This document shows positions 1 to 64,000 of a stretch of DNA of 64,000 bases, one piece after another. Origin of the DNA: Escherichia coli (lineage in GTDB: Bacteria; Pseudomonadota; Gammaproteobacteria; Enterobacterales; Enterobacteriaceae); assembly GCF_044324875.1 (NCBI RefSeq), contig NZ_CP172185.1, one strand, 5' to 3'. The first letter of the stretch is position 1, and every line of letters starts with the position of its first letter. The notes below the pieces were generated by a model. It did not search any database. It saw only the letters and a list, made by a program, of their open reading frames with translations, and was not told the DNA's origin. The translations under genes and the position numbers were made by a program.

Positions 1-10606: not shown

Positions 10607-10975
10607 TTACTTTTTCGTTTCGGGCGTCGGATAAACAGCCAGATAAACGTAACCACAGGAGCCGAGGGTGTCGGCTTCGCAGGTCAGCCCTTTCGCATAC
10701 AGCGTGACGGTATGCTGATGTCGGGGATTCAGTTCACCGCTGGTGAGCATGAGTTCCAGTTGTTTCATCAGCAGCGGAAAGGCCTGGTCCAGATGGTATG
10801 CATCTGCGTCGCTGAAGCGGCCTCTGATACCGGCGCGGTCGGCAAGGTAATGCAGGCGGTTACCCTCCTGCACCAGACGAGCGCCAAAACAGGGCCTCAC
10901 TGTGCAGGGAAGCCCCCACCAGGGGCGGTCGTGATTGTCGTCGGGATGAGTTATCCCGGAGAGTTTGTCTGACAC
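10607..10975 (-). CDS. cbeA: type IV toxin-antitoxin antitoxin CbeA/YeeU family
   Basis: 122 aa; strong identity to remembered YeeU ([40 protein letters not shown]). Confidence 0.9.
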
Positions 10976-11137
10976 GATAAAATCCTCTCTGAAAAGTGGT
11001 TAAGAATGGTTTAATGATGACAGGTCAGCCGGCGCGCTGACCGGTTTCGGTGAAGGTGTATTCGTTGATGAGAATGGCCTCATCCACAGCGGCGTCTGAG
11101 GTCATCTGGTCGTACTCGTTTCCCGGGTGACGGAACA

Positions 11138-11359
11138 TCAGTTCAGGGTGACACTCATCAGCCGGACATACGGGCCAAAACTGTCCTTACGGCGTTCTGC
11201 AAATACAGCCAGCACACCGGGAATATCCTGCACTTCACGACCGGTATACGCTTCAGTGCCACCATGCCAGCGGTATTTGCCGGTACAGAACGGAAAAAGA
11301 CGGGATGCAGGATGCTGACGGTGAATACGCATGGCTTCACCACGGGTGATGATTTTCAT
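11138..11359 (-). CDS. YeeT-like protein (DUF987)
   Basis: 73 aa, MKIITRGEAMRIH...VRLMSVTLN matches remembered YeeT. Confidence 0.8.
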   Translation of the reverse strand: MKIITRGEAMRIHRQHPASRLFPFCTGKYRWHGGTEAYTGREVQDIPGVLAVFAERRKDSFGPYVRLMSVTLN

Positions 11360-11427
11360 AGTGTGATACCTCTGAAGACAGAAGATAAAAGTGAAAACAG
11401 GTGTGATGTGGTTGTGACGGTGACGGG

Positions 11428-11904
11428 TTAAAGCAGACCGTGTTCCGCAAAGGAGAAAACCTGGCTGCCACCGATTATCAGATGGTCCGGCACCCGGATA
11501 TCCACCAGGGCCAGTGCCTGTACCAGACGTTCCGTAATAAGGCGGTCTGCCTTGCTGGGTGTGACTTCACCTGACGGGTGATTGTGTGCCAGCACCACGG
11601 CAGCGGCATTGTGATACAGGGCGCGTTTAATCACTTCCCGGGGATGGACTTCCGTGCGGTTGATGGTGCCGGTGAAGAGGGTTTCACCGGCAATCAGCTG
11701 ATTCTGGTTATTCAGATACAGCACCCGGAACTCTTCACGCTCCAGTCCCGCCATGTTCAGAATCAGCCATTCCCGTGCCGCACGGGTGGAGGTGAAGGCC
11801 ACACCGGGTTCATGAAGATGGCGGTCCAGGGTTTTCAGAGCCCGCAGAATGAGACTGCGCTCGCCGGGCGTCATTTCTCCGGGCAGAAAGGAAAGCTGCT
11901 GCAT
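11428..11904 (-). CDS. RadC-like JAB-domain protein (YeeS/YfjY family)
   Basis: JAB/MPN motif HNHPSGEVTPSKAD; start placed at the second ATG, which has a GGAGG RBS. Confidence 0.85.
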   Translation of the reverse strand: MQQLSFLPGEMTPGERSLILRALKTLDRHLHEPGVAFTSTRAAREWLILNMAGLEREEFRVLYLNNQNQLIAGETLFTGTINRTEVHPREVIKRALYHNAAAVVLAHNHPSGEVTPSKADRLITERLVQALALVDIRVPDHLIIGGSQVFSFAEHGLL

Positions 11905-11919
11905 TGTCCCTGCCTCCAT

Positions 11920-12405
11920 TCAGTCGATGATGCGCATAATGGCGCTGCATTCCGGATGCTGCAGGGCGTAATCCCGCAGCCGGTAATAATGGACCGTCAT
12001 GGCATAACACTCCGTACGACAGGCGTGATGACTGTACGTCATCAGACAGGCAGCAATGCCGGCGGCTTCCGGGCTCATTTCAGCGCGGTTACCGTTCATG
12101 GCATTGAACAGTACCCATGTTTCGCCATCATCGTCATCCGGTTCGGGCGCTATAAATGCGCCACCGTTGTTCAGTGTGTACAGATTCCAGATACCACCGC
12201 AGTAGTCTTCGCAAAGACGGTCCATCCAGCCGAAGATACGGGGCTCCAGGGTCACCCACTGTGGAATGAGGCAAAAATGCTGCGGCCAGAAGCTGATGCG
12301 CTGTTCATCAGGGACTATGGTGGCAACCAGCTGAGGCTGGTCATTCCCTGATGCAGCGGTTACGGAAACAGAAGATGTGGTGGAATTATGTGAAATGGTT
12401 TTCAT
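11920..12405 (-). CDS. antirestriction protein (ArdB/KlcA-like, YfjX family)
   Basis: 161 aa; position and acidic patch (EPDDDDGETW) as in island antirestriction proteins. Confidence 0.7.
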   Translation of the reverse strand: MKTISHNSTTSSVSVTAASGNDQPQLVATIVPDEQRISFWPQHFCLIPQWVTLEPRIFGWMDRLCEDYCGGIWNLYTLNNGGAFIAPEPDDDDGETWVLFNAMNGNRAEMSPEAAGIAACLMTYSHHACRTECYAMTVHYYRLRDYALQHPECSAIMRIID

Positions 12406-12459
12406 GAAATGACTCCTTAAAGGACAAATAAATGCGTGGTTTTCAGGGTAATGGCTGAA

Positions 12460-13278
12460 TCAGCGCAGGCTCTCCAGCAGCGTTTCCGCCATCACCCACA
12501 ATGCGCGGTTGAGCTTAATGTCAGTGTCAATGCTGTGAATGGCACGGGTATGGATACGTTTTCCTTTAGCGCTGCGACCTGAAATTCCGCCTTTCAGCAT
12601 ATTCTCCTGAATGGTCTGATAAGCACTCCACAGGTCCTTACCGTAATCCTCCCGGCGTCGTGGCGTCAGAATGTCGGCGGTGGTGACGGGCTGATGTTCG
12701 TCACCATAACGGTAAGTCAGTGCCGCCTGTGCCAGCGCCTGGCGTGCCGGTGGCGGCAGGACCAGCGACTGCATGGCATCACGCTTCTCCTCTATCCGGT
12801 CAAACACGCCCACCACCTCGTAAGCCCCTTCAATGACTCTGTCCACCACATTTCCCCGGTGCGGAACACGCACTTCCCCCCGAGACTGACCGCAGACGCA
12901 TCCGTTCTGGCAGACGAACCTGAAGTAACCCGGCAGCATCTGGTAGCTGGAGGTACCGTCATGAGAGTTGAGCAGAATAATTTCAGGGACATGTTCTCCG
13001 TTTATCTCTCCGGCCCGCCGCAGACGCAGCATGTGTTTTGTGTATCCCCGGCGGCCCGGGTCGCGCACACGGGTCTGGCAGGCGAAGAATGGCTGAAAGC
13101 CTTCCCGCTGCAGGCTTTCCAGTACGGTGATGGTGGGGATGTACGTATAGTTCTGGCTTCGGGACGTGTGTTTATCTTCCCCGAAAATCCCCGGCACATA
13201 GTGCATCAGTTCTTCGTGTGTCAGCGGACGGTCACGGCGTATCTGGTTCGCATAACCAAAACGACTGGCTAGTCGCAT
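12460..13278 (-). CDS. DUF932 protein (YfjQ/YafZ family)
   Basis: 272 aa; conserved position upstream of the antirestriction gene in CP4-type islands. Confidence 0.7.
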   Translation of the reverse strand: MRLASRFGYANQIRRDRPLTHEELMHYVPGIFGEDKHTSRSQNYTYIPTITVLESLQREGFQPFFACQTRVRDPGRRGYTKHMLRLRRAGEINGEHVPEIILLNSHDGTSSYQMLPGYFRFVCQNGCVCGQSRGEVRVPHRGNVVDRVIEGAYEVVGVFDRIEEKRDAMQSLVLPPPARQALAQAALTYRYGDEHQPVTTADILTPRRREDYGKDLWSAYQTIQENMLKGGISGRSAKGKRIHTRAIHSIDTDIKLNRALWVMAETLLESLR

Positions 13279-13377
13279 AATTTGCTCCTTATCGGTGGTT
13301 AAGATTTACTGGTGTAATAAATGAAAAAGCCACGTCTCCCGGAGAAGACGCGGCCTGATGGGTGAAATGAATGACGT

Positions 13378-13611
13378 TTATTGTCTGAGAAGACCGTCAC
13401 TGGCGAGCCGCGTATTAAGCACCTTTCCGGCATCGGGTTCAGAATTCCGGCAGCGCCAGCGTCGCTGACCTTCCGCGTTGCGGATAACCCGACGGAAATG
13501 CATTCCCGGGTCATCCTGGATAAACACATTGCGGTAAGCTGTTATGACAGCAACCGCCTGCCCGTATGAGAAAGATCCTTCAGCCAGGACATACTCTGTG
13601 TAACCCGGCAT
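13378..13611 (-). CDS. DUF905-like small protein (YkfF/YpjJ family)
   Basis: motif ...[45 protein letters not shown] resembles remembered YkfF; an overlapping alternative-frame ORF (13299-13529) was not called. Confidence 0.45.
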
Positions 13612-13689
13612 ATCTGTTTTCTCCTGATAAATAAAAAGCCTCTGCCACGCGTTGTGACAGAGGCTGAAGCATGAAACTGACTTCAGGGA

Positions 13690-14145
13690 TCAGTTAACGT
13701 TTTTTCCGGAAACGGTAATCAGCAGTGGATGGTAGTCCTGGGGATTGAAAACCGATAACGGCAGACTGACACGATGGCCGTTACTTTCTTCAGTTGCTTT
13801 AATGATTTCGGTTGTGGCGACATTTTCCACGCACTCCGTTTCCAGAAATGCGTCTGTGGTTCGCGTGGCATTACTGTCACCAAAAGCTTCCGTTTCCATT
13901 TTTCTGGTCACCAGCGTCTGACCATATTTGTCTTTGAGTTGCAGAGTGATGGTGAGGGGGCCAAATCCTTCATCGTTTCCGCCATTATCCAGCCGGAACT
14001 GGTAAGCACAAATATTTCCCGGGAGCCATATCGTATCTGTATTGCGTATACTGATGTAACGTTGATCCTGTGCCCGGAGTGGGGCAGACCACGTTAACCC
14101 CAGAATGAAGGCGGTAATCATGCAGGTTTTGAACAGGTGAATCAT
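13690..14145 (-). CDS. secreted/lipoprotein, YfjS/YafY-like
   Basis: 151 aa with N-terminal signal peptide (MIHLFKTCMITAFILGLTWSAPLRA). Confidence 0.6.
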   Translation of the reverse strand: MIHLFKTCMITAFILGLTWSAPLRAQDQRYISIRNTDTIWLPGNICAYQFRLDNGGNDEGFGPLTITLQLKDKYGQTLVTRKMETEAFGDSNATRTTDAFLETECVENVATTEIIKATEESNGHRVSLPLSVFNPQDYHPLLITVSGKNVN

Positions 14146-14220
14146 GGTATTTACCTCTCTGAGTCATGACGATGACACTGACAAATCAGGTGATAAAGCG
14201 TAAAAGGCGCAGAATAGCCG

Positions 14221-16743
14221 TTATGCCGGTAACTCCGGGGGTAATGCTTCTTCCAGTCGGTTAACCATATTGCCGAGATGGGATGCATCATATTCCATGA
14301 CGGGGCGTTGCCTGATGATACTGACCACCAGTGGTTTGATTAACATATTGGTCGCGGCCCGTTGTTGTATACCGGCGGCGAAAATGATCTCCAGAGCATT
14401 CTGATCGATAACACGGGCCAGATTCTCGTTCAGATTTTCAATCTCATGTCCGGTCAGCAGGAAACTGCCGGCAAGCCATGTCACCTGCTCCTGAATCATT
14501 GCCAGAATTTTGACGCGATCTTCTTCAACCAGCGCTCCGGCAATTTTTCCTGATACAGCGGAGGCAATCATTCCCCCCAGAACACCGCCAACCACACGCC
14601 CTGTCAGTGCACCAAATGGTCCCAGTGGACTGAACAGTATTCCGCCCGCCACTGACCCGACAGCACCACCTGCCACACCGGAAGATGCCACGGCAAGATT
14701 CCTGATGAACTGCGTACCGGAGATCCGTCCCCGCAACATTTTGATCATGTCAGGGCCGGTTGTGACAGCTACCAGTGCCAGAGATGTCACCAGCGTACCC
14801 TTCATCACTTTGTTCAGGGCACTGATATTTCCTGCACCGGTCCCCTTCTGAAGAGCCAGTCGGACAGTCGGGCTGGCAGTCGAAAAATCAATGTGCTTCA
14901 GCATACCCTGAACAACACTGAGCCGGTGGAGTTGCTGGGTTGTGACGTAGACAGCCAGTGTGCGGGTGAAGGTTTTTCCTGCCTGGACAGCAGCTGTCTG
15001 CAGGGCAGCATCGCGATCGCCGGTGCTGAGCCAGAAGACCGATGCCGTCAGGGCAAAACTGATCCCTCCGGCCGCCAGACTGACAACCGAACCCTCGGCA
15101 ATATCATAAGTGACCGATTCGATGGTCCCGAACCGGGTGATATTACGGGCCTGAGTATAAGTCAGATGTCCCCGACGAATCAGCCGGGATGCTTCTGCGG
15201 GATCGGTTACACCGGGTACTTTACCTTCGCGGATCTTATTCCTCATGGTTTCAACAGCGCCGGCATACTGATCACGGGGGACTTCCAGTTGCATGGGGCC
15301 ATTATTTCCCATGTAACGATACTGTCCGTTTTGTCCGTCGAATGCCGCACCGACGCTACGGGCTGCAGTTGAACAATATTTCGTCTGGATTTCTGTTCCG
15401 CTGACCAGTCTGTCTGCTCCATTTCTGGCATTATTATCACCGAGGATCCGTGCGTTTTTCAGACGGACTCTGTCGACAATATGGTTTCCCCGTTCAGCGG
15501 CAAACCCATGTCCCTGCCCTCCGGAAGCAAACATTTTCTCATTTGTACTCCAGGTTTCCGGCAGTTTCATGAGAATCAGACCATTCGCCGTTGCATCGGA
15601 AATAAAGCTGTTGTAAGGGCGTTCATAAATTTCCTGACACAGTGTTTCTGTTTCGCGACAAAGAGAGGAGCAGTACCATTCCGGATCCGGCTTATGATTT
15701 TCCGGGGCATGATGTACTTCTGTCAGCCCGCAGGAGGCACAGATACGAAGCTCATCCACGTGATGGAATGATACAAAACGGCGACCTTCTGAAAAGGGAT
15801 ACCAGTCACCGCCGTCCAGGCAACGATCGAGAAAATCGTCATTCGCTTCCGGTGATAAATTCAGGCGGTTCCGGAAGAGCGTTTTCAGTTCATCAGGTGT
15901 GAATGACAGGTTCTCTTTCAACTGTTCGTTAAACCCTGCCATGTTTCTTTCATACCAGGCATTGTTCAGTAACCAGTTTCCGTCTGCCAGTTCAAATTCC
16001 CTCAGCTCTCCCCGGGAAATCCGTTGAGAAATGAGCGTCAGCCAGATGCGCTCCGTCAGTGAGTCAGGAAGGCTGTAATCGTTTTGCAAACTGGTCAGCC
16101 ACGATTTACTGTTGAGCACCGGTTGTTCTTCCAGTGTCTGGCTGATGGCACAGGTCAGTTTTTTCAGCGCCTGGATTTGGCTGGCCGCCCATAGCAGCGT
16201 CACTAATGCAGCCAGCCAGTACAACAACCCGCCCCACCACATCAGTGACGGTGAAATATCGTACTGTAACGCGATCAATGGTGCGCATGCAGAACACGCC
16301 ATAAGGAAAAAGGCAGTATAAAAACAGCAGTAATACCCGTTAATTTCCTTGCTGATATCTTCTGGTGTGATCCCGTTCTGCTGAATGTTTTTGATCTGCA
16401 GGGGAACAGCCAGCAGACCACCGGCGAGAGCGGTGGTCAGAATAAATTTCACAGAGTCAAAGGTGTGAGCCTCCAGCGCGATATGTTTACCATCAAGTCC
16501 CCACATGAAGCTGATGATCATTCCGGCAATCGTCAGAAATACGCCTGCCAGCCAGCGAATATGGAACAACCGGGTTATGCGTTCGGTGATATAGCCAGCC
16601 AGTAAGGCCGGGCCGAACAGACACAGCAATATGAGCCCTGCCAGCGCAGAAGCCGTGCTGATTAATGCTCTGAACAAAAGGCGAAGAATGGCAAATCCTG
16701 CGATCAGCAGGATCAGCGCGCCGACTATCTGTAACATAGTCAC
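14221..16743 (-). CDS. large inner-membrane protein, YeeR-like (downstream of Ag43)
   Basis: 840 aa; N-terminal TM helices, Cys cluster (CASCG...CSSLC), C-terminal Gly-zipper-rich hydrophobic region; occupies the yeeR position. Confidence 0.7.
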   Translation of the reverse strand: MTMLQIVGALILLIAGFAILRLLFRALISTASALAGLILLCLFGPALLAGYITERITRLFHIRWLAGVFLTIAGMIISFMWGLDGKHIALEAHTFDSVKFILTTALAGGLLAVPLQIKNIQQNGITPEDISKEINGYYCCFYTAFFLMACSACAPLIALQYDISPSLMWWGGLLYWLAALVTLLWAASQIQALKKLTCAISQTLEEQPVLNSKSWLTSLQNDYSLPDSLTERIWLTLISQRISRGELREFELADGNWLLNNAWYERNMAGFNEQLKENLSFTPDELKTLFRNRLNLSPEANDDFLDRCLDGGDWYPFSEGRRFVSFHHVDELRICASCGLTEVHHAPENHKPDPEWYCSSLCRETETLCQEIYERPYNSFISDATANGLILMKLPETWSTNEKMFASGGQGHGFAAERGNHIVDRVRLKNARILGDNNARNGADRLVSGTEIQTKYCSTAARSVGAAFDGQNGQYRYMGNNGPMQLEVPRDQYAGAVETMRNKIREGKVPGVTDPAEASRLIRRGHLTYTQARNITRFGTIESVTYDIAEGSVVSLAAGGISFALTASVFWLSTGDRDAALQTAAVQAGKTFTRTLAVYVTTQQLHRLSVVQGMLKHIDFSTASPTVRLALQKGTGAGNISALNKVMKGTLVTSLALVAVTTGPDMIKMLRGRISGTQFIRNLAVASSGVAGGAVGSVAGGILFSPLGPFGALTGRVVGGVLGGMIASAVSGKIAGALVEEDRVKILAMIQEQVTWLAGSFLLTGHEIENLNENLARVIDQNALEIIFAAGIQQRAATNMLIKPLVVSIIRQRPVMEYDASHLGNMVNRLEEALPPELPA

Positions 16744-16857
16744 TCCGTGATGAATATCATGTTATTGTTAATGCCAGCGAATGTGGCGTTGAATATCCGT
16801 TGCGCCGGTCCGGGTCCCGATCATGATGACCGGGACCACAGAGAGGCGATGGTTCTG

Positions 16858-20239
<3,382 letters not shown>

Positions 20240-20394
20240 CCACTACAAAACAGCATGGTCAGATAAAGTGGTTTTTCCCGGACATAAATGTTTCCCCTCT
20301 CTCATCCGCCAGAGAAGCATCAGTCCGTTGTGTGCAATTCCGTTCTGCATGATGAAGAGATTCAGCTGCCTTTTCGCAGACCATTAACCACTAT

Positions 20395-20440
20395 AAACGA
20401 TCGATAGTAACGATCGATACCTGTTTTATCGATCGTTTTA
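20395..20440 (-). promoter_or_regulatory. agn43-type phase-variation switch: three GATC (Dam) sites within the OxyR binding region
   Basis: AACGATCGATAGTAACGATCGATACCTGTTTTATCGATCGTTTT with GATC at 20399, 20412 and 20431; lies between the YeeP-like gene and the flu remnant. Confidence 0.6.
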
Positions 20441-20553
20441 TTCTATTAACGGCAGGGAAGTCACGCAAGAGAAAGAGGTGGGTATGAGGGGGGGGGGGTC
20501 ATGTTTTCAGTTGGTTAACGCAATGTAATCAGGCATTTCCCCTGGCAGAGTGT

Positions 20554-21423
20554 TCAGAAGAAAATCCAGTTCCATACAGCGCGGGCAACAGAGACCACCG
20601 AGTCACGGACGGCACGCAGAACCGTGCGTGCAACAGAGGCAATACAGACGCTCTCCGCCGTGTCAAATATCCGGTCCACCGCACCGGTAAACTGTTCACG
20701 GGCCTGAGACCGGACAGATTCCGTGCGCAGCTCGTCCTGCAGGCGGGTCATCAGGGGACTGGCGGCATGGTCGGGAAGCGCTGTCATGAGCGCACTGACC
20801 AGCGTATCCAGTTCCCAGCCGGTGCGGGCCGATACGGCCACAACCGGATGTACGGGCCGGAACAGACGGAATACCGCCTCCGTTTTTTCGCGAATATTCT
20901 GTGCCTGTGCGGGAGAAGGCTGAATACCGGCCATATCCCATTCATGGCAGGGCTCCGTTTTGTCGGCCTGCGTCACCACAAACAGCACCTGCTGATGTCC
21001 CCGGTGCAGGATGTGTCGCCAGAAATACTCATCCACAGACAGGGCGCGGTCATCGGCTTTAATCAGCCACAGCACCAGGTCCAGTTCGGGCAGAATGTCA
21101 CGGTACAGGGCTTCATACTCTGCATCCCTGTCCCGGCTCTCGCCCACCCCGGGCAGGTCAGTGATAACCATGCTGTGACCGTGGCCACTCAGACGGAAGC
21201 GCCGCACTTCCCGGGTGCCGGCGTGAACATCACTGACCGGGGTGACCTCCCCCTGAAACAGTGCATTACAGAGTGAGGATTTACCGGCCCCGCTTTTACC
21301 CATAATGCCAATCACGGGTTCGTGACTGGTGAGTTTGCGCAGATGTTCCAGGATGTGACGGGAAAGTGAGTAAGGCAGGGAGGAGAGCGGTTTTTCAATT
21401 GCCTCAATGGCATCAGACGGATT
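20554..21423 (-). CDS. YeeP/YfjP/YkfA-family GTPase (50S ribosome-binding GTPase fold)
   Basis: P-loop GIMGKSGAGKSS, G3 DLPG; start placed at the internal ATG (MNPSDAIEA). Confidence 0.8.
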   Translation of the reverse strand, partial: NPSDAIEAIEKPLSSLPYSLSRHILEHLRKLTSHEPVIGIMGKSGAGKSSLCNALFQGEVTPVSDVHAGTREVRRFRLSGHGHSMVITDLPGVGESRDRDAEYEALYRDILPELDLVLWLIKADDRALSVDEYFWRHILHRGHQQVLFVVTQADKTEPCHEWDMAGIQPSPAQAQNIREKTEAVFRLFRPVHPVVAVSARTGWELDTLVSALMTALPDHAASPLMTRLQDELRTESVRSQAREQFTGAVDRIFDTAESVCIASVARTVLRAVRDSVVSVARAVWNWIFF

Positions 21424-22656
21424 CATACATGTATTCCCGGTGAAAAAAGACAAAACCCCGCGCACCGGAAAGGTGGCGGGGGATTCACGGAGATAATATC
21501 TGTCTGAAATTGTTTTGAATCGATGGGATTGTTGCGTATTAACATGAAGGAGATCAGGACTTATCCGTTACTGGGTGATCTCCTTCCATGAAAATACGCC
21601 GTTATTGTTAAACAGCAGGCTGATTTCTCCGTAAAGGGGAAAATATTTATCGGCTGTATGATTATCAGGTGTGTCTGTGTTTACTGCTGTGAGTATTTTT
21701 TAGTGTATTGTGGGGGAGATGTCAGTGGGAGATATTAAATTTACGTTTATAATTATCTTACTTCTTCTGTGTGTTTTTTATAAGAGTGCACACGTAATGA
21801 TATCTGTTGATACCATGTGGTTAAGTGTTTCCCTTCCTGGTCATGCGTAATGATTAAATGCTTTTGTGACACCATTCTTCCGGTCTGAATATTTATCCCG
21901 TTCTTTTTTATTTGTGCAGTGATACTGTCGGAAGAGAATTCAGTAATGTGAGGTGTCCTGGTCAGGATAATATCTGCTGAGATATTATTAGTTGAGGGTG
22001 TTTTTACTGAGCAAAAGCTGGCTTTTAATTCCTGTACTGAAACACTGTCGCTCGTCCGGGGTTAACTGAAACTGGATGATGATGTAAAATGAAGGCTGTT
22101 TTTGTGTTTGTCGAAGAAGTGTTATTTTAATCCATTCTCATCATTGGCTGGCGATTATACAGAAGTATTTGAAGAAAAAATGGTGCATTTTATCTGTGTC
22201 AGCAGGGAAGAAGTATTTTATTGATGTATCAGTATTAAATGGTTTTTGTTATTTATAAAAATGTCATCCTGTCCATAGAATATTGTACTCAGCATTCAGT
22301 GCAGGAACTGTAGTCTTCTTTATTTTATTCTTCTTCAGGAGGGGGGTGATTCCTGAAGGCGTTATTCCCGGTGTTCTGTTTATGATTCTTCCCGGCAGGA
22401 AACCGGTATCTGCAATACCCGGGATGATGCTTTTTGTTCGTACGTGGTTGTGTAAAATTTGAATAGTGGATGTGCTCCGAAGGGAAGGAGGGGACACACA
22501 GATTCATTTTGTCTTTCTTCAGCAGCAAAATACACTGTGGTTATTATTTAACCATTAAATCAACAAAAATTTTTACCTCATATTGATTTGACTGCTATTT
22601 TTGCTATTAATAGCCAGAATTGCAGTGCTTTTATATCTGTGTATAGTGAGGTTACT

Positions 22657-24141
22657 ATGTCATTCGGTCAGCCTTGTGATGAGTTTCCCCTGAGTTCGCT
22701 GCCTCCACTCATTCGTGATGCCGTTATTGAAGCTCAGCAAATTACGCAGGCTCCCCTTGGGCTTGTGGCAGCGTCTGCCCTGGGCGCTGTTTCACTTGTC
22801 TGCCAGAATCTGATTGATGTCTGCAGACTGAATACACTGCGGGGGCCGGTCTCTCTTTTTTTCCTGACGCTTGCCGAGTCCGGAGAACGAAAAACCGCAG
22901 TGGACAAATTATTAATGAAGCCCCTGTACCAGCAGGAGATGCAGTTATATTCCAGATACAAAAGTGAACTGGCTGTCTGGAAAAACAAGGAAGAGCTTTT
23001 AAAGGCTCAGAAAAAAGCATTGTTGTCAAAACTGAATAAAGAACTCCGCAAAGGCGCGGATGAGTCAGAAACCCTCAGACAACTGGAAGTACTTCAGAAA
23101 AACAGTGCGGAAGAACCTGTGAGGTATAAATTCATTTTTAATGATGCCACGACTGCGGCAATTAAGAATCAGCTTTGTGGTAAATGGCGTTCAGTTGGTA
23201 TTATGTCAGATGAAGCCGGTATTATATTTGATGGATATACCCTGTCTGAGTTGCCTTTTATTAACAAAATGTGGGATGGCTCTGTATTGTCTGTGGACAG
23301 AAAGAATGAACCCGAACAGATGATTGAAAATGCCAGAATGACGTTATCCCTCATGGTGCAACCCGGTCTTTTTGACCGATATATGGAGCGAAAAGGTTCT
23401 GTTGCCAGGGACAGTGGTTTTCTTGCCCGTTGTCTTATCAGTAAACCTGCAACCACGCAGGGGAAACGCTTTATTAACGGAGCTGTGATTCCGGGAGGAT
23501 CATTAACGGCATTTCATGAACGATTAATGGAACTGGCCAGAGGCAGTATTGAAAAATCCAGTGAGGATGAACGGTATTGTCTGCATTTTTCGCCTGAAGC
23601 GCAAAAAATATTTATTGAGCACTATAATGTTCTGGAGCAGGATTTATCCCCTTCCGGACCCTTAAGCCCGTTTCGGGGACATGTTTCAAAAAAAACAGAA
23701 AACATTGCAAGAATTGCAGCGTTATTTCAGTATTTCAGCTATGGTGAAGGGAAAATCTCTGCCGATATCATGACGTCTGCTGTCGTAATAAGTTCGTGGT
23801 ACACAGATGAATATAAAAAATTATTTGCGTTACCTGATGAATCTGAACTGCAGCAGAAGGACGCCGAGGAGCTGTTCGACTGGCTCATTGAGGAGTGCCG
23901 CGGAGAATGCCCGCCCCGTGTCAGGAAAAATTATATTCTCCAGTGTGGCCCGGGCCGGTTCAGAAACAGGAAAAAACTGAACGCATTGCTGAACATTCTT
24001 GAATCTCAGTTCAGGCTTTCTGTCGTGCCGGAAGGAAAAACCATGTATGTTCTGCTTCCCCAGATAGCCAGTTTAAAGTTGTCTGATGTCTCTGGTATTT
24101 TTACCTCGGGTTATCACTACAATAAGCTGAGAGCGAAGTAA
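22657..24141 (+). CDS. DUF3987-like protein (YfjI family, primase-associated C-terminal domain type)
   Basis: 494 aa from the ATG with GTGAGG RBS; typical P4-like island gene. Confidence 0.65.
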   Translation: MSFGQPCDEFPLSSLPPLIRDAVIEAQQITQAPLGLVAASALGAVSLVCQNLIDVCRLNTLRGPVSLFFLTLAESGERKTAVDKLLMKPLYQQEMQLYSRYKSELAVWKNKEELLKAQKKALLSKLNKELRKGADESETLRQLEVLQKNSAEEPVRYKFIFNDATTAAIKNQLCGKWRSVGIMSDEAGIIFDGYTLSELPFINKMWDGSVLSVDRKNEPEQMIENARMTLSLMVQPGLFDRYMERKGSVARDSGFLARCLISKPATTQGKRFINGAVIPGGSLTAFHERLMELARGSIEKSSEDERYCLHFSPEAQKIFIEHYNVLEQDLSPSGPLSPFRGHVSKKTENIARIAALFQYFSYGEGKISADIMTSAVVISSWYTDEYKKLFALPDESELQQKDAEELFDWLIEECRGECPPRVRKNYILQCGPGRFRNRKKLNALLNILESQFRLSVVPEGKTMYVLLPQIASLKLSDVSGIFTSGYHYNKLRAK

Positions 24142-24462
24142 CCGGTGAGCAGTTTTTCTCCATTATGCTTCAGACTTAGATGATTGATTATTATGGGGAT
24201 TTCATCACCGATATTCAGATGTATGAATATCGGTGATGAACTAAAGCTCAGGAGCTGCGTGGTGGTGATGAATCAACAGGCATATAACTGATACCCGCCG
24301 GTCAGAAGTTCCAGCCTGCGACTTTCCTGTCTGCGTGCCCGCAGTCCGGCGTTCAGGTGCAGCGTGTGACAGAACGCACGGAGAGCGAAACGGCAGGCAG
24401 ACAGGCCGTTCAGTCAGCCCTGGCACCCTGCCCGGATACCAGCTTCCCTGAAACAACTGGCA

Positions 24463-25071
24463 TCAGGTGCGCTTATCGTCAACCGTTGTGCGGTATGCCA
24501 GGAGCACGTACTGATCCATCAGATCCGTCAGTGCTGCGCTCTGCTTCTGACGGTTGATGATCCATTCCTCCAGCTCTTTTTCTGATTTCCGTTTCAGATT
24601 CTCCGTCCAGTCGTCAAGGCAGTTTCCGGTCATTAAATCAAGCCAGCAAAGCCAGACCAGTTTGAGGCGCAACTCCGTGCCACCAAACTGACGGAAGAGG
24701 CTGATCAGTTTATTTGCCAGCGAACGCTGCCTCAGACGTTCACATTCAGACAGGAGAATGCCTTCCAGCATCGGATGATGAACCAGCAGATGTTCACTGG
24801 TGCATAAATTCACTATCAGATCATCATCCAGGGGCGGCGTGGTCCGTTTGTCCGGACCATAAATCAGCCGGTGCAGACTCTGGGGTACGATGGCAATCTC
24901 CGGTTTTTCACCATTGAATGACACCCACCCGGGCGTCAGATTATGGAAGTAGTAGATATTCGGATGACACACGCCCCAGGATACGGCGTGCCGGGTGAAG
25001 CCGGTCAGCCATTTCTGGTAGCTTTCGTGGAGCAGCTCGTAACGGGTCTGATACTGTGGTTTCATTTTCAT
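24463..25071 (-). CDS. hypothetical protein downstream of the alpA-like gene
   Basis: 202 aa from the ATG with GAGG RBS; same strand as alpA. Confidence 0.5.
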   Translation of the reverse strand: MKMKPQYQTRYELLHESYQKWLTGFTRHAVSWGVCHPNIYYFHNLTPGWVSFNGEKPEIAIVPQSLHRLIYGPDKRTTPPLDDDLIVNLCTSEHLLVHHPMLEGILLSECERLRQRSLANKLISLFRQFGGTELRLKLVWLCWLDLMTGNCLDDWTENLKRKSEKELEEWIINRQKQSAALTDLMDQYVLLAYRTTVDDKRT

Positions 25072-25151
25072 ATTCCTCACGGGGGATAACAGGCAGCAGA
25101 ACGCCGCCGGCAGGCCGGAGACTGCGTCTGCTGCAGATGAACGGTTAAGAA

Positions 25152-25358
25152 TTACGGACGGGACTGTGCAATACGCGCCTGCAGCCAGGCTTCCACTTCG
25201 CTTTTCAGCCATCGGGAGCTGCGGCCCATTTTGATGGGCGCAGGAAAGTCACCATCCTTGATGAGTTTGTAAAACCACTTATCGGTCAGGCCGGTCAGTT
25301 GAGTGATAAATGCCATGTCGACCATCTGGTCATCCATCAGTGAAACTGGGGTGATCAT
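25152..25358 (-). CDS. AlpA-family phage/island transcriptional regulator (excisionase-like HTH)
   Basis: 68 aa from the ATG with GGAGG RBS; ...MAFITQLTGLTDKWFYKLIKDGDFPAPIKMGRSSRWLKSEVEAWL is the AlpA fold signature. Confidence 0.7.
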   Translation of the reverse strand: MITPVSLMDDQMVDMAFITQLTGLTDKWFYKLIKDGDFPAPIKMGRSSRWLKSEVEAWLQARIAQSRP

Positions 25359-26015
25359 GAGAATGTTCCTCCGGATGTTGTTAAACCAGCCGGTGTGGTC
25401 ATGAAAACAACGCACCACCTTCACCGGCATAACAACCGGGGAGAAACGTAAAAAATAATCGGGAATGTGACCGCCAGGAGATAAACGGGGAGGTTACGGT
25501 GGCTGAGCCGTACCGGTATGCCGGGTGGTTGTTACGAAACGATGCTTCCGCACGCGTGCGCGATAAAGAAGGGATGATTTTCGTGAGGAAGAGGGGAAAA
25601 CTGGCGTTCTGATAATTGCAGAGTTATTTACGGGGCGGTTACGATGGGGCAGACCGTGTCCGGTGGGCAGGCGACAGGTATCACCGATGGGATAAGACTG
25701 TCTGATTGGTATTATAAATATATAAGAGAGATCAAACACATGAGATCAAATACATGAGTTCATATATGTGAAATAAACACGGTGAGTGTGATCAGTGGGC
25801 ATGATGAGAACGCTGCAAAATGGCATCTGAATCGATCGCAGTTTGGCATTCGAATCGATCATGATTTGGCATCCATCTCCGATCACAGTTTGGCATCACA
25901 ATCGATCACGATTTGGCATGCTTCCGATCATTGATTGGCATCCTGCCAGTCACTCCGGGAATTAACTCTTTTCACCACAGTCTCCATTGCCGTGTTTAAA
26001 CCAGTGGAGACGTCA

Positions 26016-27581
26016 ATGTCCAGAAAGAGAAAATCCAGGAGCACTATGGAAACCTGTTTTAAGATCCTTCAGCTCAAGTTCGACAAGAAGCTGACTAACC
26101 GTTGTATCGGACTGACGTTACACATCAGCGCCTCAACCGTTTTTGAGGTTCTTGCCCGCTTCAAAGCCTCTTCTCTGTCATGGCCATTACCTGCTGATAT
26201 ATCCCATGACACGCTGGAGAAACTCATTTTTCCGCCCAAAGACACCTTTGCATCAGAGCTTGTAATGCCTGACATGTTGTACTTCGATACGGAAATGAGA
26301 AAACCAGGTGTGACGCGGCAACTGTTGTGGATGGAATACAAGGCACAGGCGGGTAACAAAGCGATGGGATACTCGCACTTCTGCCGTTGCTACCGGGAGT
26401 GGAAAAAAACGCGACGTCTCTCCATGCGCCAGGAGCATCGTGCCGGCGAAAAGCTTTTTATCGACTTCTGTGGTCCTACGGTTCCTGTTATTAATCCGGA
26501 CACCGGTGAGATACGCCGCGTGGCAATCTTCGTGGCCGTAATGGGGGCGTCCAACTATACCTACGTTGAAGCGTGCGAAGGTCAGGACATGATGTCATGG
26601 TTAAATGCCCACAGCCGTTGCCTGACCTTCCTGGGCGGCGTACCGAAGCTGCTCATCCCCGATAACCTCAGAAGCGCAGTGAAAAAGGCCGATCGATATG
26701 AGCCTGTCATCAACGACAGTTATCAGGCACTGGCTGAGCACTATGGCACGGTTATCATCCCGGCCCGACCACGCAAACCTAAAGATAAACCAAAAGCAGA
26801 AAACGGCGTCCTCATCGTTGAACGATGGCTTCTTGCCCGCATCCGTAATGAAACCTTCCACACGCTCAGGGCGCTGAATGCGCGCCTTAGGGAGTTACTG
26901 ACAGACATGAATAACCGGCCAATGAAGGGGTACGGCAATCAAACCCGTGCAGAACGCTTCCGCATACTGGATGCGCCAGCACTCTCTCCGCTGCCTCTGG
27001 CACCTTATGAATACACGGAATACAAAGCTGTGAAGGTTGGCCCTGACTACCACGTTGAATATGCCCGTCACTGGTACTCCGTTCCACACGAACTGGTCGG
27101 TCAGCGTCTGTCACTGAAGGCGGGGCAGTCGGTGGTACAGCTCTGGCACAAGGGGCAGTGTGTGGCGCAACATCCGCGCAGCACACATGAATATAAACAC
27201 ACAACCAATCCGCTTCACATGCCAGAGCGCCACCGGCAGCACGGGACATGGACACCGGAACGCCTGATCGAGCAGGGAAAACGTACGGGCCCGTCCACAG
27301 GCCGGGTGGTTGAATCCATGCTGAAGGCAAAACCCCATCCGGAACTGGCTTATCGTGCAGTTCTGGGGCTGCTGGCACTTCAGAAAAAATACGGCCCGGA
27401 ACGGCTGGAAAAGGCCTGTTACGTTGCCCTGCACTATAACGCCCCTGACAGACGCTTTATCGACAATCTGCTGCGTCACCATCGGGAGAACCTGGAGCTT
27501 CCATTATCCCGCCAGGGCGAACAACATCCGGCATATGCTTCAGAGCATGAAAACCTGCGTGGTCCGGGCTACTACCACTGA
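26016..27581 (+). CDS. IS21-family transposase IstA
   Basis: HTH N-terminus plus DDE domain; start placed at MSRKRKSRS. Confidence 0.85.
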   Translation: MSRKRKSRSTMETCFKILQLKFDKKLTNRCIGLTLHISASTVFEVLARFKASSLSWPLPADISHDTLEKLIFPPKDTFASELVMPDMLYFDTEMRKPGVTRQLLWMEYKAQAGNKAMGYSHFCRCYREWKKTRRLSMRQEHRAGEKLFIDFCGPTVPVINPDTGEIRRVAIFVAVMGASNYTYVEACEGQDMMSWLNAHSRCLTFLGGVPKLLIPDNLRSAVKKADRYEPVINDSYQALAEHYGTVIIPARPRKPKDKPKAENGVLIVERWLLARIRNETFHTLRALNARLRELLTDMNNRPMKGYGNQTRAERFRILDAPALSPLPLAPYEYTEYKAVKVGPDYHVEYARHWYSVPHELVGQRLSLKAGQSVVQLWHKGQCVAQHPRSTHEYKHTTNPLHMPERHRQHGTWTPERLIEQGKRTGPSTGRVVESMLKAKPHPELAYRAVLGLLALQKKYGPERLEKACYVALHYNAPDRRFIDNLLRHHRENLELPLSRQGEQHPAYASEHENLRGPGYYH

Positions 27582-27597
27582 CAGAAGGAACAACAGT

Positions 27598-28353
27598 ATG
27601 AGTGATAACCTGTTAAACAAACTGACCCAACTGAAACTCCCGGCGATGGCCGGGAGCCTGATACGGCAGCGGGAAACGCCTCAGACCTACGACGAACTGT
27701 CGTTCGAGGAAAGGCTGACGCTGCTGGTTGATGACGAGCTTCTGAGCAGGGAAAACAGCCGTGTGGCACGGTTGAGAAAAAATGCCGGCCTGAAATACCA
27801 GGCAACACCGGAAGGGCTGCGCTATCCGGCCTCAAGAGGTCTGCGGGCTGAACAGATGAGAGAACTGCTGAACGGCCACTACATAACCCACAGGAAAAAC
27901 CTGCTGATAACCGGTCCGACAGGATGTGGCAAGAGCTGGATAGCCAATGCGCTGGGCGAACAGGCATGTCGACAGAAACACAGCGTCCGGTACTGTAGAA
28001 CCGGGCGATTACTGGAACAACTGGCTCAGGGACGTGTTGATGGCAGCTGGCTGAAATATCTGAAACAGTTGCAAAAAATACAGGTTCTAATCCTGGACGA
28101 TCTGGGGCTGGAACAGTTAAGTAACGCCCAGTGTAATGACCTTCTGGAGCTCATAGAGGATCGTTACGGACAAAGCAGCACGATAGTGGTAAGCCAGTTC
28201 CCGGTAGATAAATGGCATGGTCTGATGGAGAACCCAACAACAGCAGATGCCATCCTGGACAGACTGGTACATAACTCACACCGAGTGGTCCTTCAGGGAG
28301 AGTCACTGAGGAAAAATCCCCCGGTAGTGGAAAGCAGCGAAAAAACGCGTTAA
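27598..28353 (+). CDS. IS21-family ATP-binding helper IstB
   Basis: Walker A GPTGCGKS, Walker B ILDDLG. Confidence 0.85.
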   Translation: MSDNLLNKLTQLKLPAMAGSLIRQRETPQTYDELSFEERLTLLVDDELLSRENSRVARLRKNAGLKYQATPEGLRYPASRGLRAEQMRELLNGHYITHRKNLLITGPTGCGKSWIANALGEQACRQKHSVRYCRTGRLLEQLAQGRVDGSWLKYLKQLQKIQVLILDDLGLEQLSNAQCNDLLELIEDRYGQSSTIVVSQFPVDKWHGLMENPTTADAILDRLVHNSHRVVLQGESLRKNPPVVESSEKTR

Positions 28354-29324
28354 AAAGCGGTAGAAAAAGTTAAGTTCCCGGTTGATCGAATGGATGCGAA
28401 TCGCTGATCGGACTTCGATGCCAATCCGTGATCGAATAGAGCGGAATACGCAAACGCAGTAGCAACAGACTGCGCTATCCCTGATAGCTGGCGTATAACC
28501 CGCGTATATAAAACGTATCTGCAATGTACGTGAACAGAGTGCATTAAGCATCCGTCTGAGCGGTAAACATATCCGACCTGGTGAGTGACAGTCTGAGAGA
28601 CCGGTTAAGTGGTGGCTCGGGAGTAATGAGTTTGGGGTGGGTACCAGAATGCCAGTCTGGCGGTATGCTGACAGTATCACGTTAATTGCAGCATAAAGTG
28701 ATGAGAGGCTAATGGAAGTTAAAACCAAAGCAGTTCCGTCGTTGTTCATCCCGGGAGACGCTGGAAAAAGTGATTTCCCACACGCGTTATAAACTTACCT
28801 CTGCGGAACTGGAAGCCTTCAACTCTGTGGTTGATCACTGGCTGGCAGAACTGACAATGAACAAGCTTTACGATCGTGTTCCCGCTTCAGTCTGGAAATA
28901 TGTCATCTGAGCGTTCGGTAATCACAACTGCATCGCGCCAGGTGTTATCCGCTTTGTGATTCTTATTGGCTCTTCTCAGGTTATTAAAAGCTGAATATGT
29001 TCCTGTTGTCGGGAACCAGGATAATACCGGGAACGTTAAGCGGTATAGCGACAACAAAGAATTCGAAATCAAAAGGGAATGGTGCCGGAGGCGTGGGCGG
29101 TAATGGGCTGATTTTCAGGTATTACCGGCTTACAGCGTGTGGTTGATATTGAGGGGCTGTGAGTTTCACGTATTTGTCAGAAACCCAGACGAGTTTTCCT
29201 GTATGGGACGAAATAAGGCAGCGGCAATACATGGAAAAATTTAATATGGTATGAAGGAGAACCTGTCGGTTACGCTTAATATAACCGGTACACTGTCAGC
29301 TCAGGGGATACATGAACCGTTATC

Positions 29325-29525
29325 TCACCAGCTACACAGTATATACACACTGACGCTGACAGTAGTCAGCAGGACCACAATAATCAGTGCCAGCAGTATG
29401 GTAACGATACGGTCTGTATTCCGGTAATAGCCGAAGGGGTCGACAGAACCACAATACGGGCAACACACAGTATTATGAGTAATCGCGTTTCCACAGTCCC
29501 AGCACTTCTTTTTGCGTATCACCAT
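29325..29525 (-). CDS. small zinc-ribbon membrane protein
   Basis: 66 aa; CWDCG...CCPYCG followed by a C-terminal TM helix; strong RBS GAGGAGGGAG. Confidence 0.6.
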   Translation of the reverse strand: MVIRKKKCWDCGNAITHNTVCCPYCGSVDPFGYYRNTDRIVTILLALIIVVLLTTVSVSVYILCSW

Positions 29526-29730
29526 AACTCCCTCCTCACAGCCTTACCCGTAACCGGTTTTTTTACATTAAAAAAACAACGCTGAAAATTCAACCGTCAG
29601 TCCGGAGACGACCGTTCGGGTTATCTCAGAGTGCCTGAGATATTGCCTGGTTGGAGATCACTTCAGGGACTCTGCGCATTTTTTACGGCGTGGTTAATCC
29701 GTATGAACGAAACCATACGGAGATTTAACC

Positions 29731-30300
29731 ATGACCTACAAATACAACCCCTTCTGGCAGCAACGTATTCGTGAGACGGTGCGGCACGCACTGGATGTTC
29801 ATCCCCGTCTGACGGCATTGCGGGTTGATCTGCGTCTCCCGGATGTACCGGCAGCAACGGACGCGGCTGTGATATCCCGCTTCATCAATGCCCTGAAAGC
29901 CCGAATCGACGCTTACCAGAAACGTAAGCATCGGGAAGGTAAACGCGTGCATTCCTCGACCCTGCATTACGCCTGGGCCCGGGAGTTCGGGGAGCTTAAA
30001 GGCAAAAAACACTATCACCTGCTGCTGCTGGTCAACCGGGATACCTGGTGTCGTGCCGGCGATTACCGCGCTCCGGGGTCACTGGCCGGAATGATTAAAC
30101 AGGCGTGGTGCAGTGCCCTGGGAGTGGATGTCGGGTGCCATGCCACGCTGGTGCATTTTCCGGCCTGGCCGGCGGTGTGGCTGGAACGCGATGATGACAC
30201 TGGCTTTCAGCAGGTGCTGGAACGTGCTGGCTATCTGGCGAAGGAGCATACCAAAGCTCGCGGCACCGGTGAGCGCAACTTTGGCTGCAGTCGTGGCTGA
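29731..30300 (+). CDS. hypothetical island protein (possibly YagK/YfjJ-like)
   Basis: 189 aa, ATG with GGAG RBS; family assignment is a weak recollection. Confidence 0.5.
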   Translation: MTYKYNPFWQQRIRETVRHALDVHPRLTALRVDLRLPDVPAATDAAVISRFINALKARIDAYQKRKHREGKRVHSSTLHYAWAREFGELKGKKHYHLLLLVNRDTWCRAGDYRAPGSLAGMIKQAWCSALGVDVGCHATLVHFPAWPAVWLERDDDTGFQQVLERAGYLAKEHTKARGTGERNFGCSRG

Positions 30301-30460
30301 GCCCGACAGACGACTTATCTGACCTTAGTGTGATGACGCGTTCACAGCGACCACACTGATTTTCCCTTCTGAGACTGAACTGAAAACCGCTATTCACACC
30401 TGACCACGCTGCCCGTACCGGGACGGCTGTTGCCTACGTGTCGTCTGGCGGCTGAGGAAT

Positions 30461-30850
30461 ATGACGATGTACGCAAAATCCTTTCTCGCACTTGATGGCA
30501 ACGGGCGTCTGACTGGTGCCCGTACCGCACAGACTGCACCTTACGATCGCTACACTTGCCACCTTTGCGGCAGTGCACTCAGATACCACCCGCAATACGA
30601 CACTGAACGTCCCTGGTTTGAACACACTGACGACGGGCTGACTAAGCACGGTCATGAGTGCCCTTATGTCAGACCGGAACGCAGGGAGGTACGCTTGATT
30701 AAGCGTCTGCAGCAATTCGTACCGGATGCCTTACCCGTGGTGCGTAAAGCCAGCTGGCACTGCAGACAATGTCACCACGATTATTATGGGGAGCGGTACT
30801 GCACTCACTGCCATACAGGGCACTTCAGTGAGGAGGGAGTGGCTGAATGA
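30461..30850 (+). CDS. Cys/His-rich putative zinc-binding protein, paralog 1
   Basis: 129 aa; CHLCG...WFEH...HECPY...WHCRQCHHDYYGERYCTHCHTG; GAGG RBS. Confidence 0.65.
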   Translation: MTMYAKSFLALDGNGRLTGARTAQTAPYDRYTCHLCGSALRYHPQYDTERPWFEHTDDGLTKHGHECPYVRPERREVRLIKRLQQFVPDALPVVRKASWHCRQCHHDYYGERYCTHCHTGHFSEEGVAE

Positions 30851-31272
30851 ACGGTATAAAAACGGGGCTGGGGATCACGCCGGGTGAACACATTATCAGT
30901 GCGGCCTCAGCCCTTAGCAGAAATATCAGGCATTGTTTCTGCCTTTCCTGTCGTGGTCGGTTGATTTTGCAGACAGATGCTCAGGGGGCGTGGTTTGAGC
31001 ACGATTTACATGCCCTGAGCGCGCAACAGAAGGCGGCCTGCGTGGTGCTGAATCCGGAAAAGTCCCACCCTTACATTGAGGATATGGCGATGTTTCTATC
31101 GCCATTACCGGTCGTGCTGGAGTGGCATTGTGTGATGTGCGGGCAGCATTTTCCCGGGAAAAAGTTCTGCGAAGCCTGTGGCACGGGGATCTATTCCAGA
31201 GCAACATGTACGAAGTCTGTTTACAGCTACCAGCCAGACTTGTTTCAGGACTGCGGAGGTGCGAGTACTTAA
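30847..31272 (+). CDS. Cys/His-rich putative zinc-binding protein, paralog 2 (translationally coupled)
   Basis: 141 aa; CFCLSCRG...WFEH...WHCVMCGQHFPGKKFCEACGTG; ATGA overlap with the preceding stop; GGAGGGAG RBS. Confidence 0.65.
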   Translation: MNGIKTGLGITPGEHIISAASALSRNIRHCFCLSCRGRLILQTDAQGAWFEHDLHALSAQQKAACVVLNPEKSHPYIEDMAMFLSPLPVVLEWHCVMCGQHFPGKKFCEACGTGIYSRATCTKSVYSYQPDLFQDCGGAST

Positions 31273-33725
<2,453 letters not shown>

Positions 33726-33793
33726 GTCTGAATCCGGCCGACCCAAAATTTTCCCCCAAGCTTCTCCCGGTATCTTTTAAGAGTATTGATTAC

Positions 33794-35002
33794 ATGAACG
33801 ACACCGTTTTAAACGTAATCCCGGTGCCTGTACGCACTTGGGTGGCTATAGCAGCGCTCGGTATCAGTGCATTTTCGATTGTGACCAGCGAGCTTGCGCC
33901 TGTTGGCATGCTTAGTATGCTAGCAAAGGACCTGAACCAGACTGAATCGGACACGGACCTTGTCGTGACTGCATACGGCTGGGTTGGGGCTCTGGCAGCA
34001 CTTTTGTCTGGATTGATACCAGCGAGAATTTCACGTAAGTCTTTGTTAGTGACTCTTATGGTAGTGTTTGCTTTGTCTTGTGTGGCGGCGACACAGTCAT
34101 CACTCGATGACCCTATTTATGGGGGCGCGTATGACAGGCGCTTTAGCACATGGTGCTTTCTGGGCTTTGATTGGAGCAGTGGCTTCACAGCTTGTTCCGG
34201 CTGAAAAACTAGGACTGGCCACCTCAGTTATTTTTGGCGGCGTTTCGGCTGCCAGCGTTCTGGGTGTGCCACTGTCGAGTTTTATTGCGGATATGGCCGG
34301 GTGGCGGAGTGCGTTTACGGCGATTTCTCTGCTGTCACTTGCCGCCGCCTGTGCTCTATTCTGGACGCTCCCCACACTGACGGTGCCACAACCACTGAGG
34401 CTGCGTGTTTACTACGGGATATTCAAAAACCCGGTGCTCCTTTCCCTCTATGGTGCCACTGCCTGTATTATTTCGGCTCATTTTGCGGCATTCACTTACC
34501 TCCAACCACTACTGACGAAGACTCAGGAAGTACCGACGGCTTCGATTTCTGGCCTACTGCTGATGTCCGGGCTCTCCGGTCTGGCCGGAAATATCATTGC
34601 CGGAAAGCTGATCGACCGTCATATCAAAGGGCTGATTTTCGCTTCACTGCTCCTGAGCGCAGGTGCGCTCGGCATACTTGGTATGAGGAGCGCTGCACCA
34701 CTGCCTTTCTGGTTCACAGGCATACTGCTCGCAGTTTGGGGCGCGGGTATCGCCATTGTATTCGTTGGGTTGCAGACAGGTTGCTCCGTAGCGCCGGGGA
34801 TGCTGTACAACCGGCGTCAGCCATTTACGTTACAATTTTTAACGCAGCGATCGGCACCGGTGCGCTTGTGGGAGGCCAGGTATTAGCCGTAAAAGGTATT
34901 CAGGGTATGGCCTTACTTGCTGCGGGCATCATTGCATGCAGCATAGCTCTGGTCGCAATGCTGAAAAGCCCCGCGAATAAGCTCAGGCCTGAAAGGTCGT
35001 GA
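33794..35002 (+). pseudogene. MFS efflux transporter (DHA1-like) disrupted by at least two frameshifts
   Basis: MFS helices continue across three reading frames (track ORFs 33722-34204, 34068-34886, 34301-35002). Confidence 0.7.
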
Positions 35003-35370
35003 CGAATTCAAAAACGCATTAACCGACAGTAATTAAATGAGAGGGACGTGTCAGAAGAGGCTTCCCCTTATTTTATACGTCCAGTTCGGTAAAGAGTATT
35101 AGCCCACAGGACGAGGCTTATCCGAAACTACAACTCTGAAGGATTTAGTTAATCGCTTTAGAATTTCCAACTTCCGTTCCTCGCTCACAGCAGACCTTAA
35201 GATCTAGGAGGGAGTCCGCTCAGTGCCATGGGCGGACCTTAAGCTTCAGTAATTTGATTAGCACAATCCCTATGATAAATAGACTGGCCCCCTGAATCTC
35301 CAGACAACCAGTATCACTTAAATAAGTGATAGTCTTAATACTAGTTTTTAGACTAGTCATTGGAGAACAG

Positions 35371-35736
35371 ATGATTGATGTCTTAGGGCCGGAGAAACGC
35401 AGACGGCGTACCACACAGGAAAAGATCGCAATTGTTCAGCAGAGCTTTGAACCGGGGATGACGGTCTCCCTCGTTGCCCGGCAACATGGTGTAGCAGCCA
35501 GCCAGTTATTTCTCTGGCGTAAGCAATACCAGGAAGGAAGTCTTACTGCTGTCGCCGCCGGAGAACAGGTTGTTCCTGCCTCTGAACTTGCTGCCGCCAT
35601 GAAGCAGATTAAAGAACTCCAGCGCCTGCTCGGCAAGAAAACGATGGAAAATGAACTCCTCAAAGAAGCCGTTGAATATGGACGGGCAAAAAAGTGGATA
35701 GCGCACGCGCCCTTATTGCCCGGGGATGGGGAGTAA
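35371..35736 (+). CDS. insC: IS2 transposase InsC (OrfA)
   Basis: [47 protein letters not shown] matches IS2 InsC. Confidence 0.9.
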
Positions 35737-36599
35737 GCTTAGTCAGCCGTTGTCTCCGGGTCTCACGTGCGCAACTGCATGCCATGGCCCGTCGGTCGAA
35801 GGACTGGCAGGATCGTCGGTGCAAGCGCAAGCCTGATGATACTGACGCGCTGGCCCGTATCCATACCGTTATCGGCGATCTGCCCACCTATGGTTATCGT
35901 CGGGTATGGGCACTGCTGCGCAGACAATCAGAAACTGACGACATGGCGGTGATCAATGCCAAACGCGTATACCGCATCATGCGTCAGAATGCGCTGCTGC
36001 TTGAGCGTAAACCGGAAATACCGCCATCGAAGCGGGCGCATACAGGGAAAGTGGCCGTTGGAGAAAGTAACCAGCGGTGGTGCTCTGACGGCTTCGAGTT
36101 CAGCTGTGATAACGGTGAAAAACTGCGGGTCACGTTCGCTCTGGACTGTTGCGATCGCGAGGCACTTTACTGGGCGGCCAGTAACGGTGGATATGACAGT
36201 GAAACCGTGCAGGACGTCATGCTGGGTGCCGTGGAGCGTCGTTTCGGTAACAGCCTGCCGACATCCCCAGTTGAGTGGCTGACAGACAACGGTTCAGCCT
36301 ACCGTTCTTATCAGACGCGTCAGTTCGCCAGAATGGTAGGACTGGAGCCTAAACATACGGCGGTACGTAGCCCGGAAAGCAACGGGATGGCAGAGAGCTT
36401 CGTGAAAACGATGAAGCGCGATTACATCAGCATCATGCCGAAACCCGACGGGTTAACAGCGGTAAAGAACCTTGCGGAGGCCTTCGAACATTACAACGAA
36501 TGGCATCCGCATAGTGCACTGGGGTATCGTTCGCCACGGGAATATCTGCGGCGGCGAACCAGTAATGGGTTAAGTGATAAAAAGTGTATGGAAATATAG
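35694..36599 (+). CDS. insD: IS2 transposase InsD (OrfB)
   Basis: 301 aa, matches IS2 InsD. Confidence 0.9.
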
Positions 36600-36610
36600 G
36601 GGCCAATCCA

Positions 36611-36967
36611 ATTGCACTGTTTCGAGGCTATCCGGCGACGATAAGAACTGACCAGGGGCCGGAGTTCACTTGCCGTGCACTGGATCAATGGGCCTTTGAG
36701 CATGGTGTTGAGTTGCGCTTAATCCAGCCGGGCAAGCCAACGCAGAACGGATTTATTGAGAGCTTTAACGGACGATTTCGCGATGAATGTTTGAATGAGC
36801 TCTGGTTCAGCGATATCGTTCATGCCAGGAAAATTATTAATGACTGGCGGCAGGATTATAACGAATGCCGCCCGCACTCCACGCTGAATTATCAGACACT
36901 GTCTGAATTTGCAGCGGGCTGGAGAAAGGGTCATTCTGAGAATGAAGATTCCGACGTTACTAACTGA
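36611..36967 (+). pseudogene. IS3-family (IS407-group-like) transposase, C-terminal fragment interrupted by IS2
   Basis: frame open from the IS2 end; integrase core C-terminus (TDQGPEFT...[21 protein letters not shown]...[10 protein letters not shown]). Confidence 0.7.
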
Positions 36968-36980
36968 GTGTTGTATCTAA

Positions 36981-37646
36981 TCGTGGGGGCAGGTCACAGC
37001 TATACGGACACGGTCAAATAGAGCACTTGCTATAACTGATCTTAAACATCCTAAATTTGATGTTAGAGTTCAGATACATAGTTCTGCCGCAAGGTATGCA
37101 GATAAGTTAGCTGCTGAAATAGTTTCAGCATATTATGATAACTCTGAGCTGGCATATGAAAGCGATTCTCCGTTTCAATTTGGTGTTATTCGAGTTCCTC
37201 GTAACGCTACTCACTTTGAGCATTCATTATATGAAAAGTACTCAGGACTTAATAAGTTCGAGGCTCCTTTTGCTGAGGCTTTAGATAGGTCTGGTTACCC
37301 TTGGCACAGAAACCTGAGCAGTGGCGGTTTTCATATCCCACTATTGACAGAGGGTGATACAAGCTCATTTTATCCAGACTTTTTAGTATGGAAGTCAGAC
37401 CTTGTCTATTGCCTTGATACCAAGGGGGGCCATCTATTGACTGCTGCCGTAGCGCGCAAGCTTTTTAATATTCATGAAGATGGTCGGAGTAAGATTCTAG
37501 TGAGATTTATCACAGAAGGAAAGCAGACAGAGCTGCGCGGCAAAGCAACAAAGGGAGGATATACTGTATGGAAAATGAAATCTGGGCATCCTACCCCAAT
37601 TTATGTGGCGGATTTAGACAAAGCTGTTAGGGAATGTCTAAAATAG
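36981..37646 (+). pseudogene. truncated ORF of unknown function, 222 codons open with no ATG start
   Basis: frame open from 36981 directly after the IS3-family fragment; the track ORF starts only at an internal TTG at 37344. Confidence 0.4.
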
Positions 37647-37792
37647 CGAAGCCATAGCATAGAATTTTTAATGGCATTATGATCAGGACATAAAGGACTT
37701 CATGCAGGGAAAAAATATCCCAAAAGAAACTGGTCATGTCAGCACACCAAAGGATCCTCGCCGGATCCTTTGGTTTTTCTCAGCCACAATCG

Positions 37793-37830
37793 CTTAACGT
37801 GAGTTTTCGTTCCACTGAGCGTCAGACCCC
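37793..37830 (-). repeat. Tn3-family 38-bp terminal inverted repeat (isolated copy)
   Basis: plus strand CTTAACGTGAGTTTTCGTTCCACTGAGCGTCAGACCCC is the rc of the Tn3 IR GGGGTCTGACGCTCAGTGGAACGAAAACTCACGTTAAG; flanking 60 bp resemble but are not identical to the Tn3 bla-distal region. Confidence 0.75.
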
Positions 37831-37905
37831 TATAAACACCTTAGTGAAGTCATCCTCGCAGGTAAGGCAACACATCCGTAAGGTATTTGGCCAAATCAAA
37901 TACAA

Positions 37906-38901
37906 CTAGATTGACTCGCGGGGAAGCCAGGGACTCTCAACTATCACTTTATCCCGGTGGGTGTCACCATTGATAATGTGCAGTGTACTTAAGCGCCCAA
38001 TTTCATAATGCGGTAGCTGGACCGTGGATAATGGGGGTAAAAATAAGTTTCCAATGCCTACAAGATTGTCATAGCCAAGAACGGCAATATCCTGTGGGAT
38101 TCTGATACCCTGCGTTAACAATGTTTGATACACCATAAATGCAATACGATCGTTACCACAGATGACCGAATCAAATCGCGGTTTCCCCTGTTCGATATGC
38201 GCCAGCAACATCTCCGGAATATCTCGGTAGTGCTCATCGCCGAATTGCATATAGCAGTGCTCAAGCGTATCAGGATCGATACTGGCTTCCCTGCAGGCGC
38301 GATCAAGCCCACGACGACGACGACGCGTCGCCAGATGGTTGACGGGTAAATGCAGGCATAGAGGGCGGCTGTATCCTGCTGCCAGCAGTGCCTGTACGGC
38401 CGTATACTGGCCATGTTCATCGTCAGGTATATAGCTGGCAACCGGCTCTCCCTTGTTCTCGCAGTTGGCCAGAACGCAAGGAAGCTCCAGTAACCGGGGA
38501 GGAATACTGACTTCACGCAGCCCCATGGTAGTAAAAATGATCCCCCCGGGTCGATGGGCGAGCAGCAGGTCGACAATATCGTCAGGATTATCATCGGTAA
38601 ACATATTCACCACAAAGCTGTTCCAGCCATACGCCCGCGCGGTTTCTTCAATAGACAGCGTGATTTCTACTGAAAAAGGAGTGGTGACCGTATCCAGCGC
38701 AAGCACACCAATCGTTTTGTTCCGGGTGCCAACACGACGAATCTGCTGGGCAGAAAGGTCTGGCACATAATTTAACTGCGTGATCGCCTCCTGCACCCGA
38801 GCCAGAGTCTCAGGCTTTACGCGTTTCGGGTCATTCAGCACCCGTGAAACCGTCATGAGCGATACATTGGCCAGTTTGGCCACATCCTTTAAAGACGCCA
38901 T
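37906..38901 (-). CDS. fosR: LacI-family transcriptional repressor of the fructooligosaccharide/sucrose locus
   Basis: 331 aa; HTH MASLKDVAKLANVSLMTVSRVLN; divergent from the transporter operon; symbol assigned from remembered fos locus gene order. Confidence 0.8.
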   Translation of the reverse strand: MASLKDVAKLANVSLMTVSRVLNDPKRVKPETLARVQEAITQLNYVPDLSAQQIRRVGTRNKTIGVLALDTVTTPFSVEITLSIEETARAYGWNSFVVNMFTDDNPDDIVDLLLAHRPGGIIFTTMGLREVSIPPRLLELPCVLANCENKGEPVASYIPDDEHGQYTAVQALLAAGYSRPLCLHLPVNHLATRRRRRGLDRACREASIDPDTLEHCYMQFGDEHYRDIPEMLLAHIEQGKPRFDSVICGNDRIAFMVYQTLLTQGIRIPQDIAVLGYDNLVGIGNLFLPPLSTVQLPHYEIGRLSTLHIINGDTHRDKVIVESPWLPRESI

Positions 38902-39033
38902 AGTTTTCCATTATCTGAATGCATACACCCGGTAAGGTGTTGTGAGCAAATGCGAATGCCCTATTCTAGGCACGGACACCCAGGGTTATGCAGACCACTC
39001 TGATAAATTTGAGCTAGATCTCAACATTTCAAT

Positions 39034-39045
39034 GTTAACGTTAAC
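39034..39045. promoter_or_regulatory. candidate LacI-family operator (perfect palindrome GTTAACGTTAAC centred on CG)
   Basis: located in the divergent fosR-transporter intergenic region. Confidence 0.3.
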
Positions 39046-39141
39046 TTTTGTGATTAACATCGACAAACAAATCAAAATCGAGTGTCCCCCCAAAATGATA
39101 ACGTTACCATATTAGCATATCCTTCTTACGAGATTACGTAG

Positions 39142-40380
39142 ATGAAAAAACGGCCTACTCGAAGTTACATGCTGCTCAGCGCTCTGCTGTTCTTTTTCTT
39201 TGTGACCTGGTCCTCATCAAGTTCACTGCTCTCAATCTGGCTTCACCAGGAAGTGGGGCTAAAAGCATCGGAAACCGGCATTATTTTTTCAGTATTATCC
39301 GTCTCCGCGCTCTTCGCGCAGGTCTGTTATGGCTTTATTCAGGACCGACTTGGTCTGCGCAAACATTTGTTATGGTTTATCACCGCGTTGTTGATCCTCT
39401 CCGGCCCGGCTTATCTGCTTTTTAGTTATTTGCTGAGCGTTAATATTCTGCTGGGCAGCGTATTCGGGGGCTTATTTATCGGGCTGACGTTTAATGGGGG
39501 TATCGGCGTTCTGGAGTCCTATACCGAGCGCGTCGCGCGTCAAAGTACCTTTGAGTTTGGGCGGGCACGCATGTGGGGGTCTCTGGGCTGGGCAGTTGCC
39601 ACGTTTTTTGCCGGGTTACTGTTTAATATCAACCCTGACCTTAACTTCCTGGTGGCTTCATGCTCAGGGTTAATCTTCTTCTGCCTCCTGGCCCGATTAA
39701 AGGTGGCCGCGCCGGCAAGCATGGAGAAACTCGAAATTGGCGCTAAAAAAGTTTCTCTGGAAGACGCCCTGCGTCTGCTTACTCTGCCGCGCTTCTGGGC
39801 ACTGATATTCTTCGTGGTCGGAACCTGCATTTACGGCGTATACGATCAGCAATTCCCGGTCTATTTCTCATCACAGTTCCCGACATTACGCGAAGGGAAC
39901 GAGATGTTTGGCTATTTAAACTCTTTCCAGGTCTTTCTCGAGGCCGCAGGTATGTTTTGTGCGCCGTGGCTGGTTAATCGCATTGGTGCTAAAAATGGTC
40001 TGATATTCGCAGGAATGGTGATGGCGCTGCGCATGATTACTTCAGGGCTGGTGGAAGGCCCCCTGCTTATCTCCATTACCAAACTGCTTCACGCGGTCGA
40101 ACTGCCAATATTGTTAGTCGCCATATTTAAATACAACAGTCTGAATTTCGACAAACGTCTCTCCTCCACCATTTATCTGGTGGGATTTGCCTGCACCAGC
40201 TCCGTCATTGGTACCGTATTGTCCCCGCTGGCAGGCTTTAGCTATGAGAGATTTGGCTTCGCCCAATCCTATCTGATCATGGGCATCATGGTGTTCAGCA
40301 CCACGTTTATTTCCATTTTCCTTTTGCGCTCAACTAAATCCTCATCTGAGCCATCTTTTCTGCAGCAAAAAGCTGTGTAA
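39142..40380 (+). CDS. fosT: oligosaccharide:H+ symporter (LacY/CscB/RafB family, MFS)
   Basis: 412 aa, 12 TM, similarity to remembered CscB (LNSFQV, KLLHA.E.P, FDKRLSSTI motifs). Confidence 0.8.
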   Translation: MKKRPTRSYMLLSALLFFFFVTWSSSSSLLSIWLHQEVGLKASETGIIFSVLSVSALFAQVCYGFIQDRLGLRKHLLWFITALLILSGPAYLLFSYLLSVNILLGSVFGGLFIGLTFNGGIGVLESYTERVARQSTFEFGRARMWGSLGWAVATFFAGLLFNINPDLNFLVASCSGLIFFCLLARLKVAAPASMEKLEIGAKKVSLEDALRLLTLPRFWALIFFVVGTCIYGVYDQQFPVYFSSQFPTLREGNEMFGYLNSFQVFLEAAGMFCAPWLVNRIGAKNGLIFAGMVMALRMITSGLVEGPLLISITKLLHAVELPILLVAIFKYNSLNFDKRLSSTIYLVGFACTSSVIGTVLSPLAGFSYERFGFAQSYLIMGIMVFSTTFISIFLLRSTKSSSEPSFLQQKAV

Positions 40381-40399
40381 TGTACTGAGAATAAAGACG

Positions 40400-41833
40400 A
40401 TGACATCCTTATTAGAACAGGCTGAACAGGTGCTTGAAAAAGCACAATCCGGGATTAATCCGCGCTGGTATCCGCGCTATCACCTCGCCCCTCGCGCAGG
40501 CTGGATGAATGATCCTAATGGCCTGGTATGGTTTGACGGCTGGTATCACGCCTTTTATCAACACCATCCCTACTCCCCGAAATGGGGTCCGATGCACTGG
40601 GGGCACGCCCGAAGCAAAGATCTGGTGCATTGGGAACATTTGCCCGTCGCGCTAGCGCCGGAAGGCCCGGCGGACAAAGACGGCTGTTTCTCAGGTTCCG
40701 CCGTGGTGGACGGCGATACGCTGGCGCTCATCTATACCGGACATAAATTTCACGGCCCGTCGGACACTGACGACAACCTCTACCAGGTGCAGTGTCTGGC
40801 GACCAGTCGTGACGGCATCCATTTTGAACGGCACGGCAAGGTGATTGATACACCGCCCGGACTGCATCACTTTCGCGATCCGAAGGTGTGGCGCGAAGGT
40901 GAGTTCTGGTACATGGTTGTCGGTTCCCGCGTGGAAAATACCGGTCAGGTGCGCCTGTACCGTTCCACCGATCTCCGCGAATGGCATGACGAAGGTATTT
41001 TCGCCGAGGCTGATGAAGGCAAGGGCTTTATGTGGGAATGCCCGGATTTCTTCCCCCTGGGAGAGAAGCGTGTCCTGATGTTCTCGCCGCAGGGCATGGC
41101 GGCGGAAGGGTATCACTATCGCAACCTGTTCCAGAGCGGTTATTTACTTGGGGACTGGCAGCCAGGTCAACCGTTCACCCACAGCGGACAATTTACTGAG
41201 CTGGACCACGGCCACGACTTTTATGCCCCGCAGAGTTTCCTGACCCCGGATGGCCGACGCATTGTCATCGGGTGGCTGGATATGTGGGAATCATCGATGC
41301 CCGAACAGCAGGATGGCTGGGCCGGAATGCTCTCGCTTCCTCGCGAATTAAGCCTTGTCGATGGTCGTGTGAGAATGAAACCTGCTGCCGAAGTGACCGC
41401 GCTGCGTGGCAGCTATTATCCCACGCCCGTCCGCTGTCTGAACAATCAGAACGTCCTTGTCGCGGCAAATGCCGACGCGGTCGAAGTTCAGTTGGCATGG
41501 GATTTGAGCGCATCGACGGCTGAACAGTTTGGTATCGCGTTGGGCGACGGGTTGAGAATTTACGTCGATGATCAGGCTGGGCGTCTGGTGGTGGAGCGCC
41601 GCTATCCGGAATATTCGCTGGAAGGCACTCGCAGTATTCCGCTTCCAGCAGACAGCGTTCTGTCACTGCGAATTTTTATTGACCGCTCATCGGTGGAAGT
41701 TTTTGTTAACGATGGTGACGCTTGCTTAAGCAGTCGTATTTATCCGCAGCCGGGCGAGCGTGATATTTCATTGTTTGCAAATCTGGGGAAGGCCTCATTA
41801 TACGATGCGGGATACTGGTCTTTAGATAAATAA
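40400..41833 (+). CDS. GH32 beta-fructofuranosidase, cytoplasmic (CscA-like)
   Basis: 477 aa; GH32 motifs WMNDPNG, FRDP, ECPDFF; no signal peptide; likely fosGH2. Confidence 0.9.
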   Translation: MTSLLEQAEQVLEKAQSGINPRWYPRYHLAPRAGWMNDPNGLVWFDGWYHAFYQHHPYSPKWGPMHWGHARSKDLVHWEHLPVALAPEGPADKDGCFSGSAVVDGDTLALIYTGHKFHGPSDTDDNLYQVQCLATSRDGIHFERHGKVIDTPPGLHHFRDPKVWREGEFWYMVVGSRVENTGQVRLYRSTDLREWHDEGIFAEADEGKGFMWECPDFFPLGEKRVLMFSPQGMAAEGYHYRNLFQSGYLLGDWQPGQPFTHSGQFTELDHGHDFYAPQSFLTPDGRRIVIGWLDMWESSMPEQQDGWAGMLSLPRELSLVDGRVRMKPAAEVTALRGSYYPTPVRCLNNQNVLVAANADAVEVQLAWDLSASTAEQFGIALGDGLRIYVDDQAGRLVVERRYPEYSLEGTRSIPLPADSVLSLRIFIDRSSVEVFVNDGDACLSSRIYPQPGERDISLFANLGKASLYDAGYWSLDK

Positions 41834-41925
41834 TTCTCCGTTCCGACCTGTTTCTTGCAGGGTGAGTTTTTATTTCTGCCAGTCTCTGGCTGGCATGTTA
41901 TTGTCTGGAATAATGAGAGAGCAAA

Positions 41926-43191
41926 ATGGATGAAAGCGTAATACCTCAAAATTGCATTACCTCGAAAGATAAAAATATATTTGTTCCAGGAAAACAGATG
42001 CTGGCATTAATGGTGACATTAGCAGCATTTCCTGCCATTGCTGAAGACGTTACAGGAAACTATCAAAGCTATTTTCAGGATGAATCAGACACCAACGGTA
42101 CGAGTGTTTCATTAGCCAATCAAGGCAATGAAAAATCATCCCTTAGCGCTTCATCTTCTCCGGTTGCTGCAGGTCAAAAACCTGAACTCACGACCTCGTC
42201 AAAGCCAGTGACGTTATCGGCACCAATGGAGAATAAGAAAACTGCAGTAGAAAAACGTCCTAAAGGGGATAACCCTAAAGATGTCAGTCTGTTGCGTTTA
42301 AGGCAGGAAGATCCGCCGGTTCACTGGAACAGTATTGGTCGTAACATGGAAGTGGGTAGCTTGCATGGGAACATTGGATCTCAGATAGAAATTGACGATG
42401 TTCGCTGGAGCAATAATAAGAAAAACAGCGGCAAGTTTAAACTCGCCACCATTCAGGCTTTTTTAAGGCACGATGAATTGCCTAACTGGTATTTCGGTTT
42501 CTGGAATGCCAGAGAAGACAGTTATAAAGGACAGTTCAGTAATCAGGACTATAAAGGCACCAATACCATCAATGAATTTTTTGTGGGCCATATTTTCGAA
42601 ACCTGGCGGGGTAATATCGGTACGGAAGTCATGGTCGGCTCCGAAACGGCAACTAAACGCTGGAAAAACCGGTTCAAAGTCTGGCAGGACCTGCGACTGT
42701 CCAACAAATGGAGCCTGGCCGGATACGCGTATGGCGAGTATCAGCCTCAGGGGAACGAACCGGGGAATGGCGATCTGGAGCAGTACATTTTCGAAATTGA
42801 GCCAGCCATTCAATACCGCGTGAATCCGGATCTCGGACTCTATTTGCGGCCCTATTATTACCATAACCGCCAGGAGCGTCAGAGCTGGGGCGACATTGTA
42901 GAAGAAGAATGGAAAGTCACGGCCGGGCTCTGGCGAAACTGGTATCCATTATTAACCTCCCTGTATGTTGGATTTGGCCAGGACAAAATAGATAACGCCA
43001 GCAATGCCAGCGAAGTTTTCTATGACGGCCGTTATAAGTTTATCGGTGGAACGCTGAGTTATCCGGTATTTGGTGAGGTGCGATTATATGGTGAATTCAA
43101 GGCACAATTTACGAAAGAAACCGGACTTTGGACATCAACCGGTCACTCATGGAATCCGTTTACCGTGGTTGGCGTGAATTATAACTTCTGA
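41926..43191 (+). CDS. putative outer-membrane beta-barrel protein (likely fosX); true start may be the internal ATG near 41998
   Basis: 421 aa; C-terminal aromatic residue (…VGVNYNF), alternating amphipathic strands, Ser/Thr-rich linker after the signal region. Confidence 0.55.
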   Translation: MDESVIPQNCITSKDKNIFVPGKQMLALMVTLAAFPAIAEDVTGNYQSYFQDESDTNGTSVSLANQGNEKSSLSASSSPVAAGQKPELTTSSKPVTLSAPMENKKTAVEKRPKGDNPKDVSLLRLRQEDPPVHWNSIGRNMEVGSLHGNIGSQIEIDDVRWSNNKKNSGKFKLATIQAFLRHDELPNWYFGFWNAREDSYKGQFSNQDYKGTNTINEFFVGHIFETWRGNIGTEVMVGSETATKRWKNRFKVWQDLRLSNKWSLAGYAYGEYQPQGNEPGNGDLEQYIFEIEPAIQYRVNPDLGLYLRPYYYHNRQERQSWGDIVEEEWKVTAGLWRNWYPLLTSLYVGFGQDKIDNASNASEVFYDGRYKFIGGTLSYPVFGEVRLYGEFKAQFTKETGLWTSTGHSWNPFTVVGVNYNF

Positions 43192-43205
43192 TATTCAGGT
43201 GTAGC

Positions 43206-44699
43206 ATGAAAAAATTAATAGTTGCGGCATCTTTCGCTCTGCTTGCGCTTTCGCTCGGCAATAACCCTGCCTGGTCACAGCCTTCGAAAGAGACATTACA
43301 GAATAAAAGCATCACCCATATTAATGGCTTTTTTCCGAGGGTTGAAGGTTCATTCGTGGGCGACCCTATGCCCGTTTTTAACGATGGCAAATTTGATATT
43401 TATTATCTTAATGATGTCCGAGGCGGCAGCGATCTGGGGGTACATGCTTTTCATCTCTTGTCGAGTGCCAACTTGTATGATTATCAGAACCATTCGGAAG
43501 TGATCCCCTACGTTAACGACGTTGACGATCCTGAACTGTTATTGGGAACCGGTTCGATTATTAAAGTCGGCGATACCTGGCATGCCTGGTACACCGCACA
43601 CAATGAAAATGTGTTCCCGGTTGAGTCTGTTATGCACGCGACCAGTAAGGACCGCCTTCACTGGGTGAAACACCCGCAGGACACCCTGTTACCCGGCGGT
43701 AACTATCGGGGTAATGATTTCAGGGACCCTCACGTCGTTTGGGTTGAGGAAAAGAAAGAATACTGGATGTTAATTACTACGCGCAGTAATGGTCGTGGGG
43801 TTATTGCCCGATACAGTTCAACGGATTTAAAGCACTGGGAAGATCGCGGCGTATTTTTTGATAACGACACCATCACCAGCAATGCCAACCTCGAATGCCC
43901 GACACTGGTTTACTTCAACGGACGCTGGTATCTCAGCTTTAGCGACCAATGGCCGTTACGCCTGACACAATACCGGGTTGCGGACAATCCGGAGGGGCCG
44001 TGGCGGAAACTGGACAATTATGTGGTCGACGGCTCAGGTTTTTACGCGGGTAAACTGGTTCTCAAAAACGATCGGCTGTTTGTTTTCGGCTGGATCCCGA
44101 CGAAAGCCGGTAACCGTGACAGCGGCAACATTGATTGGGCAGGGAATCTGGTTGCTCATGAGCTCACCGCAGATGCCCAGGGCCAGCTCAACAGCATCCT
44201 CCCCCAGGAGCTTCAGAAGGTCATCAGTGAGAATCCTGGCCCGGAAACCACCTTGACGAGCACTAAGACACTCAAAACGGACACGTCGTTCGGCCCCTTA
44301 CAGTCGGCGCTGTACCCGGCCTTGCCTGAGCGCGGTGAGTTGAGTGCAACCATCGATGTTCCTTCTGCCGGAATGGTGATGAGCTTTGGTCTGACCGACG
44401 ACAGAGTCAGTGATGCGATGCTGAACGTTGTGTTCAATAAGAGCAAAGGAAAAGTCTATTTTTTCAACGCGCCGCTAGCGTCGATTCATCAGGCTAACGC
44501 GGAATCCTGGGTGGACATTCCGATCGGGGAAAAAATTGAGTTACGCGTTCTCATACAAAACTCAATTGCTGTCTTTTATATAAACAACAAAGTGGCATTC
44601 AGTACCCGGATGTATTCCATGCAGGAGAAACCGTGGAGTATTAGCCTGCCTCAAAACGACCATTTTCACGCGACGTTGAAAATAAAAGAAATGATTTAA
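43206..44699 (+). CDS. GH32 fructan/fructooligosaccharide hydrolase, secreted
   Basis: 497 aa; signal peptide MKKLIVAASFALLALSLG; GH32 motifs (FRDPHVVW, ECP); likely fosGH1. Confidence 0.85.
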   Translation: MKKLIVAASFALLALSLGNNPAWSQPSKETLQNKSITHINGFFPRVEGSFVGDPMPVFNDGKFDIYYLNDVRGGSDLGVHAFHLLSSANLYDYQNHSEVIPYVNDVDDPELLLGTGSIIKVGDTWHAWYTAHNENVFPVESVMHATSKDRLHWVKHPQDTLLPGGNYRGNDFRDPHVVWVEEKKEYWMLITTRSNGRGVIARYSSTDLKHWEDRGVFFDNDTITSNANLECPTLVYFNGRWYLSFSDQWPLRLTQYRVADNPEGPWRKLDNYVVDGSGFYAGKLVLKNDRLFVFGWIPTKAGNRDSGNIDWAGNLVAHELTADAQGQLNSILPQELQKVISENPGPETTLTSTKTLKTDTSFGPLQSALYPALPERGELSATIDVPSAGMVMSFGLTDDRVSDAMLNVVFNKSKGKVYFFNAPLASIHQANAESWVDIPIGEKIELRVLIQNSIAVFYINNKVAFSTRMYSMQEKPWSISLPQNDHFHATLKIKEMI

Positions 44700-44711
44700 C
44701 GGGATATTATT

Positions 44712-45725
44712 ATGAAAAACTATCATGCCCTGTCTGTTATTTTTACTCTTATGTTACCCGCGCTGGCGAATGCGAGCATGAGCATCATGAAGGATCCGTC
44801 TGGAAAGGTTATCGCCGTGGACCCTTGGTCATATCTTGATGAAGATGTTATGTGGACCTCAGCCCGCTCCTCCAATCCTGCCGGTGGCCGCGTTCATGGC
44901 CAACTGAAAATGAAATATGCCATTGAGGATAATAACTGGCGTAACAGCCATTTCCACAACGGGAATGATTCGCTGACGTTTGTACAAGGTGTGATGCGGC
45001 ACGATGCGTTACCCGGTTGGTATCTGGCTTTCTCTGAGGGCAGAACCACTAACTATAACGGGACGTGGGAGGATCAGTCTTACCTCAGCCAAAACCAGTG
45101 GACTCAGTTGATCATCGGCCATGAATATTTTTACAAGCGTCTGCGCTATGGCTGGGATGTGATGGGAGGAAGCGCCTCAATCGAAGACCGCTGGCAAGGC
45201 CGCGTTAAGTTCTTTACCGATCTTCGGGTTACGGATAATTTCTCATTCTTTAACTACCTGTATCAGCAGATCGATCACCGGCGCAGCGGTGGGTCGCAAA
45301 ACGACCGTGACGTGCGTTCATTTCAGATTGAGCCAGGCGTGCAATACATTATTAATAACAACACCGGTGTCTGGTTCCGCCAGCAGTTCGCATCTGCCAT
45401 TTTAGACAGGGCGCAGTGGGGCGATATCGACGAAAAAAGCTGGACCACGTCAGTCGGCGTCTGGCGAAACTGGGGGAAGTTATCCACAACGCTCAGCGGC
45501 GGTTATGGTCATTATAAGAAATACAATGCGCAACCTGAGGATGGCGAAGTCTTTCAGAATACCCGCAATCGCTTCCTGAAGGTATCGGCAAATTATCCTT
45601 TGACCTCTCGTTTTACCGTGTCCGGAGAAGTTACTGGTTCGTTGATCAAACAGAACGGAAGTTGGGTCACTAACGGTGAGGCCATTACCACTGAGTATAA
45701 GCTGATGCTGGATTATAACTTTTAA
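44712..45725 (+). CDS. putative outer-membrane beta-barrel protein, paralog of 41926-43191 (likely fosY)
   Basis: 337 aa; signal peptide; shares motifs with the 421-aa protein (GVWRNW, GDI.E..W, C-terminal ...DYNF). Confidence 0.55.
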   Translation: MKNYHALSVIFTLMLPALANASMSIMKDPSGKVIAVDPWSYLDEDVMWTSARSSNPAGGRVHGQLKMKYAIEDNNWRNSHFHNGNDSLTFVQGVMRHDALPGWYLAFSEGRTTNYNGTWEDQSYLSQNQWTQLIIGHEYFYKRLRYGWDVMGGSASIEDRWQGRVKFFTDLRVTDNFSFFNYLYQQIDHRRSGGSQNDRDVRSFQIEPGVQYIINNNTGVWFRQQFASAILDRAQWGDIDEKSWTTSVGVWRNWGKLSTTLSGGYGHYKKYNAQPEDGEVFQNTRNRFLKVSANYPLTSRFTVSGEVTGSLIKQNGSWVTNGEAITTEYKLMLDYNF

Positions 45726-45838
45726 ACCGTACGCTGGATAATCCATGCCACCTGAACACGCTGAAGCGTTAGTAAAAATAGTGACCTTACCGCAGGTCAC
45801 GTTTAAAAAAACAAGTTAATTATTATTAAGGAAATATC

Positions 45839-46801
45839 ATGAATATCTGGACTCTTGGCGATGCTGTTGTTGATCTTCTACCCCTTACAGATATGCAATT
45901 TCGTGCTTGTGCAGGAGGTGCGCCATTTAATGTTGCGATAGGTACTGCACAATTGAAATGTCGTACCGGCTTTATAGGTCGCGTAGGGGATGACGATTTT
46001 GGCCATTTCCTGAGAAAAACTCTCGAAGATTCAGGAGTTTCTACACAATGTATCCAAATGGATAAATATCATCGTACAAGTACAGTACTGGTTTCTCTTA
46101 AAGATCAGGGAGAACGTGGTTTTACATTTCTTACGAACCCTTCAGCCGACCAATTTCTAACACAAGATGCCCTTCCAGCTTTTAGTGATGATATCCTGCA
46201 TTTTTGTTCACTTGCGCTGGTTGCTGCAGATTGCCGCACGACTTTGACTAAAGCAGTCCAGGAAGTCATTGACCACGGTGGACTTATCAGCTTTGATGTT
46301 AATTTACGAGACCAAATGTGGCGTGATAAGGAAGAAATGTTTGCGACAGTGAGTCAATTCGCTGAAAAAGCCGATATCCTTAAACTCTCTGAAGAAGAGT
46401 GGTACTGGTTAATGGGTACACATGATTATACAGAGGCGTTAGAAGCACTCAAAACCCATCCTGCCAGATTAAAAGTGGTCACCTTTGGTGCGAGAGGTTC
46501 ATTGGTATTATGGCAAGATATGGTGATACATTTCAGAGGATTTAATGTTAAAAGTATTGACACAACAGGCGCTGGAGATGCTTTTATGGCTGGGTTACTT
46601 GCCAGCATCGCCAATAAAGGTTTGCCAATGAATTTTCCAGAACTTCAATTAGCAATCACTCAGGCCAGTGCCACCGGAGCGCTCGCAACTACCAAAAAAG
46701 GTGCACTTACCGCCCTTCCTGATACAGCCGCACTGGAAACGTTCATTAATCATTTTCCATTACCGGGCTATGAGATCCTTGGAGCAACCGCTACGGTGTA
46801 A
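45839..46801 (+). CDS. fosK: PfkB-family fructokinase
   Basis: 320 aa; PfkB motifs GGAPFNVA and DTTGAGDAF. Confidence 0.85.
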   Translation: MNIWTLGDAVVDLLPLTDMQFRACAGGAPFNVAIGTAQLKCRTGFIGRVGDDDFGHFLRKTLEDSGVSTQCIQMDKYHRTSTVLVSLKDQGERGFTFLTNPSADQFLTQDALPAFSDDILHFCSLALVAADCRTTLTKAVQEVIDHGGLISFDVNLRDQMWRDKEEMFATVSQFAEKADILKLSEEEWYWLMGTHDYTEALEALKTHPARLKVVTFGARGSLVLWQDMVIHFRGFNVKSIDTTGAGDAFMAGLLASIANKGLPMNFPELQLAITQASATGALATTKKGALTALPDTAALETFINHFPLPGYEILGATATV

Positions 46802-47081
46802 CAACTTTTCATGCTGTATGGTGTAGGAATATAGCAAACGTATCTTCAATTGTTAGTTATGACCTCTAGAAGTATGAGATATCTTTTGTAGATAATCATG
46901 GCTGTGTATGGGCAGCCTTATACTGCCCCTTTTTCTATTACCTTAAGAAAGATAAGTACAGTTTGCTTTCCTGGAGATTAATGCATGCTCTGGATAGCAA
47001 TCCTCAACTATCAGCAGAAAGTAGATAAAATTTCAGGGTGGCCCTATAAAAATCATTAGATGCGTTTCTGACGTTACTTAG

Positions 47082-47424
<343 letters not shown>

Positions 47425-47454
47425 GTAAGCGACTCGTCAGAACCGTATTGATAT

Positions 47455-49026
47455 TTACTGAGAGCTCAGATCAACTTTCCAGGGCAACAGATCGCGTACC
47501 CGGTTTGCCGGCCAGTCCTGGATATGTTCAATGACGTAACGCAGCCACTTTTCTGGCTCCACATTGTTCAGACGGCATGTGCCGATCAGCGAGTACAACA
47601 CCGCCGCATGTTCACCACCGCTGTCGGAACCCGCGAACATCCAGTTTTTCCGGCCTACGGCCACTCCCCGTAAGGCGTTCTCTGCGATGTTGTTGTCGAT
47701 TTCCACCCAGCCATTACTGCAGTACACGTTCAGTGCATCCCACTGTTTCAGCAGGTATGCGAACGCTTTTGCCGTATCTGAGTGACGCGACAGTGTTTTC
47801 ATCTGTTGCTGTATCCAGTCATACAGTGACTGCATCAGTGGCGCGGCTCTGGCTTTTCTTGCCGCCAGACGCTGTTCTGCTGAACAGCCCCGGACCTCTG
47901 CCTCGATGGCATACAGTTCACCGATACGCTGCAGGGCTTCCGTGGTGATGTAGGTGGGCGCTCTTGCATGCACATCGTGGATTTTTCTCCGGGCATGAGC
48001 CATACACGCGGCTTCCGTTATTCTGCCGGATTCGTATAACGCCCGGTAACCACCGTAAGCATCGGCCTGAAGCACACCGCTGTAACCGGCCAGGTGATTT
48101 TGTGGATGGATACCTTTCCGGTCCGGACTGTACGCGAACCAGACCGCCGGGGGCATCTGTGAACCGGCGTTACGGTCATCACGGACGTAGACCCACAGCC
48201 GGGCTGTCCGGGTTTTACCGCTGCCCGGCTCCTGGACCGGGACGGGGATATCATCAGCATGGACTTTACCGGGCATCAGCACATACTGGCGCAGGACGTC
48301 ATACAGCGGCTCCAGCAGTTCAGCAACAGCACCTGTCCAGCGCCCCAGTGTGGCACGGCTCAGCTCCACTCCCTGACGACGGTATATTTCTGACTGGCGG
48401 TATAACGGCAGATGGTCTGCATATTTCCCGGTGACAACATGGGCCAGAAGCCCCGCTCCGGCATAACTGCGTGCAATGGGTTTTGAAGGTACTGGTGCCT
48501 GCACGATATGGTCGCACCGGCAACAGGCCTGTTTCGGACGTTGTGTTTCGATAACCTTAAAGGCGCTGCTGATAAGCTCCAGTTGCTCTGACACATCACA
48601 TCCCAGAGAACTGAGTTCACCACCACAGGCAGGACAGCATTCCTCTTCCGGCCGGATAACCCGGGTTTCACGGGGAAGTGAGGCCGGTAACGGTTTACGG
48701 GCTGAAGACTGGCGCAGGGCGGATGGCAGTACCGGGTCATATTGCTCACCCAGCGTTTCCGCCATTTCTTCCTGAAGTGCGCTGATTCGCTCCTGTGCTT
48801 CCTGTATCTGCCGTTCGGTTTTTGCACGAAGTTTTTCTGAGCTTTTACCGAACTGCATACGTTGCAGTTTCGCAACCAGCGCCTTCAGCCGGTTGATTTC
48901 GGAAGCATAAGCCGCCACCCGCTGTGAGAGCAGGCGGTTGTATTCAGCCATCTGGCGGATGGTGTCCTGTTGCGTCTGCAACAGTGCCCGCAGGCGGGCG
49001 TTCTCATGAGCAAGTGAGGTGTCCAT
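47455..49026 (-). CDS. IS66-family transposase TnpC
   Basis: 523 aa; N-terminal coiled coil/leucine zipper, zinc-finger CPACGG, DDE region. Confidence 0.9.
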
Positions 49027-49045
49027 ATCCTCACTTTACAACGGG

Positions 49046-49393
49046 TTATATGCGGATTCCAGCGCGTTCCGTTCGTTTCGGGTGCTTCCAGTTGATACCT
49101 TCAAGAAGCATGGATAACTGAGCCGGAGTAAGGTGCACCTTGCCGTCACGGGTGACTGGCCAGACGAAGCGGCCCCGCTCCAGGCGTTTGGTGAAGAGGC
49201 ACAGTCCGTCACTGTCAGCCCACAACACTTTTATCTGGTCACCCCGGCGTCCGCGGAAGATGAACAGGTGTCCGGAGAACGGGTCATCCTTCAGGACGTT
49301 CTGAACTTTTGATGCCAGGCCGTTAAAGCCATTTCGCATATCGGTGATACCTGCAACCAGCCAGATACGCGAACCTGCAGGGAGAGATATCAT
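49046..49393 (-). CDS. IS66-family TnpB
   Basis: 115 aa; MISLPAGSRIWLVAGITDMRNGFNGLA is the conserved IS66 Orf2 signature. Confidence 0.9.
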   Translation of the reverse strand: MISLPAGSRIWLVAGITDMRNGFNGLASKVQNVLKDDPFSGHLFIFRGRRGDQIKVLWADSDGLCLFTKRLERGRFVWPVTRDGKVHLTPAQLSMLLEGINWKHPKRTERAGIRI

Positions 49394-50070
49394 CAGTGGC
49401 TGCTCCCTTTTATTTCGCGGATAAGTGTCTGTAATAACGCCGGCGTCAGTTTACCTTTAAGCCTGAGAGTTCCGGCCGGCAGAACCAGCTCACAACACAG
49501 ACTGTCGGACGGTGTATTTATCTGCTCTGGTTCCTGTGCGGGGGCCGGGATTTTATTATCCGGCTCCGGCGTTAACGTCACGGGAAGCAGTGCCGGCATA
49601 TTTTTTCCGGAAGGCAGCAGGCCACCTTTCCGGTATTGATGGCGCCAGTTGAAGAGCAGGTTATCGTTGATTCCGTTTTCCCGGGCGATCTGCGCCACAC
49701 AGGCTCCGGGCTGCAGTGACTGCTCCACTAAGGCGATTTTAAACTCATAAGGGAAGTTGGGCCGCCGGGGACGTTTTTTTACCACGGGGGCTTCGGATAT
49801 AACGGTGCTTTCAGGACGTACGACTGGTACCGTGGAAAATTGTCCGTAAAGGCAGGCATCAAGTTCCTGCTCCGACATGCCTGCGGGCAAAGGCCACGAA
49901 AGGCCAGCTCTCCGAAAGCGCACGAACATACTACAAACTGTTGATTTTGGTACACCCAGGCGACGCCCGGCCACAACCCGGGGTAAATGTTCTTCAAAGT
50001 GAAGACGTAAAGCTTCAGTGATCCAGGTCCGGTGTTTCATACGATAGTGTCCATTAAAAATGATGGACAT
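49393..50070 (-). CDS. IS66-family accessory protein (TnpA/Orf1-like with HTH)
   Basis: 225 aa; start overlaps the tnpB stop; N-terminal HTH. Confidence 0.7.
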   Translation of the reverse strand: MSIIFNGHYRMKHRTWITEALRLHFEEHLPRVVAGRRLGVPKSTVCSMFVRFRRAGLSWPLPAGMSEQELDACLYGQFSTVPVVRPESTVISEAPVVKKRPRRPNFPYEFKIALVEQSLQPGACVAQIARENGINDNLLFNWRHQYRKGGLLPSGKNMPALLPVTLTPEPDNKIPAPAQEPEQINTPSDSLCCELVLPAGTLRLKGKLTPALLQTLIREIKGSSH

Positions 50071-50140
50071 TATTTTTGTAGAGCCGGAGGAAACAGACCA
50101 GACGGTTTAAATGAGCCGGTTACGATTTTAAGGTGCTTGC

Positions 50141-50416
50141 GTGGCTTCCATTTCCATCAGATGTCCTTCCTGCTCCGCTACTGAAGGCGTGGTGCGTAAC
50201 GGCAAAAGCACTGCCGGACATCAGCGCTATCTCTGCTCTCATTGCCGTAAAACATGGCAACTACAGTTCACTTACACCGCCTCTCAGCCCGGTACGCACC
50301 AGAAAATCATTGATATGGCCATGAATAGCGTCGGATGTCGCGCCAGTGCACGCATTATGGGCGTTGGCCTCAACACGGTTTTACGTCACTTAAAAAACTC
50401 AGGCCGCAGTCGGTAA
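50141..50416 (+). CDS. insA: IS1 InsA
   Basis: 91 aa, [40 protein letters not shown]. Confidence 0.9.
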
Positions 50417-50790
50417 CCTCGCGCATACAACCGGGCAGTGATGTGATTGTCTGCGCTGAAATGGACGAACAGTGGGGCTACGTCGGTGCTAAATCACGTC
50501 AGCGCTGGCTGTTTTACGCGTATGACAGGATACGGAGGACGGTTGTGGCGCACGTCTTCGGTGAACGCACTCTGGCCACACTGGAGCGTCTTCTGAGCCT
50601 GCTGTCGGCCTTTGAGGTCGTGGTATGGATGACGGATGGCTGGCCGCTGTATGAATCACGCCTGAAGGGAAAGCTGCACGTTATCAGCAAGCGTTACACT
50701 CAGCGCATTGAGCGACATAATCTGAATCTGAGATCTGGCAAGGCTGGGACGGAAGTCACTGTCGTTCTCAAAATCGGTGGAGCTGCATGA
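50335..50790 (+). CDS. insB: IS1 InsB (expressed as InsAB by frameshift)
   Basis: matches the IS1 InsB region. Confidence 0.85.
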
Positions 50791-51430
50791 CAAGGTCATC
50801 GGGCATTATCTGAACATAAAACACTATCAGTAAGTTGGAGTCATTACCAACGGTAAATATCCATAAGTGTGGGCTTGCGGAATAAATAGTTTGGTTAAAG
50901 ATAAGGTGGTTTAATACTGCTGAGTATTTTATAGGAGATATGATGTTGTTTTATAAACAAACTAAAAAACATGAAGTTTAATTGATAGGGGACAATGAAA
51001 TCTCCTTTTTAAACTCAATTGCTATGTTGGGTTTATGGGGTTGCTATAAACGGTTTTGAATAAACGCTTTACTATTCTCATGAAAACAGTGTTATGTTGT
51101 TATTTTAACAACCCCGCATTGTTTTTTGATGGGATGGGTATTAAGACTTTAGAGAAACTTTATAAATAAATATATGTATTCAATAGTGGCGAAAATAATA
51201 ACCCATCTTATTATTACATTGTGGAAGTGCTCTTTTTTATTATCGCTCATGTTTTACCTTTCTGTTAAAACATATTCTTTCGGATATGTAAAATGGTAAG
51301 AGATAGTTAATCTACGTATGCATGGGGGCGTTTCATTGCATGGCGTTATAATCTGGCTTGTATATAAAGGCACTATAAGTTTTACTCTTACAGTGCCTTT
51401 ATTTGGCCATGATTTACCCTCTACAATAAA

Positions 51431-53818
51431 TTAATCATTACAGGATAGGTTCATATTCCATTCATAAGCCTCAATGCCGTTAATCAGTAGTTGACGACTT
51501 TCTCCCTGAGGAATTATCACTTTCAATGTTTCCCATGCAGGGCGATAATCTCCATGAGTGTTTATTCTTAACTCAATTGTAGTGGCTGTGCAGTCCAGCT
51601 CCCATTCAAGCCACAGAGCATTACCTTCAGTATATCCCCAAGTTTCGCCATCATCTTCAAACAGAAGTCCGGTGGATTTACCCGTTCCTTTAATTGGGAA
51701 TAATTTCAATTTACGATGATTATCTTCCGCTTCACTCACGTATGTTATACGTTCACTAAGAGGAATACCTGCACCTGCACGTACTAATAATGGTAGTTTT
51801 TCCAGTGGCGCGTCGATTGTTATCCATTGACCACCACAGAACCATTCGCCATTGTAAAAGTCGTACCATCCTGTTTTGTTGTCGGGTAACCATACTCGTC
51901 GTTGTCGTTGCCCTGCTTCCACGACACTTGCAACCAGAATATCGCGTCCCAGCATAAAATCATCACATTCTTCAAATGTCTGAACATCGTGCTCATGATC
52001 AAGGAAGGTTGGACGTAATATTGGCTCATCATCGGCATGTGCCTGCCACAATAATGTATATAAATAAGGCATAAGACGATAACGTAACTCAATTGCACTA
52101 CGAATCGCGGGTGTTACTTCCGGATACATCCATGGTTCATTGACAGTATGATCATCATTCCACGAGTGGATCGTAAATCGGGGGTGCATAACACCGTTCT
52201 GAACCCAACGAACAAATAATTCTGGATCAGGCTTATCACCAGAAAAACCACCGACATCATGACCAATGTTATACAATCCTGAGAGGCTCATTCCCAGCCC
52301 CATGCGGGTGTTGTATCGAAGGGTATCCCAGTTAGTTCGGTTGTCCCCACTCCATGTCTGAACATAACGCTGCAATCCGGCGCATCCAGAGCGGGAAATC
52401 AAATATGGTCGTTTGTTCGGTGCAAATTTTTGCTGTGCTTCCATAGATGCTCTGCACATTAAAAGAGGCATTACTGGCCGAATGTGTTTAATGGCGATTT
52501 CTTTGCCAAAACCATGACAGCGCGCTTCCCCATCCCATACTTCAAACTCATTGTTATCATTCCAGGTGGAATCAATTCCCATTTCAAGTAGTTGTGTGGT
52601 TACACCTTCCTGCCACCATGCGACTGTTTGTGGGTTCGTAAAGTCCAGATGAGAACCCTCATCATCCCAGAAGCTGGAGCGTTCCGGGACGTTGTATTCA
52701 GAGTCACGAATAAAGAGCTCTTGTTCTGCTACTTCGTTATAGCGAGGATGATCCTGCAATAAACATGGTTTTATATTAGCGGCCAGGTGTATCCCTGCAT
52801 TATGAAACTCCTGACTCATCATTTTAGGGTGTGGAACTTTGTCGTAATTCCAGTTGAATACGTAGCGTTTACCATTAATAGAAGTATAACCAGAAGATAG
52901 CTGGAAAGAATCACATGGAATAGCATGTTCCTTACAAAGACGAATAAACTGCATCAATTGATTCTGAGCATCCGGTGCATCTGTATAGTGCATCGTGGAA
53001 CCGCTGTACCCAAGACTCCATTTTGGACCGAAGAGTGTTTTCCCCGTCAAACGAACAAAGGCTTTGGTGATATCAAGTACACATCTGCCAGTGAAAAGAT
53101 AATAATCAATATCTCCCGCCTCAGCCTGCCAACGGCGGTAAGTTGTATGATAATTATCTATTTCATTACCTAAATCCAGCCAACTATTGCTGAGGTTATC
53201 ATAAAATAATCCAAAGCTAATATCGCTACGGTGAGTAATTGTAAATGGAATATGTTTATAAAGAGGGTCTGTACTTACTGCATTATATCCCATTGCGTCC
53301 AGGTTCCGCATTTCATAGCGTTTTCCTGTGCGTTGCAGATCCCCGGATTTATCACCAAGTCCATAAAAACGCTCGTCATTACGTCGACTTTGATAGTGTG
53401 CAACACCATCACCATGAGCGTTTATCAGATAAGCACTGGTAGGGCGATCATTAACAAGTTCCTGCCACTGACCAGCATTATCCTTATAATGCCATTCAAG
53501 CCATAAAGGCTTGTGAATAATTACGCGTAATGAACTGGTCGTGATTGTCAGTAATTCATCATTCTGCTCCATGTTCCAGGTCGGCAGTGAAAAACCGCTA
53601 ATATCTTCGCGATGACGCCCTTCCCACGGGACATCCTTTTCCGGAGCAATGCTCCAGGTTCGGTCCAGCGACAAAACCCCCTTCCGTTTTAATAGAACCC
53701 GGAACATATTTTCTTCGAGTATATACAGGCAAAGAGAATGCTGACCATCAACTAATAGCTCTATATGATGGGCTGACTGATTTTGTAGTTTCCAGTTTTT
53801 TAATGTTTTCATCTCCAC
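51431..53818 (-). CDS. glycoside hydrolase family 31 (alpha-glucosidase/alpha-xylosidase-like)
   Basis: 795 aa; GH31 catalytic region (WSGDN, GHDVGGF). Confidence 0.9.
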   Translation of the reverse strand: MEMKTLKNWKLQNQSAHHIELLVDGQHSLCLYILEENMFRVLLKRKGVLSLDRTWSIAPEKDVPWEGRHREDISGFSLPTWNMEQNDELLTITTSSLRVIIHKPLWLEWHYKDNAGQWQELVNDRPTSAYLINAHGDGVAHYQSRRNDERFYGLGDKSGDLQRTGKRYEMRNLDAMGYNAVSTDPLYKHIPFTITHRSDISFGLFYDNLSNSWLDLGNEIDNYHTTYRRWQAEAGDIDYYLFTGRCVLDITKAFVRLTGKTLFGPKWSLGYSGSTMHYTDAPDAQNQLMQFIRLCKEHAIPCDSFQLSSGYTSINGKRYVFNWNYDKVPHPKMMSQEFHNAGIHLAANIKPCLLQDHPRYNEVAEQELFIRDSEYNVPERSSFWDDEGSHLDFTNPQTVAWWQEGVTTQLLEMGIDSTWNDNNEFEVWDGEARCHGFGKEIAIKHIRPVMPLLMCRASMEAQQKFAPNKRPYLISRSGCAGLQRYVQTWSGDNRTNWDTLRYNTRMGLGMSLSGLYNIGHDVGGFSGDKPDPELFVRWVQNGVMHPRFTIHSWNDDHTVNEPWMYPEVTPAIRSAIELRYRLMPYLYTLLWQAHADDEPILRPTFLDHEHDVQTFEECDDFMLGRDILVASVVEAGQRQRRVWLPDNKTGWYDFYNGEWFCGGQWITIDAPLEKLPLLVRAGAGIPLSERITYVSEAEDNHRKLKLFPIKGTGKSTGLLFEDDGETWGYTEGNALWLEWELDCTATTIELRINTHGDYRPAWETLKVIIPQGESRQLLINGIEAYEWNMNLSCND

Positions 53819-53826
53819 ATACTCCC

Positions 53827-55128
53827 TCAGGTGCGTTTTTTGCGACGTTCTGCAATAAAAGTAACCAGAAAAAAAGCACCAATAAGATCAAAAAATCCCA
53901 TGGCGATAAATAGCGGGTTAAAGCCTATTTTGTCAGCAGTAACGCCAATAATCAGTGAGAACAAAAAGCTGGCAATCCATGCGGCTGAACCACGCATTCC
54001 ATTAACAGTGGCCATCTGCCCCTTATCAAAAGATTCAACGACCAGGGCACTTAACATGCAGGAAATTATCTGATGACCAAAACCACCAATGGAGATAAGT
54101 ACAATAGCAATATATGGATTGTCGATAAAAGCAATCACAGCAAGCGAAACCATTAGAAATGCTCCGCTTACAGAGGACGCAATAACAGAATTTACTCTGC
54201 TTAACCCAAACAGACGGGTATAGAGTTTTGTCAGATATCCGCTGGCAATACTTCCTAAATCAGCGCAAAGAAATGGTAACCATGCAAACAGAGCTATTTG
54301 TTTAAGGTCCATGCCATATGCTTTTGCAAGATATAATGGCACCCAAAAGCTCATTACAGCCCATGCTGGCTCTGCCATAAATGCAGGGATAGCGATTCCA
54401 TAAAAGCGTTTATTTTTACTAACTGTTTTTAACGCGGTCAGAAAAGGCATTTTTACCGGAGGAGCTTCGTTATCCTGTCGGATAAAGTTGAGCTCATTTT
54501 TACTTAAGTTTGGGTGCTCTTCTGGTGTGTTATAACACGCCCACCAAAGGAAAACCCAAAGAATTGCAAGTGCACCTGTAAACATAAATGCACCCTGCCA
54601 ACCAAATGACGCATGTGCAAAGTAAATAATTGGTGGTGCAAGCATTGCACCGATAGAAAAACCGACACCCGCCCAGCCAGCAGCAACAGGACGTTCAGAT
54701 TTTGGAAACCACTCACCTATAATTTTTGCATTTGCAGGTGTCGCAGAAGCCTCAGCACCTCCCATGAAAAAACGAAGCAACGCAAGCTGTATCCAGCTTC
54801 CTGCTCCTGCATGCAGAAGACAAGCAATTCCCCATAATGAAGCACAAATCATAAATCCAATCTTGAGCCCAATAACATCAATTAGCCATCCACAAAGTGG
54901 CTGAAAAAGGGTATATGCAAGCTGAAATCCACCAACAATCCAGGAGTATTGTTCAGTTGTAATTCCAAGGCTGTCTTTTAACTCTGGTGCCAAAATACCT
55001 AATGAGTTTCTGGTAATATAATTGACAGTGACACCCATTAGAAAAAGGATTAACATCCACCACCGTAGTTGTCTTATTATTCGACGGTGTTTGCTGACAG
55101 CTATATTATTATTTATATCCTGACTCAT
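53827..55128 (-). CDS. MFS transporter (anion:cation symporter-like)
   Basis: start placed at the internal ATG (MSQDINNN) with RBS; 12 TM; operonic with the GH31 gene. Confidence 0.8.
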   Translation of the reverse strand: MSQDINNNIAVSKHRRIIRQLRWWMLILFLMGVTVNYITRNSLGILAPELKDSLGITTEQYSWIVGGFQLAYTLFQPLCGWLIDVIGLKIGFMICASLWGIACLLHAGAGSWIQLALLRFFMGGAEASATPANAKIIGEWFPKSERPVAAGWAGVGFSIGAMLAPPIIYFAHASFGWQGAFMFTGALAILWVFLWWACYNTPEEHPNLSKNELNFIRQDNEAPPVKMPFLTALKTVSKNKRFYGIAIPAFMAEPAWAVMSFWVPLYLAKAYGMDLKQIALFAWLPFLCADLGSIASGYLTKLYTRLFGLSRVNSVIASSVSGAFLMVSLAVIAFIDNPYIAIVLISIGGFGHQIISCMLSALVVESFDKGQMATVNGMRGSAAWIASFLFSLIIGVTADKIGFNPLFIAMGFFDLIGAFFLVTFIAERRKKRT

Positions 55129-55389
55129 AATCACCCCACCGGATGTAATAAATGATCGAGCGACAACGCAGCTCGGGGTTGCCACATCCCACTTTACCTT
55201 TCGGCTTAATACTTAAACCGGAACTACTCATTCACAATAAAAGAGGGGGGCGATGAAAAAAAGTTGGTATTGTGCACGTTTTTTCATAAGTAGTTCATAT
55301 AAATTCTAAAAATAGTCAGAAGTCCTTGCAGTCAGGCTATTCCATCCCATGAGAATTTTTTCATTTTGAAATTAGAGATAGATCACAAT

Positions 55390-56460
55390 ATGGAAAAAAA
55401 ACTAAAGATTGCTGATATTGCCATGCGAACAGGCCTTTCATCCAGCACCGTGTCACGGGTTTTAGCGGGTAAAGCTAATACCAGTTATCGTGCCCGCGAG
55501 AAAGTATTGGCGTGTGCCAGAGAGCTTGGGGTTATGGATGGAATGGCATCCGGCCGTATGTTGTTAAACAACCTTGTCATTTTTGCTCCTCAACGGGCTT
55601 TTGATGAGCGAACAGACATTTTTTATTTCCGCGTAATCCAAAGCATCAGCAAGGCATTATCGCATTATGAGGTTCGGTTGCGTTACTGTGCCCTTGATGA
55701 GTTCGATAGTACACCTTCAAAATTCCTGGCGCGCATGAATGAGGCAGAAACACAGGCTGCAATATTGCTTGGTATTGATGATCCTCATATACATGATCTT
55801 GCAGCAGATTTTTCTAAGCCGTGCGTAATGATTAACTGCCATGATCGACGTATGCGTCTTCCCACAGTTGCTCCAGATCACAAAAACATTGGTGCTTTTG
55901 CGTCTCACTTTCTGTTTGAAATGGGGCATCGCAGAGTAATGAACATTATGTGTTTACGTCGATACACAATGGAACTGCGACTTGCCGGAATTAAAGAAGC
56001 ATGGGAGAGACAGAATCAGAACTTTAAAGATGACAGAGATTTACTCACTATTAATAGTTTCAGCGCCAAAGAAGCCGAAGAAAAAGTCGGAGCATGGCTG
56101 GATATGACAGAGAAAAGTATGCTACCGACTGCTTTTTTGGCAAGTGGGGACTTCATTGCTGCAGGTATAATTAACGCTTTAAAAAAACGTAATATACGAG
56201 TGCCACAAGATGTGTCCGTAATGAGTATTGATGGGTTTAATCTGGCTGCAATAGAAGATGTGCCACTTACGGCAGTACATGTACCTCGCGATGAACTGGG
56301 TACTGAAGCGGTACATATGTTACAACAAAGACTTGTACGTCCTGATGCAACTGTTGGTGCATTACTTTTGTATGGGAAACTGGTAATACGAGAATCTGTT
56401 CGCCGTATACGGCCAGGGAAAGAGCCAACTCCGATTAAAGGAGATGGACTGTATGACTGA
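55390..56460 (+). CDS. LacI-family transcriptional regulator
   Basis: HTH KIADIAMRTGLSSSTVSRVLAG; the track ORF begins at an upstream TTG, the ATG at 55390 is preferred; divergent from the MFS-GH31 operon. Confidence 0.8.
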   Translation: MEKKLKIADIAMRTGLSSSTVSRVLAGKANTSYRAREKVLACARELGVMDGMASGRMLLNNLVIFAPQRAFDERTDIFYFRVIQSISKALSHYEVRLRYCALDEFDSTPSKFLARMNEAETQAAILLGIDDPHIHDLAADFSKPCVMINCHDRRMRLPTVAPDHKNIGAFASHFLFEMGHRRVMNIMCLRRYTMELRLAGIKEAWERQNQNFKDDRDLLTINSFSAKEAEEKVGAWLDMTEKSMLPTAFLASGDFIAAGIINALKKRNIRVPQDVSVMSIDGFNLAAIEDVPLTAVHVPRDELGTEAVHMLQQRLVRPDATVGALLLYGKLVIRESVRRIRPGKEPTPIKGDGLYD

Positions 56461-56857
56461 AACCACAGCCTCTGATTCTTCCGGTCAAGGGAAAATAAGC
56501 GTAATGTTCATCACCAGATTATGTACGATGAGTTTTCCACTGTTTATAGCAATTATCTTGCTAATAACCAGACAGGAGTAACCAGACCAACCGAAAACAC
56601 CGGGAAGGTGATTACCCGCTGGCAGAGGAAATCCGGTTTTTTTTGATGTCAGCCATAACGTGTTTGACAATAAAGCATTATGAAAGGGTGTTAATGAGTC
56701 CATGGGATAATTCATAAAAATAATTTACTGTGTTATCCTTTTCAAAAGAAATATTCAGAAGATAACCCCTGGCTGACAACCAGGGGAAGGGGACATTAAC
56801 AGTGTTATTATTGGTGGATAAATTATTACTTGTGTGCAGGATACACTAATGCAATAT

Positions 56858-57901
56858 CTACTGATACTGTATGCCAGTATGTTTCATGCCTGCCGCTGAA
56901 AACGGCAATATCCAGGGCCAGACATATTCACCATTCATATTTCTGCATTTCTGTACAATTTTTTCAGAAAGCGTCTCATCAATTCTTTCACGCAACTTCT
57001 CCTGCTGTCTTAAAATACTTTCGCATATTTCGAAATCACCTTCCTGCATCAGCATTTCGGCGCATTTAATGATTTCTGCCCGTTCATGCAGCACAGAGGA
57101 ATGATTATAGAGCCAGTTTACAAACAGCAATGCTTCCGGATATTGTCCCCATAATGGTGAGTATGTTGCATAGTAATCTTCTGCCGTATCCAGAGAGCCG
57201 GAGAAGTCATGCCACACAGCAAGTGGAAATGGATGCAGATTTCCGCACAGCATTTCTGCGATGTAAGTGTTTGTGGCAAAGCCATGGCGAAAATCTGTGG
57301 CGGCCTTAACATGTTCCCCGTTCAGAAAATGCAGGAGACCGAGTTCATACCAGTAAGGTGAAAATTCATCAGCATGCTCTTTCAGTACACTGAAGGCTCG
57401 CTCATGATCGCCGGTGCGTAACAGCTCTGAACCCAACAACCAGCGAGCCCCCTGATTATCTTCAGGATTGTATGCCAGTATTTTATCAGTGAGCATAACC
57501 GCATCCTGATGGCGCTGTAAGTGCACATTTGCGAGAATTGCTGCATAAAGCGCGCGCAGATAAGGCCGGTTTTCGGGATGCATCCAGATTATTTCACCAC
57601 AGAAACTTTCCGGGATGATACGATTACCTGCCGCCAGTCCTTTAAGAGCGGCGTTCAGTGCCTTACGCGGGGCATTCTGTTCCAGAAATGCATATGCCAG
57701 ATGAGCGTGTATATCAATAAAATCCGGCTCCCGTTGAGCAAGGCGTCGGAGTTTGTTGATGTAACTCGTCTCGCTGATTTCATCAGCGTCGTATGCATCA
57801 AGCACTTCTTCAAACTCCCCCAGCAATGGGCCAAACCAGGTATCCGGAAATACGAAATAACCCTGGTTATCGTGCACTTCAAAGCATAATCTATCGTTCA
57901 T
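56858..57901 (-). CDS. TPR-like repeat protein of unknown function
   Basis: 347 aa, helical repeat pattern; single gene between the integrase and the sugar cluster. Confidence 0.6.
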   Translation of the reverse strand: MNDRLCFEVHDNQGYFVFPDTWFGPLLGEFEEVLDAYDADEISETSYINKLRRLAQREPDFIDIHAHLAYAFLEQNAPRKALNAALKGLAAGNRIIPESFCGEIIWMHPENRPYLRALYAAILANVHLQRHQDAVMLTDKILAYNPEDNQGARWLLGSELLRTGDHERAFSVLKEHADEFSPYWYELGLLHFLNGEHVKAATDFRHGFATNTYIAEMLCGNLHPFPLAVWHDFSGSLDTAEDYYATYSPLWGQYPEALLFVNWLYNHSSVLHERAEIIKCAEMLMQEGDFEICESILRQQEKLRERIDETLSEKIVQKCRNMNGEYVWPWILPFSAAGMKHTGIQYQ

Positions 57902-58311
57902 TTTCTGAGCCTGTAAAACATGTGGTGATATAGTCTGAGAGCATAAAAGTTGAGATTCTGTGTATCAAGTCCTGTCTTGGCACTGAATGAATATTGCTTA
58001 CAAAGCCCCTTCATGCTTTCCTTGAGAACAATAATTTTATCTTTATGTGAATCTCATTTTTTATAATGATGTCAGATGATTGAAATGCTAAATTATATCT
58101 GAATCAACTTTTCCTTTGCTAAAGGTATCGAAATAACTGCAAGGCTGTATTTTGTAATTGCCAATTTTAAAATGTCAATTTGCTTTTAATTATGTTTTTG
58201 TAATAAGTTTGAAGACGCAAAAAATAATATAATAACAAAAATCCTCCAGCCTTGTAGGCCAGAGGATAAAATACTTAATTGAGGAAAACATCAGGGAAAA
58301 GTATTTTTGAC

Positions 58312-59496
58312 TTAACTTTCCCGGCTGGAGAGTGAATCAATGTAATCAGCGTACCATTGCATCATTTCACGGCGGCCATCGAGATACAGGGCATGATTAT
58401 AGGTACCCCTGATGGAATTTTTATCCACATGAGCTAACTGCATTTCAATCCAGGCGGAATTAAAGCCTTGTTCATGCAGAATTGTACTCATGGTGTGTCT
58501 GAAACCGTGCCCTGTGAGTCTTCCCTTATATCCAAGTAATTCAATTACTTGGTTAATGCTTTCCTTACTAATTGGTTTGCGGGGATCATTTCTACCGATA
58601 AAGACTAGGGGATGATGTTTTGAGATTGGTTCAAGCTGCTTAAATAGCATAATGACCTGCTCAGAGAGCGGCACAATATGAGGTCGCTTCATCTTCATTA
58701 CTTCTGCCGGGATCTCCCACAATTTTGTCTCAAAATCGATATCTTCCCAGCGTGCAAAACGCAGTTCTTGTGTTCGTACGCCGGTTAACATAATGATCTG
58801 AGTAGCTGTCTTAGTGATTATACTTCCGGTATAACCCGCCAGATCGTTGAGGAAGTGGGGAAGTTCATTAGCAGTAAGAAAGGGAAAATGTACTTTTTTC
58901 GGTGTAGCTAAAGCACTGGCAAGATCGGGGGCTGGGTTATAGTCTGCCCGGCCAGTAACAATTGCATAGCGGAACACCTCACCACAGCGCTGGCGGACCT
59001 TGCGCATTTTCTCCAGAGCTCCACGTTTTTCCATTTTACGCAGTGCTTCCAGTAACTCCATTGGTTTGATTTCGGCAATAGGGCGCTTGCCAATGTAGGG
59101 AAAAATGTCTTTTTCAAAGGTATCAATGATTTCATCACGATAGCGTAATGACCACCGATCGGCTTTTGACTGGTGCCATTCGCGAGCAATAGCCTCGAAC
59201 GTATTTTGCAGACTCATTTGCTGCGCGATTTTTTCTTCCTTTTTTGCCTCCCCTGGATCGCCTCCAGCAGCGAGGAGTTTCCTGGCTTCACTGCGTTTCT
59301 CGCGAGCATCGGCTAGCGTTACATCGGGGTATACGCCAATAGAAAGCATCTTTTCTTTACCAGCAAAGCGGTACTTCATGCGCCAGTATTTAGAACCATT
59401 AGTGTTAATCAGTAGATACATACCGCCGCCATCAGCAAGCTTATAGGGTTTGTCTTTGGGTTTTGCGGTTTTCACTTTGATATCGGTTAATGCCAT
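58312..59496 (-). CDS. P4-type tyrosine integrase
   Basis: 394 aa; N-terminus MALTDIKVKTAKPKDKPYKLADGGGMYLLI; catalytic R...H..R...Y region; adjacent to the tRNA. Confidence 0.9.
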   Translation of the reverse strand: MALTDIKVKTAKPKDKPYKLADGGGMYLLINTNGSKYWRMKYRFAGKEKMLSIGVYPDVTLADAREKRSEARKLLAAGGDPGEAKKEEKIAQQMSLQNTFEAIAREWHQSKADRWSLRYRDEIIDTFEKDIFPYIGKRPIAEIKPMELLEALRKMEKRGALEKMRKVRQRCGEVFRYAIVTGRADYNPAPDLASALATPKKVHFPFLTANELPHFLNDLAGYTGSIITKTATQIIMLTGVRTQELRFARWEDIDFETKLWEIPAEVMKMKRPHIVPLSEQVIMLFKQLEPISKHHPLVFIGRNDPRKPISKESINQVIELLGYKGRLTGHGFRHTMSTILHEQGFNSAWIEMQLAHVDKNSIRGTYNHALYLDGRREMMQWYADYIDSLSSRES

Positions 59497-59780
59497 GACA
59501 TCCTCCGGCTTTTGATGAATTCATGTTCCTGAGGGGGATTTCTGCCAGTAACTAACCTGATACCCCCAATACACCCCTTGTATAACAAAGATGTTGTTAA
59601 AAGCCGTTGTTATATATCATATTTTTCCTATTATGGGGGTGCTGGTATTTCAATAGGAAATAACACCCCCTAAAGTACCCCCAAAAGAAACTTGATACGG
59701 GGTGAAGTAGGTTGACCTCTGGATACAAATAAATACTGATATACAAGGGATTAGAAGAGATTTATTGACATTGGGAGAGT

Positions 59781-59819
59781 TCAGAAGAGGTAAACTGGCG
59801 GAAGATCACAGGAGTCGAA
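59781..59819. repeat. island attachment-site repeat, selC-proximal copy (overlaps the 3' end of selC)
   Basis: direct repeat of 8348-8386. Confidence 0.7.
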
Positions 59820-59890
59820 CCTGCCCGGGACCGCTGGCGGCCCCAACTGGATTTGAAGTCCAGCCGCCTCACCGGAGACGACGATCTTCC
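59796..59890 (-). tRNA. selC: tRNA-Sec (selenocysteine, UCA anticodon)
   Basis: rc of 59796-59890 reads GGAAGATCGTCGTCTCCGGTGAGGCGGCTGGACTTCAAATCCAGTTGGGGCCGCCAGCGGTCCCGGGCAGGTTCGACTCCTGTGATCTTCCGCCA, the E. coli selC sequence (95 nt). Confidence 0.95.
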
Positions 59891-60182
59891 GCGCCTCGAT
59901 TGCTACATGGAGGCGGGGCGCATTATAGCTACTTCCTTGAGTTTCTACATCCCCCAGATCAGTTTTTTCCGCCTAATACACGCAGCGTATTATCACGGAA
60001 GCATTATAATTCATATAAAACCCATATTTTACAATGATATATGAGCGGAATTAACGCTACCACGATCACATAAAACAAGAATCATAAATTAATAACCAGA
60101 TATCGGAATATTCGCTCTCACAGGGATGGTTTACAAAATGCGTTATCGGTCTCAGCACCCCTATAGCATCAAGGAAAAGCAG

Positions 60183-64000: not shown

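What the first reader, a model, noticed from the sequence alone, without database searches (positions are those of the whole stretch)
56858..57901. Orphan TPR-like protein between the integrase and the sugar cluster
A 347-aa, cytoplasmic, all-helical repeat protein with no operon partners sits in the integrase-proximal cargo position, where islands commonly carry regulators or single-gene defence functions. I recognise no characterised family.
Basis: inference. Interest (0 to 1): 0.4.

Follow-up and report, generated by a model that had tools for sequence, protein, structure and literature searches.

The report
Known shiA/sisB gene, TCF25-like fold
The ORF is real but not an orphan: it is the E. 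coli copy of shiA/sisB, a pathogenicity-island gene already reported to dampen host inflammation. [quoted passage not shown]

Summary
The 347-aa ORF at 56858-57901 (-) exists as described. It is under purifying selection, has no signal peptide or membrane segment, and is mostly helical with TPR-like repeats. It is probably transcribed alone.

It is not uncharacterised. The window is the selC island (AGI-3) of avian E. coli BEN2908, and the ORF is a shiA/sisB-type allele:
- 96% identical to the Shigella flexneri protein.
- Same int-then-gene layout as SHI-2.
- The published shiA primers match exactly and give the published 292-bp product.

ShiA, SisA and SisB are reported to suppress host inflammation. 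No mechanism was found in the held literature.

New here:
- The family occurs in 36% of complete E. coli genomes and on 75 plasmids. It also sits on ICEs, Tn3-family transposons and islands of alpha-, beta- and gamma-proteobacteria, including environmental species. It has no conserved partner gene and no phage copies.
- Its predicted fold best matches yeast Rqc1, and divergent bacterial relatives pass Pfam's Tcf25 threshold.

I read it as a stand-alone protein-binding adaptor of the TCF25/Rqc1 superfamily. The defence idea has no direct support. The gene is already known. The TCF25 link is a modest, testable new lead.

The parts
56858..57901 (-). shiA/sisB-type gene: 347-aa acidic cytoplasmic TPR-like protein of the TCF25/Rqc1 superfamily
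   Evidence: ORF. RefSeq WP_097416716.1. 96% identical to the S. flexneri protein P0001. AF2 pLDDT 92.3. Best fold match is Rqc1. dN/dS 0.14-0.28.
57660..57679 (-). Exact site of the published sisA/shiA forward PCR primer
   Evidence: primer sequence taken from PMC3256949 and PMC2978726.
57388..57413 (+). Exact site of the published sisB/shiA reverse PCR primer. With the forward site it gives 292 bp, the published product size.
   Evidence: The sisA-specific reverse primer has no match within 3 mismatches in the window but matches the SisA loci L002-L006 exactly.
57902..58311 (-). 410-bp AT-rich spacer between the integrase and the ORF. It holds a terminator-like hairpin (58267..58241) and a promoter-like site, TTGACA-18-CAAAAT (58178..58149).
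   Evidence: GC 0.34. Consensus scans. Sequence read. Function is inferred, not shown.
56766..56786 (-). Hairpin with a 9-bp stem, 72 bp (to its 5' end) downstream of the stop codon; possible terminator with a weak T-run
   Evidence: It lies inside the roughly 300 bp downstream of the gene that is conserved with SHI-2 and with SisA loci.
58312..59496 (-). P4-type tyrosine integrase of the island, directly upstream on the same strand
   Evidence: The integrase plus ORF module is at least 80% covered in 563 of 5426 complete E. coli genomes.
59796..59890 (-). tRNA-Sec (selC), the integration site. The 16-bp direct repeat TTCGACTCCTGTGATC lies at 59804..59819.
8371..8386 (-). Distal copy of the 16-bp selC direct repeat. 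It marks the far end of the island (about 51.4 kb between repeats).
   Evidence: The repeat sequence is quoted in PMC6174562.
56500..56698 (+). Degraded 3' remnant of the sulfatase/phosphoethanolamine-transferase gene that lies convergent to sisA in pheV/pheU islands
   Evidence: tblastn E 1e-9 and 1e-8, with in-frame stops and a frame change. DNA similarity to the SisA locus runs to 56533.

Best explanation
The ORF is the shiA/sisB-type allele of the ShiA/SisA/SisB family. Here it is carried as the first cargo gene of the selC island AGI-3 of avian pathogenic E. coli BEN2908.

What is shown:
- It is probably monocistronic and is under purifying selection.
- It encodes a roughly 39-kDa acidic cytoplasmic protein with an N-terminal beta-hairpin followed by a TPR-like alpha-solenoid.
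- The family is cargo on many mobile elements: tRNA islands, ICEs, Tn3-family transposons and conjugative plasmids. These occur in alpha-, beta- and gamma-proteobacteria, including environmental species.
- No partner gene is conserved.
- The family belongs to the superfamily of the eukaryotic TCF25/Rqc1 domain. The evidence is the best fold match plus a sequence bridge through bacterial relatives that pass Pfam's Tcf25 threshold.

What comes from the literature: ShiA, SisA and SisB lower host inflammation in animal infection models. No mechanism was found in the literature I could search.

What is inferred: the homologous part of Rqc1/TCF25 holds ubiquitin and a RING domain in a fixed orientation. 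By analogy, this protein would be a non-enzymatic adaptor that clamps one or two partner proteins on its helical repeat surface. It travels alone and is strongly conserved across bacterial classes, so the partner is most likely a conserved component of the bacterial cell. The effect on host inflammation would then be indirect.

Confidence is about 0.97 for the identity, about 0.8 for superfamily membership, and about 0.45 for 'adaptor acting inside the bacterium'.
For: Identity:
- The window is 100% identical to BEN2908.
- The protein is 96% identical to the S. flexneri protein P0001, which sits 411 bp after an integrase, as here.
- DNA is 95% identical to that Shigella contig from the integrase to 277 bp past the stop codon.
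- The published primers match exactly and give 292 bp. The sisA-specific primer instead matches the 84%-identical P0006 genes at pheV/pheU.
- PMC6174562 states that SHI-2 (including shiA) and the 49.6-kb avian island share this head segment.
- PMC13340028 equates PGAP's TPR protein of 1,044 bp with SisA.

Stand-alone gene:
- Hairpins and a promoter-like site flank it.
- No neighbour is conserved.
- A recombinase lies within 1 kb in only 10 of 47 locus groups.

Mobile-element cargo:
- pheV/pheU islands.
- A CP4-like island.
- Tn3-family tnpA | gene | tnpR arrangement in Morganella, Klebsiella and Serratia.
- ICEs.
- An ISL3 element.
- 75 plasmids, 45 of them conjugative.
- 37 species in the species-representative genome collection.
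- 1964 of 5426 complete E. coli genomes, with up to 5 copies each.

TCF25/Rqc1 link:
- Foldseek also ranks it first, with TM-score 0.55 normalised to the query.
- 17 of 61 divergent family representatives hit Pfam Tcf25; the best E-value is 2.5e-10.
- P0124 scores 40.5 bits against a cut-off of 24.2, covering profile positions 38-324 of 337.
- P0124 aligns to the ShiA-family profile with hhalign probability 100%, E 1.6e-43, over 307 columns.
- Burroughs and Aravind 2019 state that the Rqc1 family arose in bacteria.

Expression reported in papers: shiA is induced anaerobically (PMC4229854), and sisA is expressed in urine of 6 of 8 UTI patients (PMC2978726).
Against: - The window protein itself, and all 39 close relatives, do not reach Pfam Tcf25.
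- A profile of the family finds no Rqc1/TCF25 chain in the PDB by sequence. The link is therefore transitive plus structural.
- The Rqc1 C-terminal domain in 9ofv is itself an AlphaFold model fitted into low-resolution density (PMC12215860).
- The basic, disordered N-terminal region that tethers Rqc1 to the ribosome is absent.
- No partner is identified, so 'adaptor' rests on analogy.
- An indirect route to the inflammation phenotype is untested.
- The primary ShiA and SisA/B papers could not be read here.
Confidence: 0.6

Rival explanations
1. Host-directed TCF25 mimic. The protein reaches host cells by lysis, vesicles or an unrecognised secretion route. There it binds ubiquitin and/or a RING E3 ligase as TCF25/Rqc1 does. 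This skews ubiquitin-dependent innate signalling and directly lowers inflammation.
For: - The Rqc1/TCF25 C-terminal domain binds ubiquitin and the Listerin RING domain and imposes K48 linkage (PMC12215860, PMC12047659).
- This protein shares that fold and superfamily.
- The reported phenotype is suppression of host inflammation.
- Many carriers are associated with eukaryotes: rhizobia, Agrobacterium, Rhodobacteraceae/Rhodospirillales MAGs that I take from their bin names to be sponge-derived (not verified), Pseudomonas amygdali, Photobacterium damselae, Aeromonas.
Against: - There is no signal peptide, and the N-terminus is a confidently folded beta-hairpin. From general knowledge, type III secretion signals are usually disordered.
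- A review read here lists ShiA among predicted cytoplasmic proteins (PMC7545054).
- UPEC CFT073, where SisA/B act, has no type III secretion system (my own knowledge).
- The family is also common in free-living soil and water bacteria and in the laboratory strain REL606.
- shiA PCR was positive in 35% of EAEC cases and 36% of controls.
Confidence: 0.17
2. Conflict function for the mobile element: a single-gene anti-phage or anti-plasmid defence, or a counter-defence. The TPR module would sense or sequester a foreign protein.
For: - It sits in integrase-proximal and hot-spot cargo positions.
- Its neighbours include HipA plus AbiEi and type I restriction genes HsdR and a methyltransferase.
- Other neighbours match PADLOC candidate systems PDC-M40B and PDC-M09A next to a WYL regulator.
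- Others are the antirestriction gene KlcA and DUF932.
- It occurs in variable positions of ICEs.
- Its distribution is patchy and clearly horizontally spread, with up to 5 copies per genome.
Against: - No PADLOC model matches at E up to 1, and there is no meaningful PHROG match.
- No effector domain (nuclease, TIR, protease, pore) is present; the protein is only a repeat scaffold.
- Phage-encoded copies, which would be expected for a common counter-defence, are absent from 50,697 phage records.
- No held paper links sisA or shiA with anti-phage defence.
- Sequence conservation is high for a gene in an arms race (dN/dS 0.14-0.28).
Confidence: 0.12
3. Accessory factor of the element's site-specific recombination module. 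It would control expression or activity of the adjacent integrase or resolvase, or stabilise the element during transfer. This would be analogous to the toxin-antitoxin pairs embedded next to res/tnpR in Tn3-family transposons.
For: - In E. coli and Shigella it is the first gene after the integrase on the same strand.
- In three Tn3-family elements it lies between tnpA and tnpR and overlaps the tnpR start, by 4 bp in pCAV1344-40.
- It directly follows an ISL3 transposase in Verrucomicrobium.
- Lima-Mendez et al. 2020 report toxin-antitoxin pairs in a unique position as part of the Tn3 transposition module (PMC7157771: title, abstract and section headings only).
Against: - The linked recombinases belong to several unrelated classes (tyrosine, serine, DDE). 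A specific cofactor would not serve them all.
- Only 12 of 47 locus groups have a recombinase within 3 kb.
- A terminator-like hairpin and a separate promoter-like site uncouple it from the integrase here.
- SisA loci share the gene but not the integrase or the spacer with this locus.
- No DNA-binding domain was found (Pfam).
Confidence: 0.09
4. Ordinary housekeeping TPR scaffold (of the LapB, YbgF or PilF kind) that happens to lie in the island.
For: - Generic TPR Pfam matches.
- One database name, 'LapB', is given to a distant relative.
- Some very divergent relatives lie in apparently chromosomal settings.
Against: - It is present in only 36% of complete E. coli genomes, and PMC2978726 lists sisA among genes absent from K-12.
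- It is always inside islands, plasmids or transposons in Enterobacterales.
- It has no conserved partners.
- It has no signal peptide or membrane anchor of the kind those scaffolds carry (my own knowledge).
Confidence: 0.02

Closest known systems
ShiA of the Shigella flexneri SHI-2 island (selC)
   Same: - 96% amino-acid identity to the S. flexneri protein.
- Same length (347 aa).
- Same position as the first gene after the selC-adjacent P4-type integrase.
- About 95% DNA identity from the integrase to 277 bp past the stop codon.
- The published primers match.
   Different: - The host is avian ExPEC rather than Shigella.
- The cargo behind it differs: sugar-utilisation genes here, whereas the reviews read here describe SHI-2 as carrying aerobactin genes; the short Shigella contigs ended before that point.
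- The inflammation phenotype has not been tested for this copy, as far as I could find.
SisA and SisB of uropathogenic E. coli CFT073 ('shiA-like inflammation suppressors')
   Same: Same family. The window gene carries the sisB-type reverse-primer site. SisB is reported as 96.8% and SisA as 83.3% identical to ShiA (PMC13340028 citing Lloyd 2009). P0006 (84% identical to the window protein) carries the sisA-specific primer site.
   Different: SisA-type genes sit behind a different (421-aa) integrase at pheV/pheU. They are followed by an intact convergent sulfatase/phosphoethanolamine-transferase gene. Here only a decayed remnant of that gene remains.
Eukaryotic TCF25 / yeast Rqc1 (Pfam PF04910), ribosome-associated quality control
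   Same: - Bacterial relatives of the family pass the Tcf25 model over nearly its whole length.
- Both are non-enzymatic helical-repeat scaffolds.
   Different: - The window protein does not itself reach the Pfam threshold.
- It lacks the basic, disordered N-terminal ribosome tether and is acidic.
- The host bacteria have no ubiquitin, Listerin or Cdc48 (my own knowledge).
- It is carried on mobile elements rather than being a core gene.
RRNPP-type TPR regulators of mobile elements (RapI, PlcR, AimR)
   Same: A cytoplasmic TPR protein of about 350 aa encoded on a mobile element near its recombination genes.
Toxin-antitoxin pairs embedded in the Tn3-family transposition module
   Same: The gene occupies the privileged position between tnpA and tnpR in three Tn3-family elements. 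PMC7157771 describes that position for toxin-antitoxin pairs.
   Different: It is a single gene of about 340 aa with no toxin or antitoxin domain. The similarity is positional only.

Membership tests
ShiA/SisA/SisB ('shiA-like inflammation suppressor') family | High amino-acid identity to S. flexneri ShiA (published range 83-97% for SisA, SisB and the REL606 protein) | tested here: met
   96% identity and 100% coverage against P0001, named from S. flexneri. 84% against SisA-type P0006. The published figures were read.
ShiA/SisA/SisB ('shiA-like inflammation suppressor') family | Gene of 1,044 bp encoding 347 aa | tested here: met
   PMC13340028 gives 1,044 bp for sisA. PMC3256949 gives 347 aa for the ShiA-like protein.
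ShiA/SisA/SisB ('shiA-like inflammation suppressor') family | Amplified by the published diagnostic primers with a 292-bp product | tested here: met
   Exact matches at 57660-57679 (-) and 57388-57413 (+) give 292 bp. The sisA-specific reverse primer is absent.
ShiA/SisA/SisB ('shiA-like inflammation suppressor') family | First gene downstream of the P4-type integrase at a tRNA island (selC for SHI-2) | tested here: met
   The same layout occurs in Shigella contigs and at pheV/pheU.
ShiA/SisA/SisB ('shiA-like inflammation suppressor') family | Attenuates the host inflammatory response in infection models | not testable with these tools
   Known only from papers that cite Ingersoll 2003 and 2006 and Lloyd 2009. 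The primary papers are not held.
TCF25/Rqc1 (Pfam PF04910 Tcf25) | The protein itself scores above the Pfam gathering threshold (24.2 bits) | tested here: not met
   No Tcf25 hit at E up to 1 for the window protein. Tcf25 is not among the 25 families listed for the 39 close relatives.
TCF25/Rqc1 (Pfam PF04910 Tcf25) | Homology through intermediates: full-length relatives that pass the Tcf25 model | tested here: met
   P0124 scores 40.5 bits over profile positions 38-324 of 337. It aligns to the ShiA-family profile with hhalign probability 100% and E 1.6e-43. 17 of 61 representatives hit Tcf25. Many further relatives carry a precomputed PF04910 hit.
TCF25/Rqc1 (Pfam PF04910 Tcf25) | Same global fold as the Rqc1 C-terminal domain | tested here: met
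   [not shown]
TCF25/Rqc1 (Pfam PF04910 Tcf25) | Basic, disordered N-terminal region that contacts rRNA and eL38 | tested here: not met
   The protein starts with a folded beta-hairpin (pLDDT 84-93) and is acidic overall.
TCF25/Rqc1 (Pfam PF04910 Tcf25) | Binds ubiquitin and the Listerin RING domain | not testable with these tools
   Described in PMC12215860 and PMC12047659. No binding assay or complex prediction is available here.
Known or candidate anti-phage defence systems (PADLOC-DB 2.0) | Match to a defence-protein model | tested here: not met
   0 families at E up to 1. Some neighbours in related loci do match.
TPR repeat clan (Pfam) | At least one TPR-type model above its threshold | tested here: met
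   ANAPC3 scores 36.4 bits against 27.2. TPR_19, TPR_16, TPR_2 and TPR_1 fall below their thresholds.
RRNPP peptide-sensing TPR regulators | Specific fold similarity plus an HTH or three-helix N-terminal domain and a cognate peptide gene | tested here: not met
   [not shown]

The most novel reading that the evidence does not exclude
ShiA/SisA/SisB proteins are mobile-element-borne bacterial members of the TCF25/Rqc1 superfamily. They keep that family's activity of holding a small beta-grasp modifier and its ligase (or a ribosome-associated partner) in a fixed geometry. If so, the roughly 20-year-old unexplained 'inflammation suppressor' phenotype would come from one of two routes. One is direct engagement of host ubiquitin or RING E3 ligases. 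The other is a bacterial quality-control or modification pathway that changes what the host senses. The family would also be a living relative of the bacterial ancestor of a eukaryotic ribosome-quality-control component.
Probability: 0.2. Interest if true: 0.7.

Novelty: already known. Interest (0 to 1): 0.33.

Why it matters
As a scan finding it is ordinary. The 'orphan' is a named island gene that is routinely used as a virulence marker in E. coli typing.

It still matters in two ways.

First, I found no molecular mechanism for ShiA, SisA or SisB in the literature I could search. The TCF25/Rqc1 relationship gives concrete, cheap experiments: ubiquitin, RING-domain and ribosome binding assays, and mutation of the invariant polar residues.

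Second, several observations question its standing as a dedicated anti-host virulence factor:
- It is spread on ICEs, transposons and plasmids of soil, plant and marine bacteria.
- It is present in the laboratory strain REL606.
- It is equally frequent in EAEC cases and controls.

These point instead to a more general function that benefits the mobile element or the bacterial cell.

Tried and rejected
- Direct family assignment by Pfam, NCBIfam, PADLOC, PHROGs and PDB sequence search gave only generic TPR hits. A sub-threshold SctY (type III chaperone) hit at 26.9 bits against a cut-off of 70 was rejected.
- Rfam scan of the locus found only tRNA-Sec. A COG2908 RNA hit inside the ORF (22 bits against 58.7) was dismissed as chance.
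- A search for a conserved partner gene, by all-against-all clustering of ORFs in 59 loci, found none. The recurrent 'clusters' were alternative-frame ORFs over the gene itself.
- A universal link to recombinases was rejected: 10 of 47 locus groups have one within 1 kb and 12 of 47 within 3 kb.
- A universal link to tRNA genes was rejected. Apart from the E. coli islands, only 1 of 36 non-E. coli loci has a tRNA gene within the fetched flanks.
- Phage carriage: none. The viral fold library gave only generic TPR matches.
- N- or C-terminal fusions in the family were uninformative, apart from one PRiA4_ORF3 fusion.
- I tried to obtain eukaryotic TCF25 sequences for a direct profile-profile test, by searching with Tcf25-positive bacterial relatives. 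The 120 hits listed appear to be all bacterial; no TCF25-named or eukaryotic sequence was among them.
- The AFDB fold libraries were not available.
- The primary papers (Ingersoll 2006, Lloyd 2009, Chouikha 2006) are not held.
Full report
OBSERVATION

The ORF exists exactly as stated: 56858..57901 on the minus strand, ATG start, 347 aa. On the same strand it follows a P4-type tyrosine integrase (58312..59496), which abuts tRNA-Sec (59796..59890). Downstream lie a LacI-family regulator, an MFS transporter and a GH31 hydrolase.

The window is 100% identical to the chromosome of avian pathogenic E. coli BEN2908. The 16-bp direct repeat of the selC 3' end occurs at 59804..59819 and again at 8371..8386. 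This bounds an island of about 51 kb, the selC island AGI-3. PMC6174562 quotes this repeat for the related island.

The protein has no hydrophobic segment (maximum 19-residue Kyte-Doolittle mean 0.75) and is acidic. Pfam ANAPC3 is above threshold and several TPR models are just below. The AlphaFold2 model built on a 39-sequence alignment is confident (pLDDT 92.3, pTM 0.86). It shows an N-terminal beta-hairpin followed by 17 helices.

The gene is under purifying selection (dN/dS 0.28 and 0.14 against two alleles). Three features suggest it is transcribed on its own:
- a terminator-like hairpin after the integrase;
- a promoter-like site in the 410-bp AT-rich spacer;
- a hairpin after the stop codon.
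These are consensus matches, so this point is an inference.

IDENTITY

The gene is not an orphan. The closest protein cluster is named from Shigella flexneri (P0001, 96% identity, 1565 member sequences). In Shigella contigs it lies 411 bp after an integrase, as here. DNA identity to that contig is 95% from the integrase to 277 bp beyond the stop codon.

PMC6174562 reports that a selC island shares its first 2.9 kb, 'including shiA (CDS 3)', with SHI-2. It also reports 96.8% identity over 3.7 kb with the 49.6-kb avian island. PMC13340028 states that PGAP's 'tetratricopeptide repeat protein' is SisA and that sisA is 1,044 bp. It quotes SisA and SisB as 83.3% and 96.8% identical to ShiA. PMC3256949 describes a 347-aa ShiA-like protein in REL606 that is 97% identical to ShiA, and it prints the diagnostic primers.

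I tested those primers directly:
- The forward primer matches 57660-57679 (-) exactly.
- The sisB-type reverse primer matches 57388-57413 (+) exactly.
- The predicted product is 292 bp, the published size.
- The sisA-specific reverse primer is absent from the window but matches the 84%-identical genes behind the pheV/pheU integrases exactly.

The window gene is therefore a shiA/sisB-type allele, and P0006 is SisA.

WHAT IS REPORTED ABOUT THE FAMILY

All of this comes from papers that cite the primary work, which is not held here.
- ShiA attenuates intestinal and pulmonary inflammation in Shigella infection. SisA and SisB do the same in murine urinary-tract infection.
- shiA is induced anaerobically, independently of FNR.
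- sisA is expressed in the urine of 6 of 8 women with UTI.
- A hes-sisA deletion lowers virulence in Galleria, biofilm formation and adhesion, but the two genes were not separated.
- shiA was equally frequent in EAEC from cases and from controls.
- An old similarity to a 'quinone reductase' is still repeated. Nothing in my searches supports it.
- I found no molecular mechanism in the held literature.

DISTRIBUTION AND CONTEXT

At megablast sensitivity, 1964 of 5426 complete E. coli genomes carry at least one copy, and some carry up to five. The integrase-plus-gene module of this type is at least 80% covered in 563 genomes.

Beyond E. coli, the family forms about 164 clusters at 50% identity with E below 1e-30. 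Most members are stand-alone proteins of 330-350 aa. It occurs in 37 species of the species-representative genome collection:
- alpha-proteobacteria (Rhizobium, Agrobacterium, Mesorhizobium, Methylobacterium, Paracoccus, Rhodobacteraceae and Rhodospirillales MAGs);
- beta-proteobacteria (Massilia, Janthinobacterium, Duganella, Vitreoscilla);
- gamma-proteobacteria;
- Verrucomicrobium and a Myxococcota MAG.

It is also on 75 plasmids, 45 of them conjugative, and on no phage record.

The contexts are those of mobile DNA:
- pheV/pheU islands behind a different integrase;
- a CP4-like island with YeeP, WYL, DUF932 and KlcA;
- MOBH-type ICEs, either next to FlhDC-like activators or between the DtrJ-like gene and traL;
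- directly after an ISL3 transposase;
- next to HipA/AbiEi, type I restriction genes, or tandem integrases;
- in three Tn3-family elements (Morganella, K. pneumoniae pCAV1344-40, S. marcescens pQC19), between tnpA and tnpR and overlapping the tnpR start.

Clustering all ORFs of 59 loci found no conserved neighbour. A recombinase lies within 1 kb in 10 of 47 non-redundant locus groups. SisA loci share with this locus only the gene and about 325 bp downstream, not the spacer or the integrase. That downstream stretch in the window (56500-56698, + strand) is a decayed remnant of the sulfatase/phosphoethanolamine-transferase gene that is convergent to sisA.

The gene is therefore a self-contained cassette that moves between elements.

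FOLD AND SUPERFAMILY

By sequence, the window protein and its 39 close relatives do not reach Pfam's Tcf25 model. A family profile finds no Rqc1 chain in the PDB. However, 17 of 61 divergent family representatives hit Tcf25. One of them is P0124, from a bacterial contig carrying mreB, mreC, purH and purN.
- P0124 scores 40.5 bits against the 24.2-bit threshold over profile positions 38-324 of 337.
- It aligns to the ShiA-family profile with hhalign probability 100%, E 1.6e-43, over 307 columns. The alignment shares the family's signature motifs (NRP[YF]LRA, NPxDNQGxRYLLG, PPxxY, RxxFxxNxY[IV]AE).
- Many further bacterial relatives carry precomputed PF04910 hits.

Burroughs and Aravind (PMC6514570) had already stated that the Rqc1 family 'had their origins in bacteria'. 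I found no paper that links ShiA or SisA to it.

Two caveats apply. The Rqc1 C-terminal domain in 9ofv is an AlphaFold model fitted into the map. I also could not obtain eukaryotic TCF25 sequences for a direct profile-profile test.

MECHANISM

Shown:
- a cytoplasmic repeat scaffold with no recognisable catalytic or DNA-binding domain;
- a stand-alone gene;
- strong conservation between bacterial classes (38-46% identity between alpha/beta- and gamma-proteobacterial copies);
- many invariant polar and aromatic residues (R94, N111, D148, E186, R205, N211, Y213, W230, W251, E273).

Inferred: the homologous part of Rqc1/TCF25 positions ubiquitin and the Listerin RING domain. By analogy, the protein would act as an adaptor that clamps partner proteins. 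Because no partner travels with it, the partner is probably a conserved bacterial component, and the inflammation phenotype would be indirect.

I give this about 0.45. The rivals are:
- a host-directed TCF25 mimic (0.17);
- a conflict (defence or counter-defence) function (0.12);
- a recombination-module accessory (0.09);
- a housekeeping scaffold (0.02).

The remainder is unassigned. The evidence for and against each, and what would refute it, is given in the Rival explanations section of this report.

VERDICT

The gene is already known, so the finding ranks low as a discovery. The added value is the TCF25/Rqc1 relationship and the broad distribution on mobile elements outside pathogens. Together these make the unexplained ShiA/SisA phenotype directly testable.

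Noticed in passing
window 56485-56715 (-) and 56500-56698 (+): RefSeq annotates a 76-aa 'hypothetical protein' (WP_001323853.1) here. The opposite strand holds a decayed 3' remnant, with stop codons and a frame change, of the sulfatase/phosphoethanolamine-transferase gene that is convergent to sisA in pheV/pheU islands. The small ORF is therefore probably spurious.
   Followed up: yes
window 8371-8386 and 59804-59819: The 16-bp selC direct repeat TTCGACTCCTGTGATC occurs twice, 51.4 kb apart, and delimits the whole island. The published size of AGI-3 is 49.6 kb.
   Followed up: partly
window 50750-51500: A sharp drop in GC to 0.33 between the GH31 gene and a region of IS1/IS5 remnants. RefSeq places the small membrane protein gene ykgR there. 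It may be a junction between island modules.
   Followed up: no
L011 3325-4901; L065 5001-6577; L064 5001-6577: In three Tn3-family elements (Morganella, K. pneumoniae pCAV1344-40, S. marcescens pQC19) the ShiA-like gene lies between tnpA and tnpR and overlaps the tnpR start. This suggests translational coupling with the resolvase. The depositor of pQC19 already named the gene shiA.
   Followed up: partly
L002 9527-12224 (pheV island downstream of sisA): Two genes next to a WYL/WCX regulator match PADLOC candidate defence systems PDC-M40B (E 9e-43) and PDC-M09A (E 9e-23). The sisA-bearing islands therefore carry a probable defence module 2.5-5 kb from the gene.
   Followed up: partly
L056 8001-8573 (Erwinia typographi): A match to only the N-terminal 190 residues of the family sits directly after the type VI secretion gene tssG. 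It could be a truncated copy or a different architecture; this was not resolved.
   Followed up: no
P0213 (575 aa, metagenomic): One family member carries an N-terminal PRiA4_ORF3 ('plasmid pRiA4b ORF-3-like') domain fused to the ShiA-like module. This is the only informative fusion seen.
   Followed up: no
L035 7751-7826 (Roseiarcus fermentans): A tRNA-Ala gene lies 175 bp upstream of the ShiA-like gene, and my seeded recombinase search found none within the 8-kb flanks. This is another tRNA-proximal position.
   Followed up: no
window 57241-57289 (+): A sub-threshold Rfam hit to COG2908 RNA (22.1 bits against 58.7) lies antisense inside the ORF. It is most likely chance.
   Followed up: no
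L023 (contig assigned to a Collinsella sp. MAG): A 3.5-kb contig that is 97% identical to the E. coli selC-int-shiA segment is binned in an actinobacterial MAG. This is almost certainly a binning contaminant rather than real carriage.
   Followed up: partly
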